From: Eshraghiella crossota
GTDB lineage: Bacteria > Bacillota > Clostridia > Christensenellales > CAG-917
Reading direction: 5' to 3'
Length of the DNA stretch: 64,000 nt
Assembly (NCBI GenBank): GCA_963590075.1
Contig: CAVANK010000003.1
Coordinates: forward strand, 12,100 to 76,099
In this document: one piece after another, positions 1 through 64,000 of the stretch
Layout of the letters: the number at the start of each line of letters is the position of its first letter
Position numbering within the stretch: position 1 is the first letter of the stretch
Notes under the pieces: generated by a model
The model's database searches: none
Told to the model about the DNA's origin: nothing
What the model saw: only the letters and a program-made list of their open reading frames with translations
Made by a program: the position numbers and the translations under genes

Positions 1-758
1 GCGATGCGAATTTGAAGGCAATCGGGCGTATACATTCAAGCAAAGTCGCTCTTGACAAAATCGCGCTTGCAAATAAATATTTTGACAACGTATCTTGCGA
101 TTTGATTATAGGATTGCCCTTTGATGACGAAAATAGCGTTAGAGACGAGGTATCGACGCTTGCACCGCTTGTCAAACATATCTCTATGTACGAGCTTATC
201 GTCGAGGACGGAACTCCGCTCAAAGGTATGGTTGAGAGAGGAGAGATAAAAATTCCTTGCGACGACGATACTCAATCGCTGTTTGAAACGGCTATGGACG
301 AGGCTAAAAAGTGGGGGCTCGAAAGATACGAGGTGTCCAATTTCGCAAAAGACGGACTTATATCGAGGCATAATTTCGGCTATTGGACGAGAGAGGAGTA
401 TCTCGGTTTGGGCGCGGGCGCATACTCGCTCGTAAAAACCGCGGACGGAAGCAAACCGCTAGACAAAGAAACGAGATTTGCCGACGTAAAAAACGTAAAT
501 CAATATATAAAATATATTGAAAACGCGCAAAAATTTGACGATATTCATAGAGTGGACGTCGAATATCTTTGCGAAAAAGACGTGCGCAACGAGAGAATTA
601 TGCTCTCTCTTCGCACGACGAAGGGCGTTGAAAGCAACCTTTTGACGATTCCCGATAACTTGAAAAACTTTTTTGAAGAGGCAGACGGGTTTGTACGGCT
701 AAAAGCAAGGGGGATGGCTGTGATGAATTCCGTGCTCACCGAAATATTGGATATATAA
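1..758 (+). CDS. hemW: Radical-SAM HemW/HemN-like protein, C-terminal part (5' end lies outside the window)
   Basis: The reading frame is open from the window edge, and the 'M' at nt 12 is an internal TTG. The sequence IIGLPFDDENSVRDEV...ISMYELIVEDGTPL...NFGYWTREEYLGLGAGAYS is typical of the HemN/HemW C-terminal half. Confidence 0.7.
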   Translation, partial: DANLKAIGRIHSSKVALDKIALANKYFDNVSCDLIIGLPFDDENSVRDEVSTLAPLVKHISMYELIVEDGTPLKGMVERGEIKIPCDDDTQSLFETAMDEAKKWGLERYEVSNFAKDGLISRHNFGYWTREEYLGLGAGAYSLVKTADGSKPLDKETRFADVKNVNQYIKYIENAQKFDDIHRVDVEYLCEKDVRNERIMLSLRTTKGVESNLLTIPDNLKNFFEEADGFVRLKARGMAVMNSVLTEILDI

Positions 759-875
759 TTTTGCGACACAATGCTTTGCTTTTGTGCACGTACAAGTTTT
801 ATATTTATATTTAGGCAAATATGATTGTCAATTCGAAAATTGTTTGATATACTTTTATTATCTCGGAGGACACAA

Positions 876-2024
876 ATGACACCGGACTTTTCTGTTTACG
901 GGGAAACCCCCAGCGCACCCATTGCTCTTATCGCAACCCCGGGTGCGGAAGAACTTGCAACCCTCATAGACAAAAGACTAATCACGCTGTTTAGCGAATC
1001 ACATCTCGGCAAAAAACTACACAAAGACACGTTTATCTTGAAGTCGGATTGTCCTCGTTTCACCAACGGTGACGCAAAGGGCATCATCTATGAGACTGTA
1101 AGAGGAAAAGATTTGTATATCATTTGCGATCCGGGCAATCACGGAGTGACCTATCCGTTTTTCGGAAAAGAAATTCCGCTCACGCCCGACGAGCATTTTG
1201 AGAACTTGAAACGCATAATATGTGCATGTAACGGCAAGCCCCAACGTATAACCGTGGTTATGCCGATGCTTTACGGCGGACGCCAACATCGCAGAAGCGC
1301 AAGAGAGTCGCTTGACTGCGCTCAAATGCTTCAAGAGCTTCAAAATATGGGCGTAAGCGACATCATAACGTTTGACGCACACGATCCGAGAGTGCAAAAC
1401 GCCGTTCCGCTTATGGGATTTGACAACTACTTCGTACATTATCAAATCCTCAAATGCCTTACGAGGAAATTCCCCGACGTGCGTCTCAACAAAAACAGCC
1501 TTATGGTCATATCTCCCGACGAGGGCGCAATTCCCAGAAACGTGTATTACGCCTCCGTGCTCGGTCTCGACCTCGGTATGTTCTACAAACGTCGCGACTA
1601 TTCCACGATAATCAACGGGCGCAATCCCATTATCGCGCACGAGTATATCGGTTCTTCCGTTGAGGGTATGAACGTGTTTGTCGCAGACGATATGATTGCA
1701 ACGGGCGATTCCATTCTTCACCTTGCCAAAGAAATCAAGCAAAAGGGCGCAAAAAAAGTGTTTCTTGCCGCAACTTTCTCGCTTTTCACGGAAGGCATCG
1801 ACAAATTCAACAAAGCGTATCAAGAAGGCGTATTCGACGCGGTTCTTTCGACAAACCTCACATATCGCATTCCGGAACTTAAAGACTGCAAATGGTTTAT
1901 CGAAGCGGACTTATCCAAATACATCTCGTATATAATTGCTGCCGCCAACGTCAACGAATCGGTGTCCAACTTGCTCGATCCGTCTCAAAAGATAAGAGAG
2001 CTTGTTGCCCGCCTCGGTGAATAA
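876..2024 (+). CDS. prs: Ribose-phosphate diphosphokinase (PRPP synthetase family, long form)
   Basis: GGAGG at 865-869 sits 6 nt upstream of ATG 876. MPMLYGGRQHRR and the PRPP-binding loop VFVADDMIATGDS are present. The longer ORF start at 825 has no RBS. Confidence 0.85.
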   Translation: MTPDFSVYGETPSAPIALIATPGAEELATLIDKRLITLFSESHLGKKLHKDTFILKSDCPRFTNGDAKGIIYETVRGKDLYIICDPGNHGVTYPFFGKEIPLTPDEHFENLKRIICACNGKPQRITVVMPMLYGGRQHRRSARESLDCAQMLQELQNMGVSDIITFDAHDPRVQNAVPLMGFDNYFVHYQILKCLTRKFPDVRLNKNSLMVISPDEGAIPRNVYYASVLGLDLGMFYKRRDYSTIINGRNPIIAHEYIGSSVEGMNVFVADDMIATGDSILHLAKEIKQKGAKKVFLAATFSLFTEGIDKFNKAYQEGVFDAVLSTNLTYRIPELKDCKWFIEADLSKYISYIIAAANVNESVSNLLDPSQKIRELVARLGE

Positions 2025-2044
2025 GGCGCAAGAAGGAGTAAAAA

Positions 2045-2701
2045 ATGAAAATCACTTGGCTCGGCCATTCCTCGTTCAAACTTGAAGAAAGCACGGGAAC
2101 GACGATTGTTACCGATCCTTATCACTCGTACGTGGGCTATGAGATGCCCAAAGTCGACGCGGATATCGTGACCGTGTCCCACGCGCACAACGACCACTGC
2201 TACGTTTCAAACGTAAGCGGTGATCCCACCGTGCTCAACAGGGCGGGCGCATACGAAATCGGCGGTGTGCATATCCTTGCTCAACGCAGTTACCACGACG
2301 ACAAGAAAGGCGCGTTGCGCGGAGATAACATAATTTTCAAATATCGTATGGACGGCGTGGACGTATGCCATATGGGAGATATCGGTGAAGAGTGCAATGC
2401 CATTTTGGTTGAGTCGCTTATGCCCGTCAACGTTTTGCTTATCCCCGTTGGCGGAAACTATACGATTGATGCCGTGCAAGCAAAGGAATACGTTGACCGC
2501 ATTATGCCCGACGTGGTTATCCCGATGCACTACAAGACCAAAGATTGCGAATTCGACATTGACAAAGTCAATGAATTTCTCGACCTTTTCGAGGACGAAA
2601 ACGTTATTTACGCCGATGGCTCTACGGTTGAATTTGACAGAGCCGATTTCGACGGTGAAGAAACCAAAGTTTTGGTTTTGGAAAGATTTACCAACAACTA
2701 A
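2045..2701 (+). CDS. MBL-fold metal-dependent hydrolase (UPF0173-like)
   Basis: AAGGAG RBS. N-terminus is MKITWLGHSSFKLE, with a HAHNDH metal-binding motif. Length is 218 aa. Confidence 0.8.
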   Translation: MKITWLGHSSFKLEESTGTTIVTDPYHSYVGYEMPKVDADIVTVSHAHNDHCYVSNVSGDPTVLNRAGAYEIGGVHILAQRSYHDDKKGALRGDNIIFKYRMDGVDVCHMGDIGEECNAILVESLMPVNVLLIPVGGNYTIDAVQAKEYVDRIMPDVVIPMHYKTKDCEFDIDKVNEFLDLFEDENVIYADGSTVEFDRADFDGEETKVLVLERFTNN

Positions 2702-2711
2702 ATTTTTTAAT

Positions 2712-2737
2712 CGTGCTCACCGATTGAGGTGAGCACG
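2712..2737 (+). terminator. Perfect 10-bp hairpin between the MBL hydrolase gene and rho (possible terminator or leader hairpin)
   Basis: CGTGCTCACC (2712-2721) pairs with GGTGAGCACG (2728-2737) around the loop GATTGA. A T-run lies upstream and an A-run downstream, but there is no 3' U-tract on the + strand, so terminator function is uncertain. Confidence 0.3.
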
Positions 2738-2827
2738 GTAAAAACACTTTTAGATAAAAATACCAATTTATAACCAAATCTCACGACTATTTCCGCAAGG
2801 TGGAAAGTCATTAACACAGGAGTTTTT

Positions 2828-4393
2828 ATGCAAAAATTTACTAAACAAGAACTTGACGCAAAGAGCATTTTTGAGATGCGCTCGCTCGCAAAAGACGTCG
2901 GTGTAAGCGCACCTACGAAACTTAATAAGGCGGAACTTGTAGACTTAGTCTACAAAATCACCAACGGCGAAATGCAACCGCCCACGGCACCTCGCAGAGG
3001 CCGTCCAAAGAAATCGGATGAGGGCGCAGCGGCTACGACCAATACCGCCACGGAAACCCAAAAAGTTGAAGAAAAGACTCAAAAATCCGCTTCCGAAAAC
3101 AATAGCGAACAAGTATATCAAAAGCCCAAATTTCAACCCGTCGTGTTCCGTCCGACCAACAGTCAATATCAAAAACCGCAAAACAATCGTCAAAACTACA
3201 AAGAGAACGTTCTCAACGAGCGCAAAGAGTCAATCGACGAGGGTTCGGAGCAAGAAAGAGAAGGATATCTCGAAATCAATCCCGACGGCTACGGATTTTT
3301 GCGCGTTAAGAACGGAGAATTCAACGAGATGGACGCATACGTGTCCGCTATGAAGATAAAACAATACGGATTGCGTAGAGGCGATTACGTCAAGTCCCTT
3401 TGCAAAAAGATACAAGAGGGCAGACCGTCGGCAGTCGTAAGCGTAACGACTATCAACGGTATAGACGCCGACAAAATCGGCAAACGCCCCAACTTTGACG
3501 ATTTAGTGCCTATTTATCCCGACGAGCGTATCAGACTCGAAGTTTCGCCGAGAGAATACGCAACTCGTTGTATCGACCTCGTTTCGCCTATCGGCAAAGG
3601 TCAAAGAGGTATAATCGTATCACCTCCGAAAGCCGGCAAAACGACGCTTTTGAAGATGATTGCAAGCTCGATTGCAAAGAATTATCCCGAAATCGAGCTC
3701 AAAGTTTTGCTCATCGACGAGCGTCCCGAGGAAGTTACGGATATGCAACGCTCGATTAAGGGCGAAGTGGTATATTCCACGTTCGACGAGCTTCCCGAGC
3801 ACCACACCAAAACGGCGGAAATGCTTCTCGACAGAGCAAAACGCCTCGTGGAAATGGGCAAAGACGTCGTGATTTTGCTTGACTCGCTCACAAGGCTTGC
3901 AAGAGCGTACAACCTCACCATTCCGCCTACGGGCAGAACGTTGTCCGGCGGTATCGATCCCGGTGCGTTGCATAGTCCCAAACGCTTCTTCGGCTCTGCA
4001 AGAAACATCGAAAACGGCGGATCGCTCACCATCATTGCAACCGCACTTATCGATACGGGCAGTCGTATGGACGACGTCATTTTCGAAGAGTTCAAAGGCA
4101 CGGGCAATATGGAAATTCACCTTGACCGCAGACTCAGCGAAAAGCGCATTTTCCCCGCAATCGACCTTGCAAAGAGCGGTACGAGAAAGGAAGAATTGTT
4201 GCTCACGCCTAGCGAATTGGAAGGCACTTGGGGTATTCGCAAAATGCTCTCGAATGCGGATAATACCGAGGCTACGGAAAACCTCATAAATATGATTGTC
4301 AAGACAACCTCCAACAAGGAATTTATCGAACAACTCAATTTGAATTTGAGAATGTACCAAAAAGAAGGGTATACTATCCGTTCTTTGAAGTAA
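2828..4393 (+). CDS. rho: Transcription termination factor Rho with an N-terminal insertion of about 100 aa
   Basis: AGGAG RBS. A Rho_N-like helix pair (ELDAKSIFEMRSLAKDVG) is followed by the CSD motif GYLEINPDGYGFLR and the Walker A motif PPKAGKTTLL. The conserved tail is GGSLTIIATALIDTGSRMDDVIFEEFKGTGNMEIHLDR. Confidence 0.95.
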   Translation: MQKFTKQELDAKSIFEMRSLAKDVGVSAPTKLNKAELVDLVYKITNGEMQPPTAPRRGRPKKSDEGAAATTNTATETQKVEEKTQKSASENNSEQVYQKPKFQPVVFRPTNSQYQKPQNNRQNYKENVLNERKESIDEGSEQEREGYLEINPDGYGFLRVKNGEFNEMDAYVSAMKIKQYGLRRGDYVKSLCKKIQEGRPSAVVSVTTINGIDADKIGKRPNFDDLVPIYPDERIRLEVSPREYATRCIDLVSPIGKGQRGIIVSPPKAGKTTLLKMIASSIAKNYPEIELKVLLIDERPEEVTDMQRSIKGEVVYSTFDELPEHHTKTAEMLLDRAKRLVEMGKDVVILLDSLTRLARAYNLTIPPTGRTLSGGIDPGALHSPKRFFGSARNIENGGSLTIIATALIDTGSRMDDVIFEEFKGTGNMEIHLDRRLSEKRIFPAIDLAKSGTRKEELLLTPSELEGTWGIRKMLSNADNTEATENLINMIVKTTSNKEFIEQLNLNLRMYQKEGYTIRSLK

Positions 4394-4425
4394 AAATTAT
4401 AAGAAAGATATAAAGAGGTGGATAT

Positions 4426-5337
4426 ATGAGTGAATTTAAGGATTTGCGTATCGTTGACAACTTTTATCAGACTTCGTCCTTTTTCCCGATGCCCGTTGTG
4501 CTTGCAAGCACCGTGTCGGAAAGCGGACAAACCAATATCGGCTCGTATTCGCTTTGTTTTCCGTACTACATTGCTGGTAAAGACTATTATGCAATGATTT
4601 TGGAAGTGCGAAACAGCTCCAATACCGCACAAAACATATTGCGCACGGGCAAAGTTACGCTCAACTTCATACCCGACGACAAAAAGTTTTTCAAAGAGGC
4701 CGTAAGGCTAGGTTTCCCCGGCGACACCACCGCCGAGAAGATGAAAAACTGTATTTTCACTCTCAAAAACAGCACTTTGGGAGAGGATAGACCGCAAATC
4801 GTTCAAGAGGCATTTCAAGTGTTTGAATGTACTTGGGACAGTTCGCTCGAAGACGCATATCTCGACAAAGCGGGTTGCTTGGAAGGTTACGAACCGCCGT
4901 ATCGCAATTTCAACGGCATTACAAGCAAATTCGGCGCGCATTTCATACTCAAAATCGACAAAATTTGGATGAAAGAGGAGTATTACGACTCGATTATCAA
5001 CGGCGTCGGCAGAAACAATTATCCGCGCGTCCCCGTCGATTACGGATATAGAGACAGCACCAATTTTTGGTGTTCGCGCTTCAAAAAGCCGTATCCAGAA
5101 AAGATACAAGCCAAAGAAGGCGACGTCAACTCCGTCAAGTACGCCGCAAGCCGTATCGATCCCGCCGTCAAATTCACAGACGAGGCGTGCGCAAAACTCA
5201 CCAAAATTCCGCGCGTGTTCTTGAAAGCGGCGCTTACGCAAATGGTGGATATCGCAAAGCAAGAGGGTATCTCGCTCATCGACGAAAAAGCGCTTGCAAT
5301 CATCAACGACAAACGCCGTCAAGAAAAGAAAAAGTAA
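4426..5337 (+). CDS. Flavin-reductase-like (FMN-binding split-barrel) protein with a C-terminal PCP_red-like helical domain
   Basis: GAGGTGG RBS. The N-terminal region (FFPMPVVLASTVSESGQTNIGSYS) resembles flavin reductase-like domains. The C-terminal KFTDEACAKLTKIPRVFLKAALTQMVDIAKQEG resembles the protochlorophyllide-reductase 57-kDa-subunit-type domain. Assigned from memory of these families. Confidence 0.45.
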   Translation: MSEFKDLRIVDNFYQTSSFFPMPVVLASTVSESGQTNIGSYSLCFPYYIAGKDYYAMILEVRNSSNTAQNILRTGKVTLNFIPDDKKFFKEAVRLGFPGDTTAEKMKNCIFTLKNSTLGEDRPQIVQEAFQVFECTWDSSLEDAYLDKAGCLEGYEPPYRNFNGITSKFGAHFILKIDKIWMKEEYYDSIINGVGRNNYPRVPVDYGYRDSTNFWCSRFKKPYPEKIQAKEGDVNSVKYAASRIDPAVKFTDEACAKLTKIPRVFLKAALTQMVDIAKQEGISLIDEKALAIINDKRRQEKKK

Positions 5338-5409
5338 TCTTTTTTAGCAAATCAAATCGCAATTGCGCATTGCAATGCTTGCGCAATATTTCAAAAGATA
5401 GAGGGGAAT

Positions 5410-6567
5410 ATGAAGAAAAACAGCATTAGAATACTGGCAATAGCACTCGTTTTTGCGCTCGTATTGTCGCTCTCAATCGTATTCGTTGCGTGCAACGACA
5501 ACGATAACGGCGGGAATAATAATCCGCCTCACGTAGAGCCGTCAATCTACGACGCACTAAAAGGCAGCAGCGATAGAGTAATTTTGTTTATCGGTGACGG
5601 TATGGGCGTAAACCACGTCAAAACGGGTGAAGCGTATTTTGAAAGAACGTTGTTTGAAGGCTTCGACCAAACGGGCTTGGTAAACACGTCGTGTAAAGCC
5701 GTAAATCAAGCGACCGACAGCGCTGCCGCCGCAAGCGCGATGGCAACGGGCGAGAAGTATTTCAGAGGTTACGTCTCGTATAAGGATAGCAAGAATTTTC
5801 AAACCGTATCAGAGTATGCAAAGAGCCTCGGCAAAGGCGTAGGCATCGTTACCACCGATACGCTTTCGGGTGCAACTCCCGCATCTTTTTCCGCTCACGC
5901 AAAAGATAGGGCAGACAAAGCAACCATTATCGATTGTCAAATCAATTCGGGCATCGATCTGTTCCTCGGCGCGGGTCTCACGACGTGGGACGGTGACGAC
6001 GTCAACTACGATATGTATCGCACTCAATTTGAAGAGAAAGGTTACGCTTTTTGCGACGCATACAGCGAGCTTAATCATGACAGTTCAAAAGTTATCGGCA
6101 CGTTTTCGGCAGTGGCAAATTACACGGCAACCGACGAGACTCCGACGCTTAAACAACTTGCCGAGTTTGCGGTTGACTTCCTCGAAGCAAAGTATCCCAA
6201 CGGCTACTTCCTTATGATAGAAGGCGCGCATATCGACAAAATGAGCAGTAACAAAGATATGGACGGTATGCTTGCGTATCTTGACGAATTTGACAACGCC
6301 GTAGAAGCCGTGAAAGCACAAATGAGCGACAAAGACAATTATTCGTTGATACTCACGGCGGACCACGAATGTGGCGATTTGCAGTACAACGGTGAGACCA
6401 AGGAGCAAATCAACAGCTCTATGTTCCACGCAACGTATCACACCAAAGCCGACGTGTATTATTACACCGATTTTAAGCTCAAAGACGGTGCACGCTTCGA
6501 TTTCGTCCAAAACATCGACAACACCGATATCTACAAAATGTGCTATGCGCTTATAAGCGACAAATAG
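5410..6567 (+). CDS. Alkaline phosphatase, predicted lipoprotein
   Basis: A signal peptide ends in a lipobox (SIVFVAC). GDGMG and the active-site motif DSAAAASAMATGEK are present, and ADHECG lies near the C-terminus. Confidence 0.8.
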   Translation: MKKNSIRILAIALVFALVLSLSIVFVACNDNDNGGNNNPPHVEPSIYDALKGSSDRVILFIGDGMGVNHVKTGEAYFERTLFEGFDQTGLVNTSCKAVNQATDSAAAASAMATGEKYFRGYVSYKDSKNFQTVSEYAKSLGKGVGIVTTDTLSGATPASFSAHAKDRADKATIIDCQINSGIDLFLGAGLTTWDGDDVNYDMYRTQFEEKGYAFCDAYSELNHDSSKVIGTFSAVANYTATDETPTLKQLAEFAVDFLEAKYPNGYFLMIEGAHIDKMSSNKDMDGMLAYLDEFDNAVEAVKAQMSDKDNYSLILTADHECGDLQYNGETKEQINSSMFHATYHTKADVYYYTDFKLKDGARFDFVQNIDNTDIYKMCYALISDK

Positions 6568-6657
6568 GCTTGGTATTGTATCGGAGTATATATGAAAACG
6601 ATTAACATTATGTCGCTACGCCTTTGTCGGCGTGCTTCAAAAAAATGACCTTACGAT

Positions 6658-6690
6658 AAAAGGACTGTGAGAATATCGCAGTCCTTTTTG
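6658..6690 (+). terminator. Rho-independent terminator after the alkaline phosphatase gene
   Basis: AGGACTG (6661-6667) pairs with CAGTCCT (6679-6685), followed by TTTT. Confidence 0.65.
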
Positions 6691-6707
6691 GTGCGGATTT
6701 AGGCTAC

Positions 6708-6737
6708 AAAAAAAAGACAGCCGTTTGAACGGCTGTC
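6708..6737 (-). terminator. Rho-independent terminator after the nuclease gene
   Basis: GACAGCCG (6716-6723) pairs with CGGCTGTC (6730-6737). The A8 run at 6708-6715 becomes the U-tract on the - strand. Confidence 0.7.
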
Positions 6738-6838
6738 CATGAAGAATGACATTTATGATTTTAAGTCGTCGGACCAATTGCATTGCAGAAGGGGCAGTGC
6801 ATTCTCAGGATTTGAAGTTTTTTATAACAGAATATGTT

Positions 6839-9082
6839 TTACTCTCTTGAAGCATGCTTCGTCTGCGTGCGCTTAATCAGAATGTACAGTGCAATAGCAA
6901 TTAAAGTCGCTCCAACGACGCTTCCTATCACAATTCCTGCAATTTCTCCGCCGGATAGCGTGTCTTTTTCAGGTTTGGCTTGCAATTGTCGGTTGTACTC
7001 TTGCTTGTTGTCCAGGAGTTTGCCGTAAGCGTTTTGTGTTTCCGCTTTGGTTTTTTCGTCAGTTGACAAGCAATTAAATATTGTCTCGGCGTATTCGATT
7101 GCGGTTTTCTTTTCCTCTATAGTGGTCGAGTTGTTTATTGCGTTGACCGCATCGACAAAATCTTGCGCGGTATATGTTTTGTTCGGATCGATATACGGGG
7201 TATCGTCCTTATCCGGAACGACGGAACTATCGCTTCCGCCGTAAAGAATTTCTATGCTTTCTATGTAACAAGCATTTGAACCGTTATAGTTGATTGTGAA
7301 ATATCTGTCCGTTGTGTTGATATCAAGCGTTACACCGTTGGTATCGGCGGTGAGAGTGCCTCTCTTTGTGCCCGTAGTCGGGAAACTCGTTCCGGAAGAG
7401 TAGGGTGTGTTTGACGTGTAGATATCAAAACTTTTGTCACTTCCCTCGGCGAGAGTTATTTTTATCGATACAATTGAATTCGGTACAGGTGTTGTATTGT
7501 AAAAATAGCATGCAATACCGCTTTTTTTGTTCATTTGCATTGCGCTTTTATCTTTATTCGCATATATACAACATTGTCCGCTTAAATCATCGGCAGACCA
7601 CGCATACCAATCGTACTTTCCGGATGCTGTTGTATCGTCAAGTGTAATCAATGTGCTTCCTCCGTTAACGATACTGCTTACGGTAATTCCGTTTATAGTG
7701 GATGAGAAAGTTTTCCCCTCTGAAATAAAGTTGCAAATGACACTTGTAGTTCCTGCCGAGAGTGAAGCGGTGCGAGTTGTCCCGTCAAGCCATTGACAAG
7801 AGCTGTTGCTTATGATTTTTGTAGAGTTGTCGGTGAAGTGCGCCGTAACGGTGATACCCGTTGTGTCAAAAGTTTCACCGCTGTTGTAAGTGGTTTTTTG
7901 AGGTTGACCGCTGACGGAAATACTGCTCACGCTCTTGACGGTTATTGTGGCGGATGCTTTTATTGTGGCGTCGGCTTTGCTTGATACGGTGATGGTTGCA
8001 GTTCCGTTGGCAATTGCTGTAACTTTGCCGTTTGCACTGACTGTTGCAACGCTTGGATTGCTTGATGTCCAATTGACTTCGCGAATTGCATTTGACGGAG
8101 TGTATATCGGGGAAAGAGTGGTTGTTTCGCCGACACAAAGCGACATCTCGGTATTTTTCAATGCCAGCGATGTGATCGATTCGCTTGTTCCGTATTGTGC
8201 AACAACGCTTTTAAGTTCGGTGTTATACGATTTGCCGTCGTAGCAATAAATTCTTTCTGCATACTCGGGGTGATCGATAAACGGATTGCGGTTGCCTTGG
8301 ATTTTGTAAACGGCTTCGTTTCTCAAGATTTCAGCCTCGGTAACAGGCTCTTCGAGATGCCATTTCATAAGCGTAGCGATATCACCGATGGTTTTGCAAT
8401 TTCCGTCACCAAGAACAAATTGAAGGTTGTATGCGTCCCCCCAACGCGTTTGCACGTACATCAAAATACGCGCCGTTGCGCCTCTGTATCCTACGCCCGG
8501 GTAGAAGTATTGACTTGTTCTGTAACAAAGATTGTCGTAAGTCGTACTACCGTATTCTTTTACGATATTGCCCGCCGTTTGAGAAACTTCGCCAAAGGAC
8601 AAACTGCCTCTCGAAGAGTTGAGTTGTTGGTCGGTAGGTCTCAAATGGTGTGCGTCGGAACCTGTTTGAGATTCGGCAGGGAAAGCCTTTCCGCCGTCTT
8701 TCGGCCAGACGTGCTCGCGGTTTGTACCGGATTTTGCAACAGTTCCGGTATAGAACCAAAGCATTTCATTTTCGTTGTCGGGATTTGCGTCCGTATCGGG
8801 GAATACGTTTATTAAATTTTTATAAGTGGGTTGCGACTTGTGTGTGGACGTAATCAAACTTGCCAGCGAACTTCTAAACGATGCGCCGTCCGTTGTTAAA
8901 TTCTCAACCGACGCATAATAGTCGTCTGCAGATGTCGATGCCTCGACGCTTGCAGCGGAGGCAATGTCGAGCGGTGCGAAGATATGTGCGTCGCAAAGTC
9001 CGAAAATCAAAGTGAATGTCGTTGCCAGCACGAGCAACAGCACCGTAAAGGTTGCAAACGTTCTAAATGTGGTTTTTCCCAT
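6839..9082 (-). CDS. Cell-surface or extracellular endonuclease I family nuclease with Big_2-like Ig repeats and a C-terminal TM anchor
   Basis: N-terminal signal/anchor. Endonuclease I motifs REHVWPKDGG and DAHHLRPTDQQLNSSRGS. Ig-like repeats (e.g. VATVSANGKVTAIANGTATITV). The C-terminal hydrophobic helix GEIAGIVIGSVVGATLIAIALYILI is followed by KRTQTK. Confidence 0.75.
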   Translation of the reverse strand: MGKTTFRTFATFTVLLLVLATTFTLIFGLCDAHIFAPLDIASAASVEASTSADDYYASVENLTTDGASFRSSLASLITSTHKSQPTYKNLINVFPDTDANPDNENEMLWFYTGTVAKSGTNREHVWPKDGGKAFPAESQTGSDAHHLRPTDQQLNSSRGSLSFGEVSQTAGNIVKEYGSTTYDNLCYRTSQYFYPGVGYRGATARILMYVQTRWGDAYNLQFVLGDGNCKTIGDIATLMKWHLEEPVTEAEILRNEAVYKIQGNRNPFIDHPEYAERIYCYDGKSYNTELKSVVAQYGTSESITSLALKNTEMSLCVGETTTLSPIYTPSNAIREVNWTSSNPSVATVSANGKVTAIANGTATITVSSKADATIKASATITVKSVSSISVSGQPQKTTYNSGETFDTTGITVTAHFTDNSTKIISNSSCQWLDGTTRTASLSAGTTSVICNFISEGKTFSSTINGITVSSIVNGGSTLITLDDTTASGKYDWYAWSADDLSGQCCIYANKDKSAMQMNKKSGIACYFYNTTPVPNSIVSIKITLAEGSDKSFDIYTSNTPYSSGTSFPTTGTKRGTLTADTNGVTLDINTTDRYFTINYNGSNACYIESIEILYGGSDSSVVPDKDDTPYIDPNKTYTAQDFVDAVNAINNSTTIEEKKTAIEYAETIFNCLSTDEKTKAETQNAYGKLLDNKQEYNRQLQAKPEKDTLSGGEIAGIVIGSVVGATLIAIALYILIKRTQTKHASRE

Positions 9083-9257
9083 TCTTTATATCCCTCATTT
9101 TTGTACGGTCAATCCATACGTAGATATAATAGCATATTTAACAATCTATTACAACATATGATGCCATATTTCCTTTTGAAAATTTTGGGCATAGTTCAAG
9201 AAGAAGACGTAAGTCATAGCTCTGCAATGAACATCTCTTTACTCCGCAGGTCTCCTA

Positions 9258-9385
9258 CCGCCGAAATGCAATCTTACAATGCTTCGCATATTTGATTTTT
9301 TATATGTACGCAAACCCGTGCAAGCACAGTTGCGCACATATAAAAAATGCAACCCTACGGGTTACGTAAGATTGCATTTCGGTGG
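9258..9385. repeat. Nested imperfect palindrome of about 130 nt abutting the 3' end of tRNA-Ser
   Basis: Outer arms CCGCCGAAATGCAATCTTAC (9258-9277) and GTAAGATTGCATTTCGGTGG (9366-9385) form 20 bp with one G-T pair. Inner arms at 9296-9313 and 9330-9347 form 18 bp with one mismatch. A small AACCC-TAC-GGGTT hairpin at 9351-9363 is followed by a T-run on the - strand and is the likely tRNA terminator. Confidence 0.7.
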
Positions 9386-9475
9386 CGGAGAAGAAGAGAT
9401 TCGAACTCTTGAACCGCTTTTGACGGTTACGCGATTTCCAGTCGCGCGCCCTCGACCAAACTAGGCGACTTCTCC
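9383..9475 (-). tRNA. tRNA-Ser (anticodon GGA)
   Basis: The reverse complement reads GGAGAAGTCGCCTAGTTTGGTCGAGGGCGCGCGACTGGAAATCGCGTAACCGTCAAAAGCGGTTCAAGAGTTCGAATCTCTTCTTCTCCGCCA. It has a 7-bp acceptor stem, a CGCGA/TCGCG anticodon stem with loop CTGGAAA, a long variable arm, the T-loop GTTCGAATC and an encoded CCA. Confidence 0.93.
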
Positions 9476-9586
9476 ATCAGTAATATTTAGACTTTACAAT
9501 GGGTGGCAGTTGGAAGCCAATGGTCAACAAATCCATTTCCTCCAACTGTTCAAGCGAGAGATGTCTCTCATAACCCAACGCAAAAG

Positions 9587-9615
9587 ATTATAACTTATCG
9601 ATTGAGTTTTGACAA
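9587..9615 (-). promoter_or_regulatory. Putative sigma-A promoter for the tRNA-Ser transcript
   Basis: On the - strand: TTGTCA (9615-9610), a 17-nt spacer, then TATAAT (9592-9587). It lies about 100 nt upstream of the mature tRNA 5' end. Confidence 0.45.
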
Positions 9616-9728
9616 GCGGATATGACATTTTGTTTGTAATTATTTTGGTAAATTCAATTGTAATTGATATTTTTCGCTATTTGTGTTACAGTTTAAGCGT
9701 AAAATCGTAGCGCAAAAGGAAAATTAGT

Positions 9729-11342
9729 ATGATCGACATAGACGCAAAAGTGGCAAAATATAAAAAACTTGCACTCAAAAAGCCGAAGTATTACGTTGCT
9801 ATCGGTGATTTGTACTTAGACGAGGCTGATTTCAAAAACGCTATCGTCTATTACAAAAAAGCCGTTGACAACGGCGTTTTGGCATATACTGTTCTTGGCG
9901 ACACTTGGGGCTATCGCAGCCAATACAAAAAAGCGTTCGACGCTTATACGGAGGGCGCAAACAAAGGCGAAGCGGAGTGTTTTGCCCGTCTCGGATTTTG
10001 CTATGAAAACGGATACGTAAAAATCGATATTCAAAAAGCGATCGAATGTTACGCCAAAGCCTCCGATTTGGGTGTGGCGGCAGCGGCAAGATCTCTCGGT
10101 GAATTGTATTATTTCAATACTCCGATTGAAGATTCCGAGATCGAAAACGTTAAAAATGCGTTGAAATATTACGAGCGTGCTTTTTACCTCGGAGATATAG
10201 AGGTTGCAAAAAAAATAGGCTTCATATACTTAAACAACGAGGGGCTGAAAGACGTTCCCAAAGCCATAGAGTGGTACGAAAAAGGATTGAGCCTCGGCGA
10301 ATACTCGCTTAATTTCGATTTGGCGTACGTGTACCTCAACGACAGATTTGTTCCGCACGATTATGCAAAGGGGTTGAAATACCTTGCAGACGGCGTGGCG
10401 CACGACGATCCTGAAAGCCTATATTTGCAAGCGCGCATTTATGAAGTGGGTATGTACGGCGTTGAACCCGATGCAAAAGCGTATATCAAATATCTCAAAA
10501 AGGCGGCAAATCTTTGTCAAGACGACGCTTTGCTCGATTTGGGCTACTACTATTACGGCAAGGGCAAATACGACGAAGCACTCGATTGTTTTGCGCAGTG
10601 CGATTTGGATTACGTCGGCGTTTATTGGTGTATGGCGACGATTTACGAAACCAAGAAAGAGGACTATCAAAACGCGCTTTTCTATTATCAAATGGCAATG
10701 GAAATGGATTTTCCGGATGCAATCGAGAGAATGGCGGAAGCGTATCTCGGTGACGAACTCGGACTTGAAAGAGACGAGAAAACGGCACTTAAACTCTTCA
10801 AACGCGCCGCAAAACTCGGAAGTCACGACGCTCAATACAATCTCGGTATGGCTTACGCTTGCGGATATTACGGTTTGACCGCCGACAAGGATAAAGCACT
10901 TTATTGGCTCAGAAAGAGTGCGAACGGTGAAAATCCGATGGCGTGTCTGCAAATCGGTCTTTACGATTTCTACACCGTGCAAACGGACAAGGCGTATAAG
11001 CGTGCTTTTGAACTCTTTACCCAAGCGTACAACCTCGGTGAAGACCAAGCGATAATCAATATCGGGCTTTGCTATTTGCAAGGCAAAGGCGTGGAAGAAG
11101 ATAGAAAAGAAGCCGTAAAATGTTTCAAAGAGGCGGTGAAGACGTCAAATTCCGCCGTTGCGTACTTCAATCTCGGTATATGTTACGAAAACGGTCTCGG
11201 TGTGAGAAAGGACTATAAGAAGGCAATTGAGGCGTACGGCAAGGCGGTTGAAAACGGCGAACGGGCGGGGCTCGCGTCAATCAAAAATATCTATCTCAAA
11301 ATGGAAAAAGAGAACAAGGATAAAATTGAGGTAAATAAATGA
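9729..11342 (+). CDS. Sel1-like (SLR/TPR) repeat protein, cytoplasmic
   Basis: Many units of about 36 aa match the Sel1 pattern (A..WY.KAA..G...A...LG..Y..G.GV..D...A), e.g. AIECYAKASDLGVAAAARSLGELY and AVKCFKEAVKTSNSAVAYFNLGICYENGLGVRKDYKKAIEAY. No signal peptide. Confidence 0.8.
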   Translation: MIDIDAKVAKYKKLALKKPKYYVAIGDLYLDEADFKNAIVYYKKAVDNGVLAYTVLGDTWGYRSQYKKAFDAYTEGANKGEAECFARLGFCYENGYVKIDIQKAIECYAKASDLGVAAAARSLGELYYFNTPIEDSEIENVKNALKYYERAFYLGDIEVAKKIGFIYLNNEGLKDVPKAIEWYEKGLSLGEYSLNFDLAYVYLNDRFVPHDYAKGLKYLADGVAHDDPESLYLQARIYEVGMYGVEPDAKAYIKYLKKAANLCQDDALLDLGYYYYGKGKYDEALDCFAQCDLDYVGVYWCMATIYETKKEDYQNALFYYQMAMEMDFPDAIERMAEAYLGDELGLERDEKTALKLFKRAAKLGSHDAQYNLGMAYACGYYGLTADKDKALYWLRKSANGENPMACLQIGLYDFYTVQTDKAYKRAFELFTQAYNLGEDQAIINIGLCYLQGKGVEEDRKEAVKCFKEAVKTSNSAVAYFNLGICYENGLGVRKDYKKAIEAYGKAVENGERAGLASIKNIYLKMEKENKDKIEVNK

Positions 11343-11872
11343 CGTTATATAAAATGCGTGAAGACGAATTTGAAAAAGTATTCGACTTGATGGTCGAGGC
11401 GTTTCCCGTTGACGAGAGACGCACTTTCGACGAGCAAAGAGAACTGCTTTCCAATCCTATCTTCGATATTTACGTGTTAAAAGACGAGGATGCGGGTGAT
11501 ATAAAGGGATTTATATCTATTTATCGTTTTGATAAATTTACTTACGTAGAGCATTTTGCGGTTAATCCGAAATATCGCAATTTGGGGCTCGGACACGAGG
11601 TTTTAAGCAATCTAACCGCTCTTTTTGGCAAATTGTTGCTTGAAGTGGAAGTGCCCGAAACCGAGCAGGCCAAACGTCGTATCGGCTTTTACGAGCGTAA
11701 CGGCTTTTATCTCAACGATTATCCGTATATCCAACCGCCGATATCCAAAGGCACCAATCCTATTCCGCTTTTGCTTATGACTACGGGCGGGAAATTGTCT
11801 CAAAACGAGTATAACGAGGCAAAATCAACGCTATATAAAGGCGTTTACAAGGTTGCACCGGACGCATATTAA
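11339..11872 (+). CDS. GNAT family N-acetyltransferase
   Basis: The start overlaps the Sel1 gene stop (ATGA). The acetyl-CoA motif region is HFAVNPKYRNLGLGHEVL. Length is 177 aa. Confidence 0.75.
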   Translation: MTLYKMREDEFEKVFDLMVEAFPVDERRTFDEQRELLSNPIFDIYVLKDEDAGDIKGFISIYRFDKFTYVEHFAVNPKYRNLGLGHEVLSNLTALFGKLLLEVEVPETEQAKRRIGFYERNGFYLNDYPYIQPPISKGTNPIPLLLMTTGGKLSQNEYNEAKSTLYKGVYKVAPDAY

Positions 11873-11881
11873 TTGTTGTTA

Positions 11882-11909
11882 TTGACAATTTTTATTGATA
11901 TGGTATAAT
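11882..11909 (+). promoter_or_regulatory. Sigma-A promoter (extended -10)
   Basis: TTGACA (11882-11887), a 16-nt spacer, then TGgTATAAT (11901-11909). Confidence 0.65.
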
Positions 11910-11942
11910 GTTATTATACAAAATGTCGGAGGGTTATGGCTT

Positions 11943-12548
11943 ATGAACAGTTATTCCAAATCAAGACCATATCTTATCTCTGCAAGCGTGCTTGATTTTG
12001 TTTGCACAGCCGCATATTTTATTGTTGCCGTGATATTGATTTTGATGGGCGTAACGCTTCTTGCAACTGCGGGAACAGCTCCGGACAGTTCTACTACCGA
12101 AGAAATCATCGGCACAATGTTTTCTGCGCCGTTTGGCGCAATGGCAGGCGTGCTTTGCATAATTTTCGGCGCTCTTTGCTTTATTGCGGTTGCAGTCGCT
12201 TTGGCTAGTGCTATAACCGGCATTGTCAAAGTCAACAAGCCGGTTGCGGAACTGAAAAAGTCCACAAAAGTCATCAAAGCGTCATACATCCTCAACTTTA
12301 TCGCAACAGGTGCATTCTTTTTCATTGCATTGCTTGCCATTATCGGCTCAATTGACGGAGGTTCTGACGGTAGTAGCGATGGCGGGGTGATAGCAGGCAT
12401 TTCGATTATGTTTATCATTTCGGGCATTAGATGCGCTTGTGGTGTTCTTAAGATCAAGGCTATCAATATTATTTCCGCGGAAGACGATCAATCCTTGCAA
12501 CCGCAAGCGGAAACGTGTATCGGTAGTGAAGAGAATTCCGACAACTGA
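11943..12548 (+). CDS. Hypothetical four-TM membrane protein
   Basis: GGAGGG at 11928-11933 precedes ATG 11943. The annotated upstream start at 11895 lies inside the promoter. There are four long hydrophobic segments, a GGSDGSSDGG linker and an acidic tail. I recognise no family. Confidence 0.6.
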   Translation: MNSYSKSRPYLISASVLDFVCTAAYFIVAVILILMGVTLLATAGTAPDSSTTEEIIGTMFSAPFGAMAGVLCIIFGALCFIAVAVALASAITGIVKVNKPVAELKKSTKVIKASYILNFIATGAFFFIALLAIIGSIDGGSDGSSDGGVIAGISIMFIISGIRCACGVLKIKAINIISAEDDQSLQPQAETCIGSEENSDN

Positions 12549-12569
12549 TAAATAATGCGATAGAAGCGC

Positions 12570-12599
12570 GAAAAACCTCGCTTTTGCGAGGTTTTTTCT
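12570..12599. terminator. Bidirectional rho-independent terminator
   Basis: AACCTCGC (12574-12581) pairs with GCGAGGTT (12586-12593). It is flanked by an A-run and a T-run and sits between convergent genes. Confidence 0.75.
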
Positions 12600-12709
12600 T
12601 ACGTCTATTATATCTATTTATGCAATTAAATTCTATTTGCAAAATAACATTTTATTAAATCATTTATTTTTATCTATATTTATTTCGATGGCATCCGTAT
12701 CTTTTTGCT

Positions 12710-13147
12710 TTATTTCTTCGAGCGGAATTTTGCAAATTTTGGCGGTATTTGTTCGTCGGTGAGGTTTGCGTGCACGGCGCAAGTGCCCGCTTCGTTTGCA
12801 ACGGTGTAATACCATTCTTTGTATTCGAGCATTTCGAGGGTATTATTTAGTGCCGATATCTCGTCCAAAACGGCTTGTTTTTGCCTTTTTATAAGTTCGA
12901 GACGCAAGGGGATAGTCGCGTCGCCTTGCCCGCACCATTCGATAAATTGCTTGATTTCCTTTATCGGCATTTGAGTCTTTTTGAGGCACTCGATAAGTTT
13001 GAGCCATTCGACGTCCTTTTGCGTATATGCGCGGATACCGCCTTCCGTGCGTTCGACGGATGGCAAAAGTCCCTCTTTTTCGTAATAGCGGAGAGTTGAC
13101 GGCGCTATGTTCAATTTGCTTGCGATTTCACCTATCGTATACGACAT
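12710..13147 (-). CDS. MerR family transcriptional regulator
   Basis: The N-terminal wHTH is MSYTIGEIASKLNIAPSTLRYYEKEGLLPSVERTEGGIRAY, followed by a coiled-coil dimerisation helix. The ATG at 13147 was chosen because the longer ORF (to 13279) would run through the divergent promoter. Confidence 0.85.
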   Translation of the reverse strand: MSYTIGEIASKLNIAPSTLRYYEKEGLLPSVERTEGGIRAYTQKDVEWLKLIECLKKTQMPIKEIKQFIEWCGQGDATIPLRLELIKRQKQAVLDEISALNNTLEMLEYKEWYYTVANEAGTCAVHANLTDEQIPPKFAKFRSKK

Positions 13148-13191
13148 ATTAACCTCTTTTGCAAAACTTTTTGAAAAATCAAAATTTTTGC

Positions 13192-13222
13192 TTGACTTAA
13201 AGTTGACTTTAAGTTTTAGTAT
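13192..13222 (+). promoter_or_regulatory. MerR-type promoter with a 19-nt spacer containing an operator palindrome
   Basis: TTGACT (13192-13197), a 19-nt spacer, then TAGTAT (13217-13222). The inverted repeat ACTTAAAG-TTGA-CTTTAAGT (13195-13214) spans the spacer. Confidence 0.7.
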
Positions 13223-13302
13223 GTAAGTACATTGTAACACGATTTTGCAAAATTGCAAGAATAGCGTAGCAATTGTCAAATATTAAAAGTAGGAGAGAGG
13301 AT

Positions 13303-14424
13303 ATGAACGATTTTCCAGAGATTAAGAAAAATTTCGGGTTCGGTTGTATGCGTTTGCCGATGAAAGACGGTGAAGTTGATTATACCGAAACTTGCAAAAT
13401 GTTTGACGAATTCCTTGCGCGCGGATTCAATTACGTCGACACCGCGCACGGATATCTTGACGGCAAGAGCGAAGTTGCCGTGCGTGAGTGCCTCGTAAAG
13501 CGTCACGACCGTAGCGAATATATCCTTACGGACAAGCTTACCGGATCGTTTTTCAACAAAGAAGAGGACGTGCGTCCGTTCTTTGAGAGCCAATTGAAGA
13601 TTTTGGGCGTCGATTATCTCGATTTCTACCTTATGCACGCGCAAAATAAGGCTATCTTCCAAAAATTCAAGAGATGCAGAGCGTACGAGCAAGCGTTTGA
13701 ACTGAAGGCGGAAGGCAAAATCAAGCACGTTGGACTTTCTTTCCACGACAAAGCGGAAGTTCTTGACGAGATGCTCACCGAGTATCCGCAAATCGAAGTG
13801 GTGCAAATTCAGCTCAACTACGTCGATTACGAAGACGTTGCGGTGCAATCGAGAAAGTGCTACGAAGTATGCGTCAAGCACGGCAAACCCGTTATAGTTA
13901 TGGAACCCGTAAAGGGCGGAAACCTCGTCAATCTTCCCGAGGAAGCGGGCAAAGTTCTCGACGATTTGAAGGGCGGTTCGCACGCAAGTTACGCAATTCG
14001 TTTCGCGGCGGGCTTCTACAACGTCGTTATGGTACTTTCGGGGATGAGCAACTTCGAGCAAATGAGCGACAATCTCTCGTATATGAGCGATTTCAAACCG
14101 CTCAACGACGAAGAAAAAGAGGCAATCGGCAAAGTTCGCGACATATTCAAGGCGCAACACCTCATACCTTGCACGGCGTGCAGATACTGTACGGCGGGTT
14201 GTCCGAAACATATATCCGTTCCCGACCTTTTCTCTTGCCTCAACGCAAAGAAAATCTACAAGGATTGGAACTCGGATTTCTACTATCATCAGGTGTATAC
14301 CAAGAACAACGGCAAAGCGTCCGACTGCATAGAATGCGGAAAATGCGAAAAAATTTGTCCGCAACACTTGCCCATACGTTCGCTTCTCAAAGAAGTCGCA
14401 AACGTTTACGACAAGCAAGAATAA
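13303..14424 (+). CDS. Aldo/keto reductase with a C-terminal 4Fe-4S ferredoxin-type domain
   Basis: AGGAGAGAGG RBS before ATG 13303. The AKR N-terminus is FGFGCMRLP...VDTAHGYLDGKSE. C-terminal Cys clusters are CTACRYCTAGCP and CIECGKCEKICP. Confidence 0.8.
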   Translation: MNDFPEIKKNFGFGCMRLPMKDGEVDYTETCKMFDEFLARGFNYVDTAHGYLDGKSEVAVRECLVKRHDRSEYILTDKLTGSFFNKEEDVRPFFESQLKILGVDYLDFYLMHAQNKAIFQKFKRCRAYEQAFELKAEGKIKHVGLSFHDKAEVLDEMLTEYPQIEVVQIQLNYVDYEDVAVQSRKCYEVCVKHGKPVIVMEPVKGGNLVNLPEEAGKVLDDLKGGSHASYAIRFAAGFYNVVMVLSGMSNFEQMSDNLSYMSDFKPLNDEEKEAIGKVRDIFKAQHLIPCTACRYCTAGCPKHISVPDLFSCLNAKKIYKDWNSDFYYHQVYTKNNGKASDCIECGKCEKICPQHLPIRSLLKEVANVYDKQE

Positions 14425-14528
14425 CAGTTTTGCACAAATTGCGTACTTAAAAACGAATATCGCTAAACAGTGTAAACAATGCAAAAAAGACGCACGTTAT
14501 CGTGCAATAAAGAATTAGAGGTAGATTT

Positions 14529-15110
14529 ATGATAGACGGTGTACTTTCAAATAAAAACGTATCAAAAGCTTTCAAAATCACGGTCAAATCGCTCATCGGT
14601 GCGTTCGTAGTGATACTTTCGGTTGCTCTTCCGCAATTCGTGCACTTGATTTGCAGTGCTTCGGGCGGTGTCGAGTGGCTTCCTATGTATTTGCCCGTAC
14701 TTATCGGCGGTTGCTTGCTCGGCGCGCCTTACGGTATGGCAATCGGTCTTCTTTCACCTGTTGCGAGCTTCCTCTTCACGTCGGCGTTTTTGAGCCCTAT
14801 GCCCGCGCTTGCAAGACTTCCGTTTATGATGTGTGAGCTTGCGATTTTCGGTGCGGTCAGCGGACTTTTCTCAAAGAAAATTGCCGAGAACGGACTTTTC
14901 GCTTTCCCCGCCGTTTTGCTTGCTCAGGTGTGCGGAAGAGGCGTATTTATTGCGCTCGTCGCGATACTTCAAAACGTAACCACGCTTTCTCTTAATACGG
15001 TGCTTTCACAAGTGAGAACGGGACTCGTCGGTTTGTTTGCACAAGCGGTGCTCGTGCCCGTAATTGTTATGGCGTTGCGCTCGCTTTTGGTGAAGAGCAA
15101 TGAGCAATAA
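14529..15110 (+). CDS. ECF-transporter S-component-like membrane protein (substrate unknown)
   Basis: A polytopic membrane protein of 193 aa with about 5-6 hydrophobic helices and small-residue-rich packing (LPVLIGGCLLGAPYGMAIGLLSP). Family assignment is tentative. Confidence 0.4.
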   Translation: MIDGVLSNKNVSKAFKITVKSLIGAFVVILSVALPQFVHLICSASGGVEWLPMYLPVLIGGCLLGAPYGMAIGLLSPVASFLFTSAFLSPMPALARLPFMMCELAIFGAVSGLFSKKIAENGLFAFPAVLLAQVCGRGVFIALVAILQNVTTLSLNTVLSQVRTGLVGLFAQAVLVPVIVMALRSLLVKSNEQ

Positions 15111-15564
15111 ATTGAATACGGCAAACCAAGATTTTAGCGTAGCTCAAAATGATTTGGACGTAGCAAAGTCCGTGCTTTCCGGGCACTCAATTGCGCTATG
15201 CAAGGGAAGTTCCGTAATAGTGGACGACAAGCACGGTATTCGCCCTATGCTCGATTATATCGCGCAAAACGTTGATTTGTCGGGATATTCCGTGGCGGAT
15301 ATCGTCGTCGGAAAAGCGGTTGCGACGTTGTTCGTATATAGCAAAATAACGGCAGTATACGCCCGCGTTTTGTCAAAATCTGCGTTCGATTATCTCACCG
15401 AGCACGGTGTCGTCGTTGAATATGATACGCTTGCCTTAAATATCTCCAATCGCTCGGGGGACGGAATTTGCCCTATGGAACTGTGCGTTGAGGATATCGA
15501 CGACGCAAAAGAGGCGTATATCGCACTCAAAAATAAGGTCGAGCAAATGCAAAACCGAAAATAG
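15100..15564 (+). CDS. DUF1893 (TM1506-like) domain protein
   Basis: Overlaps the upstream gene by 11 nt. The sequence SIALCKGSSVIVDDKHGIRPMLDYI...VADIVVGKAVATLFVY...NRSGDGICPMEL matches my memory of the TM1506/DUF1893 family. Confidence 0.65.
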   Translation: MSNKLNTANQDFSVAQNDLDVAKSVLSGHSIALCKGSSVIVDDKHGIRPMLDYIAQNVDLSGYSVADIVVGKAVATLFVYSKITAVYARVLSKSAFDYLTEHGVVVEYDTLALNISNRSGDGICPMELCVEDIDDAKEAYIALKNKVEQMQNRK

Positions 15565-15640
15565 AGGATAGACCACGAGGAACAACGTTATACGAAAAGC
15601 GTAATTAAAGCCATATACCACGATTGATACGCTCGCCGAT

Positions 15641-15802
15641 ATCATACGATTTGCAGTGGAATATTACACCGTTATCAGGTAGTTGAAGCGGAAAATCGTG
15701 CCGTTATCACACGTTCGGAAGTGTAATATTACGATGTTATCATACAGTCGAAGCGGAATATCACGACGTTATTATACAGTCGAAGCGGAATATATAGCGG
15801 TT
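15641..15802. repeat. Five tandem degenerate 32-33-bp direct repeats upstream of the flavodoxin gene
   Basis: Units start at 15641, 15674, 15706, 15739 and 15771. The consensus is about ATCATACAGTCGAAGCGGAATATCACGACGTT. More degenerate copies may extend back to about 15586. Confidence 0.8.
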
Positions 15803-15860
15803 ATATGCTTTGCATATAAAAATTTAATTCGTACATAAAAAACAAAATGAGGTTATATTT

Positions 15861-16334
15861 ATGAAATCTCTTATAGTTTATTATTCGTTTGGCGGTAACA
15901 CGAGAAAAATCGCAGAAAGAATTCAAAGCAAAATCGGCGGAGACGTCGTCGAAATCAAAACCGTAAATCCGTACGTCGGCGACTACAACGAAATCGTAGA
16001 ACAAGGACATAACGAGGTGAGAAGAGGGTATATGCCCCAAATTCAAGACATGAACGTCGATTTGAGCGCGTACGATACGATAATCCTCGGCACGCCCGTT
16101 TGGTGGTACACCTTTGCGCCCGCAGTCAAAACTTTTATAAATGACGCAGATTTGAGCGGAAAGAAAGTGTACGTTTTTGCAACCAACGGCGGTTGGATAG
16201 GGCATACGTTCGAGGACGTCAAGACCGCTTGTCCGTCGTCCGATGTGCAAAAGAGCATAAGCATCCGCTTTCACGGCGCACGCCTTTCCACGAGCGAAAA
16301 AGATATCGACAAGTGGATCGACAACATAAAATAA
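15861..16334 (+). CDS. Flavodoxin family protein
   Basis: TGAGGT RBS. The N-terminus MKSLIVYYSFGGNTRKIAE is a flavodoxin FMN-phosphate loop, and LGTPVWWYTFAP is present. Length is 157 aa. Confidence 0.85.
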   Translation: MKSLIVYYSFGGNTRKIAERIQSKIGGDVVEIKTVNPYVGDYNEIVEQGHNEVRRGYMPQIQDMNVDLSAYDTIILGTPVWWYTFAPAVKTFINDADLSGKKVYVFATNGGWIGHTFEDVKTACPSSDVQKSISIRFHGARLSTSEKDIDKWIDNIK

Positions 16335-16680
16335 CGTAAAAAACGGGGTGAAAATGACATAATTTTTATCAAAAAAACGATGATTTTTGCGCATTTTTTG
16401 CATGTTTTTTTGAGCGATTTTTATGTAAAAATCAGGAATAAACAAATTTCGCAGCACGCGCCTTTTCACGAGTGAAAAAGATATCGACAAGTGGATCGAC
16501 AACATAAAATAACGTAAAAAACGGGGTGAAAATGACATAATTTTTATCAAAAAAACGATGATTTTTGCGCATTTTTTGCATGTTTTTTTGAGCGATTTTT
16601 ATGTAAAAATCAGGAATAAACAAATTTCACGGCGCACGCCCTTCCACGAGCGAAAAAGATATCGACAAGTGAATTGACAG
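16269..16680. repeat. 178-bp tandem direct repeat (2.3 copies) that includes the last 21 codons of the flavodoxin gene
   Basis: TTT-initiated copies start at 16269, 16447 and 16625, an exact 178-bp period. Copies 1 and 2 are essentially identical from GAAAAAGATATCGAC onward, about 145 nt. Confidence 0.9.
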
Positions 16681-16684
16681 TATA

Positions 16685-16792
16685 AATAATCGCAAGAAAC
16701 ACGTTAAAATGACATAATAAAATAATCGCAAAAAACACGTTAAAATGACATAATAAAATAATCGCAAGAAACACGTTAAAATGGCATAATTT
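16685..16792. repeat. 36-bp tandem repeat (3 copies) derived from the segment just 3' of the flavodoxin stop codon
   Basis: AATAATCGCAAGAAACACGTTAAAATGACATAATAA-type units start at 16685, 16721 and 16757. The unit resembles AATAACGTAAAAAACGGGGTGAAAATGACATAAT inside the 178-bp repeat. Confidence 0.85.
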
Positions 16793-16796
16793 TATA

Positions 16797-16826
16797 TCAA
16801 AAAGAACGCCGATTGGCGCTCTTTTT
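16797..16826. terminator. Probable bidirectional terminator
   Basis: GAACGCC-GATT-GGCGCTC is an imperfect stem flanked by an A-run and a T-run. It lies between the flavodoxin repeat region and the convergent YegP-domain gene. Confidence 0.5.
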
Positions 16827-16880
16827 ACGTGTTTTTACAAATAAATTTTCGTGCTGTCGCTATCGAATTCGTTAACTCAA

Positions 16881-18548
16881 TTACCAGAGGTTGTCGTTTC
16901 TTACGATTGAGCAACCTTTGCTCGCTCTGCCGACTGCCGCAATGCCGTTCTTTGCACCGCTGATATCCGCGTAACCGTCGTTGGTGGTTGCGATAAGGCT
17001 TCCGTTGGTTGCGTAGAGGCGGAGACGATATTCGCCTTTCTTGTCAAGATAGATTTCCCATTTGGGGAATTTGAGCGTTTCGTAATTCTTCAAGGTTTGG
17101 TTTTCGATAGGCGCTTTTTCAGCGTTGTTGATGATGCTTTGGATACCGATCTTTGCCGCACCGAGAGTGGTGTAAGCTTGTGCGCCGATTGCCACGACTC
17201 TGAAATTGGCAGAGTAGAGCTTGAACACGAAGTTGCCTTTGTCCGTCTTTTTGATGACGTATTTGCCGTGCATTTTGCCTTCGCCCTCGACGATAACGGT
17301 TTCGTCGTTATCGGCTTTTGCGGACTTGGTCGCTTTGGTCTCTTTTGCGGGAGCTTCTTCCTTTACCGCTTTTGCCTTGGGAGCTTTTTCTTCTTTGGCG
17401 GGTGCTTTGGCTTTTGCGACTTTTTCTTCTTTGACTTCTTCTTTTACGGGTTCAGTCTTGGTTGCTTTGGTCGTCTTGGCCGTTTTTGCTTCTTTTGTGG
17501 TTTTGTCGGTTGCTTTTGCCACTTTCGTTTCCTCCGTAGAATGGTCTTGTGTATTTTCAACTGTTGTTGACTTTTTGGGTGCGGACTTCTTGGTCGCAGT
17601 CTTCTTGGGCTCGACTTCTTGCTTTGCCTCTTCCGCTTTGGCATCTTTCGGCGCAGTGGTCTTTGCGGGTTTTGCAACTACTGCAACCGCCCACAAATCT
17701 TCCGATTTTTCTTGTTTTTTCTTGGTGGAAACGACTTTGGTCTTTGCGGGTTGCTCGATTTCAAAACTCGTATCGAACAACGCCTCGTTTACGTTTTTGC
17801 CGTTTTTGAGGTTTATACTTGTGCTCGAAGTCGCAACGTGTGCGGTGTCCTTGGCGGATTCTTCTTTCTTGACCGCGTTCTTTCTCGGTTTCTTGGGTGT
17901 TGCGGGCTTGACATCTTCTTGCACCGCCTCTACGGAAGCGACTTCTTGATTTGCTTCCTCGACGGGTTGCTCGGCTTCTTCAACCGCTACTTGCTCTTGT
18001 TGAGGCTCTTGTTTGGCTTGCTCAATAGGCTCTTCGATCGCGACGTCTTGAACGGGAGTTTCTTCAACCGATTGAACGTCCTCGACCGCTTCGTCGTTTT
18101 CTTCCGCAACGTCTGCAACCTCTTGCTCGCTTACGGCGTCAACAGCGGTGATATCTTGCACGTCTTCTTGAACTTCGTCTTCCGCTTGGGGTTCTTCGAC
18201 TGCTTCGACTGTTTGCGTCGGCTCGACCGCTTCGTCGACTGGTTCGTCGTTTTGTACGTCGTCGGTGGGTTCTTCCACGCTTTCAACGTCTTGTACCTCG
18301 TCTTGAACGTCCGTATCTTCGTCGTCGGCAACTTGTGCGGATACTTCGTCATCTTGTGCCGTTTCTTCCTCTAACGGCTCTTCGGGCTCTTGTGCAATAG
18401 GTTCGTCCGCCACGTCTTGTGCGGGAGCGTGGAACAATTCTTCAACTTTGCCGTCGTCCGAAATATGTACGAGAGTACCGACGGGCGCGTCGGGATCGTC
18501 GTCTACGATTTCGCCTTCCAGAAACTCGATTTCATCAAAATTTACCAT
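16881..18548 (-). CDS. Protein with a low-complexity region of about 430 aa (acidic block, then Lys/Ala/Thr/Glu-rich block) and two C-terminal YegP/DUF1508 domains
   Basis: ATG 18548 (MVNFDEIEF) is preceded by GGAGG. The C-terminus holds two repeats of the DUF1508 pattern: GKYVIKKTDKGNFVFKLYSANFRVVAIGAQAYTTLGAAKIGIQSI and KWEIYLDKKGEYRLRLYATNGSLIATTNDGYADISGAKNGIAAV. Confidence 0.75.
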   Translation of the reverse strand: MVNFDEIEFLEGEIVDDDPDAPVGTLVHISDDGKVEELFHAPAQDVADEPIAQEPEEPLEEETAQDDEVSAQVADDEDTDVQDEVQDVESVEEPTDDVQNDEPVDEAVEPTQTVEAVEEPQAEDEVQEDVQDITAVDAVSEQEVADVAEENDEAVEDVQSVEETPVQDVAIEEPIEQAKQEPQQEQVAVEEAEQPVEEANQEVASVEAVQEDVKPATPKKPRKNAVKKEESAKDTAHVATSSTSINLKNGKNVNEALFDTSFEIEQPAKTKVVSTKKKQEKSEDLWAVAVVAKPAKTTAPKDAKAEEAKQEVEPKKTATKKSAPKKSTTVENTQDHSTEETKVAKATDKTTKEAKTAKTTKATKTEPVKEEVKEEKVAKAKAPAKEEKAPKAKAVKEEAPAKETKATKSAKADNDETVIVEGEGKMHGKYVIKKTDKGNFVFKLYSANFRVVAIGAQAYTTLGAAKIGIQSIINNAEKAPIENQTLKNYETLKFPKWEIYLDKKGEYRLRLYATNGSLIATTNDGYADISGAKNGIAAVGRASKGCSIVRNDNLW

Positions 18549-18692
18549 AAAAATAAATTCCTCCGCGCGGAAAACAGAAGAATTTTTGCAATAAAAAACT
18601 CCTCTATAATCCAATATAAATATATGTTAACACATTTATTTTGTTAAATCAATATTTTTTTGCACGGAAATTGGGGTTTATTCGCCAAAAAA

Positions 18693-18721
18693 TTGATAAT
18701 TTGCACAATATGTGGTATAGT
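18693..18721 (+). promoter_or_regulatory. Sigma-A promoter (extended -10) for pcrA-ligA
   Basis: TTGATA (18693-18698), a 17-nt spacer, then TGgTATAGT (18713-18721). Confidence 0.55.
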
Positions 18722-18769
18722 TGAGTCAAAGAGACGTTTTTGTCGCATAAGGCGGTGTATTATATAGTT

Positions 18770-21019
18770 ATGAGCGAAATAAGACTTAATCCACAGCAAC
18801 AAGATGCCGTAAACGCAGTTGACGGAGCAATACTCGTCATCGCCGGTGCGGGTAGCGGAAAGACGCGCGTTTTGACCGCGCGTATTTGCCATCTCATCGA
18901 GATCGGCGTCGATCCGTACAATATTCTTGCAATCACGTTTACCAACAAGGCGGCAAACGAGATGAAAGAGCGTATCGACAAGCAACTCGGCTATTCCAAC
19001 GTATGGACGAGCACGTTCCATTCGATGTGCGCGCGCATACTACGTATGGATTGCGACCGTATCGGCTATTCCAAAGATTTTACCATTTACACCGACCTTG
19101 AAAGCGAAAGAGTGGTAAAACGCATTCTCACCGCCTATCCGCAAGCGGATCCCAAGAGAAAGGGTGATTATTTGTGGCATATTTCGCGTGCGAAAACGCT
19201 TGCGATGTCCCCAGAGGAATACTACCAAGCAATCGAAAAAGACGACAACGACGCGTACAATATTTTTGAAGTTTACAAGCGTTACGAGGCGGAACTCAAA
19301 CAATGCAACTGCCTCGATTTTGACGATTTGCTTTTGAAAACGGTGGAACTTTTCAAGACTTGTCCCGATGTGTTGGAGCGCTATCAAAATCGTTTCAGAT
19401 ACATCAACGTGGACGAGTTCCAAGACACCAACAAACTTCAATATGACATCGTCAAAATGTTGTCCCAAAAGTACGGCAACTTGTTTGTCGTAGGCGACGA
19501 GGACCAATCCATTTACAGTTGGCGCGGTGCGGAAATTCGCAATATTTTGGATTTTCCGAAAGATTTTCCGGGCGCAAAAGTTTTCAAACTCGAACAAAAC
19601 TACCGCAGTACCACGTCAATTCTCAAAGCCGCCAACAACGTCATCAAAAACAATGCCAATCGCAACGAAAAGACGCTTTGGAGCGAGATTAAGGATGATA
19701 ACAGCATCGAGTATTACGAGGCGTACAACGACCGTGACGAGGCAACAAACGTCGCACGGGCGATAAATACATTGCATAGAAACGGCTCAACTTACTCGGA
19801 AATGGCAATTTTGGTGCGCGCAAACTCCGTCACTCGTCAGTTTGAAGAAGAACTCAATTTGCACGGAATACCTTATAAGGTATTCGGCGGTTTCCGCTTC
19901 TACGAGCGCAAGGAAATCAAGGACACGCTCGCTTACGTGCGTTTGGCGATCAATCCCGGCGACAACGACAGTATTTTGCGCGTCGTCAACTATCCGAAGC
20001 GCGGAATAGGCAACACCGCCGTGCAAGAGATGCAAGACGTTGCAAAGGCGCACGGCTTTACGTTCTTCCAAGTGTTGCTCAATCCCGATATGCTCACGCC
20101 TTCGACGGCTAAAAAACTTGCGCCGTTTACGGAAATAGCAATGGATTTAGTCAAGTTCTCAAAAGAGATGAAAGCAACCGAATTCGTGCAATACGTTATC
20201 CGTCGAAGCGGACTTGAAAACGCGCTTGCGACGAGCGGTGACGTCGAGGACGAAAACAGACTTGAAAATATCGAAGAACTTGTCAACGCGGTGCAACAAT
20301 TCGAGCAAGACAACAAGGAGTCTAGTATATCAGACTTTATGCAGTCCGTCGCGCTCGTGTCCGACACCGACGAGATGTCAAACGAGGACTACGTTACAAT
20401 TGCAACAATTCACGCCGTCAAGGGACTTGAATTCGATTACGTGTTTATCGTTGCGCTCGAAGACGGAATATTCCCGACGCAAAAGTCCATAACCGCGGGA
20501 GACGTCGAGGAAGAGCGCAGGCTTATGTACGTCGCAATAACGCGCGCGCGCAAGAAACTATTTATACTCAACGCACGCCAACGCTATCGTTTCGGCAAGA
20601 CGGAATATTATCCCAAGAGCCGTTTTGTAGGCGAGATGAGCGGATTTAAGCAATCCGTGCGCTACGCCAACTCCGATTATTCGGCAAACTCGTTTTCAAG
20701 CGAAAATCGTATCAAGCTCGGCGCAAACAATCCGTCGTCGCAGTCCTTCAAGAAGAGTTTGTCCAACGGATTTGACAAATCGTCGCTCTCAACCTCTAAA
20801 AAGAAATCGCAATCGAGCGTCGATTATTCGCAATTTACAAAAGACGTCATCGTGGAACACTCCAAATTCGGTCGCGGTATAATCATACAAACCACGGGCG
20901 ACGGTGAGGACAAGATTGCCGCAATCGCGTTCAAGGGGCTTGGCGTAAAACGTTTTGCGCTTGCGATAGCGGCGTCCAGTCTCAAAGTTATAGCAAAAAG
21001 GGATATTGACGATAACTAA
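18770..21019 (+). CDS. pcrA: ATP-dependent DNA helicase PcrA/UvrD
   Basis: Walker A AGAGSGKT, DEFQDTN, and helicase motifs through VTIATIHAVKGLEFDYVF and RRLMYVAITRA. The start is taken at ATG 18770, with TTG 18740 as an alternative. Neither has a strong RBS. Confidence 0.9.
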   Translation: MSEIRLNPQQQDAVNAVDGAILVIAGAGSGKTRVLTARICHLIEIGVDPYNILAITFTNKAANEMKERIDKQLGYSNVWTSTFHSMCARILRMDCDRIGYSKDFTIYTDLESERVVKRILTAYPQADPKRKGDYLWHISRAKTLAMSPEEYYQAIEKDDNDAYNIFEVYKRYEAELKQCNCLDFDDLLLKTVELFKTCPDVLERYQNRFRYINVDEFQDTNKLQYDIVKMLSQKYGNLFVVGDEDQSIYSWRGAEIRNILDFPKDFPGAKVFKLEQNYRSTTSILKAANNVIKNNANRNEKTLWSEIKDDNSIEYYEAYNDRDEATNVARAINTLHRNGSTYSEMAILVRANSVTRQFEEELNLHGIPYKVFGGFRFYERKEIKDTLAYVRLAINPGDNDSILRVVNYPKRGIGNTAVQEMQDVAKAHGFTFFQVLLNPDMLTPSTAKKLAPFTEIAMDLVKFSKEMKATEFVQYVIRRSGLENALATSGDVEDENRLENIEELVNAVQQFEQDNKESSISDFMQSVALVSDTDEMSNEDYVTIATIHAVKGLEFDYVFIVALEDGIFPTQKSITAGDVEEERRLMYVAITRARKKLFILNARQRYRFGKTEYYPKSRFVGEMSGFKQSVRYANSDYSANSFSSENRIKLGANNPSSQSFKKSLSNGFDKSSLSTSKKKSQSSVDYSQFTKDVIVEHSKFGRGIIIQTTGDGEDKIAAIAFKGLGVKRFALAIAASSLKVIAKRDIDDN

Positions 21020-21026
21020 CGTATGA

Positions 21027-22997
<1,971 letters not shown>

Positions 22998-23158
22998 TAT
23001 GAGTAGATACTCGTCAATATTTCGCAAAAGCGAATTTCAAAAAGGGCAGTTTTGCTCTTTTTTGTATATAGAAGTCCAAATGTTTTGCAAACACTTGTAT
23101 TGACAGTAATTTTGTGTTATTATTATTAAAATTTATTTATAGGCGGACGTACGCGCAT

Positions 23159-24034
23159 ATGTATAGTATGACAGGTTACGGCAAGGGGATTGCCGAAAAA
23201 GACGGAAAATCCGTCGTCGTGGAACTCAAAACCGTAAATCATAGATTTTTGGACTGCAACTTCAAGTTGCCTCGCACGTTTTTGTTTGTCGAAGACGGCA
23301 TAAAAAAACTTATTTCTTCCAATATTTCGAGAGGACACGTCGAACTTTATCTCACTTACGAGCAAAAGTCTGCCGACGACTCAGTTTACGACGTGGATAT
23401 CGACGTTGCAAACAATTATCTTTTCGCGGTGAAGAAACTCGAAGAAGCAACCGGACTTAATAGCGACGTTACGCTTTCGACACTTCTCAAAGTGCCCGAC
23501 ATCGTGGTCAAAAAACAAGTTGTCGAGGACGAGGAACTGCTCGGTGAACTTACTATGAGCGCACTTGCCGTCGCGCTTGAAAACCTCAAAGCGATGAGAG
23601 CCAAAGAGGGATTGTCCCAAAAGGCGGATATTTCCTCAAAACTTGACAATATTCAAGCAAGTTTGGACAAAATCAAGGTATACGCTCCGCTCGTCGTGGA
23701 AGATTATCGCAAGCAACTTAACGCTCGCATTGCGGAAGTGGTTGAGCCGACGCTCGTTGACAAACAACGCCTTGCAACGGAAGTCGCGCTTTATGCGGAC
23801 CGTTGCGCAATCGACGAGGAAATCACGCGCCTCGGCACTCATATCGTGAATATGCGCGCACTTCTTGAAAGCGACGAGCCGGTCGGAAGAAAAATGGACT
23901 TCCTCGTGCAAGAGTTCAATCGCGAGACCAACACTATCGGATCGAAGGCAAACGATATGCGTATCACTACGGAAGTGCTTGCAATCAAGAACGAAATCGA
24001 GAAGATGCGCGAGCAAGCGGCAAATATCGAATAA
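23159..24034 (+). CDS. yicC: YicC/YloC family stress-induced protein
   Basis: The N-terminus is MYSMTGYGKG...VELKTVNHRF and the C-terminal motif is EFNRETNTIGSKAND. Confidence 0.85.
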   Translation: MYSMTGYGKGIAEKDGKSVVVELKTVNHRFLDCNFKLPRTFLFVEDGIKKLISSNISRGHVELYLTYEQKSADDSVYDVDIDVANNYLFAVKKLEEATGLNSDVTLSTLLKVPDIVVKKQVVEDEELLGELTMSALAVALENLKAMRAKEGLSQKADISSKLDNIQASLDKIKVYAPLVVEDYRKQLNARIAEVVEPTLVDKQRLATEVALYADRCAIDEEITRLGTHIVNMRALLESDEPVGRKMDFLVQEFNRETNTIGSKANDMRITTEVLAIKNEIEKMREQAANIE

Positions 24035-24177
24035 TACGATTGTCGGGGCAAGCACTCGATATCGCTTTGTGGCAAAATATCGATAAGGGCATAAGGGAAA
24101 AGATACATTTTACATTCAAGGACGCGATTTGAGGTGAAAACTCTTGCAATCGCAGATTTGAGACGGAGAAGAATATT

Positions 24178-24765
24178 ATGCAAAGAACGGGACTGCTTAT
24201 CGTTATATCGGGATTTAGCGGTGTTGGCAAAAGTACGGTTATCGGAAATATGTTCGAGGCTATGCCGAATTTGAGATTTTCGGTGTCTTGCACGTCGAGA
24301 AAGCCGAGACCGGGTGAAAAAGACGGCGTAGATTACTATTTCGTCACCGAGGACGAGTTTGAAAAGAAAGTGGCAAACGACGAGTTTTTGGAACATACGC
24401 GCACTTTCACCAACTGCTACGGCACGCTCAAATGCGAAGTGGACAGACTGCTCAAAGACGGCTACGACATCTTGCTCGACATCAACAGCGTCGGCGCAAT
24501 GAACGTTAAAAAGGTGTATCCCGATTGCGTGACGGTGTTTATCAATCCGCCGTCGCTCGACGAGCTCAAAAAACGCCTCGTCGGCAGAGGTACGGAAACG
24601 CCCGATAGCCTCAAAAAACGCCTTGACGAGATAGAGTTCGAGAGCAAAAGCATACCGTATTACGACTTCGTCGTGGTCAACGACGTTGCAAAGGACTGCT
24701 CGGACAAAATCGTGGCGTTCCTGGAAAATCGCAGAAAGGAACTTCAAGCCAAAAAGTCAAATTGA
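24178..24765 (+). CDS. gmk: Guanylate kinase
   Basis: GGAGAAG RBS. The P-loop is SGFSGVGKST, followed by SCTSRKPRPGEKDGVDYYFV. Confidence 0.95.
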   Translation: MQRTGLLIVISGFSGVGKSTVIGNMFEAMPNLRFSVSCTSRKPRPGEKDGVDYYFVTEDEFEKKVANDEFLEHTRTFTNCYGTLKCEVDRLLKDGYDILLDINSVGAMNVKKVYPDCVTVFINPPSLDELKKRLVGRGTETPDSLKKRLDEIEFESKSIPYYDFVVVNDVAKDCSDKIVAFLENRRKELQAKKSN

Positions 24766-24882
24766 CCGCTTTTGATAAAACTGATTTGCAAAACGCAAAA
24801 TCGGATTATCGAGGGCAACACTTTGACGGGTGGCTGAAAATAGAAAAAATTAAACTTTGAATAAATCGGAGGAACAAACATT

Positions 24883-25077
24883 ATGATGATCGATCCACCC
24901 ATCGACAAACTCATCAAACACGCAGAGTGCAGATACGCACTCACCGTTGCAGTTGCAAAACGCACGCGCGAACTCGTCACCAGCGAGAGCGACTATCTTG
25001 CAAAGAGCGGAATGAAGCCCATTTCTCTTGCTTGCAAGGAAATCTACGAAGACAAAATCAAAATCGTACGCGACTAA
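24883..25077 (+). CDS. rpoZ: DNA-directed RNA polymerase subunit omega
   Basis: GGAGG RBS. A 64-aa protein containing RYALTVAVAKRTRELV, in the conserved position after gmk. Confidence 0.85.
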   Translation: MMIDPPIDKLIKHAECRYALTVAVAKRTRELVTSESDYLAKSGMKPISLACKEIYEDKIKIVRD

Positions 25078-25078
25078 A

Positions 25079-26263
25079 ATGCTTTACGGAAAGAACGTTG
25101 TTTTGGGCGTAAGCGGTGGAATTGCCGTTTACAAATCTTGCGAAATCGTTTCAAGACTCAAAAAACTCGGTGCGAACGTGGACGTGATTATGACTGATCA
25201 CGCCCAAGAGTTCGTTACGCCTTTGACCTTCCAAACGTTGTCCAAATCCGCGGTCGTTACCAATCCGTTCGAGCCCGTCAAAGAGTTCGATATCAACCAC
25301 ATATCGCTTGCAAACAAGGCGGATATTTTGGTAGTTGCGCCCGCAACGGCAAATATCATCGCAAAATTTGCGCAAGGCATTGCCGACGATATGCTTACGA
25401 CTACGTATCTTGCGTCAAAGGCGCAAAAGCTTATTTGCCCTGCGATGAACTGCAATATGTACGAGGACGAAGCAACGCTTGAAAATATGCGTATACTCAA
25501 AGAGCGCGGAGCACTTTTCTGCGACGCAAACGTCGGACTTCTTGCTTGCGGAGTGGTCGGGAAGGGCAGAATGGCTGAACCCGTGGATATCGTAAACGCA
25601 ATCGTCGATTATCTCACTCCCGTGCAAGACTTCAAGGACAAGCGAGTGCTTATCACCTCGGGCGGTACGGAAGAGTATATCGACGGCGTTAGGGTTATCA
25701 CCAATCATTCAAGCGGAAAGATGGGCTGTGCGCTTGCCGAGGCAGTGGCGGATAGAGGCGGAAGCGTCGTTTTTGTATACGGCAATATGAGCGTTAAAGT
25801 GCCGACTTGCGTTGAAAAGGCAATTCACGTCACCTCGACTCTCGATATGCTCGACGCTTGCAAGGCGGAATTTGAGAGTTGCGATATCGCGATTATGGCG
25901 GCAGCACCAGCAGATTATAGACCGAAAGAGCGTTACGAAAACAAAATCAAAGCGGAAACTATCACTATGGAGTTTGTCAAAAACCCCGATATCGCGCGCA
26001 CTTTGGGCGAGAAAAAAGGTGATAGAAAACTCGTCGTTTTCTCCGCCGAAACGGAAAATCTTATCGAGAACGCCAAAGGCAAACTCAAAAAGAAACACGC
26101 CGATTTGGTCGTGGCAAACGACGTTACGCAAAAGGGTGCGGGGTTCAACACGGACACCAATATCGCAACGATTATCGACAATGACGGAAAGTGCATAGAG
26201 AGCGGTGAGGTGCAAAAACGCGCGCTTGCCGATATCATTCTCGACAAGGTGATTTCGCTATGA
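25079..26263 (+). CDS. coaBC: Bifunctional phosphopantothenoylcysteine decarboxylase / phosphopantothenate-cysteine ligase
   Basis: ATG 25079 lies directly after the rpoZ stop. The flavoprotein N-terminus is KNVVLGVSGGIAVYKS, and the CoaB part contains ITNHSSGKMG and AAAPADYRP. Confidence 0.92.
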   Translation: MLYGKNVVLGVSGGIAVYKSCEIVSRLKKLGANVDVIMTDHAQEFVTPLTFQTLSKSAVVTNPFEPVKEFDINHISLANKADILVVAPATANIIAKFAQGIADDMLTTTYLASKAQKLICPAMNCNMYEDEATLENMRILKERGALFCDANVGLLACGVVGKGRMAEPVDIVNAIVDYLTPVQDFKDKRVLITSGGTEEYIDGVRVITNHSSGKMGCALAEAVADRGGSVVFVYGNMSVKVPTCVEKAIHVTSTLDMLDACKAEFESCDIAIMAAAPADYRPKERYENKIKAETITMEFVKNPDIARTLGEKKGDRKLVVFSAETENLIENAKGKLKKKHADLVVANDVTQKGAGFNTDTNIATIIDNDGKCIESGEVQKRALADIILDKVISL

Positions 26264-28434
26264 TTTTGGAAGTTATCGTCGATATATCCACCAACGATAT
26301 AGACCGCACTTTTGACTACGAGGGCGACGACGTTCCTATCGGAAGTCGCGTCGTCGTGGAGTTCGGAAAAAAGCGCATTATCGGCTTTGTAATCGGCAAG
26401 AAAGAGAAGTCGGATTTTGCAAATCTCAAAAGAGCCACTTATATCGATTCACCCGTAAGTCCCGAGCAGTTGGGACTTATGAACTTTATGCGCAAAACAT
26501 ACAACTTGCGCTATATCGACGTGATTAGGCTCTTTATCCCTGCCAAACTTCGCGAGGAAAAAGATCCCGAGTATACTAGGAAATTCCTTACGGTTGACGA
26601 CAGCAAATCTCTTGACGAGATAAAGCAAATCATCGGCAACCGAGCGCAAAAACAGCAAGAAGCCATTGACTATATTGCCTCAAACGGCGGTCAGTTTTTG
26701 AGCTTTTTGGTGGCAAAATTCGGCGTATCGGCAATAGGCGGACTTCGTGAAAAAGGCGTCGTGGTGGAAAGCGACGTGCACGAGCGTTCCACTCCGCTTC
26801 AAACTCTCAAACGCGACAATAAACGCGTTGTGTTGACGGACGCGCAACAGTCGGCAGTCGACGAGATTATGCACGGCAAAGGCACGTTTTTGATACACGG
26901 CGTTACGGGTAGCGGTAAGACGGAAGTGTACGAGACCGTTATAGAAAAAATGCGGGAGCAAGGCAAATGCGCGATTATGCTCGTGCCTGAAATCTCGCTC
27001 ACGCCTCAAATGCTCGGGCTATTCCGTGCAAGGTTCGGTGACGACGTTGCGATATTACATAGCGGGCTCAATTCAAGCGAAAGATACGACGAGTGGAAGA
27101 GGCTCAAAACGGGCAAAGCGCATATCGCGATAGGCGCGCGCTCGGCAATATTTGCGCCACTCGGCAACATCGGCGCAATCATCATCGACGAGGAGCACGA
27201 CACCAGTTATTTGTCCGAGTCCAATCCTCGATACGATACCAAGCGTGTTGCGGAGTTCAGGGCGCAAGCCAACGACGGCGTTTTGGTGCTCGGCTCGGCA
27301 ACGCCCGATATGGAGACGTATCTCAAAGCCACCGAGGGCAAATATCACCTCATAACGCTCAAAAACCGTATATCTAAACACGCACTTCCCGAAATGGAAA
27401 TCGTGGATATGACGCAAGAGTTTCGTATGGGCAATCGCTCGTTGTTCTCCATACCTTTGCAAGAGGCACTCAAAGAGACCATTGCAAGAGGGGAGCAAGC
27501 AATGCTTTTCCTCAATAGAAGAGGTTTTGCGTCGTTTATAAAATGCAAAGAGTGCGGATACATAGCCAAGTGCGAAGATTGCGATATATCGCTCACTTAC
27601 CACAGAGAGGACAACGAACTCAAATGCCACTACTGCGGTAGAAGATATCACGCGCTCACCAAGTGCCCCAATTGCGGAAGCGACCAAATTAAACAAGGGC
27701 GTATCGGCACGGAAAAAGTGGTGGACGAGCTCAAAAAACTCATTCCCAACGTGCGCGTTTTGCGTATGGACAACGACACGACGGTGCGCAAGGACAGTTA
27801 TTTCAAGATTTTGTCCGCATTCGGCAATAGAGAGTCGGACGTGCTTGTGGGCACTCAAATGATTGCAAAAGGGCACGATTTCGGCAACGTTACGTTGGTC
27901 GGAATATTGGAAGCGGACGCCGCACTGTATTTTAGCGATTATAGGTCGAGCGAGCGCACTTTCCAGCTTATCACGCAAGTTGCGGGAAGAGCCGGAAGAG
28001 CGGAAAAAGAGGGGCGCGTCATTTTGCAGACTTACGCTCCCAAACATTATGTTTTCCGCTTCGGAAAAAACTACGATTATATCGGTTTTTGGAAAAAGGA
28101 AATCAACACTCGTATGGTTACCAAGTTTCCGCCGTTTACAAAGGTGGTGCGCGTGCTTTGCACCGCCGTAAACGAGCAAGACGTCGTGGACACTACGAGG
28201 AATATATACAAGGCAATTCAACAAGTCGAAAAGGACAACGGCAAATTCGTGTATCTCGGCGCAAGCAAGTCTCCCGTGACCAAAATGAACGGGCTTTGCA
28301 GATACCAGATACTTATGCGCGTCCTTCCCGACGAGTTTGAAAGAATAATTGAAAAAATCTATGCGATTACCGACGAAAACCGCTCCAAAAAATGCAACGT
28401 TTTCGTCGAGATAAATCCGCAAAGTATGATTTGA
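26260..28434 (+). CDS. priA: Primosomal protein N' (replication restart helicase)
   Basis: ATGA overlap with coaBC. HGVTGSGKTEVY, IIDEEHD, and Cys4 zinc fingers (CKECGYIAKCEDCD...CHYCG...CPNCGS) are present. Confidence 0.95.
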   Translation: MILEVIVDISTNDIDRTFDYEGDDVPIGSRVVVEFGKKRIIGFVIGKKEKSDFANLKRATYIDSPVSPEQLGLMNFMRKTYNLRYIDVIRLFIPAKLREEKDPEYTRKFLTVDDSKSLDEIKQIIGNRAQKQQEAIDYIASNGGQFLSFLVAKFGVSAIGGLREKGVVVESDVHERSTPLQTLKRDNKRVVLTDAQQSAVDEIMHGKGTFLIHGVTGSGKTEVYETVIEKMREQGKCAIMLVPEISLTPQMLGLFRARFGDDVAILHSGLNSSERYDEWKRLKTGKAHIAIGARSAIFAPLGNIGAIIIDEEHDTSYLSESNPRYDTKRVAEFRAQANDGVLVLGSATPDMETYLKATEGKYHLITLKNRISKHALPEMEIVDMTQEFRMGNRSLFSIPLQEALKETIARGEQAMLFLNRRGFASFIKCKECGYIAKCEDCDISLTYHREDNELKCHYCGRRYHALTKCPNCGSDQIKQGRIGTEKVVDELKKLIPNVRVLRMDNDTTVRKDSYFKILSAFGNRESDVLVGTQMIAKGHDFGNVTLVGILEADAALYFSDYRSSERTFQLITQVAGRAGRAEKEGRVILQTYAPKHYVFRFGKNYDYIGFWKKEINTRMVTKFPPFTKVVRVLCTAVNEQDVVDTTRNIYKAIQQVEKDNGKFVYLGASKSPVTKMNGLCRYQILMRVLPDEFERIIEKIYAITDENRSKKCNVFVEINPQSMI

Positions 28435-28444
28435 CGGAGGATAT

Positions 28445-28903
28445 ATGGCAACACGATTGATTGTGAAAGTTCCCGATCCCATTTTGAACAAGAAATGCAG
28501 AGCGGTGGATGCTTTTGACGAAAGACTTTGGACTCTTCTCGACGATATGAAAGAGACCGTAAAAGGCGCAAACGGCGCGGGACTTGCCGCTCCGCAAGTG
28601 GCGGTTTTGAAGCGTGTATGCGTGGTTGATACGGATGACGGATATTACGAACTCGTCAACCCCAAAATCACTTCTTGCAGCGGTGAGCAAACGGGGCTCG
28701 AAGGGTGCTTGTCCGTGCCTAAAAAGTACGGAAACGTATCACGCCCCATGAAAGTGAACGTTGTGGCGCAAGATAGATTCGGCAAAGAGCAAAAATATAA
28801 AGTTTCGGGCTTTACCGCTCGCGCGTTTTGTCACGAAATCGACCACCTCGACGGCATAATATATACGTCGAAGTGCAAGGAAATTCTCGACGAGGAAGAA
28901 TGA
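28445..28903 (+). CDS. def: Peptide deformylase
   Basis: GGAGG RBS. Motifs GAGLAAPQV, EGCLSVP and HEIDHLDG are present. Confidence 0.95.
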   Translation: MATRLIVKVPDPILNKKCRAVDAFDERLWTLLDDMKETVKGANGAGLAAPQVAVLKRVCVVDTDDGYYELVNPKITSCSGEQTGLEGCLSVPKKYGNVSRPMKVNVVAQDRFGKEQKYKVSGFTARAFCHEIDHLDGIIYTSKCKEILDEEE

Positions 28904-29829
28904 TGAAAATAGTGTTTATGGGCACGCCCGATTTTTCGGCAATCGTGCTTGAAAAACTCAATTCGGTATATCCCGTAAGCGCAGTGGTTACCGGTCTCGA
29001 CAAACCCGTGGGGCGCGGATATCAGCTCAAACCCTCTCCGCTCAAAGTCAAGGCGCAAGAGCTCGGTATACCCGTTTTGCAATACGAAAAAGTGTCGCGC
29101 GAAGGTATCGAGGATATACAAAATCTCGCTCCCGACGTCGTTGTTACCGCGGCTTTCGGACAAATATTGAGCGAGAAGTTTTTGAGTATACCTAAATACG
29201 GTGTTCTCAACGTGCACGCTTCGCTTTTGCCGAAATACAGAGGTTCGTCACCAATTCAATGGTCGATAATCGACGACGAGGAAGAGACTGGCATAACCAT
29301 TATGCGCACCGTAAAGGCTGTAGACGCGGGTGACGTTTTGCTTGAAATTCCCACCAAAATCGGTGAGAAAGAGAACGCGGGAGAGTTGTTTGACCGGCTT
29401 GCCGATATCGGCGGTGAGGCTATCGTCAAGGCAATCTCTATGCTTGAAGACGGCAGTGCAAAATTTATTCCGCAAGACGAAAGCAAGGCAACGCATTGCT
29501 CGATGATAAAGAAAGAAGACGGTCTTATCGACTTTTCAAAGACCGCAAGACAAATAGATTGCTTCGTTAGAGGTATGACGCCGTGGCCGTCTGCGTTTAC
29601 GCGTTACGACGGCAAAACGCTCAAAGTTTTCGACGTTGAAAGAGTTGATTTTGACGGAGAAGCAAAATGCGGTGAAGTGCTCAAAGCAAGCGCAAAAGAT
29701 GGTTTGATCGTAAAAGTTGCCGACGCTGCAATCAGAATTTGTCAGTTGCAACTCGAAGGCGGAAAACGTATGCGCGATACTGATTTTTTGCTCGGCAGAC
29801 GAGTGGAAGTCGGTTATATTTTTGAATAA
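28900..29829 (+). CDS. fmt: Methionyl-tRNA formyltransferase
   Basis: ATGA overlap with def. The N-terminus is MMKIVFMGTPDFS, and HASLLPKYRGSSPIQW is present. The longer ORF from 28828 overlaps def and is rejected. Confidence 0.93.
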   Translation: MMKIVFMGTPDFSAIVLEKLNSVYPVSAVVTGLDKPVGRGYQLKPSPLKVKAQELGIPVLQYEKVSREGIEDIQNLAPDVVVTAAFGQILSEKFLSIPKYGVLNVHASLLPKYRGSSPIQWSIIDDEEETGITIMRTVKAVDAGDVLLEIPTKIGEKENAGELFDRLADIGGEAIVKAISMLEDGSAKFIPQDESKATHCSMIKKEDGLIDFSKTARQIDCFVRGMTPWPSAFTRYDGKTLKVFDVERVDFDGEAKCGEVLKASAKDGLIVKVADAAIRICQLQLEGGKRMRDTDFLLGRRVEVGYIFE

Positions 29830-31100
29830 TGAGAAAACACATCGGTTCGGCACTCAAGATACTCACCAAGGTCTTTTCCGAGGGGACGTATAGCAATATG
29901 GCGTTCTACGGTGAGGACGTGAGCGATATGACGACAAAACTCGTCTACGGAGTACTGGAAAACAATATACAAATCGAATATATTCTCTCATCGCTCGTAC
30001 CGAAGAAACCGCAAAACGTCGTGTACGTCTTGCTCAAAATCGGCACGTACGCGCTTATGAATTTGACGGACGTTCCAAAATTCGCTATCGTCAGCGAGTG
30101 CGTGGAAGTTGCCAAAATGAACGGCAAAGGCGGTGCGAGCGGTTTCGTAAACGCTGTGCTTAAAAAGGTTGCGGACGGCAAATACACGCTTCCGAGCGAA
30201 AATGACGAGAATTATCTGTCAATCAAATATTCCAAACCGCAATGGTTCATCGACAAGACGGTTGAAAGATACGGCAAGGAAAGCGTAATCGCAATGCTTG
30301 AAGAGCCTTACGACGCACTGGAACATATCCGCGTCAATTCACGCCTTGCAACGTGTGGGGACGTTGAAAAATGCCTTGAAAAACGCAAGGAAAAATACCA
30401 AAAAACGGACGTTGGCGGATACAAAGTGCGCGCGACGGAGTGCGTAAAGCGTATGTTTGACAAAGGTCTCGTTACCTATCAATCGCCGTCGAGCATGCTT
30501 GCCGTGCAAGCGCTCGGAGCAAAGGACGGAGCGCAAATTTTGGATATATGCTCCGCACCGGGCGGTAAGGCGGTGTATCTGAGCGAACTTTGCCCGCACT
30601 CTACGATTACGGCGTGCGATTTGCACCCGCACAGAGTCTCGCTTATCCAAAAATACAAAAATCGTATGCACGTGCCCAACGTCAAAGCAGTGCAAGCGGA
30701 CGCAACTATACTCAATAACGATTGGATAGGCAAATTCGATTTCGTACTTGCGGACGCACCGTGTTCTTGTTTGGGAACGTATAGAAAGCACCCGGACGTG
30801 TTTTTGACGAGAAAAGAGAGCGATATATCCGAGCTTGCACGCACGCAAAGCGCAATCGCGCAAAACGCTTTGGCGTATTTGAAAACGGGCGGTGTGATGA
30901 TATATTCCACTTGCACGCTGTTTAAGGAAGAAAACGACGACGTTGTAGGCGCGCTCGTAAAGAGCGGAAAAGCCGTGCTCGAACGCATAGATTGCGACGG
31001 TATCGACGGCGGAAAATACGCGAATAACGAGGGCAAAATTCAAATTTTACCGCACGCGGAATACGACGGATTTTATATTGCGAAATTGAGGAAGATATGA
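29829..31100 (+). CDS. rsmB: 16S rRNA (cytosine967-C5)-methyltransferase
   Basis: TAATG overlap with fmt. A NusB-like N-terminus, the SAM-binding motif ILDICSAPGGK, and the catalytic motifs DAPCS and YSTCT are present. Confidence 0.88.
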   Translation: MRKHIGSALKILTKVFSEGTYSNMAFYGEDVSDMTTKLVYGVLENNIQIEYILSSLVPKKPQNVVYVLLKIGTYALMNLTDVPKFAIVSECVEVAKMNGKGGASGFVNAVLKKVADGKYTLPSENDENYLSIKYSKPQWFIDKTVERYGKESVIAMLEEPYDALEHIRVNSRLATCGDVEKCLEKRKEKYQKTDVGGYKVRATECVKRMFDKGLVTYQSPSSMLAVQALGAKDGAQILDICSAPGGKAVYLSELCPHSTITACDLHPHRVSLIQKYKNRMHVPNVKAVQADATILNNDWIGKFDFVLADAPCSCLGTYRKHPDVFLTRKESDISELARTQSAIAQNALAYLKTGGVMIYSTCTLFKEENDDVVGALVKSGKAVLERIDCDGIDGGKYANNEGKIQILPHAEYDGFYIAKLRKI

Positions 31101-32158
31101 CGACGCAAAACGAAGGTAAAATCGTACTTTTGGGACTTGATAAGGCTCGCATCGCCGAGCTATTGCCCGATTGCCCCAAATTTACCGCGTCGCAAATATA
31201 CGGCTTTTTGATGGACGGCAAGGACTTTGACGAGATGACGTCTCTCAAAAAGGAATTGCGCGAGGAGTTGAAAAAGCAATTTATCGCAAATCCCGTGCGC
31301 ATTTTGCACGTTTACAAGGGTAAATCGGGCACGCAAAAGTTTTTGTTTAGACTTGAAGACGACAACCTCATAGAGGGCGTATATATGCCGCACGATTACG
31401 GCGATACGCTTTGCTTGTCGACGCAAGTCGGTTGCCGTATGGGTTGCACGTTTTGCGCCTCGTCGCTCGACGGGCTCGTGCGCAATCTCACCGATGCGGA
31501 AATGCTCGGACAAGTGATTGCGGTCAATCGCGAAGTCGGCGGAACGGCAAAAAACAGGAAAGTTACCAATCTTGTGCTTATGGGAAGCGGAGAACCGTTT
31601 GACAACTATGACAACGTGATTGCGTTTTTGGACGAAGTGAGCAAAGAGGGCGGTATCAATATAAGCGAACGCAATATTTCACTCTCGACGTCGGGACTTT
31701 GCGACAAACTCCGCAAGTTTGCCGATAGCGGTCACAAAGTCACGTTGTCGGTGAGTTTGCACGCCCCGTTTGACGAGTTGAGAAGCGCGCTTATGCCCGT
31801 AAACAAGGCTTTTCCCATTGCGGAACTCATATCGTCGGCAAAATATTACTTTGAAAAGACGGGAAGACGCGTTATTTTCGAGTACACGCTCATAAAGGAC
31901 GAAAACGACTCCGACGCTTGCGCAAAGGAACTTGCACGGCTTACCAAAGGCTTTCCGTCGCACGTCAATCTTATCCGCCTAAACGAAGTCAAGGAACGCA
32001 ATCACACCGCGCCCGACGTGGACGCAACGGAAGCGTTTTTGCACAAACTCGAAAAACTCGGCGTTTCCGCAACGATACGCAAGAGCCTCGGCAACGACAT
32101 AGAAGGTGCGTGCGGACAACTCCGCAGAAGATATCTTCAAAACGAACTCAAAGACTGA
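31097..32158 (+). CDS. rlmN: 23S rRNA/tRNA (adenine-C2)-methyltransferase, radical SAM
   Basis: ATGA overlap with rsmB. CRMGCTFCAS, LMGSGEPFDNY and a C-terminal GACGQL are present. Confidence 0.93.
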   Translation: MTTQNEGKIVLLGLDKARIAELLPDCPKFTASQIYGFLMDGKDFDEMTSLKKELREELKKQFIANPVRILHVYKGKSGTQKFLFRLEDDNLIEGVYMPHDYGDTLCLSTQVGCRMGCTFCASSLDGLVRNLTDAEMLGQVIAVNREVGGTAKNRKVTNLVLMGSGEPFDNYDNVIAFLDEVSKEGGINISERNISLSTSGLCDKLRKFADSGHKVTLSVSLHAPFDELRSALMPVNKAFPIAELISSAKYYFEKTGRRVIFEYTLIKDENDSDACAKELARLTKGFPSHVNLIRLNEVKERNHTAPDVDATEAFLHKLEKLGVSATIRKSLGNDIEGACGQLRRRYLQNELKD

Positions 32159-32277
32159 AAACGCGCGACACGCGATTGAAAATTATATATACCTTATATA
32201 AGGCGATATAATCAGTTTTATCAATATATAAAACGATATAAAATACAAAGAAATAATCTTATAAACGAAAACTCGAT

Positions 32278-33135
32278 ATGAAAACTTACGACGGAAGAGT
32301 GATAAAAGCGGTTGCATCAAAATTTTTCGTTGACACCAAAGACGGCGTCAAGGTTTGTTTTGCGCGCAAACGCCTCAAAAACGACGGAATTATATTCGTC
32401 GGTGATTACGTCACCATCGTAAAAGACCGCGACAGTTTTGTCATCGAGGACGTAAAACCGCGCAAAAACCGCCTCATTAGACCGTACGTAAGCAATATCG
32501 ACGTGTGTTTTATCGTCATTGCACCCGAGCCCGAACCCGATTTCGTGCTTGTTGACAAGGTTATTGTCAACTGCCTTGCGGAAGGCATAGAGCCTGTGCT
32601 CGTAAAGAACAAGTGCGATATAAAAGATATCGATACGAGCGAATACGACGGCGTAGTGGAGCAAATCGAGTGTTCGGCTTCGACTAGTCAAAACGTTGCA
32701 AAACTCATCGAATACGCAAAAGGCAAAACGGCGTGTTTTGCGGGACAGTCGGCGGTCGGAAAAAGCTCGCTTCTCAACGCAATTCTCGATAGCGACGAGC
32801 TGGAAGTCGGGGAGCTTACGCGAAAGATAAAACGAGGAAAAAACACAACTCGCAAGACGGAGATTTTTGCGGTCGGTAACGATACTTATTTTGTCGATAC
32901 GTGCGGTTTTTCAATGCTCGAAGCGGCAAAAATCGAACCGGAGGATTTGAGATTGTACTTTGACGACCTTGAAAAATATCGTCCCGAGTGTCGTTTTAAT
33001 ATGTGCGTGCATATTGACGAACCCGATTGCGCGGTAAAAGAGCACGTCGGCAAAGAGATAGGCGCGGGAAGATACGAAAGATATAAAACCATATATAACG
33101 AACTCGTCCAAAGACGAGAAAACAAATACGATTGA
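32278..33135 (+). CDS. rsgA: Ribosome small-subunit-dependent GTPase A
   Basis: The circularly permuted GTPase has NKCD before GQSAVGKSSLLN, and a C-terminal zinc knuckle CRFNMCVHIDEPDCAV. Confidence 0.9.
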   Translation: MKTYDGRVIKAVASKFFVDTKDGVKVCFARKRLKNDGIIFVGDYVTIVKDRDSFVIEDVKPRKNRLIRPYVSNIDVCFIVIAPEPEPDFVLVDKVIVNCLAEGIEPVLVKNKCDIKDIDTSEYDGVVEQIECSASTSQNVAKLIEYAKGKTACFAGQSAVGKSSLLNAILDSDELEVGELTRKIKRGKNTTRKTEIFAVGNDTYFVDTCGFSMLEAAKIEPEDLRLYFDDLEKYRPECRFNMCVHIDEPDCAVKEHVGKEIGAGRYERYKTIYNELVQRRENKYD

Positions 33136-33146
33136 GAGGTAGAATT

Positions 33147-33791
33147 ATGTTGATTGCACCGTCGTTGTTATCTGCGGATTTCGGCAATATGGCTGAGGCT
33201 GTTAGAGATGTCAAAGCGTTGGGCGGAGACCTAGTCCATTGCGACGTAATGGACGGCGTTTACGTGCCAAATATAACTTTCGGTATGCCGATGATAAAGG
33301 CAATCAGAAAGAACACCGATTTGCCCGTTGACGTGCATCTTATGATAACCAAGCCCGAAAGGTATGTCGGCGCGTTTTGCGATGCGGGTGCGGACTTTGT
33401 AGCTTTTCACCCGGATGCGTCCGAAGACGTGCAAGGTGCGCTCGATATCATCAAATCCAAAGGCAAAAAGTGCGGTCTCGTGGTCAACGCGGACGTTGAT
33501 TTCGATATAGCGGTGCCGTATCTCGACCAAATCGATTTGCTCGTGATTATGACCGTGCAAGCGGGTTTTGGCGGACAAAGTTTCAAACCCGAGTGCCTCG
33601 ACAAGGTGAGAAAGGGTGATAAACTCCGCAAGGAGAACGGATACAAATATCTCATCGAAGCGGACGGCGGTGTGTTTGAGGACAATATCGCATCTTGCAA
33701 AGAAGCGGGCGTAGATATCTCCGTTGCGGGAAGTGCGGTGTTCAACTCGAAAGATCCGAAGCAGACTATTGCGACGATGCATAACTGCTAA
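33147..33791 (+). CDS. rpe: Ribulose-phosphate 3-epimerase
   Basis: GAGAGG RBS. MLIAPSLLSADF...HCDVMDGVYVPNITFG...HLMI...VNPGFGGQ-like (TVQAGFGGQSF). Confidence 0.93.
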   Translation: MLIAPSLLSADFGNMAEAVRDVKALGGDLVHCDVMDGVYVPNITFGMPMIKAIRKNTDLPVDVHLMITKPERYVGAFCDAGADFVAFHPDASEDVQGALDIIKSKGKKCGLVVNADVDFDIAVPYLDQIDLLVIMTVQAGFGGQSFKPECLDKVRKGDKLRKENGYKYLIEADGGVFEDNIASCKEAGVDISVAGSAVFNSKDPKQTIATMHNC

Positions 33792-33996
33792 AACGCATCG
33801 TGTCCGTAGAACTGCGTATATAACGATCTGTTTCAAACAATCGATATGCTTGCAACGTTATGAAACGCGTTGCAAAAAACTGCAAAATCAAGCGTTTTTG
33901 CGCAATAAATTATCGGCGTTTACCGTCGATTTTTTATTATCGTGTAACATAAACGAGGGCGTTTTCATAATTTGTACAAAAACGAGGAGTGAAGAT

Positions 33997-34089
33997 ATGA
34001 GTAAGATTATTTGCATCAATCCGCCAAAGTTTATAAAAGCGATACTTAGATTTTTTTCAAAGCGGAAAAACGCCGATAAGAAAGAATAA
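33997..34089 (+). CDS. spoVM: SpoVM-like sporulation micro-protein (30 aa)
   Basis: A strong GAGGAG RBS lies 8 nt upstream. MSKIICINPPKFIKAILRFFSKRKNADKKE aligns with B. subtilis SpoVM as I recall it (MKFYTIKLPKFLGGIVRAMLGSFRKD) through the I-x-x-PKF-x-x-x-I-x-R core. It occupies the same position (rpe side of rpmB) as spoVM in Bacillus. Confidence 0.55.
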   Translation: MSKIICINPPKFIKAILRFFSKRKNADKKE

Positions 34090-34202
34090 GATGATATCCG
34101 CTTACGTTTAGGCTTTGCGTAGCACGTATATGCAAGCGTCGGATAGGTAAGACCGATAATAATTTTGTGCGGTTATTAAGCGAAACAGTAAAAACTTACA
34201 AC

Positions 34203-34228
34203 AAAAAAATGCCTTCCTTTCGGAAGGC
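34203..34228 (-). terminator. Rho-independent terminator of rpmB
   Basis: GCCTTCC (34211-34217) pairs with GGAAGGC (34222-34228). The A7 run at 34203-34209 becomes the U-tract on the - strand. Confidence 0.75.
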
Positions 34229-34258
34229 TAACTTTGATTGCTACCTATTTAGAGACAA

Positions 34259-34450
34259 TTACGCTCTGTCAACTTTGCCTGAACGAAGACAATGAGTGCA
34301 AACATATACGTCTTCAACACCGCCGGTCGGAGTGTTGACTTTGACTTTTTGGACGTTGGGAGCCCAACTGCGTCTTGTCTTTCTGTTGCTGTGGCTGACT
34401 GCGTTTCCGCTCATTCTGCCTTTTCCGCATACACTACAAACTCTGGACAT
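34259..34450 (-). CDS. rpmB: 50S ribosomal protein L28
   Basis: AGGAGG RBS. The protein is [38 protein letters not shown]..., 63 aa. Confidence 0.95.
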
Positions 34451-34582
34451 AACTGTACCTCCTAATTTGAACGATTGATATTGTATCAAATACGTTTGGA
34501 TTTTGCAACCGATTTGCACAAAATTTACGTTTTAGTTGCAAAAAATATTTATTTATAGTAGTATTTATAAAAAGGTTAGGAT

Positions 34583-34933
34583 ATGTCACTTACAACTTCA
34601 AACAAATTTGGCAAGATTTCCATCAGCGAAGAGGCTATGCAGACAGTTGCAAGCCATACCGCTCAGGACTGTTATGGCGTGGTAGATTTGGTATCGCGTC
34701 GTTTCAGCGATAACATCGGTCAACTTTGGGGCAAATCGCAACTCGGCAAAGGTGCGGTGGTTCAAACCGTCGACAACCTTATTTACGTCGAGTTGTTCGT
34801 CGTTTTGAAAGTGGGTGTAAATATAGAAGCAGTAAAAAAGTCCCTTGCGGATGCAGTCAAGTTCTCGCTTGAAACGTTTACTGGTATGCGCGTGAAGCGC
34901 GTCCACGTCAACGTCGTGGGTATCCGCGTGTAA
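34583..34933 (+). CDS. Asp23/Gls24 family envelope stress protein (YloU-like)
   Basis: The 116-aa protein contains ISEEAMQTVASHTAQDCYGVVDL and lies in the conserved position upstream of the DAK2 protein gene. Confidence 0.85.
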   Translation: MSLTTSNKFGKISISEEAMQTVASHTAQDCYGVVDLVSRRFSDNIGQLWGKSQLGKGAVVQTVDNLIYVELFVVLKVGVNIEAVKKSLADAVKFSLETFTGMRVKRVHVNVVGIRV

Positions 34934-34947
34934 GGTTATACGATAAA

Positions 34948-36600
34948 ATGAATAGAATTGACGGATTAAAATTCAAAGAGATGCTTGCGGGCGGTGTCAA
35001 AGCGCTCGAAATGAATAGGACCATCGTTGACGAACTCAACGTGTTTCCCGTTCCCGACGGAGATACCGGCACGAATATGTCCTTGACGCTTGCATCGGCT
35101 ATGCGTGAGGCAAACGCTTGCGGGTCTTTGCTCATCGACGAAATCGCAATGGCGTTTTCAAAAGGCGCGTTGAGAGGCGCAAGAGGCAACTCCGGTGTTA
35201 TATCTTCGCAAATTTTCAGAGGATTCGCAGTCGCGCTCGAAGGCAAGGCGGATTTGTCGCCCAAGACTTTTGCCGAGTGTCTCAAAAAAGGTACGGAAAT
35301 CGCTTATAGTGCAGTCACAAAGCCCAAGGAAGGCACTATTCTCACTGTTGTGAGAGTTATGGCGGAAGAGGCTGTGTCTGCAAGCAGAGGCAAGAAGGTG
35401 GAATTTGCCACATTCCTCAAGCGCGTTATCGATGCGGGCGAAGATATTCTTCAAAAGACGCCGGATATGTTGCCCGTCCTCAAAAAAGCGGGCGTCGTCG
35501 ACGCGGGCGGTAGAGGGCTCGTGACGGTGTTTGACGGTATGTATCGCACGCTCGTGGGAGAGGAACTTGTCCTCATAAGCGGTGGCAAGGTCGAAGAAAA
35601 GAACTTTGCCGAGATCAAGAGCGTCGGAGAATTCGATCCTCTTGAAAACGACTACGAGCATATCACCTTCCAGTATTGCACGGAATACTTCATTACGCAC
35701 CTCAAAAACGAGGTTACGGACGCTGCAATCGACAAATATCGCGATTATCTTACCACGATAGGCGATTGCGTGCTTGTCATCGGTGACACCGATCTCGTAA
35801 AAACGCACGTCCACACCAATCACCCCGACAGAGCGCTCAAAGCAGCTCTTAACCTCGGTGAGCTCGACGGCGTAAAAATCGAGAATATGCTTGAACAAAA
35901 CCGCAAAATCCACGCCAATGACAAGCCTGAAGAGGAAGCGGAACTCAAAGATTACGCAATGGTGTCCATTTGCTCGGGCGACGGTATGGCAAACATATTC
36001 AAAGACTTGATGGTGGATATTATCGTCGAGGGCGGACAAACGATGAACCCTAGTGTTGACGATATCCTCAAAGCGGTCAACGAGGCAAACGCCAAAAACG
36101 TATTTATATTGCCCAACAACTCCAATATAATTCTTGCCGCAAATCAAACGAAAGACCTTGCAAAGGCACAAGTTTTCGTCATCCCGACCACAAATATGCC
36201 GCAAGGCATTTCCGCATCGTTGATGTTTGACGCGGATAGCACGCCGGAAGAGAACTACGAGAGTATGTGCGAGGCAATCAAGAGTGTTGAATGTGCCGAA
36301 GTCACTCACGCGGTGCGCTCTACGAGGATGAACCGTTTCTCCGTCAAAGAGGGCGATATAATCGGCATTTGCGACAAAAAGTTGGTCGCAAAAGGCTCGG
36401 ATGTCGAACAAACGACGCTCGACACCATAGACAAACTTGCAAAAGGCAAAGATATGTTGTCCGTATACTTCGGTCAAGACGTGACGCAAGAAGAGGCGGA
36501 CTCGCTTATGCAAAAAGTTGCCGATAAGTACGATTGGCTTGAAACGGCGTGTTATAGAGGCGGTCAACCGCATTATTATTACATACTTTCGGCTGAATGA
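34948..36600 (+). CDS. DAK2 domain fusion protein (YloV-like)
   Basis: The DAK2 N-terminus is VFPVPDGDTGTNMSLT...RGARGNSGVI. The C-terminal DegV-like/uncharacterised domain is typical of YloV. Confidence 0.85.
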   Translation: MNRIDGLKFKEMLAGGVKALEMNRTIVDELNVFPVPDGDTGTNMSLTLASAMREANACGSLLIDEIAMAFSKGALRGARGNSGVISSQIFRGFAVALEGKADLSPKTFAECLKKGTEIAYSAVTKPKEGTILTVVRVMAEEAVSASRGKKVEFATFLKRVIDAGEDILQKTPDMLPVLKKAGVVDAGGRGLVTVFDGMYRTLVGEELVLISGGKVEEKNFAEIKSVGEFDPLENDYEHITFQYCTEYFITHLKNEVTDAAIDKYRDYLTTIGDCVLVIGDTDLVKTHVHTNHPDRALKAALNLGELDGVKIENMLEQNRKIHANDKPEEEAELKDYAMVSICSGDGMANIFKDLMVDIIVEGGQTMNPSVDDILKAVNEANAKNVFILPNNSNIILAANQTKDLAKAQVFVIPTTNMPQGISASLMFDADSTPEENYESMCEAIKSVECAEVTHAVRSTRMNRFSVKEGDIIGICDKKLVAKGSDVEQTTLDTIDKLAKGKDMLSVYFGQDVTQEEADSLMQKVADKYDWLETACYRGGQPHYYYILSAE

Positions 36601-36601
36601 T

Positions 36602-38629
36602 ATGTTGCAACTCAAAGATATAAAAGGCGTCGGTGACGCAACGGTGAAAAAACTTCACGACCTTGGCATCAACAGTGTGTTCGAGGTCTTTTCATTTTTG
36701 CCGAGAAAATATATTGATTTGCAAAGTCCCGTAAAAGTTCTCGACGCTCCGCAAAATCAACTTTGTTTGCTGGAAGGCAGAGTGGAAAAGGTCGGTGACG
36801 TATCACCGAGGGGCAAACACTCATTTTTCGTCACATTCAGTGACAATCTTTCAAACAACAAAACTTATTTTAAAGCAACGTTTTTCAATATGCCTTTTTT
36901 GCACGACGGATTTCAAACGGGGCAGAATTATAGAATGCTCACGAGATTGGCTTCTGACAGGGGCGCACTCAACGTTGTAAATCCGTCCCTTGAAAAGATT
37001 GAGAAAATATCAAAACTCGACGGTATTTACACCGTATATCCTCTCAAAAACGTGATGGGGCAGAACGCCTACAAGAATATAGTTTATTCCGCGCTCGACA
37101 CTCTTCAAAACATAAAGTACGACGGAAGCCTTGCCAAAATCAACAAAGATATGGCAACTTGTTTTGAGCTTGCGCACCGTCCTCAAAGTCTCGATATTGC
37201 GGAAAGAGCGTTGAAATCGCTTGCTTCGCTCGATATTGCAATCGTGCTATCTATTTATAGAAAACTGCGCAATAATGGCAAAAAAGAGAGAAAAGTATTT
37301 TATAATTTAGCCGATTTTAGAATAGTTGACTATATTTCCGCGCTAAAATTCACTCCGACGCCCTCGCAAATGCAAGCGTTTGAAGATATATTGAGCGACG
37401 TAAAATCTTCCCGTACGATGTCGAGAATAATAAGCGGTGACGTAGGAAGCGGTAAGACGGCGGTTGCGTTTTTTGCGATGTATCTTGCATCGGTTTGCGG
37501 TAAGCAATGCGCGCTTATGACACCTACGGAAATTCTTGCAAAACAACATGCAGAAAAGTTGGCGCCTATTGCGCAAAAACTCGGAATAAAGTACGCGCTT
37601 CTTACAAGTTCCACAACTTCCACGCAAAGAAAAGCTATTCTTGACGGGCTGAAAAGCGGAGAAATATCTTGCGTAATCGGCACTAACGCGCTCGTTAGCG
37701 ACGACGTGATATATCGCAATCTTACGCTTGCGATTATCGACGAACAACATCGGTTCGGCGTAAACGTGAGAGGAAAACTCGAAAAGAAGGGCGCGTGCGA
37801 CGTTTTGAGTATGACCGCAACGCCAATTCCTCGTTCCATGGCGTTGACTTTTTACGACGATATCGCAATATCCCGTATCGAAAAGCGCGAAGATGCAAAA
37901 ACCAACGTTATCACCACCGTTTCAAACGACCTCGATGTGCTCGTATCTCGCGTATGCAGTGCGTTAGATGACGGAAAACAAGCGTTTATCGTCTGTCCGT
38001 CAATCATAGATGCCGAGGGTAACGATTTGACTTCGATTGAGAGTTTTACGCGCGATTATAAAGCGGTTATAGATAAATATTCCACATCGATTATTCACGG
38101 CAAATTGTCCAACGAAGAAAAAGAATGCGCGATGAACGATTTTTCGAGCGGAAAAACTCGACTTTTGGTCGCTACGACGGTTATCGAAGTGGGTATTGAC
38201 ACCAAAGCGACGGAAATTTTGGTTGTCAACGCCGATCGTTTCGGTCTTGCGTCGCTACATCAGTTGCGCGGACGCGTCGGAAGGGACGGCTCGGAAGCGC
38301 ATTGCTATCTTCATTCTTCGTCGCAAAGCGAAAAATCGGCGGAAAGACTGGATATTCTTTGCAAGTGCAACGACGGACAGTATCTTGCCGAGGCGGATTT
38401 TGCTATGCGCGGAGCAGGCGATTTTATCGGCACGAGACAAAGCGGTCGTTCGACTACGCCTATTTTCGACTTGCAAATGAACGGTGAAGTGCTCAAAAAC
38501 GCCAAATCTTATGCCGACGAGAATTTGTCAAATCTTCCGCTTTGCGATTTGCTTGCGCTAACGAGAAGAAGCAAGGCAAGAGTTGACGCGTTCCTCGAAG
38601 AACTTGACGAAGTTACGCTAAACAGTTGA
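36602..38629 (+). CDS. recG: ATP-dependent DNA helicase RecG
   Basis: ATG 36602 overlaps the upstream stop. The wedge domain is followed by GDVGSGKT, DEQHRFGV, and QLHQLRGRVGR with TRG-motif-like GDFIGTRQSG. Confidence 0.93.
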   Translation: MLQLKDIKGVGDATVKKLHDLGINSVFEVFSFLPRKYIDLQSPVKVLDAPQNQLCLLEGRVEKVGDVSPRGKHSFFVTFSDNLSNNKTYFKATFFNMPFLHDGFQTGQNYRMLTRLASDRGALNVVNPSLEKIEKISKLDGIYTVYPLKNVMGQNAYKNIVYSALDTLQNIKYDGSLAKINKDMATCFELAHRPQSLDIAERALKSLASLDIAIVLSIYRKLRNNGKKERKVFYNLADFRIVDYISALKFTPTPSQMQAFEDILSDVKSSRTMSRIISGDVGSGKTAVAFFAMYLASVCGKQCALMTPTEILAKQHAEKLAPIAQKLGIKYALLTSSTTSTQRKAILDGLKSGEISCVIGTNALVSDDVIYRNLTLAIIDEQHRFGVNVRGKLEKKGACDVLSMTATPIPRSMALTFYDDIAISRIEKREDAKTNVITTVSNDLDVLVSRVCSALDDGKQAFIVCPSIIDAEGNDLTSIESFTRDYKAVIDKYSTSIIHGKLSNEEKECAMNDFSSGKTRLLVATTVIEVGIDTKATEILVVNADRFGLASLHQLRGRVGRDGSEAHCYLHSSSQSEKSAERLDILCKCNDGQYLAEADFAMRGAGDFIGTRQSGRSTTPIFDLQMNGEVLKNAKSYADENLSNLPLCDLLALTRRSKARVDAFLEELDEVTLNS

Positions 38630-38685
38630 TTTTACACGATTTTTGCCTTACATGTGGTCTATTTTGCAGTATTTTGCAGTCTTGT

Positions 38686-38713
38686 TTGACATTTTTATTG
38701 TAATGTGTATAAT
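38686..38713 (+). promoter_or_regulatory. Consensus sigma-A promoter driving the large ncRNA
   Basis: TTGACA (38686-38691), a 16-nt spacer, then TATAAT (38708-38713). The predicted TSS at about 38720-38722 coincides with the start of the closing helix of the RNA. Confidence 0.7.
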
Positions 38714-38721
38714 ATAATTAA

Positions 38722-39297
38722 ATGGTGGTGCAGTATTCTAGTCAGATTCCACCGACTCGGAGGCGGGGGTAAAATATCGCCGAAGGGCATATCGATGAAG
38801 TTTCTGGTGACGGCTTCTTTTGCCCAAATTGGGGCTGTTGCTGGGAGTTAAGGTTTTTGGGCGGCTTGCAACGGCATGCAAACCCCGTACCAATTTCCGT
38901 GGAGACCCAACTCGGTGGGCAATGTAAAAACTGTCTACTGACTGGGGTGAAACCTGATATGCGGTGTAAAAATGCTGTGTACAGTGTAGCCTGCTTTGAG
39001 TGACGTATAGGGATTAGGGATCACGCCTTTTCGTATGGCCAATACGCGACGGTGATTGCCCGATGAAATGTACGTTGCAAAAAAAGATAAGGGCGGGCGG
39101 AATCTGTCAAGGAAATCTTCTAGACTGTTCTTTGAGGCAATCTGGGGATTATAGTGCGCTCTAAGTGGCGATTCGGTTTCTTCTTAAAGACGATGCGACG
39201 AGTAATAGGAAACTTCTCGGACGGCGACGACGAGTTTCGACGCAGGGAAATCCTACCGAACCTATGGCGCAAGGTTTACCCAAATTGTCACCACCAT
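38722..39297 (+). ncRNA. ole: Large structured non-coding RNA of about 575 nt, most likely OLE (ornate, large, extremophilic) RNA
   Basis: No ORF of 60 aa or more occurs in any frame from 38630 to 39164, and the region is richer in G+C than other spacers. The closing helix is ATGGTGGTG (38722-38730) with CACCACCAT (39289-39297). Long-range helices are CAGATTCC (38743-38750) with GGAATCTG (39099-39106), TCTAG (38737-38741) with CTAGA (39120-39124), and CCACCGA (38749-38755) with TCGGTGG (38912-38918). A local hairpin lies at 38866-38881. A four-TM protein gene follows directly, then tlyA-nadK-argR-recN, which is the published OLE/oapA neighbourhood. Confidence 0.7.
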
Positions 39298-39323
39298 CAA
39301 AGCAAGAAAATTTGAGGTATTTC

Positions 39324-40217
39324 GTGGATAATCTCAATCAACAAGAAGCGGACGCTTCCAATATACCGTTGCCATCGAAAGAGCAGTCTTCCGATGGTAT
39401 TTCTTTTTCGCAAAACGGTCAAAACGGTGCGGTAGATACTCAAAATGCCGTTACAATTGAAAAAATTTCAACCGACGTCGCAACTGCGCGCCAACCAAAA
39501 ACAGAACATCCCGACAAGAAGAAAAAGCCCAAGAAAAAACGCAACCTTTGGTGGATAAAAGCCATTATAATTTCACTTGTTTTGTCCGCGTTTTTCTCAT
39601 ATATAAGCAACCTTGTAGAGAACGCCGACCAACTTGTCGTGGTTATCGTTTTGCTTGCGTTCCTCGTGCTTACGGGTATCTTGTTCGACGCAATCGGTGT
39701 GGCGGTGACTTCGTGTGACGTAACGCCTATCATATCGATGGCTTCGAGAAAGGTTTACGGCGCAAAAACTGCGTTAAACCTTGTCAAAAACAGCGATACC
39801 GTATCGAGTGTGTGCAACGATATAATCGGTGATATTTTCAGTATTATATCGGGTGCTTGCTCGGCGGCACTCGTCGTCAAAATCACCGTATCTCTTCAAG
39901 AAACGTGGCAAATCGTCGTATCTATTGCGGTGTCCGCTCTCGTCTCGGCAATGACGATAGGCGGTAAAGCGTTTATGAAGAAGATTGCAATCGACAATTC
40001 AAAAGACTTTGTAATGTTCGTAGCGCGCATACTTGCAATTTTCTCAAAGGAAGAGCGGAAGATCCGCAAGAAAAACAAAGCCGATAAGGCGGAAAATTCG
40101 GGTAAAACGGACAAATCAAGCAAATCATATAAAAACGAGAAAATCGAAAAATTTGATAAAAACGATAATAAAAACGTGGCAACTTCTGCAAAATCTAAGG
40201 ATAAAAAAGCAAAATAA
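39324..40217 (+). CDS. oapA: OapA-like (OLE-associated protein A) four-TM membrane protein with polar N- and Lys-rich C-terminal extensions
   Basis: GTG 39324 has GAGG (39314-39317) 6 nt upstream and lies just 3' of the RNA closing helix. Four TM helices are predicted (LWWIKAIIISLVLSAFF; LVVVIVLLAFLVLTGILFDAIGV; VCNDIIGDIFSIISGACSAALVV; IVVSIAVSALVSAMTIGG), with an Asp-x3-Asp motif (DIIGD) in TM3. The annotated ORF start at 39165 lies inside the RNA and is rejected. Confidence 0.55.
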   Translation: MDNLNQQEADASNIPLPSKEQSSDGISFSQNGQNGAVDTQNAVTIEKISTDVATARQPKTEHPDKKKKPKKKRNLWWIKAIIISLVLSAFFSYISNLVENADQLVVVIVLLAFLVLTGILFDAIGVAVTSCDVTPIISMASRKVYGAKTALNLVKNSDTVSSVCNDIIGDIFSIISGACSAALVVKITVSLQETWQIVVSIAVSALVSAMTIGGKAFMKKIAIDNSKDFVMFVARILAIFSKEERKIRKKNKADKAENSGKTDKSSKSYKNEKIEKFDKNDNKNVATSAKSKDKKAK

Positions 40218-40250
40218 TCAAAAAACGCAACGACGTTTGTACTTGAAATT

Positions 40251-40961
40251 ATGCGACTTGACAAGTATATACAAGACAAATTCAATCTAAAATCTCGCAC
40301 TTATGCCGAAAACCTTATAAAAACGGGCAACGTTTTCGTCGACGGAAAAGCGGTTACCAAAAGCGGTGAGGACGTTGACGACAGCAACGTCGTTGAGATT
40401 TTTGACAATCAAAATTTTGCCTCGCAAGGTGCGTATAAACTTGAAAAGGCGTTTGAAGAGTGGCATATCGACGTTACGAGCAAGTATTGCGCGGATATCG
40501 GATGCTCCAACGGCGGTTTTACCGATTGTCTTTTAAGGCACGGTGCAAACGAAGTGCTTGCGGTTGACGTCGGGGAGTGCGCTCTTGACAAAAGATTGTT
40601 AGATAGCGGAAAAGTCAAGTTTTTGCGTGCAAACGCAAGGGAGCTTCCGCCTCTTGAACAAGTTGATTTTTTGTGCAGTGATTTGAGTTTCATATCCTTA
40701 AAATACGTGCTCGGTTCTATGTTTTCGCTATTGAAAAACGGCGGTGAAGCGGTGGTGCTTGTCAAACCTCAATTTGAACTCGACAAGTCCGCACTCAACA
40801 AAAACGGCATAGTAAAGAGCGAAAAATTGCGAAAAATCGCCCTTGAAAACGTCAAAAATTATGTCAGAGATTGCGGTTTTGTCATAAAAGGCGAGACGAT
40901 TTCACCCATACGCTACGAAAATAAAAACGTCGAGTATTTGCTATATTTGCAAAAGCCGTAA
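40251..40961 (+). CDS. tlyA: TlyA family rRNA (cytidine-2'-O)-methyltransferase
   Basis: An S4 domain (MRLDKYIQDKFNLKSRTYAENLIKTGNVFVDGKAV) is followed by an FtsJ-type SAM-binding motif (CADIGCSNGGFTDCLL). Confidence 0.9.
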   Translation: MRLDKYIQDKFNLKSRTYAENLIKTGNVFVDGKAVTKSGEDVDDSNVVEIFDNQNFASQGAYKLEKAFEEWHIDVTSKYCADIGCSNGGFTDCLLRHGANEVLAVDVGECALDKRLLDSGKVKFLRANARELPPLEQVDFLCSDLSFISLKYVLGSMFSLLKNGGEAVVLVKPQFELDKSALNKNGIVKSEKLRKIALENVKNYVRDCGFVIKGETISPIRYENKNVEYLLYLQKP

Positions 40962-40995
40962 TCGATTTATTGCGGTTAAATCAAACGATTTGAAA

Positions 40996-41027
40996 AAGTA
41001 AGAGTGGCACGTGCCACTCTTTTTAGT
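40996..41027. terminator. Bidirectional rho-independent terminator
   Basis: Perfect palindrome AGAGTGGCAC/GTGCCACTCT (41001-41020), flanked by GAAAAAGTA and TTTTTAGTTTT. It lies between convergent tlyA and the small membrane protein gene. Confidence 0.85.
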
Positions 41028-41105
41028 TTTTGATATTGCGCAATATCGATTTTTATATCGTGCGATATCGTCTTAAAAATTATCGATATTTGTCGTTGAA
41101 ACAGA

Positions 41106-41414
41106 TTATTTTTTTTCGATATCGGTGTTGGGCGTTGTTTCGGGTGTTTCCGTATCGGTAGCCGTTTGTGCGTTTGCGTTGTCGCTATTTTCGGGATCGG
41201 CGTCCTTACCTTTGGATTTTTTGGATTTCTTTTTCTTGCCGTCGTCGGCGGTTTGGTCTTGTTTGCCAACCTTGGTGTCGGGATAAGACGGTTTGGATTT
41301 TTTGTTGTTGACATAGAATACGCACACAACAATTATTATAGCAAAAATAAGTCCCGAGAGTCCCGCGACAAGTTTTGAGCCAAATCCGGATATACAAATC
41401 AAAGTTTCAAGCAT
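41106..41414 (-). CDS. Small single-TM protein with a Lys-rich/acidic disordered tail (hypothetical)
   Basis: The protein begins MLETLICISGFGSKLVAGLSGLIFAIIIVVCVFYV, followed by NNKKSKPSYPDTKVGKQDQTADDGKKKKSKKSKGKD and an acidic T/E-rich tail. The ATG at 41414 lies 7 nt after a -10 box. No family recognised. Confidence 0.5.
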   Translation of the reverse strand: MLETLICISGFGSKLVAGLSGLIFAIIIVVCVFYVNNKKSKPSYPDTKVGKQDQTADDGKKKKSKKSKGKDADPENSDNANAQTATDTETPETTPNTDIEKK

Positions 41415-41420
41415 ATTTTT

Positions 41421-41448
41421 ATTATACAACGAGTAGCGAAAAAGTCAA
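41421..41448 (-). promoter_or_regulatory. Sigma-A promoter positioned for a leaderless transcript of the small membrane protein gene
   Basis: On the - strand: TTGACT (41448-41443), a 16-nt spacer, then TATAAT (41426-41421). The ATG begins at 41414, six nt after the -10 hexamer. Confidence 0.55.
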
Positions 41449-41515
41449 ACACATTGATGCATAGTACAAAAATGCATAAAATTGCAAAATAGTATATAAA
41501 ATATTCATTTTATAC

Positions 41516-41544
41516 TTGTATTCAAAGGGGAAAAGTTGTATAAT
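41516..41544 (+). promoter_or_regulatory. Sigma-A promoter positioned for a leaderless or near-leaderless nadK-argR-recN transcript
   Basis: TTGTAT (41516-41521), a 17-nt spacer, then TATAAT (41539-41544). The nadK ATG at 41553 is only 8 nt downstream and has no Shine-Dalgarno sequence. Confidence 0.55.
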
Positions 41545-41552
41545 ACGCATAA

Positions 41553-42359
41553 ATGAAAGAAAAAGTTGCAATCGTTACAAAAGCGGGCTTGACCGATATA
41601 AAAGAGCGTATTGCCATCGTTGACGAGATAACAAACGACGGCGATTTTGACGTATACGAGCTTAAAGTCGGTGAGGAATACAAAGACGGCACTTCGATTG
41701 CGGTGGTTTTCGGCGGTGACGGAACTATGCTTGAAGCCGTTCGAGGGGCAAAAGGCACGGACATCGCCTTCTTTGGCGTAAATCTCGGCAATCTCGGTTT
41801 TTTGACGTCTTGTGAGAAAAACGAGAGCGCAAAAAATATCGTAAACGCCCTAAAAGAGCGCAAATGCGCGGAGCGGATGCTTCTTTGCGGAAGCGTGAAC
41901 GGCAACGATTTTCAAGCGCTTAACGAGGTCGTGATAAAAAGCGCGACTTCGAGACCTATATACGTTGACTTGTTTATAGACGGCAACTTCGTCGATTGCT
42001 ACCATAGCGACGGCGCAATCGTAGCGTCTCCGACGGGTTCGACGGCGTATTCGCTTTCGGCGGGAGGTCCTATCGTCGCTCCGAGCGTTGACGCGCTTAC
42101 TGTCAATCCGATTTGCCCGCACTCGCTTCATTCTCGTCCGCTCGTAGTGGACGCAAACTCGAAGATTGTTCTTTCGCTTCACGGCAGTGAAACGGCAAGC
42201 GTTTTTGCGGACGGAAAGTTTATTTTGGGCGCAAAAGACGGAGACGAAATCGTCGTGAAAAAATCCGAAAACAAAGCAAAATTTATCATTGCAAACAGCG
42301 ATGATTTTTATAAAAAACTACTTCAAAAGATGAACAGATGGGGAGTTACCTCACGGTAA
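41553..42359 (+). CDS. nadK: NAD kinase
   Basis: GGDGTML motif, followed by NLGNLGFLT and the TGSTAYSLSAGGPIV signature. Confidence 0.93.
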   Translation: MKEKVAIVTKAGLTDIKERIAIVDEITNDGDFDVYELKVGEEYKDGTSIAVVFGGDGTMLEAVRGAKGTDIAFFGVNLGNLGFLTSCEKNESAKNIVNALKERKCAERMLLCGSVNGNDFQALNEVVIKSATSRPIYVDLFIDGNFVDCYHSDGAIVASPTGSTAYSLSAGGPIVAPSVDALTVNPICPHSLHSRPLVVDANSKIVLSLHGSETASVFADGKFILGAKDGDEIVVKKSENKAKFIIANSDDFYKKLLQKMNRWGVTSR

Positions 42360-42382
42360 ATCCAAAGGATAAGGTGATAATT

Positions 42383-42856
42383 ATGGCAAGAGCAAATCGT
42401 CAACTCAAAATTTTGGATATTATATCCAAACACGATATCGATACGCAAGAAGAACTTGTAGATTATTTGAGTCAAGAAGGTTTCAATGTTACGCAAGCGA
42501 CTATATCTCGCGACATCAAAGATATGGGCATCATCAAGACGCTCGCAAGCGACGGCAGACATTATAAATACGCCGCTCAACAACAAAAAGAGACCAACGC
42601 CGCAGACAAATATCTCAATATGTTCAAGAATACGGTTATTTCCATACGCAGTTCAGGCAATCTTATCGTGTTGCGTACGGAAGTGGGTAGCGCAGGTCCT
42701 GCCGCAGAACTTATCGACAAACTCGCATACGACGAGGTTTTGGGCGTAGTTGCGGGTGATAATACCATATTCGTTGCAGTCGACGGAGTGGAACACGTTG
42801 ACACGGTGCGCCGTAGACTCGAAGATTTGCTTGAAGCAAACAGACTTTTCAGCTAA
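42383..42856 (+). CDS. argR: Arginine repressor
   Basis: The N-terminal wHTH is RQLKILDIISKHDIDTQEELVDYLSQEGFNVTQATISRDIKDMG. The C-terminal oligomerisation/Arg-binding region contains GVVAGDNTIFV. Confidence 0.9.
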   Translation: MARANRQLKILDIISKHDIDTQEELVDYLSQEGFNVTQATISRDIKDMGIIKTLASDGRHYKYAAQQQKETNAADKYLNMFKNTVISIRSSGNLIVLRTEVGSAGPAAELIDKLAYDEVLGVVAGDNTIFVAVDGVEHVDTVRRRLEDLLEANRLFS

Positions 42857-42874
42857 AAGTTATTAAAGACCAAA

Positions 42875-44569
42875 ATGCTCTCTCAATTATCAATTGAAAA
42901 CATCGCACTAATCGACAAACTCGAATTGTCGCTTTCAAACGGGCTCAACGTTTTGAGCGGTGAAACGGGCGCGGGCAAGTCTATAATCATAGACTCGCTG
43001 AATTTTGTATTGGGCGAAAGAGCGGACAAATCGCTTATACGCTACGGCACGGATCAAGCGGTGGTGCAAGCGGTATTCGAGGACTATCTTACGCCAAACG
43101 TCAAGGATTATCTCGACGATTTGGGAATAGAAGCCGAAGACGTGCTTATTTTGCGCCGTAAAATGACGGTTGACGGCAAAAACGAGTGCCGTATAAACGG
43201 CAGAATTTCCACGCTTTCAATCCTAAAAGGATTGACGGAAATGCTGGTGGACATTCACGGACAGCACGAACACCAATCTTTGCTAAAAAGCTCCAACCAT
43301 ATCAAATTGCTTGACGATATGGGTGAAAGTGCGGTTGAAAAAGCAAAAGAAACCGTCTATAAATCACACAAAAAATACGTGTCGCTCAAAAACGAATTTG
43401 CCAAATTCGGTGACGCAAGCGAGAGAGAACGCAAGCTTGACGTGCTTACTTATCAAATAGAAGAAATCGAGAAAGCGGACGTCAAAGACGGTGAAGAAGA
43501 GGAACTTTTGGCGCAACGCAAGCGTATCCGCAATATGGAAAAAATACTTTCCGCATTGTCGGATGCAAAGCGCATACTTGACGGATACGACTCGTCGAGC
43601 GTGAGCGCGTCTATCAAAAATTGCTCGTCTTTGCTCAATTCCATATCAAGTTATGATGATCAAATCGCACCGCTCACCGATAGGTTGGACAGTGCAAAGG
43701 TCGAGATTGCCGATATAAGCGATACTCTGGAAGATATGCTTGAAAGATTGGACTTCGATGCGCGTTCCGCCGAAAAAATCGAAGAAAGGCTTGAACTCGT
43801 GCGCACGATATTGCATAAATACGGCGGAAATTGGGACGCTTTGCAAAAGTTTTATCAAAACGCAACCGAAGAAGCAAATATGCTTGCCAACGCTTCCGAA
43901 ACGGTCGAAAAACTCGAAAAAGAGATAAAATCCGCTCAAAAAGATCTCGTGGATGACGCGCAAAAACTTACCGCGCTCCGCCAAAAAGTCGCAAAGAAAT
44001 TCGAGAAGGATATCACCAAAGAACTTTGCGATTTGGGTATGAACGGATCTACTTTCAAAGTGGATATTGCAACTACCGACGTTCCCGACGAAATCGGTGC
44101 TAATGGTGCCGATAGCGTGGAATTTTTGATATCGCCTAACGTCGGTGAACCTCTAAAACCGCTTGCAAAAATCATTTCCGGTGGTGAAATGTCGAGATTT
44201 ATGCTCGCTTTCAAAAATATCATTGCGGGCATAGACGGCATCGGAACGATGGTATTCGACGAGATAGATACCGGAATTTCCGGCAATATCTCCGCTGTTG
44301 TATCCGAGAAAATGTGCAATATATCGCGCAATAGACAAGTCATTGCCGTGACGCATATGCCTTCGATTGCCGCTATGGCGGACAGCCATTATCTCATTGC
44401 AAAGTCAACTCAAAACGGAAAAACGCTTACTCACATCGACTTGCTCGAAGACGATACGGACGAGGTGGCAAGACTTATCGGCGGAAACGATTATAGCAAA
44501 TACGCCGTACCTCACGCGCACGAGATGAAAGCGTGGGCGCAAAGATACAAAGAGAGTATTGCAAAATAA
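42875..44569 (+). CDS. recN: DNA repair protein RecN
   Basis: Walker A is GETGAGKSIIIDSL. A long coiled-coil is followed by the signature/Walker B region ISGGEMSRFMLAFK...MVFDEIDTGISG. Confidence 0.93.
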   Translation: MLSQLSIENIALIDKLELSLSNGLNVLSGETGAGKSIIIDSLNFVLGERADKSLIRYGTDQAVVQAVFEDYLTPNVKDYLDDLGIEAEDVLILRRKMTVDGKNECRINGRISTLSILKGLTEMLVDIHGQHEHQSLLKSSNHIKLLDDMGESAVEKAKETVYKSHKKYVSLKNEFAKFGDASERERKLDVLTYQIEEIEKADVKDGEEEELLAQRKRIRNMEKILSALSDAKRILDGYDSSSVSASIKNCSSLLNSISSYDDQIAPLTDRLDSAKVEIADISDTLEDMLERLDFDARSAEKIEERLELVRTILHKYGGNWDALQKFYQNATEEANMLANASETVEKLEKEIKSAQKDLVDDAQKLTALRQKVAKKFEKDITKELCDLGMNGSTFKVDIATTDVPDEIGANGADSVEFLISPNVGEPLKPLAKIISGGEMSRFMLAFKNIIAGIDGIGTMVFDEIDTGISGNISAVVSEKMCNISRNRQVIAVTHMPSIAAMADSHYLIAKSTQNGKTLTHIDLLEDDTDEVARLIGGNDYSKYAVPHAHEMKAWAQRYKESIAK

Positions 44570-44607
44570 CCAAGTATCATATTTGGGAAATAAAAGCAAT
44601 ATCACAG

Positions 44608-44646
44608 GCAAACGAGAGCAAAATGCCCATTTCGTTTGCTTTTTTT
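44608..44646 (+). terminator. Rho-independent terminator after recN
   Basis: GCAAACGA (44608-44615) pairs with TCGTTTGC (44632-44639), followed by T7. Confidence 0.75.
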
Positions 44647-44670
44647 ATATAAATGTGCTTTAATCTATAT

Positions 44671-44993
44671 GCGAGTTAGCCGGACGGTCGCATGAAATAT
44701 TTGAGGAAAGTCCGAGCATCACAGGGCATGGGTGCCGGGTAACTCCCGGTGAAGGCGACTTCAAGGACAGTGCAACAGAAAAATACCGCCGATTTTTCGG
44801 TAAGGATGGAAAGGCGAGGTAAGAGCTCACCCGCAATTTGGCGACAATGCGCGATGTAAACCCCACTCGATGCAAGATCGGGAACGCGAAAAAGTGGCCC
44901 GCAAAGTTCCCCACATCGCTTGAAACGTGCAGAAATGTACGTTCTAGATAGATGACCGTCAAACACAGAACTCGGCTTACAGACTAATCTCGC
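44671..44993 (+). ncRNA. rnpB: RNase P RNA (bacterial type A)
   Basis: The universally conserved GAGGAAAGTCCGAGC lies at 44703-44717. Also present are GGGTGCCGGGTAACTCCCGG, ACAGAAAAATACCGCC, GGTAAGAGCTCACC, and ACAGAACTCGGCTTACAG at 44965-44982. P1 forms between GCGAGTTAG (5') and CTAATCTCGC (3'). Ends are accurate to about 10 nt. Confidence 0.92.
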
Positions 44994-44996
44994 TAT

Positions 44997-45030
44997 GAAA
45001 GAAGAAGGTGCAAGAGCCTTCTTTTTTCTT
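44997..45030 (+). terminator. Rho-independent terminator after rnpB
   Basis: AGAAGG (45003-45008) pairs with CCTTCT (45017-45022), followed by a T-run. Confidence 0.65.
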
Positions 45031-45127
45031 TTGTAAAACGGTATTCTAACGACTTTAAATTGCATTTTTCCAATAAATATTGCGCCATTTTCTTACTAAA
45101 AAACGAAATATAGGCAATAAATAACGT

Positions 45128-46510
45128 ATGGTTTATGCAATTACGATAGTTACGGTGGCGGTATTCTTCGTCATATACTTACTTACGCGTGAAAAACCGC
45201 GCGATAAATACGCAAAGAAGCTCGGTGAAACGGAGTATAATTCCGCTTGCAAGGAATTGGTGCGACTTATGCCGTTGCCCGAGGAGTGCGGAACGGTCAA
45301 CGATAAATTTTATAAAAGGCATATAAAATTTGCGCTTTTTACCCTCAAAAACAAAAAGTATAAGGGGATATTTGACGATTTTCTTGAAAATAAGGAGCTT
45401 TTGCAACCGCTTTTGAAGGCGGATTATTCTCGTCTTGCGGATTTTGCAAGCGTAGATAGTGAGCCGAGATGCGTAAAACTTGCAAGATTTTGCCTTGAAA
45501 GTTCAGATTATATATTTATTGCCGATAGAGTGAAAACTCTATTTGACGAGCAAAATAAAATCAGGACGATAACTTTCGGCGAGATTTCGTATATGAAAGA
45601 GGCGTTTTTGTACGTGTTGCTTGAAAAGGCGTATTTAGTATTCGACGACTTAAAAACGTTGACAAAAGTTATGAAAATCGCTAAAAAGTACGTAAACGAC
45701 GACGGAAACGCATTACTCAACAAAAAATATAAGGCGTATTCAAAGTCAAAACTGTTTTTGAGTTTGTGTGCGATAAGCGCGTGTTATAGCGGTGAAGCGC
45801 ACCAAAAATCTTTTGTCGATACGATTGACAATATCTACACAAAGTACGTACATTTGCTCGACAGCGTGCAAAGTGTATTATATTACGATTTTTCCGTACA
45901 TTATTCTCCGCTTGAAATATTCGATAAATTCGATAGTTTTGCAAACGCGACGGAAACGCAAAAAATCAATTTTCTTTCGTTGTTTTCAAAACTCTCGGAT
46001 AAGGAAAATCTCGACGAGTTTATGTACGCGATAAGAGCGGAGAAGTATATGACAACGTCGTCCGCAGGGCACTCAAAAGTGTGGCGTAATTCGCTACTAA
46101 ATAGAAAATACTGCGTCATATCTCAACGTCAAAATCTATCTATGCTCGCGTCGGCATTGCGTTCTGACATATTTATGAAGATATGCTTTGACGACGCAAA
46201 AGAGGCTAAAAAGAAGAAAAGTATTTCAAAAATCATTGATTTCGAGAATACATTTGAGCCGATATATAAGTTTTCAACGATAAATTTCGGTTTGTCGGTA
46301 CAAAACGACGTTTTGCGATTGTCCCCGCATTTACCGCAAAACGTAGTGAGTGCGGACGTTGCATTCAAATCGAAAGATACCACGCATAGAGTGAAAATTC
46401 TAAAAGGCGTGGAAGAAAAGATATATCTCGGAAGTACGCAAATCAAGGGAACACACATTATAAAACTTGCCGACAAGCCTCTCGATATAACCGTCGTCGT
46501 GAAAGAATAA
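45128..46510 (+). CDS. Hypothetical membrane-anchored protein (460 aa), AT-rich gene
   Basis: An N-terminal TM helix (VYAITIVTVAVFFVIYLL) is present. The segment SVDSEPRCVKLARFCLE...ITFGEISYMKEAFLYVLLEKAYLVFDDL faintly resembles the N-terminal region of GH94/cyclic-glucan-synthase-like proteins, but no catalytic domain follows. Function unknown. Confidence 0.5.
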   Translation: MVYAITIVTVAVFFVIYLLTREKPRDKYAKKLGETEYNSACKELVRLMPLPEECGTVNDKFYKRHIKFALFTLKNKKYKGIFDDFLENKELLQPLLKADYSRLADFASVDSEPRCVKLARFCLESSDYIFIADRVKTLFDEQNKIRTITFGEISYMKEAFLYVLLEKAYLVFDDLKTLTKVMKIAKKYVNDDGNALLNKKYKAYSKSKLFLSLCAISACYSGEAHQKSFVDTIDNIYTKYVHLLDSVQSVLYYDFSVHYSPLEIFDKFDSFANATETQKINFLSLFSKLSDKENLDEFMYAIRAEKYMTTSSAGHSKVWRNSLLNRKYCVISQRQNLSMLASALRSDIFMKICFDDAKEAKKKKSISKIIDFENTFEPIYKFSTINFGLSVQNDVLRLSPHLPQNVVSADVAFKSKDTTHRVKILKGVEEKIYLGSTQIKGTHIIKLADKPLDITVVVKE

Positions 46511-46627
46511 CGTTTGTTTATTTCGACGAACAAATAAAAAGATTGAATGAGGACGCTTCGATTATGCCGAATTTTATAAAAATACGAGCGAAAAATGCGC
46601 TTAATTGAGGCGTTTTTTCATATTTTG

Positions 46628-46656
46628 TTGACTATTATATTTTGTTTTGTTATTAT
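46628..46656 (+). promoter_or_regulatory. Putative sigma-A promoter for pheST
   Basis: TTGACT (46628-46633), a 17-nt spacer, then TATTAT (46651-46656). This leaves a leader of only about 50 nt. Confidence 0.5.
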
Positions 46657-46713
46657 TTTTTAGTTATCACACGCACACGCAAGCGCTAGTGCAAGTTTTG
46701 TCAGGAGTATTTT

Positions 46714-47733
46714 ATGAAAGAAAAGATGGACGGCATCAAAAATTCCGCTTTGCAAATGATTGCAGACGCAACCAATTCCGCGGAACTTAATAACGTCAGA
46801 GTCAAATATCTCGGCAAAAGCGGTGAAATATCCTTGCTTATGAGAGATATGGCAAACGTTCCCAAAGAAGAACGCCCCAATATGGGTAAACTCGTCAACG
46901 AGTTGAGAGGAGTCGTGGAAGGTGCGCTCAACGAAAAGAGTGCGAAAATCGTGCAAGAAGAGAAACTTGCAAGGCTCAAAGTCGAAGAAATCGACGTAAC
47001 GTTGCCCTCAAACGGTTTGGGCGTCGGCACTTTGCACCCGCTCACGCTTATCAAAAACGAGCTTATAGATATATTTACGGGTATGGGATTTACCGTTGCG
47101 GAAGGTCCTGAAATCGAGAGCGATTTGTACAACTTCCAATTGCTCAACGTGCCCAAAGATCACCCCGCAAGAGATATGCAAGACACGTTCTACGTCAACG
47201 ACAACGTCGTTTTGCGTACGCAAACATCTGCCGTTCAAGCAAGAATTATGCAAAGCCAACAACCGCCTATCCGCATCGTGTCGCCGGGAAAAGTATATAG
47301 AAGCGACGACGACGCATCGCATAGTCCCATTTTCAACCAATTTGAAGGTCTTGCGATTGACAAACATATCACGATGGGAGATTTGCAAGGTTGCTTGCAA
47401 ACTTTTGCGGAAAAGATATTCTCAAAGGACACCAAGGTGCGTTTGCGCCCGTCGTATTTCCCGTTCACGGAGCCGTCGGTCGAGGTGGACGTAACTTGCT
47501 CTATGTGCCACGGCAAAGGTTGCCGTGTTTGCAAGGGCACTGGCTGGGTTGAAATCCTCGGCGCGGGCATCGTAAATCCCGCCGTTTTGGATATGTGCGG
47601 AATTGACAGCAGTGTATATAGCGGATTTGCATTCGGATTCGGAATCGACCGTATCGCTATGATAAAATACGGTATTCCCAACATCAAAATGCTCTATGAA
47701 AACGACGTGCGTTTTCTTAAACAATTCAATTAA
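46714..47733 (+). CDS. pheS: Phenylalanine-tRNA ligase alpha subunit
   Basis: CAGGAG RBS. HPARDMQDTFY, the class II motif FPFTEPSVEVD, and GFAFGFGIDRIAM are present. Confidence 0.95.
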   Translation: MKEKMDGIKNSALQMIADATNSAELNNVRVKYLGKSGEISLLMRDMANVPKEERPNMGKLVNELRGVVEGALNEKSAKIVQEEKLARLKVEEIDVTLPSNGLGVGTLHPLTLIKNELIDIFTGMGFTVAEGPEIESDLYNFQLLNVPKDHPARDMQDTFYVNDNVVLRTQTSAVQARIMQSQQPPIRIVSPGKVYRSDDDASHSPIFNQFEGLAIDKHITMGDLQGCLQTFAEKIFSKDTKVRLRPSYFPFTEPSVEVDVTCSMCHGKGCRVCKGTGWVEILGAGIVNPAVLDMCGIDSSVYSGFAFGFGIDRIAMIKYGIPNIKMLYENDVRFLKQFN

Positions 47734-47745
47734 GGGGGCAAAGGT

Positions 47746-50145
47746 ATGTTAGTTCCTATTTCGTGGCTTAAAGATTACGTAGATATCGACGTCAAACCCG
47801 ATGTGCTTGCAAAGAAACTCGTTGCAATCGGTTTTGAAGTGGAAGAAATCATATATCAAGAGAAACAAGCGACCAACGTCGTAGTCGGCAAAATCGTCAA
47901 AGTGGACAAGCATCCCAACGCCGACCGTTTGCGCGTTACGCAAATAGATATCGGAGACAAGACGATACAAGTTGTCACCAACGTTCCCGTCGAGGGCGGA
48001 GAGACTATCGCGGTTGCGCTTGACGGCGCACACCTTGCGGACGGTCACGACATCAAGAAGGGTGAACTTCGCGGAGTGGTCAGTGAAGGTATGCTTTGCG
48101 GACTCGAAGAAGTCGGCGTAACGGAAGACGACGTGCAAAATCAAAAGACGGGTGACATTATCCGCTTTGAAGAGGGCACGACTCTCGGACAAAACGCACT
48201 CAAAGCACTCGGACACGACGATATTATTCTCGACGTGAGCGTCACGGCAAACCGTCCCGACTGCAACAGCATTTACAAGATGGCAAAAGAAGTCGCGGTT
48301 GCTCTCAAAACCTCTTGCAGAGAACCCGAAATCGATTATAAGGTCAGCAATATCGACGCAAAAGTCACCGATATGGTGACCGTTGACGTGCAAAATCAAG
48401 AACTTTGCCCCAGATATATGGCGGCAGGCGTAAAGAATATCAAGATTTTCCCGTCCTCGCAAAAGATAAAATCGAGATTGCGCGCGGTGGGTATCCGTCC
48501 GATCAACAATATCGTAGATATCACCAACTACGTGCTTACCGAAATCGGTCAACCGATGCACTCCTTTGACAAGAGAGAACTCGAAGGCGACAAAATCGTC
48601 GTTCGCAACGCAAAGAACGGTGAGACTATCGAGACTCTCGACGGCAAGCAAAACACGTTGAACGACAGTATGCTCGTAATTTGCGACGCATACAAGCCCG
48701 TTGCGGTTGCCGGCATTATGGGCGGTGAAAACAGCGGTATTCAACAAGACACGACGGAAGTCGTTTTCGAGGCGGCAAAGTTTGCTCGCGACAACGTAAG
48801 ACGCACTTCTCGCGCTCTCAACTTGCGCTCGGACAGCTCCGCAAGATTTGAAAAGGGTATCGACTTTGCATCGCAAGAGTACGGCTTGAAACGCGCTTTG
48901 ACGCTCGTTTATCAAATGGGCGCGGGCGATATCGTCGAAGGAATAATCGACGTCAAGGTCGACTATCAAAAAGTGCGTGAAATCCAGTTCACCACGAGAA
49001 AACTTCAAGAAATCCTCGGTTGCAAAGTGCCCAAATCCGCTTTGGTATCAATACTCGAAAGACTCGGTATCGAAGTGGTTGACGGTGATAAGTGCCTTAT
49101 CGCAAAGGTCAAAGAGGACAGAGAAGACATCGTCGGAGTAAACGATATTGCGGAAGAATTTATCCGTGTTTACGGCTACAATCATATCAAACCGACGTTG
49201 TTTGAATACGCGACGCTCACCAAGGGCGGTATTCCCGACAATTTGAAGTTTGTCAATATCATCAAAAACACGCTCTGCGCGTGCGGTTTGTCGGAAAGCG
49301 TAACGTACTCGTTTACGTCACCGAAATTCGTATCGCAACTCAATCTCGACGAGGACGATACCGCTCGCAAGGCAATCAAACTCGTCAATCCGCTCGGTGA
49401 GGCGTTGAGCGTTATGCGCACCACGCTTACGTACAGTATGATTGAAACGATGTGCTACAATATCACGCACTTCAACAAGGGCGCAAAACTCTTCGAGGTC
49501 GCAAACGTGTATTTGCCAAAAGAGCTTCCGCTCAAAGAATTGCCGTACGAAGAGAGCAGACTTTGCATCGGTATGTACGGTGAAGACGTCGATTTCTTCA
49601 CGATTAAAGGCGCACTCGAAGAGACGTTCAAGGCGCTCCATATCAACGAAAAATACGTGCGCTCCACGAGACCGTATTTGCATACGGGCAGAGGCGCGGA
49701 GATTATTGTCGACGGTAACAGTGTAGGCTTCGTCGGTGAAGTTCATCCCGACGTTGCGGACAACTACGGCATCGACAATTTCAGATTGTACGTCGCGGAA
49801 ATCTCTATTGACAAGATTTATGACGAGAAACGCCTCGAAAAGAGCAAGTTTGCTCCGTTCTCCAAGTTCCCGATCATCGAGCGCGACCTTGCCGTCGTAG
49901 TCGACGATAGCGTGCTTGCGGGAGATATGACGGACGCGGTTCTCGGCGCAAAAATCAAATATCTCACCGACGCAAAGGTATTCGATACCTACAAGAGCGA
50001 CCAAATCGGTCAAGGCAAGAAGAGCGTCGCAATGAGCTTTGCATTCTCGTCGCTCGAACGCACTCTCACCGATGACGAAATCGCAACGGAAATGGCAAAG
50101 ATACTTTCAGTCCTCAAACGCAAAGTCGGTGCAAAGATAAGATAA
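47746..50145 (+). CDS. pheT: Phenylalanine-tRNA ligase beta subunit
   Basis: AAGGGGG RBS. The N-terminus is MLVPISWLKDYVD, followed by a tRNA-binding OB domain (KHPNADRLRVTQIDIG), B3/4 and B5 domains, and a C-terminal FDX-ACB domain. Confidence 0.95.
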   Translation: MLVPISWLKDYVDIDVKPDVLAKKLVAIGFEVEEIIYQEKQATNVVVGKIVKVDKHPNADRLRVTQIDIGDKTIQVVTNVPVEGGETIAVALDGAHLADGHDIKKGELRGVVSEGMLCGLEEVGVTEDDVQNQKTGDIIRFEEGTTLGQNALKALGHDDIILDVSVTANRPDCNSIYKMAKEVAVALKTSCREPEIDYKVSNIDAKVTDMVTVDVQNQELCPRYMAAGVKNIKIFPSSQKIKSRLRAVGIRPINNIVDITNYVLTEIGQPMHSFDKRELEGDKIVVRNAKNGETIETLDGKQNTLNDSMLVICDAYKPVAVAGIMGGENSGIQQDTTEVVFEAAKFARDNVRRTSRALNLRSDSSARFEKGIDFASQEYGLKRALTLVYQMGAGDIVEGIIDVKVDYQKVREIQFTTRKLQEILGCKVPKSALVSILERLGIEVVDGDKCLIAKVKEDREDIVGVNDIAEEFIRVYGYNHIKPTLFEYATLTKGGIPDNLKFVNIIKNTLCACGLSESVTYSFTSPKFVSQLNLDEDDTARKAIKLVNPLGEALSVMRTTLTYSMIETMCYNITHFNKGAKLFEVANVYLPKELPLKELPYEESRLCIGMYGEDVDFFTIKGALEETFKALHINEKYVRSTRPYLHTGRGAEIIVDGNSVGFVGEVHPDVADNYGIDNFRLYVAEISIDKIYDEKRLEKSKFAPFSKFPIIERDLAVVVDDSVLAGDMTDAVLGAKIKYLTDAKVFDTYKSDQIGQGKKSVAMSFAFSSLERTLTDDEIATEMAKILSVLKRKVGAKIR

Positions 50146-50180
50146 ATCAAATAAAAATACAACTTTTAAGGGCAAATATT

Positions 50181-52229
50181 ATGTTTGACGCAAAAAGTCT
50201 AAACACTCTCGAATATCCGCAAATACTTGCAAGATTGAGCGATTTTGCTCAATCGCAAGGCGGGAAGAAAAAGGCAAAAAGCCTCGTTCCCTTCGAGACC
50301 ATAAGCGAAGCCGACGACGCACTCAACGAAACGGCGGAAGCGGATAAAGTGTTGTTTGAATACTCGCTTTCTCCCAATTTTGCAGTTGATGACGTTGCCG
50401 ATATTCTTATAAAAGCCAAGAAGGGCGCGGTGCTTTCCATTGCGGATATTTTGAAGGTAGGAAGGTCGCTTCGCGTTGCGCACAAAATCAAAAAAACGTT
50501 GACCAACGTCAAAGATTGCCCTATTTTATACGATATCGCAAGCAGACTTTACGAGAACGAACCTCTCGAAAAGAGCATTTTCGAGGACTTTTTGAGCGAA
50601 ACGGAAGTTGCGGACAACGCTACGGCAGAATTGAGACAAATACGTATTAGAATACGCAAACTCAACGACAACGTGCGCACCAAACTGCAACTTTTCATAA
50701 CGTCACCGCAATATTCCAAATATTTGCAAGACAGCATCGTAACGATGCGCGGAGATAGATATGTTATTCCGCTCAAAAGCGACTTCAAAGGTTCGATTCC
50801 CGGACTCGTACACGATCAATCCGCTTCGGGTTCAACGCTTTTCGTAGAACCTATGCAAGTGGTGGAGCTCAACAACGAACTCAAAGTGGAACTCGTCAAC
50901 GAGCAACTTGAGATCGAGCGTATTTTGCGCAATTTCTCGTCGACTATTATGGGAAGCGCAGACAACATATCGTGGTCGTATCAAAATATTGTCGATCTCG
51001 ATATGATATTTGCAAAAGCGCAACTTGCAAGGGAGTATAAGGCGGTTAGGCCTACGCTCAACGACGAGGGCTACGTGCGCATTAGAGGCGGTAGACACCC
51101 GCTTATCGACGCGCACAAAGTCGTTCCCGTGTCCTTGCAACTCGAAAAAGACGACAAAATGTTGCTCATCACAGGTCCGAACACGGGCGGAAAAACCGTT
51201 ACGCTCAAACTTGTCGGTCTTTGTACGATTATGGCAATGAGCGGACTTTACGTGCCGGCAAAACAAGCGGATATATCCGTATTCGACGGCGTTTACAGCG
51301 ATATCGGAGACGAGCAGAGCATACAACAAAGTTTGTCAACGTTCTCGTCGCATATCAAAAATACCATCGGAATTTTGGATATTATCACGCCAAAGTCGCT
51401 CGTGCTTTTCGACGAGCTCGGCGCGGGTACCGATCCCGGTGAAGGCGCGGCGCTTGCCGTAAGTATCGCCGAACATTTGCTCAAAGTGGGGTGCAAATCG
51501 CTTATAACGTCGCACTTTAACAACCTCAAAGAGTTTGCGCTCGTAACGAACGGCGTCGTTGCCGCTTCTATGGAATTCAATTCCGAGACGTTTTCACCCA
51601 CTTATAAGTTGGTTATGGGTGCAATCGGTGCGTCCAACGCTTTGGCAATCGCGCAAAAACTCGGCTTGAAAGAGGATATCATCAACAGCGCGAAGAGCAA
51701 AATATCCGCAGAAAAACGCCAATTCGACAACGTTTTGACCGCTGCCGAGCAGACGCGTATGAAAGCGGCGGAGCTCGTAAACGAGGCGTCTATCGATAGA
51801 GAAAACGCCGCAAAAGCACTCAAAGACGCGCAAATCGAGAAGAAACGTATTGAAGAAAAGCGCGAAAAACTCGACGAGAGTATTCGCAAGGAAACAAAAC
51901 GCCTCATCGAAAACAGCGTCGAAGAAGCCAACGAAGTGCTCGACAAAATCAAAGAGATTTTGAACAAACCGCAAATCGAGGACAAAGATTTGTTCGAGGC
52001 AAGGAAACTTCGCAAGCAACTTGAAACTATGTCCGCAGACTACGAAAAAGAAGCGGTCGTCGATGACGTTCCCGACGATAGTCCGCTCAAAATCGGTGAC
52101 AACGTTTTTGTGAAATCACTCCAAAAGAAGGGCAAACTCGTGGCAATCAATCAACGCGGAGAAGCGCAAGTGTCCTTCGGAAAACTCACGACTAAAGTCA
52201 AAAAAGACGACTACTACAAGGTGAAATAA
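50181..52229 (+). CDS. mutS2: MutS2-family protein lacking the C-terminal Smr domain
   Basis: The P-loop is GPNTGGKTVTLK, with FDELGAGTDP and a long Lys/Glu coiled-coil. The protein ends right after the KOW-like segment (IGDNVFVKSLQKKGKLVAINQRGEAQVSFGKLTTKVKKDDYYKVK). No Smr-like sequence follows in any frame. Confidence 0.85.
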   Translation: MFDAKSLNTLEYPQILARLSDFAQSQGGKKKAKSLVPFETISEADDALNETAEADKVLFEYSLSPNFAVDDVADILIKAKKGAVLSIADILKVGRSLRVAHKIKKTLTNVKDCPILYDIASRLYENEPLEKSIFEDFLSETEVADNATAELRQIRIRIRKLNDNVRTKLQLFITSPQYSKYLQDSIVTMRGDRYVIPLKSDFKGSIPGLVHDQSASGSTLFVEPMQVVELNNELKVELVNEQLEIERILRNFSSTIMGSADNISWSYQNIVDLDMIFAKAQLAREYKAVRPTLNDEGYVRIRGGRHPLIDAHKVVPVSLQLEKDDKMLLITGPNTGGKTVTLKLVGLCTIMAMSGLYVPAKQADISVFDGVYSDIGDEQSIQQSLSTFSSHIKNTIGILDIITPKSLVLFDELGAGTDPGEGAALAVSIAEHLLKVGCKSLITSHFNNLKEFALVTNGVVAASMEFNSETFSPTYKLVMGAIGASNALAIAQKLGLKEDIINSAKSKISAEKRQFDNVLTAAEQTRMKAAELVNEASIDRENAAKALKDAQIEKKRIEEKREKLDESIRKETKRLIENSVEEANEVLDKIKEILNKPQIEDKDLFEARKLRKQLETMSADYEKEAVVDDVPDDSPLKIGDNVFVKSLQKKGKLVAINQRGEAQVSFGKLTTKVKKDDYYKVK

Positions 52230-52804
52230 TGGTTGACAATTATTCGCAATCGGTTGAAGTTGACGTAAGCCATCACGCAAAGCGTTTGCAGTGGACGGGA
52301 ATGTTCCTCGTGTTGTTTTCGCTCGGGTTCGTGGTGACGTCCATATTTTACAGTTGGTATTTTATGATTGCGTTCGGCGTGTTTTTCGCCGGGGGCATCG
52401 TTTGTATTCACGTATACAACCAAACCGCAAAGGAATATATATACGAAGTCAGTCCTACGCGCCTCGTTATCGTCAAAAAAGACGTCGTCAACAAACAATC
52501 CGTCGTGCTTTCGCTCTTGTTTAAGGACGTGACGAGTTTCGGCATTATGGACGATTTATATCACGACAAAGTCGAAGGTGAAGACGTCGTTTGTTGTAAT
52601 AGTCAAGTCGACGTCATCGATTATAGCAAAACTTTCGATATCATGTTTTGCAATAAAGCGTACGATATGGGTGTGTATCAAATCGTGTTTTTACCCGAAG
52701 ATACCGGCATAAGCCAAAAGGTGCTTTTTACTCCCGACGAGTATATGGTTGCACTCATAATGGAAAATATCAAGAATGCGAAAGTGCAAACCGAAGAAAA
52801 ATAA
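52229..52804 (+). CDS. Hypothetical two-TM membrane protein, translationally coupled to mutS2
   Basis: TAATG overlap with the mutS2 stop. Two adjacent hydrophobic helices (GMFLVLFSLGFVVTSIFYSWYFMIAFGVFFAGGIVCI) precede a soluble domain of about 120 aa. No family recognised. Confidence 0.55.
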   Translation: MVDNYSQSVEVDVSHHAKRLQWTGMFLVLFSLGFVVTSIFYSWYFMIAFGVFFAGGIVCIHVYNQTAKEYIYEVSPTRLVIVKKDVVNKQSVVLSLLFKDVTSFGIMDDLYHDKVEGEDVVCCNSQVDVIDYSKTFDIMFCNKAYDMGVYQIVFLPEDTGISQKVLFTPDEYMVALIMENIKNAKVQTEEK

Positions 52805-52847
52805 AACTGTGAAATACAACGCAAATATGTGTTTAGATAATCTAAAA

Positions 52848-53993
52848 ATGGAAAAATTGATTTATCTTGACAACGCCGCGACGACGAGAATATATCCCGA
52901 AACCGCGTCTATGATTATGAACGAGAGCATAGACGATTTTTTCAATCCGTCCGCGCTTTACAAACCGTCGGTTAAACTGTCAGTCAAAATCAAGAACGCA
53001 AGGGATAGCATAAAGAGTGCGCTCCATGTACCCGACGGAGAATTGTATTTTACCTCGGGCGGAACGGAGTCGGACAATACCGCGCTTTTTTGCACGAGAA
53101 AGGCAAAGGGAAGCAGGGTTATCGTCGGTCTCGGTGAGCACGACGCCATTATAAACGGTGCAAATCAACTTTCCGCGCAAGGTTACGAGGTGGTATTTGC
53201 ACCTATCAAGACGGACGGTTCGGTCGACGTTGACGAATTTAAGAAATTACTCAACGAAAACGTGTCGCTCGTGTCGATTATGCACGTAAGCAACGAAACG
53301 GGCGCGATCAACGATATCGCAAGGCTCGTAAAACTCACCAAAAAAGTTGCGCCAAACGCCATATTCCATAGCGACGGCGTACAAGCGTTTGGAAAAATCA
53401 AAGTGAATTTGCGTGCGCTCGACGTCGATTTGTACTCGATTTCGTCTCACAAAATACACGGACCGAAGGGTATTGGCGGTTTGTTTGTAAAAAAAGGCAC
53501 GTCTATTAAACCGCTTTTGTACGGCGGAGGACAAGAAAAAGGCTTCCGCTCGGGCACGGAAAACGCGCCGAATATTTTGGGCTTTGCCGACGCAGTAGAG
53601 CGTTGCACCGCATCTTTTGCGGACGATATCGCAAGAAAAACCGCTTTCAAACAAGCGTTGCTTGACAAACTTCAAGCTCAAATCGACGATATCGCGGTTA
53701 TATCTCCGAGCGAAAACTGCGCTCCCAACATTCTCACCGTTGCGTTCAAAAACGTGCGCGGTGAAGTGCTTTTGCACGATATCGAAGACAAGGGAATATT
53801 GGTCGGCATAGGCTCGGCTTGCTCGTCTCATCACGAGAGTAGGTTCAAGTCCTTGCTCGGTCTTGACGACAGCCATAGGGACGGAATTATCCGTTTCAGC
53901 ACTTCGTACGAAAACGATATCGAGGACGTGGACTATATCGTGTCTGCGATAAAATCAAGCCTCGAAAAACTTACTAATTACACAAGAATATAA
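52848..53993 (+). CDS. Cysteine desulfurase (class V aminotransferase, NifS/IscS-like)
   Basis: The N-terminus is MEKLIYLDNAATT, with FTSGGTESDN and the PLP-lysine motif SSHKIHGPKGIG. The active-site loop is GSACSS. It is paired with thiI downstream. Confidence 0.9.
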   Translation: MEKLIYLDNAATTRIYPETASMIMNESIDDFFNPSALYKPSVKLSVKIKNARDSIKSALHVPDGELYFTSGGTESDNTALFCTRKAKGSRVIVGLGEHDAIINGANQLSAQGYEVVFAPIKTDGSVDVDEFKKLLNENVSLVSIMHVSNETGAINDIARLVKLTKKVAPNAIFHSDGVQAFGKIKVNLRALDVDLYSISSHKIHGPKGIGGLFVKKGTSIKPLLYGGGQEKGFRSGTENAPNILGFADAVERCTASFADDIARKTAFKQALLDKLQAQIDDIAVISPSENCAPNILTVAFKNVRGEVLLHDIEDKGILVGIGSACSSHHESRFKSLLGLDDSHRDGIIRFSTSYENDIEDVDYIVSAIKSSLEKLTNYTRI

Positions 53994-54002
53994 AGGTAAA
54001 TT

Positions 54003-55181
54003 ATGGACAAAGTTGTAATAATCCGCTACGGCGAAATCTTTTTGAAAGGCAAAAATCGCGACTATTTCGAGAGTTTGCTCATAAAGAACATTAAGCACAC
54101 ACTTTACGGAATCGGGTGCGATTTTACGCGCTCGCAAGGCAGATATTTCGTTGAAAACTACGATTTGGACGACGAGGACGAGATTGTCGACAGACTCAAA
54201 AAAGTGTTCGGCATCTATTCGCTCTCCGTTGCATACAAGGTGGAAACAAAAGCGGATCAAGGCTTTTGCGATATCAAAGCGTGCCTCAAAGACGTTGCCG
54301 TGAGAGCAGAGGAAGAGTGCGTGCTTAAAAATGCCAAATTCCGCGTAACCGTCAAGCGCGCCGACAAGCGTATCCCCAAACCGTCCTACGAAATCGCGGC
54401 GGAACTCGGCGGTGTGGTGCTTGCCAACACTCACTTCAAAGTGGATTTGACCGCTTTTGACTACGACTTTATGGTCGATATAAGAGAAAACGGCTATTCT
54501 TTCGTATTTAGCGACGTCATAAGCGGTGCGGGCGGTCTTCCGGTAGGTTGTTCGAGCAAAGGTCTTATGTTGCTTTCGGGCGGTATAGATTCTCCGGTTG
54601 CGGCGTATATGATGGCAAAAAGAGGTATGAAACTCTGCGCAATACATTTTTGCTCACCGCCGTATACCTCGGAAAGAGCAAAGGAAAAAGTGGTCGAACT
54701 TCGCAATATTGTCAGCAAATACGCGACGGATATCAAGCTCTATATAGTGCCGTTCACCGAAATTCAAATGGAAATTCACAGAGTTTGCCCCGCGGAATTT
54801 ATGATTACGATTATGCGTAGATTTATGATGCGCATCGCAACCATAGTTGCCAACAACACCGAGTGCAAGGCAATAATCACGGGTGAAAGCCTCGGACAAG
54901 TCGCTTCGCAAACGGTTGAGAGTATGACTTCAACCGAAGATTGCGCGGGACTTCCTATTTTCCGTCCGCTCGTTGCGTTCGACAAGGAAGAAACGATGGC
55001 TCTTGCAAGAAAAATCGGCACTTATGAGACGTCAATCGAGCCGTTTGAAGACTGCTGTACGATATTCTTGCCCAAGAACCCCGCAATTCACCCCAAACTC
55101 GACAGAGTAAGAGAAGCGGAAAAAGCAATTGACATCGACGCGCTCGTCAAAAAAGCAGTCGAGGGTATAGAAATTATGTAA
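54003..55181 (+). CDS. thiI: tRNA 4-thiouridine(8) synthase
   Basis: A ferredoxin-like and THUMP N-terminus (IIRYGEIFLKGKNR) is followed by the PP-loop LLSGGIDSPVAAY. Confidence 0.92.
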   Translation: MDKVVIIRYGEIFLKGKNRDYFESLLIKNIKHTLYGIGCDFTRSQGRYFVENYDLDDEDEIVDRLKKVFGIYSLSVAYKVETKADQGFCDIKACLKDVAVRAEEECVLKNAKFRVTVKRADKRIPKPSYEIAAELGGVVLANTHFKVDLTAFDYDFMVDIRENGYSFVFSDVISGAGGLPVGCSSKGLMLLSGGIDSPVAAYMMAKRGMKLCAIHFCSPPYTSERAKEKVVELRNIVSKYATDIKLYIVPFTEIQMEIHRVCPAEFMITIMRRFMMRIATIVANNTECKAIITGESLGQVASQTVESMTSTEDCAGLPIFRPLVAFDKEETMALARKIGTYETSIEPFEDCCTIFLPKNPAIHPKLDRVREAEKAIDIDALVKKAVEGIEIM

Positions 55182-55184
55182 TCT

Positions 55185-57587
55185 TTACGATTGCTCGTCA
55201 ATATTTTCATATTCTTCGTTTTGGTTATCGTCAAGATAGTCAAAATCTTCCTCCCGTTGATTTTCGTCTTGATTATCGAAATTATCGTTGTTATCGATAT
55301 TATCAAACCCGTTATCGAATAGGTCGTCAACGTAAACGAGTTTCGTTGACGACTTTTTTATATCCGCATTTGAGGATATCTCACACTCGACAGTGTATGT
55401 TACGACGTCGAAAAACGCAAGAGGAGTGTCGTATATCGTCTTTTGCTCGCTGTTGCCTTGTACGATGCAAACGAGATTTTTGCCGTAAAAATCCTCACGA
55501 TAAATCTTATAAGTGTAGATATCTTGCGTATCGAGGGTTATTTGCACTCTGTTTGCGTTGGCACAAAGCGAAAAATCAAAATCTTCCACTTCGTCGAAAC
55601 AATGCGACGTCTCAACGTTTGCGTCTATGGGGAATATTTCGTTTTTTCTATATTCTATCGGGGTATTTTGACTTGCAAGCATAACTTGTTTATATTTTTT
55701 GCTTGCGTAGGTATCGACGTCTTTCCATTCGACTTCATTGCAATACGAGAGAGATTTCGGTTGCGATTGATAGGCGTTTATACTTTGCCATATCTTTTTG
55801 TTGTTCATTGCGGGATATCCTCCTCCACGCTCGCTCGTTCCGTCGTCCGAACCGTGCCAAACGCATACGGTGTAATTATCGTTGTATCCGATACACCAAG
55901 CGTCACTGTTCTTGCCGTCCGCGCGCTCGGCAGTACCCGTTTTTGCGGCAACTTCAAAGGGAAGTGCGGAAAGCGTGCGTGCCGTGCCGTCTTTTACCGT
56001 ATCGGAAAGTGCACTCGTAATAATGCTTGCAGTCGACGATTTCACCACGGCGCGACTCGGAGTTTGACTGTCGATATATATTTTATTGCCGTTTGTTACT
56101 ACGTATTTGACGAAAGAATTGTCTTTGTATATACCGTTATTTGCAAGTGCCGTATACGCCGAGCAAATCTCGATAGGGGACACACCGTTTGCCGTTGCAC
56201 CCAGTGCAAGGGCGTAATTTTGGTCAAAGTATTCTAAATTTACGCCAAAATTGGAAATGTATTGGGCGCTTTTGGGCAATCCGACGTAACTTAACGTCTT
56301 TACGGCAACGCTATTCATTGACTTTTTGATTGAGTCTCTTACTGTCGTTTCTCCGTAATATTTGTCGTTAAAGTTTGACGGACAATAACCGCCGAAGTCG
56401 ATTTTCTCGTCAATGACGGGAGTTGCAAGGGACACTAAATTCATATCGATTGCGGGTGCGTATACCGCAATAGGCTTCATAACCGAGCCCGCTTGTCGTT
56501 TTATATCGTAACCGAGAGAGGAATAACACGCAATAATGGCGTTTTGTTTGTTGTCTACCACGATTTGTACGCTTTGTACGTCTTCGCTCTCGAAAAATTG
56601 CGAATTATTGGCGTTGTCGAATAAGTTTTTTTGCAAATTTACGTCGAGATTGGTGTATATCTCGTATCCAGAATTGTTGAGCTGATATTTGGTTATGCCG
56701 AGCATATTACACACTTCGTCGGTGGCTTTTTTGATATAATAATCGCAATATTTCTTTTGCGATTTGTTTAATTTGCCTTCTTTTGCCTTATCGAGAGGGG
56801 AATTTGACGCCAAATCTCTACTTTCTTGCGAAATATATCCTTCATTTTGCATAACGGAAAGCACGAGATTGCGACGCGCTATGCAATCTTCCTCTTTGGC
56901 AAAAGGGGAGTATTTACGGGGGTTTTTCACGACACCCGCAAGCGTTGCACATTCTTTCAAAGATAAATCGGATATTTCCTTGTCAAAATACAATCTTGAC
57001 GCTTGTTTTACGCCGTACGCGCCGTTTCCGAAGTATATGACGCTCAAATACATTGCCAAAATCTCGTCTTTTGAATATTCTTTTTCAATTTTTCGCGCAA
57101 TTGCGATTTCTTTAAGTTTTCTATCCACGGTGCGTTCGTTGCTCAAATGCGTATTTTTTACGAGTTGTTGAGTTATCGTCGACGCACCTTCTTTGACGGA
57201 GCGAGACTTGATATTGCTTACGATTGCACCGCCGATACGTATAATATCGTAACCTTTGTGGGAGTAAAACCTCTTGTCTTCAAGTGCGACGAAGGCGTTT
57301 TTGAGGTCATCGGGAATTTGCTCGGGAAGCACATAATCATCGGTTAGATACTCGATTTTCTCACCGTTTATATCGTAAAAAACGGGTTTTGCACTTGCGG
57401 TTGGCAAGAGGTTTTTGTCAAGGCTCACACCGTTTGCCCAAATAGCGAAACCTGCCACCGCAAGCAACGTTCCGACAATTGGCAAAAGCACCAAAACAAG
57501 CAGTGCCGAAAGGATAATTTTCTTCTTTTTGGAGCGTTTTTGTTCCTTGTTCAAAAGATTTTTGATTTTTGGTCGTTTTTTCATCAA
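55185..57587 (-). CDS. Class A penicillin-binding protein (glycosyltransferase + transpeptidase) with C-terminal extension
   Basis: An N-terminal TM anchor is present. GT51 motifs are FVALEDKRFYSHKGYD and GASTITQQLVKN. Transpeptidase motifs are SVMKP and AKTGTAE. A C-terminal domain of about 200 aa ends in an Asp/Asn-rich acidic tail. Confidence 0.9.
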   Translation of the reverse strand: MMKKRPKIKNLLNKEQKRSKKKKIILSALLVLVLLPIVGTLLAVAGFAIWANGVSLDKNLLPTASAKPVFYDINGEKIEYLTDDYVLPEQIPDDLKNAFVALEDKRFYSHKGYDIIRIGGAIVSNIKSRSVKEGASTITQQLVKNTHLSNERTVDRKLKEIAIARKIEKEYSKDEILAMYLSVIYFGNGAYGVKQASRLYFDKEISDLSLKECATLAGVVKNPRKYSPFAKEEDCIARRNLVLSVMQNEGYISQESRDLASNSPLDKAKEGKLNKSQKKYCDYYIKKATDEVCNMLGITKYQLNNSGYEIYTNLDVNLQKNLFDNANNSQFFESEDVQSVQIVVDNKQNAIIACYSSLGYDIKRQAGSVMKPIAVYAPAIDMNLVSLATPVIDEKIDFGGYCPSNFNDKYYGETTVRDSIKKSMNSVAVKTLSYVGLPKSAQYISNFGVNLEYFDQNYALALGATANGVSPIEICSAYTALANNGIYKDNSFVKYVVTNGNKIYIDSQTPSRAVVKSSTASIITSALSDTVKDGTARTLSALPFEVAAKTGTAERADGKNSDAWCIGYNDNYTVCVWHGSDDGTSERGGGYPAMNNKKIWQSINAYQSQPKSLSYCNEVEWKDVDTYASKKYKQVMLASQNTPIEYRKNEIFPIDANVETSHCFDEVEDFDFSLCANANRVQITLDTQDIYTYKIYREDFYGKNLVCIVQGNSEQKTIYDTPLAFFDVVTYTVECEISSNADIKKSSTKLVYVDDLFDNGFDNIDNNDNFDNQDENQREEDFDYLDDNQNEEYENIDEQS

Positions 57588-57687
57588 AATTATTATTGTT
57601 TTATGCGCTATTTTTATGTATAATAGTTTTTTGAAGAATTAACGCGCAACGCGCGCACGCATAGTAACGTAGCACAAAGGAAGAATT

Positions 57688-59040
57688 ATGTTTTATAAAG
57701 TCAACACTTACGGCTGTCAAATGAACGTCCACGAAAGCGAGAAAATCGCGGGAATACTCGAAGATATGGGATATTCCGATTGTCCGGCAAACGGTAATCC
57801 CGACGTTATCGTATTCAATACTTGTTGTATTCGTGACACGGCAGAGAGAAGAGCGCTCGGCAACATCGGCGTAACAAAAGCCGAGAAAAAGCGCAATCCC
57901 AATCTCATTTTGGCGGTCGTTGGTTGTATGCCACAACAAGACGGCGTTGCAGAGAGCCTAAAAGAAAGATATCCGTACGTCGATATCGTGCTCGGCACTC
58001 GCAATATTGCCGAACTCAAAGACGAAATCGAAAAGGTGGTTGCTTCGCGCGCTCGCGTTAAGAAGAGAAGCGACAAAAAGTATCGTTGTTTCGACACCGA
58101 GCAACCCGCAAACTACCTCGAAATAGACGAAAAAACGCCCCAAACGAGGACAAGTTATCCCAACGCGTGGATAAACATTATCTACGGTTGCAACAATTTT
58201 TGCACTTATTGCATAGTGCCGTACGTGCGCGGAAGAGAGGTCTCGCGCGATATGAACAGCGTTCTCGACGAAGTGAAAAAGTGCGTCGACGAGGGCTACA
58301 AAGAGATAACTTTGCTTGGTCAAAACGTCAATTCCTACGGCAACGACGTAGACGATCCCAACGTGAATTTTGCCAATTTATTGAGAGAAATCGACAAAAT
58401 CGAGGGTAAATTCCGCGTGCGTTTTATGACTTCGCATCCAAAGGATCTAAACGACGATATTATCGACGCAATGGCGCACTCTGACAAGATTTGCAACAAT
58501 TTGCATCTTCCCATTCAAGCGGGCTCTGACAAAGTGCTTGCCAATATGAACAGACGCTACGACAGTGCAAAATATCTCCAAACGATAGAAAAACTCCGCA
58601 AAGCGATGCCCGATATCGGCATTACCACAGATATTATGGTAGGCTTCCCGACGGAGACGGAAGAGGACTTCCAAAAGACGCTCGAAATAGTGGAAAAAGT
58701 GCGTTATTCCAACGCGTTTACGTTTATCTACTCACCGAGAAAAGGCACTCCCGCCGCAAAGATGGATCAAATTCCGTACGCGGTGAAGCAAGAGCGTATT
58801 GCAAGACTTATCAAGCTTCAAAACAAGATAACCAAAGAGATATCCGACACGTACGTGGGCGGAGTTTTCGAGGTTCTATGCGAGGATATCGCGCCTAAAC
58901 ACGAAGGTATGGTGTGCGGAAGAACGGAAAGCGGAAGGCTCGTAACTTTCGAGGGAACGAGGGATGATATCGGCAAGTTCTTCAACGTCAAAATCTCGCA
59001 ATCTAAGTCCGCTTCTCTTTTCGGACACAAGGAGGGTTAA
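57688..59040 (+). CDS. miaB: tRNA-2-methylthio-N6-dimethylallyladenosine synthase
   Basis: AAGGAAG RBS. UPF0004 domain Cys residues (TYGCQMN...NTCCIR), the radical SAM motif GCNNFCTYCIVPYVRG, and a C-terminal TRAM domain are present. Confidence 0.93.
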   Translation: MFYKVNTYGCQMNVHESEKIAGILEDMGYSDCPANGNPDVIVFNTCCIRDTAERRALGNIGVTKAEKKRNPNLILAVVGCMPQQDGVAESLKERYPYVDIVLGTRNIAELKDEIEKVVASRARVKKRSDKKYRCFDTEQPANYLEIDEKTPQTRTSYPNAWINIIYGCNNFCTYCIVPYVRGREVSRDMNSVLDEVKKCVDEGYKEITLLGQNVNSYGNDVDDPNVNFANLLREIDKIEGKFRVRFMTSHPKDLNDDIIDAMAHSDKICNNLHLPIQAGSDKVLANMNRRYDSAKYLQTIEKLRKAMPDIGITTDIMVGFPTETEEDFQKTLEIVEKVRYSNAFTFIYSPRKGTPAAKMDQIPYAVKQERIARLIKLQNKITKEISDTYVGGVFEVLCEDIAPKHEGMVCGRTESGRLVTFEGTRDDIGKFFNVKISQSKSASLFGHKEG

Positions 59041-59043
59041 GGT

Positions 59044-61671
59044 ATGGAAATCGACCGAAACAAACTCACTCCTATGATGAAAAAGTATTTTCTCATCAAG
59101 GATAATTATCCCGATTGCTTGCTGTTTTTTAGACTCGGCGACTTTTACGAGATGTTTTTCGACGACGCCGTAACCGCTTCTCGCGTTCTCGACCTTACGC
59201 TTACGGGCAGAGACTGCGGTATGAGCGAGCGCGCGCCTATGTGCGGTGTGCCATATCACGCAGTGGACAACTATATCCGTAAACTCATAGAAAACGGCTA
59301 TCGCGTGGCTATTTGCGAGCAATTGAGCGATCCCGCAAACACCGCAAAAGGTGAACTTGTGGAAAGAGACGTCGTGCGCGTGGTATCCAGCGGTACGGTT
59401 ATGGAAGAGGATATCCTCGATGAGAGGTCGTCAAACTATCTTTGCTCCGTTTTCACCAATGCAAATGCGTTTGGCATCGCTTGGACGGACATTTCGACGG
59501 GCGAGTTCAACGTTTACGAGTACGAGGGAGAGAATTATCTCGACAAACTTTCCAACCTCTTGGGAAGCATCTCCCCGAGCGAAATCATTTGCAACGAAGA
59601 TTTTCTTGCCAAATATCCCAAAATCGCATTCTTCAAAGCAAGCGAAAAGAGGGCGCATTGCTATCACGAGTTCGCTTACGGTTTGAGTGTCGCGACGAAG
59701 AAAATTTTGACGACGTTCAACGTGCAATCGCTTTCCGTATTCGAAATCGACAATCATCCGTATGCGGTTAGCGCGACGGGCGGACTTTTGGAATACTTGG
59801 CGCAAACGCAAAAACGCTCGCTTGCTCAACTCAATAAAATAGTATTCTTGCACGACAAATCCTTTATGATGCTTGACAATTCCACTCGCAGAAATTTGGA
59901 ATTAACTCAACGCGCAAGGGACGGCAAGCGTCAAGGCTCGCTTTTGAGCGTGCTCGATAAAACGTATACGGCAATGGGCGCACGCACTTTGAAGAGATGG
60001 ATAGAACAGCCTCTTCAAGACGGCAACGCCATAAACGCCAGACTCGACGCGGTGGAAGATCTTATCTCGTCAAAAGCCGTTCGTGAAAGATTGGGTGCTT
60101 CACTTGAACAAGCGCGCGATCTCGAACGCCTCAACGGTAGGCTTGCATACGGCAATTCCACGCCCAAAGATTTGCTCTCAATAAGCGACACTTTGGAAGT
60201 CTTGCCACAAATCAAACTCTCGCTCAAAGACACGTCCGCGAGTATGCTCAAAAAGATAAATGGCGATCTCAATCCGCTCAAATCAGTATGCGCGACGCTT
60301 CAAAGCGCGCTCGACAGAAACGGTGTAAACAGCTATAAAAACGGCGGTTTTATCGCAAAAGGTTACGACGAGACACTGGATCAGATGCGCGACATCAAGA
60401 CTTCCGCGCGCGATTGGCTCTCCAATTTGGAAGCAAGAGAGAGGGAAGATACGGGTATTCGCACGCTCAAAGTGGGATATAACAAGGTATTCGGATACTA
60501 TATCGAAGTGTCCAAATCATTCACCGATAAAGTGCCTTATCGCTACGAGCGCAAGCAAACGCTCGTCAACGGCGAGAGATATATCACGGCGGAACTCAAA
60601 GAGTTGGAAGAGAAGATCCTTTCCGCGGAAGCGAACGTGCAAATGCTCGAAGACAAGATTTTTACGGAACTCAAAACTTTGTGTATAGAGAATTTTGCAT
60701 CCCTCCAAGCCGACGCGCAAGCACTCAGCACGCTCGATTGCCTCTTGTCCTTTGCCAATGTATCGGTTGCAAACAGATACATGAAACCGCTCATCAACAA
60801 GAAAGTGAAGAGCATCGATATTCAAGACGGCAGACACCCCGTAGTCGAAACGCTTCTCGACAAGGGCGCGTACGTGCCCAACGACACGCTTCTCGACGAT
60901 GATGAGAACAGAACGATGATCATCACCGGTCCGAATATGGCGGGCAAGAGTACGTATATGCGCCAAGTTGCTATAATCACACTTATGGCGCACATAGGGT
61001 GCTTCGTTCCCGCAAAATCCGCGGAAATCTCGCTTACCGATCGCATTTTTACCAGAATAGGTGCAAGCGACGATTTGAGCGGTGGTCAAAGTACGTTTAT
61101 GGTGGAAATGATCGAGGTTGCCACAATTCTCAACTACGCAACGTCGTCAAGTCTTCTCGTCCTCGACGAAATCGGCAGAGGAACGTCCACATTCGACGGA
61201 CTTTCCATTGCGTGGTCGGTGCTTGAATACATAACCAAAAACATCAAAGCAAAGACTCTCTTTGCAACGCACTTCCACGAGCTTACCGAACTTGAAGACC
61301 TCGATGGCGTCAAGAATTATAGGGTGCTCGTCTCGCAAGTAAACGACACGATAGTATTCTTGCACAAAATCGTAAGAGGCGGTGCATCGCAAAGCTTCGG
61401 TATAGAAGTCGCGTCGCTTGCCGGCGTATCGAAACCCGTCATAGAACACGCAAAAAACATTATGCGTTCGCTCGAAGAGGACTCAAAAAACCGCGATACA
61501 AACGAAATGTTGCTCTCGTCCGCAAAGAAAAACGTGACTGCGCAAGTCAGTTTCTTTGACAGCGGTGAAAGCAAAATCGAAAAACAAATTCGCGATACGG
61601 ACGTGAACAATCTCACACCGCTACAAGCACTCACCGTTTTGAGCGACCTCAAAAAACAACTTGAAGAATAA
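59044..61671 (+). CDS. mutS: DNA mismatch repair protein MutS
   Basis: The mismatch-binding N-terminus is TPMMKKYFLIKDNYPDCLLFFRLGDFYEMF. Walker A is GPNMAGKSTYMRQ, and STFMVEM and DEIGRGTSTFDG are present. Confidence 0.96.
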   Translation: MEIDRNKLTPMMKKYFLIKDNYPDCLLFFRLGDFYEMFFDDAVTASRVLDLTLTGRDCGMSERAPMCGVPYHAVDNYIRKLIENGYRVAICEQLSDPANTAKGELVERDVVRVVSSGTVMEEDILDERSSNYLCSVFTNANAFGIAWTDISTGEFNVYEYEGENYLDKLSNLLGSISPSEIICNEDFLAKYPKIAFFKASEKRAHCYHEFAYGLSVATKKILTTFNVQSLSVFEIDNHPYAVSATGGLLEYLAQTQKRSLAQLNKIVFLHDKSFMMLDNSTRRNLELTQRARDGKRQGSLLSVLDKTYTAMGARTLKRWIEQPLQDGNAINARLDAVEDLISSKAVRERLGASLEQARDLERLNGRLAYGNSTPKDLLSISDTLEVLPQIKLSLKDTSASMLKKINGDLNPLKSVCATLQSALDRNGVNSYKNGGFIAKGYDETLDQMRDIKTSARDWLSNLEAREREDTGIRTLKVGYNKVFGYYIEVSKSFTDKVPYRYERKQTLVNGERYITAELKELEEKILSAEANVQMLEDKIFTELKTLCIENFASLQADAQALSTLDCLLSFANVSVANRYMKPLINKKVKSIDIQDGRHPVVETLLDKGAYVPNDTLLDDDENRTMIITGPNMAGKSTYMRQVAIITLMAHIGCFVPAKSAEISLTDRIFTRIGASDDLSGGQSTFMVEMIEVATILNYATSSSLLVLDEIGRGTSTFDGLSIAWSVLEYITKNIKAKTLFATHFHELTELEDLDGVKNYRVLVSQVNDTIVFLHKIVRGGASQSFGIEVASLAGVSKPVIEHAKNIMRSLEEDSKNRDTNEMLLSSAKKNVTAQVSFFDSGESKIEKQIRDTDVNNLTPLQALTVLSDLKKQLEE

Positions 61672-61701
61672 ACCTTGAAATCTTTGATTGCGGAGAAGAA
61701 T

Positions 61702-63648
61702 ATGGGCAAAATTAATATTCTCGATTCAAACGTATTCAATATGATATCGGCAGGCGAAGTGGTCGAAAGGCCGTCGTCCGTCGTGAAGGAACTCGTTGAA
61801 AACTCTATTGACGCGGGCGCAACTCGCGTCGACGTTTACGTCGAAGAGGGAGGACTTGACAAAATTCAAGTCAGCGACAATGGCGTAGGCATCGAAAAAG
61901 AGGACTTGCGCAGTGCGTTTTTACCGCACGCAACGAGCAAACTTTGCAAAATCACCGACCTTGACAGTCTCTCGACGCTCGGTTTCAGAGGTGAGGCTTT
62001 GGCAAGCATATCCTCGGTTAGCAACGTAACCTTGATCACGGCGAGCAAAGCGCAAAAAACCTCGTCTCAAATTTCGTTGAGTGGCGGAACGGTGACTTTT
62101 GAGGGCGAGAGTAATAGGGCGGAAGGCACGCTTATAAGCGTAGAAAATTTGTTTTTCAATACGCCCGCGCGCCTCAAATTCCTCAAAAAAGCGTCAAGCG
62201 AGTTGCATTATATCCAAGACACGATAAAAGCGTTGATACTTGCCAATCCGCATATTTCCATCACGCTGTCCAGCGAAGAGGGCGTGATTTTTTCCAACGA
62301 CGGAGGCAGTTTGCAAGACGCAATCTACTCGGTGTACGGTGCAAAAGTCGCTGACAATCTGCTTCCTATCGTCGACAACGAAAGAGGAAATATCCGCGTT
62401 AGCGGTTTCACGTCAAAGGTTGATTACACCAAGCCAAACCGCACGTATCAGTCCATTATCGTCAACGGAAGAGCAGTGCAAGACGCCACGATACAAACTG
62501 CGGTTGAACGTGCGTATTCCGAATATCTTATGAAGCGCACGTATCCTATGTTTATCGTGGACGTATTGATGCCGTTCGAGGACGTGGACGTCAACGTTCA
62601 CCCGTCCAAAACAGAAGTGCGTTTTAGAGACAAACACGCAGTATTCAGTGCGGTTTATCACGCAATCGAAGATACGATTGCGCAGAGTATGAGCAATATA
62701 GCGTTTGGCTTCGATATCGAGCAAAACGGCAGTGAATTGAGCCAAAATAACCGTATTTTGCCTCAAAATCCGCCTATTTCGACTGATTTTGAAGAAAAAC
62801 CAAGCCAAGAATACGTGCAAACGCACATCGATACCAGCAAGCTTTTCAGCGGTAAAACTCAACCCAAAAACTACGTCGGCATAGATTTATACGATACACA
62901 GCCGATTAAAAATTCTATGCTTGCCGAAGGCGGTATCAATTATTACGACAATAATTTTACGAATAGTTATAAAACTGAAAATTCAATCACTGTCGATCCA
63001 CAAAACGTAGACAAGTATTCTCAAAAAGTTGAAAATATAGAATATAATATCGACGATGACGACGATACGGCAATATTTGACGGCAAAATAGTAGGGCAAA
63101 TTTTCGATACATACATTATTTGCGAGCGCGGTGATTTGGTTTATATTATCGACCAACACGCGGCACACGAACGCATTTTGTACGACAATATCCTCAAAAA
63201 ATTCAACGTCGAATACGCGCAACCGCTTTTAATACCGTACAAACTCTCGTTGACGGGCGAAGAGGAAGAATATCTCGACAAAATCGTTCCCAACCTTATC
63301 AAACTCGGTTTCGACATCGAACAAAACGGCGCAACATATTTGATTAAAGCCGTTCCCGAGCCCGTATCCAAAATCAATTTCGGCAAATTCTTCTCGGATT
63401 TGTTTGCAAATATGCTCAACGAGAACGAACTTACTCTCGAAAACTTGCTCAAAGACAAGCTTTGCCAACAAGCGTGCAAAGCGGCAATAAAAGGCGGAGA
63501 ATCGCTCTCACGCGCTCAAATCGAGCAAGTTATCAAAAATTACGTGGACGAAAACGGCAATTTGCCCACCAAATGTCCGCACGGTCGTCCCGCAGTCGTC
63601 GCTTTCAGCGCGCGTGATATCGAAAAGATGTTCAAGCGCATTGTATAA
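61702..63648 (+). CDS. mutL: DNA mismatch repair endonuclease MutL
   Basis: GGAGAAG RBS before ATG 61702. The GHKL ATPase N-terminus is ISAGEVVERPSSVVKELVENSIDAGA. The C-terminal endonuclease motifs are DQHAAHERILY and CPHGRP. Confidence 0.95.
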   Translation: MGKINILDSNVFNMISAGEVVERPSSVVKELVENSIDAGATRVDVYVEEGGLDKIQVSDNGVGIEKEDLRSAFLPHATSKLCKITDLDSLSTLGFRGEALASISSVSNVTLITASKAQKTSSQISLSGGTVTFEGESNRAEGTLISVENLFFNTPARLKFLKKASSELHYIQDTIKALILANPHISITLSSEEGVIFSNDGGSLQDAIYSVYGAKVADNLLPIVDNERGNIRVSGFTSKVDYTKPNRTYQSIIVNGRAVQDATIQTAVERAYSEYLMKRTYPMFIVDVLMPFEDVDVNVHPSKTEVRFRDKHAVFSAVYHAIEDTIAQSMSNIAFGFDIEQNGSELSQNNRILPQNPPISTDFEEKPSQEYVQTHIDTSKLFSGKTQPKNYVGIDLYDTQPIKNSMLAEGGINYYDNNFTNSYKTENSITVDPQNVDKYSQKVENIEYNIDDDDDTAIFDGKIVGQIFDTYIICERGDLVYIIDQHAAHERILYDNILKKFNVEYAQPLLIPYKLSLTGEEEEYLDKIVPNLIKLGFDIEQNGATYLIKAVPEPVSKINFGKFFSDLFANMLNENELTLENLLKDKLCQQACKAAIKGGESLSRAQIEQVIKNYVDENGNLPTKCPHGRPAVVAFSARDIEKMFKRIV

Positions 63649-63656
63649 TTATATAT

Positions 63657-64000
63657 ATGGATAATAATATAAATAAAAATACCATAATATATCCGCCCGT
63701 GTATATCGCAGGTCCGACTGCGTCGGGTAAAAGCGCGCTTGCCGTAAAACTTGCACACAAAATCGATAGCGTGATTATCTCTGCCGATAGTATGCAAATT
63801 TATCGCGGACTCGATATCGGCACGGCAAAGGAAAGCGAGTATATCCGCAAGGAAATTCCACACAAACTTATCGATGTCGTCGACGCTGACGAAGAATTTT
63901 CCGTTGCCGAGTTTGCTCAAATGGCAAAAACCGAAATCGAGAAGGCGCAAAACTGCGGGAAATTGCCCATCGTCGTCGGAGGAACGGGGTTGTATTTTGA
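63657..64000 (+). CDS. miaA: tRNA dimethylallyltransferase (3' end outside the window)
   Basis: My translation from ATG 63657 gives MDNNINKNTIIYPPVYIAGPTASGKSALAVKLAHKIDSVIISADSMQIYRGLDIGTAKE... It has the P-loop and the SADSMQIYRGLDIGTAK signature, and the frame stays open to the window edge. Confidence 0.88.
   Translation, partial: MDNNINKNTIIYPPVYIAGPTASGKSALAVKLAHKIDSVIISADSMQIYRGLDIGTAKESEYIRKEIPHKLIDVVDADEEFSVAEFAQMAKTEIEKAQNCGKLPIVVGGTGLYF

Follow-up and report, generated by a model that had tools for sequence, protein, structure and literature searches.

The OLE (ornate, large, extremophilic) RNA family was described in 2006; its members measure about 600 nt, and roughly a quarter of their positions hardly vary. 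In Halalkalibacterium halodurans, the ole gene presumably lies inside an ispA/dxs cluster. The function and architecture of the RNA, as used here for comparison, are drawn from published work on this and other hosts (PMC12265935; PMC11332333; PMC7936274; PMC10898510). In the published architecture, P1 and P2 are part of domain 2, P3 is the stem joining the domains, and the loops of P4, P5.1/P6.1 and P9 are reported as contacts of an RNA dimer; the sites of the membrane protein OapA are palindromes near P2 and P4a, and P3 has been proposed, from partial cryo-EM structures, to span the membrane (PMC12265935). The primary site of a second protein, OapB, is formed by a GNRA tetraloop and a bulge in P13 (PMC7936274), and the GCGA loop of P14.1 provides a weaker one. 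A published survey reported 2,822 OLE genes across Bacillota and set aside 24 non-Bacillota hits; about 40% of OLE-carrying species were found without OapB, and loss of the P13 site was described for variant 1 (PMC11332333). In addition, argR and a NAD kinase gene are frequent neighbours of ole, and ArgR is itself an OLE-binding protein (PMC10898510), while an Asp23-family gene (yqhY) is also among the frequent neighbours (PMC12265935).

Herein, an OLE gene is described in a stretch of 64,000 nucleotides, referred to as the window. With Rfam 15 and its gathering thresholds, a scan of the entire window returned three matches (OLE, RNase P RNA and one tRNA), of which OLE (RF01071) extends over 38709-39310 (+) with 410.5 bits and E = 3.8e-117. 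This is about eight times the gathering score of 50 for RF01071, and the alignment runs from position 1 to 616 of the 616-position model without truncation, taking in A/U-rich flanks. Since the covariance match is decisive, the element can be assigned, at a probability of roughly 97%, to ole, encoding a full-length OLE RNA ahead of oapA in a Christensenella-like anaerobe of the Bacillota, and neither to a new class nor to ROOL, GOLLD, HEARO or raiA. The initial annotation, which had seen a large structured RNA of about 575 nt that was probably OLE, was thus correct on both counts, the RNA measuring 576 nt from one P1 strand to the other. Of the large-RNA models considered (OLE, ROOL, GOLLD, HEARO and raiA), OLE alone matched, unambiguously. 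Within 38400-41700, a permissive Rfam scan (E <= 1) found no other family overlapping the element and no match to ROOL, GOLLD, HEARO or raiA; these, including the raiA motif, are likewise large and highly structured ncRNAs and have no relationship to it. The same scan gave three minus-strand matches at 40834-41133 to enterobacterial or Yersinia sRNA families, which were discarded as noise, their bit scores lying far under the gathering scores.

Several properties of the sequence agree with this assignment. When compared with 101 other OLE RNAs, the window copy agrees at 215 of the 220 columns with a conservation of 90% or more, and 132 of the 154 Rfam pairs are standard pairs in it, the remaining 22 not being so. 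The element, described earlier as visibly richer in G+C than the other spacers, indeed has a G+C fraction of 0.493, against 0.26-0.33 in four other spacers and a window mean of 0.456. Furthermore, the single-sequence minimum free energy (MFE) fold of the 576-nt RNA reaches -198.4 kcal/mol (z = -2.75), a value equalled by 0 of 100 dinucleotide shuffles, and without constraints this fold closes the molecule through all three long-range helices listed as P1, P2 and P3 in Table 1. The likeness to the ole-oapA locus of H. halodurans extends to the conserved blocks, to P1-P14 with P7-P9 of normal length, and to the adjoining oapA.

The distribution of related copies points in the same direction. One genome per species was scanned for the conserved 5' motif GTGGTGCAGTATNCTAGTCA, which gave at least 120 loci, and among the matches listed almost all are from Bacillota. 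The closest OLE copies among these matches belong to Christensenella sp. UBA767 (94.7% identity over 732 nt) and UBA7588 (96.0% over 650 nt), followed by four MAGs at 83-91% identity. A host among the anaerobic or extremophilic Bacillota is therefore indicated, the nearest copies being in Christensenella MAGs, named as in their records. The window region is identical to a 78-kb contig of the MAG assembly GCA_963623735.1, on which the tlyA product is encoded identically and the gene order is the same. Christensenella is not mentioned in one supplementary file of the published survey (PMC11332333). A separate observation concerns a MAG labelled Deltaproteobacteria (L045, JBLMYQ010000034.1), in which OLE is followed by an oapA homologue; its OLE copy is probably due to a binning error or to transfer, comparable to the 24 non-Bacillota hits set aside in the survey (PMC11332333).

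The genes around the element are arranged in the order recG, OLE, oapA, tlyA, a small minus-strand ORF, nadK, argR and recN, so that the succession of membrane protein gene, tlyA, nadK, argR and recN is as first described. Downstream of OLE in 120 listed 8-kb loci, tlyA was found in 60, nadK in 21, argR in 29 and recN in 25; recG stands upstream of OLE only in the Christensenella-like clade, that is, in 7 of the loci listed. The presence of argR and a NAD kinase gene nearby is shared with loci of the H. halodurans type (PMC10898510). No relevant publication linking OLE RNA to tlyA or recN came up in a literature search. Farther upstream, a block at 32278-38629 comprises rsgA, rpe, a 121-aa ORF without an assigned family, rpmB on the minus strand, an Asp23-family gene (34583-34933), fakA/yloV and recG; the longest recG ORF begins at TTG 36518 and shares 83 nt with fakA, and in public calls the gene starts 28 codons farther on. 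The minus-strand ORF between tlyA and nadK (41106-41429) encodes 107 aa from a TTG, or 102 aa in public calls; its product has a single hydrophobic segment ahead of a tail rich in Lys, Asp and Thr, and no credible family match. This ORF interrupts a cluster that is otherwise co-directional and accounts for the strong negative AT skew at this place. Two other RNA genes were recorded in the window. A class A RNase P RNA at 44672-44996 (+), scoring 241.1 bits over the full model, lies about 100 nt downstream of recN and is a second structured RNA gene of this cluster, and a tRNA-Ser (anticodon GGA), whose variable arm is long, occupies 9383-9475 (-), the Rfam match covering 9386-9475.

Table 1. 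Features of the ole-oapA locus, with helix names following the published OLE nomenclature (window coordinates).
Feature	Position	Strand	Remarks
Sigma-A-type promoter	38686-38713	+	TTGACA 38686-38691, 16-nt spacer, TATAAT 38708-38713; 12/12 in consensus scan
OLE RNA	38722-39297	+	P1 5' strand to P1 3' strand, 576 nt
Putative P1, 5' strand, closing helix	38722-38730	+	Pairs with 39289/39290-39297; recovered by MFE fold
Putative P2, UCUAG	38737-38741	+	Pairs with CUAGA 39120-39124
Putative P3, CAGAUUCC	38743-38750	+	Pairs with GGAAUCUG 39099-39106
Putative P4, A-rich loop hairpin GGCGGGGGUAAAAUAUCGCC	38762-38781	+	Rfam alignment; helix 1, 93.8% paired
Palindrome AUCGAU, P4a region	38791-38796	+	Within conserved GGGCAUAUCGAUGAAG block
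Putative P5/P5.1, long hairpin	38801-38847	+	Loop GCCCA 38822-38826; Rfam alignment
Putative P6/P6.1, long hairpin	38852-38898	+	P6.1 38866-38881, loop ACGGCA
Putative P7 hairpin	38906-38946	+	Rfam alignment
Putative P8 hairpin	38954-38984	+	Rfam alignment
Putative P9 hairpin	38993-39087	+	Palindromic loop GGCC 39037-39040; Rfam alignment
Putative 3' domain, P12-P14	39136-39289	+	Rfam alignment, deletions in P13 loop
P13, 4-bp stem, CUUA loop, without GNRA tetraloop	39179-39190	+	Rfam alignment
P14.1 GCGA tetraloop	39224-39227	+	Rfam alignment; kept in the window
Putative P1, 3' strand, CACCACCAU	39289-39297	+	Pairing on the 102-sequence alignment
oapA ribosome-binding site GAGG	39314-39317	+	6 nt before GTG; TGAGGT conserved
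oapA, 297 aa	39324-40217	+	GTG start; homologues downstream of OLE

The secondary structure was assessed on a MAFFT alignment of the window copy with 101 full-length OLE RNAs (n = 102), onto which the Rfam consensus structure, threaded on the window, and the helices of the initial annotation were projected; covariation was counted on this alignment, which is noisy in the variable tips of P7-P9 (helices 12-15). The Rfam structure is 84.7% paired across the 102 sequences, compared with 40-46% in controls in which it was slid along the alignment. Compensatory changes on both sides occur at 124 of the 154 Rfam pairs, and the covariation score is 0.487, the slid controls reaching at most 0.146. With pairing and covariation this far above the controls, the alignment was considered good enough to judge individual helices. 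By region, helices 2-5 (P5-P6.1) are 80-98% paired with many compensatory pairs, and helices 18-23 of the 3' domain are 92-99% paired, except the single-pair helix 22 at 62%.

Five complementary pairs had been listed from the sequence of the window, and all are exact at their positions. Three of them are long-range helices that are absent from Rfam's structure line and are jointly 88.6% paired on the alignment, as against 32-54% when slid. From their order and the UCUAG/CUAGA palindrome, we take them to be the published P1, P2 and P3. The P2 helix is paired in 100% of the 102 sequences, with UA replaced by CG in 17, and in the P3 helix pairing is about 76% and most positions show compensatory changes, the distal pairs being noisy in MAFFT; both stand as long-range helices. 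In P1, 92.9% of the cells are paired and the two variable outer pairs exchange among GC, UA, AU and CG, which upholds the helix except at its innermost pair. There, G38730 and G39136 are rival partners of C39289, and covariation is better for the Rfam pair, G39136-C39289: alignment columns 648/818 covary (GU 36, CG 19, GC 18, AU 9), and columns 9/818 are unpaired in 33 sequences. Judged by these columns, C39289 is more likely to pair with G39136 and so to close the 3' domain. The local hairpin TTGCA/TGCAA is identical to pairs of the Rfam structure and would correspond to P6.1. Of the listed helices, P1-P3 and the hairpin are upheld, and the fifth is not. This helix, CCACCGA/TCGGTGG at 38749-38755/38912-38918, was rejected as a chance match because its pairing (42.9%) is at the mean of shuffled sequences (42.5%) and because it overlaps a covarying Rfam helix.

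The elements by which OLE RNAs are reported to dimerise are present in the Rfam alignment of the window copy, namely the A-rich P4 loop, the GCCCA loop, a GGC within the 38866-38881 hairpin and the palindromic GGCC loop. The OLE RNAs of C. acetobutylicum and C. botulinum, for which partial cryo-EM dimer structures are available (PMC12265935), share with the window the A-rich P4 loop, GCCCA in P5.1 facing GGC in P6.1, and the P9 loop GGCC. Two loops differ in detail from other OLE RNAs, the P4 loop reading GUAAAAUAU in the window as against CUAAAAAUC in the majority, and the P6.1 loop reading CGGC instead of UGGC. The segments of P7, P8 and P9 measure 45, 29 and 75 nt, next to medians of 46, 29 and 78 nt in 93 OLE RNAs; because of these lengths, the window copy is placed with the full-length type and not with variants 1 or 2 (PMC11332333).

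Transcription of the gene can be considered from its upstream and downstream borders. The -10 element of the promoter sits 8 nt before the first helix, P1, and transcription is predicted to start near 38720-38721, 1-2 nt ahead of P1. TTGACA-N16/17-TATAAT recurs at an equal distance from the OLE 5' end in six relatives (L075, L003, L010, L114, L052 and L048), and the sequence farther upstream is unrelated in four of the six nearest relatives among the matches listed. Since the two hexamers are kept at a fixed distance despite diverged upstream sequence, the promoter is regarded as real and dedicated to the element, and the consensus promoter noted at first sight, with all 12 consensus positions, is corroborated by its retention in the relatives. 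This arrangement, with a consensus promoter of its own after recG, differs from that in H. halodurans, where the ole cluster is transcribed as one polycistronic RNA (PMC12265935). As a side observation, a perfect tandem duplication, TATTTTGCAG TATTTTGCAG, occupies 38660-38679 (+) and ends 6 nt before the -35 hexamer; it is degenerate in the nearest relative (L075) and may serve as an UP-like element or as the site of a regulator.

At the other border, a terminator scan detected no plus-strand terminator-like site at 38700-39330, and none before 39663, which agrees with the earlier remark that no terminator separates the element from the membrane protein gene. Because of this, the RNA is very probably made within the oapA transcript. 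From this anatomy, ole and oapA would be transcribed together from the promoter at 38686-38713, and the RNA of about 576 nt may either remain attached to the oapA message as its 5' portion or be freed by processing. The missing terminator, together with a ribosome-binding site 16 nt past P1, also suits a different interpretation, in which the element would be no more than a long, structured 5' leader that controls oapA in cis, without any function as a separate RNA. This interpretation is nevertheless very improbable, given that the OLE RNA of H. halodurans is abundant, membrane-localised and bound by OapA, OapB, OapC and bS21 (PMC12265935), that the window copy has kept the conserved dimerisation loops and the two OapA palindromes, and that about 220 near-invariant positions across distant Bacillota go far beyond the needs of known leaders. 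An OLE RNA with a function of its own, co-transcribed with oapA, is therefore preferred.

The gene that follows encodes an OapA homologue; in 102 of the 120 loci listed, a homologue comes immediately after OLE in the same orientation. In a Kyte-Doolittle scan, its hydrophobic stretches were grouped as four segments (residues 74-99, 96-137, 166-192 and 194-216), and comparison with the Pfam family CNNM (DUF21, PF01595) gave 26.3 bits and E = 6.9e-6, below the cut-off of 28.4; a sub-threshold CNNM similarity of this kind has been published for OapA (PMC11332333). Outside this core, the product has a low-complexity N-terminal stretch of about 70 aa (39324-39545) that is specific to the lineage and ends in KKKKPKKKR, and its C-terminal tail of about 50 aa (40056-40217) is rich in Lys.

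The start codon of oapA deserves separate treatment, as two public assemblies of identical sequence (L121 and L122) disagree on it, one calling a product of 297 aa and one of 350 aa. The longer call begins at GTG 39165, from which the frame is open, and would imply a membrane protein with a 53-residue N-terminal extension encoded through the 3' third of the element. Upstream of that codon, the claim that the region is free of ORFs is accurate, since the longest ORFs from the recG stop (TGA 38627-38629) up to 39165 have 48-58 aa and so fall short of 60 aa. The open frame and the 350-aa call in one public assembly are what speaks for coding from 39165, and against it stand several features. The extension would overlap the covarying helices P12-P14 and P1. 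Furthermore, P1 is followed by CAAAGCAAGAAAAUUUGAGGUAUUUC and then by GTG 39324, which places the start 26 nt after the last helix, and six relatives have TGAGGT followed by GTG or ATG at the matching place. Translation of the 39165 frame through the region, a scenario that the initial annotation had kept in view, is contradicted by the two nearest relatives, in which in-frame stops lie 5 codons (L075) and 1 codon (L003) upstream of the start that matches GTG 39324. In addition, the other assembly calls the 297-aa product, and the OapA proteins of other clades are homologous only to residues of about 65-255 of the 297-aa form. Considering the conserved ribosome-binding site and start at 39324 and the in-frame stops in these relatives, the 350-aa ORF is an accidental open frame over the RNA and an annotation artefact, and the odds that this part of the element is coding are very slim indeed. 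The 350-aa call in one public assembly is thus wrong and should read 297-aa oapA, and the mis-called start is a mildly new point.

The sole departure of the window copy from the majority form of OLE lies in P13. Among 93 anchorable sequences, the majority P13 has a 31-nt segment with a GG-GNRA-C loop, whereas the segment between the conserved anchors measures 25 nt in the window, L003 and L075 and 21 nt in L052. In the P13 of all four, a GNRA loop is absent, and P7-P9 are of full length. The short P13 of the window therefore lacks the OapB-binding GNRA tetraloop and single-nucleotide bulge that form the primary site in the H. halodurans type (PMC7936274). A similar loss characterises variant 1 (TANB77-type, Fernando and Breaker 2024), in which the OapB-site nucleotides at the P13 tip are missing as they are in the window (PMC11332333). 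In that variant, however, P7, P8 and P9 are shortened as well, whereas in the window they are of median length. As OapB is lacking in published variants and in about 40% of OLE hosts (PMC11332333), the absence of the site is no bar to membership of the OLE family.

A shortened P13 without its tetraloop, in a copy in which 22 of the 154 Rfam pairs are non-standard, might alternatively be read as a sign that this OLE copy is decaying and non-functional. Such decay has hardly any likelihood: the same form of P13 is common to relatives at 83-96% identity in which the other helices and the promoter are maintained, the conserved blocks and oapA are intact, and the frequency of OLE-carrying species without OapB (PMC11332333) applies here as well. 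Least credible is the idea that a new class of large structured RNA merely occupies the usual OLE locus, an alternative left open by the initial annotation and excluded here by the full-length RF01071 match at eight times the gathering score, with no competing Rfam family on the element at E <= 1, by the retention of 215 of 220 conserved OLE columns and by the presence of every OLE helix, P13 being shortened.

Taking the element as a functional OLE RNA, the form of P13 suggests that the particle of this Christensenella-like lineage probably works without OapB bound at the primary site, and the picture of the particle established for H. halodurans is therefore not transferable unchanged. Pfam scans of four small ORFs of the window identified ribosomal protein L28 and an Asp23-family protein; none of the four had a product like OapB (KOW/SBB fold) or OapC (L7Ae family). 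That the OLE RNAs of the Christensenella clade form a distinct sub-type, defined by a full-length domain 1, a 4-bp CUUA hairpin as P13, an OapB-free primary site and a conserved consensus promoter of its own rather than a long upstream operon, is a tentative proposal to which we give somewhat less than even odds.

By analogy with H. halodurans and the two Clostridium species, the RNA of this lineage would have two domains, connected through the P3 stem, and may dimerise through the loops of P4, P5.1/P6.1 and P9. OapA, a four-helix membrane protein distantly related to the CNNM/MpfA Mg2+ transporters, would on the same analogy bind the palindromes near P2 and P4a and hold the RNA at the membrane, and the resulting particle may help the cell against cold, short-chain alcohols, excess Mg2+ and poor carbon sources.

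Altogether, OLE remains an interesting unsolved RNA, large and proposed to span the membrane. The window copy itself is an ordinary member of a family that is already known, and its novelty as such is nil, because the same gene is present in close relatives of the lineage; any Rfam scan would find it, and it matters little beyond correct annotation. The reduction of P13 in an otherwise full-length OLE RNA is a mildly new point, and a full-length Christensenella-like OLE without the OapB tetraloop makes a small addition to the evidence that OapB is dispensable in some lineages. If oapB is missing from the genomes of this clade, what OapB contributes could be studied on a naturally minimal OLE particle in a human-gut lineage that can be cultivated.
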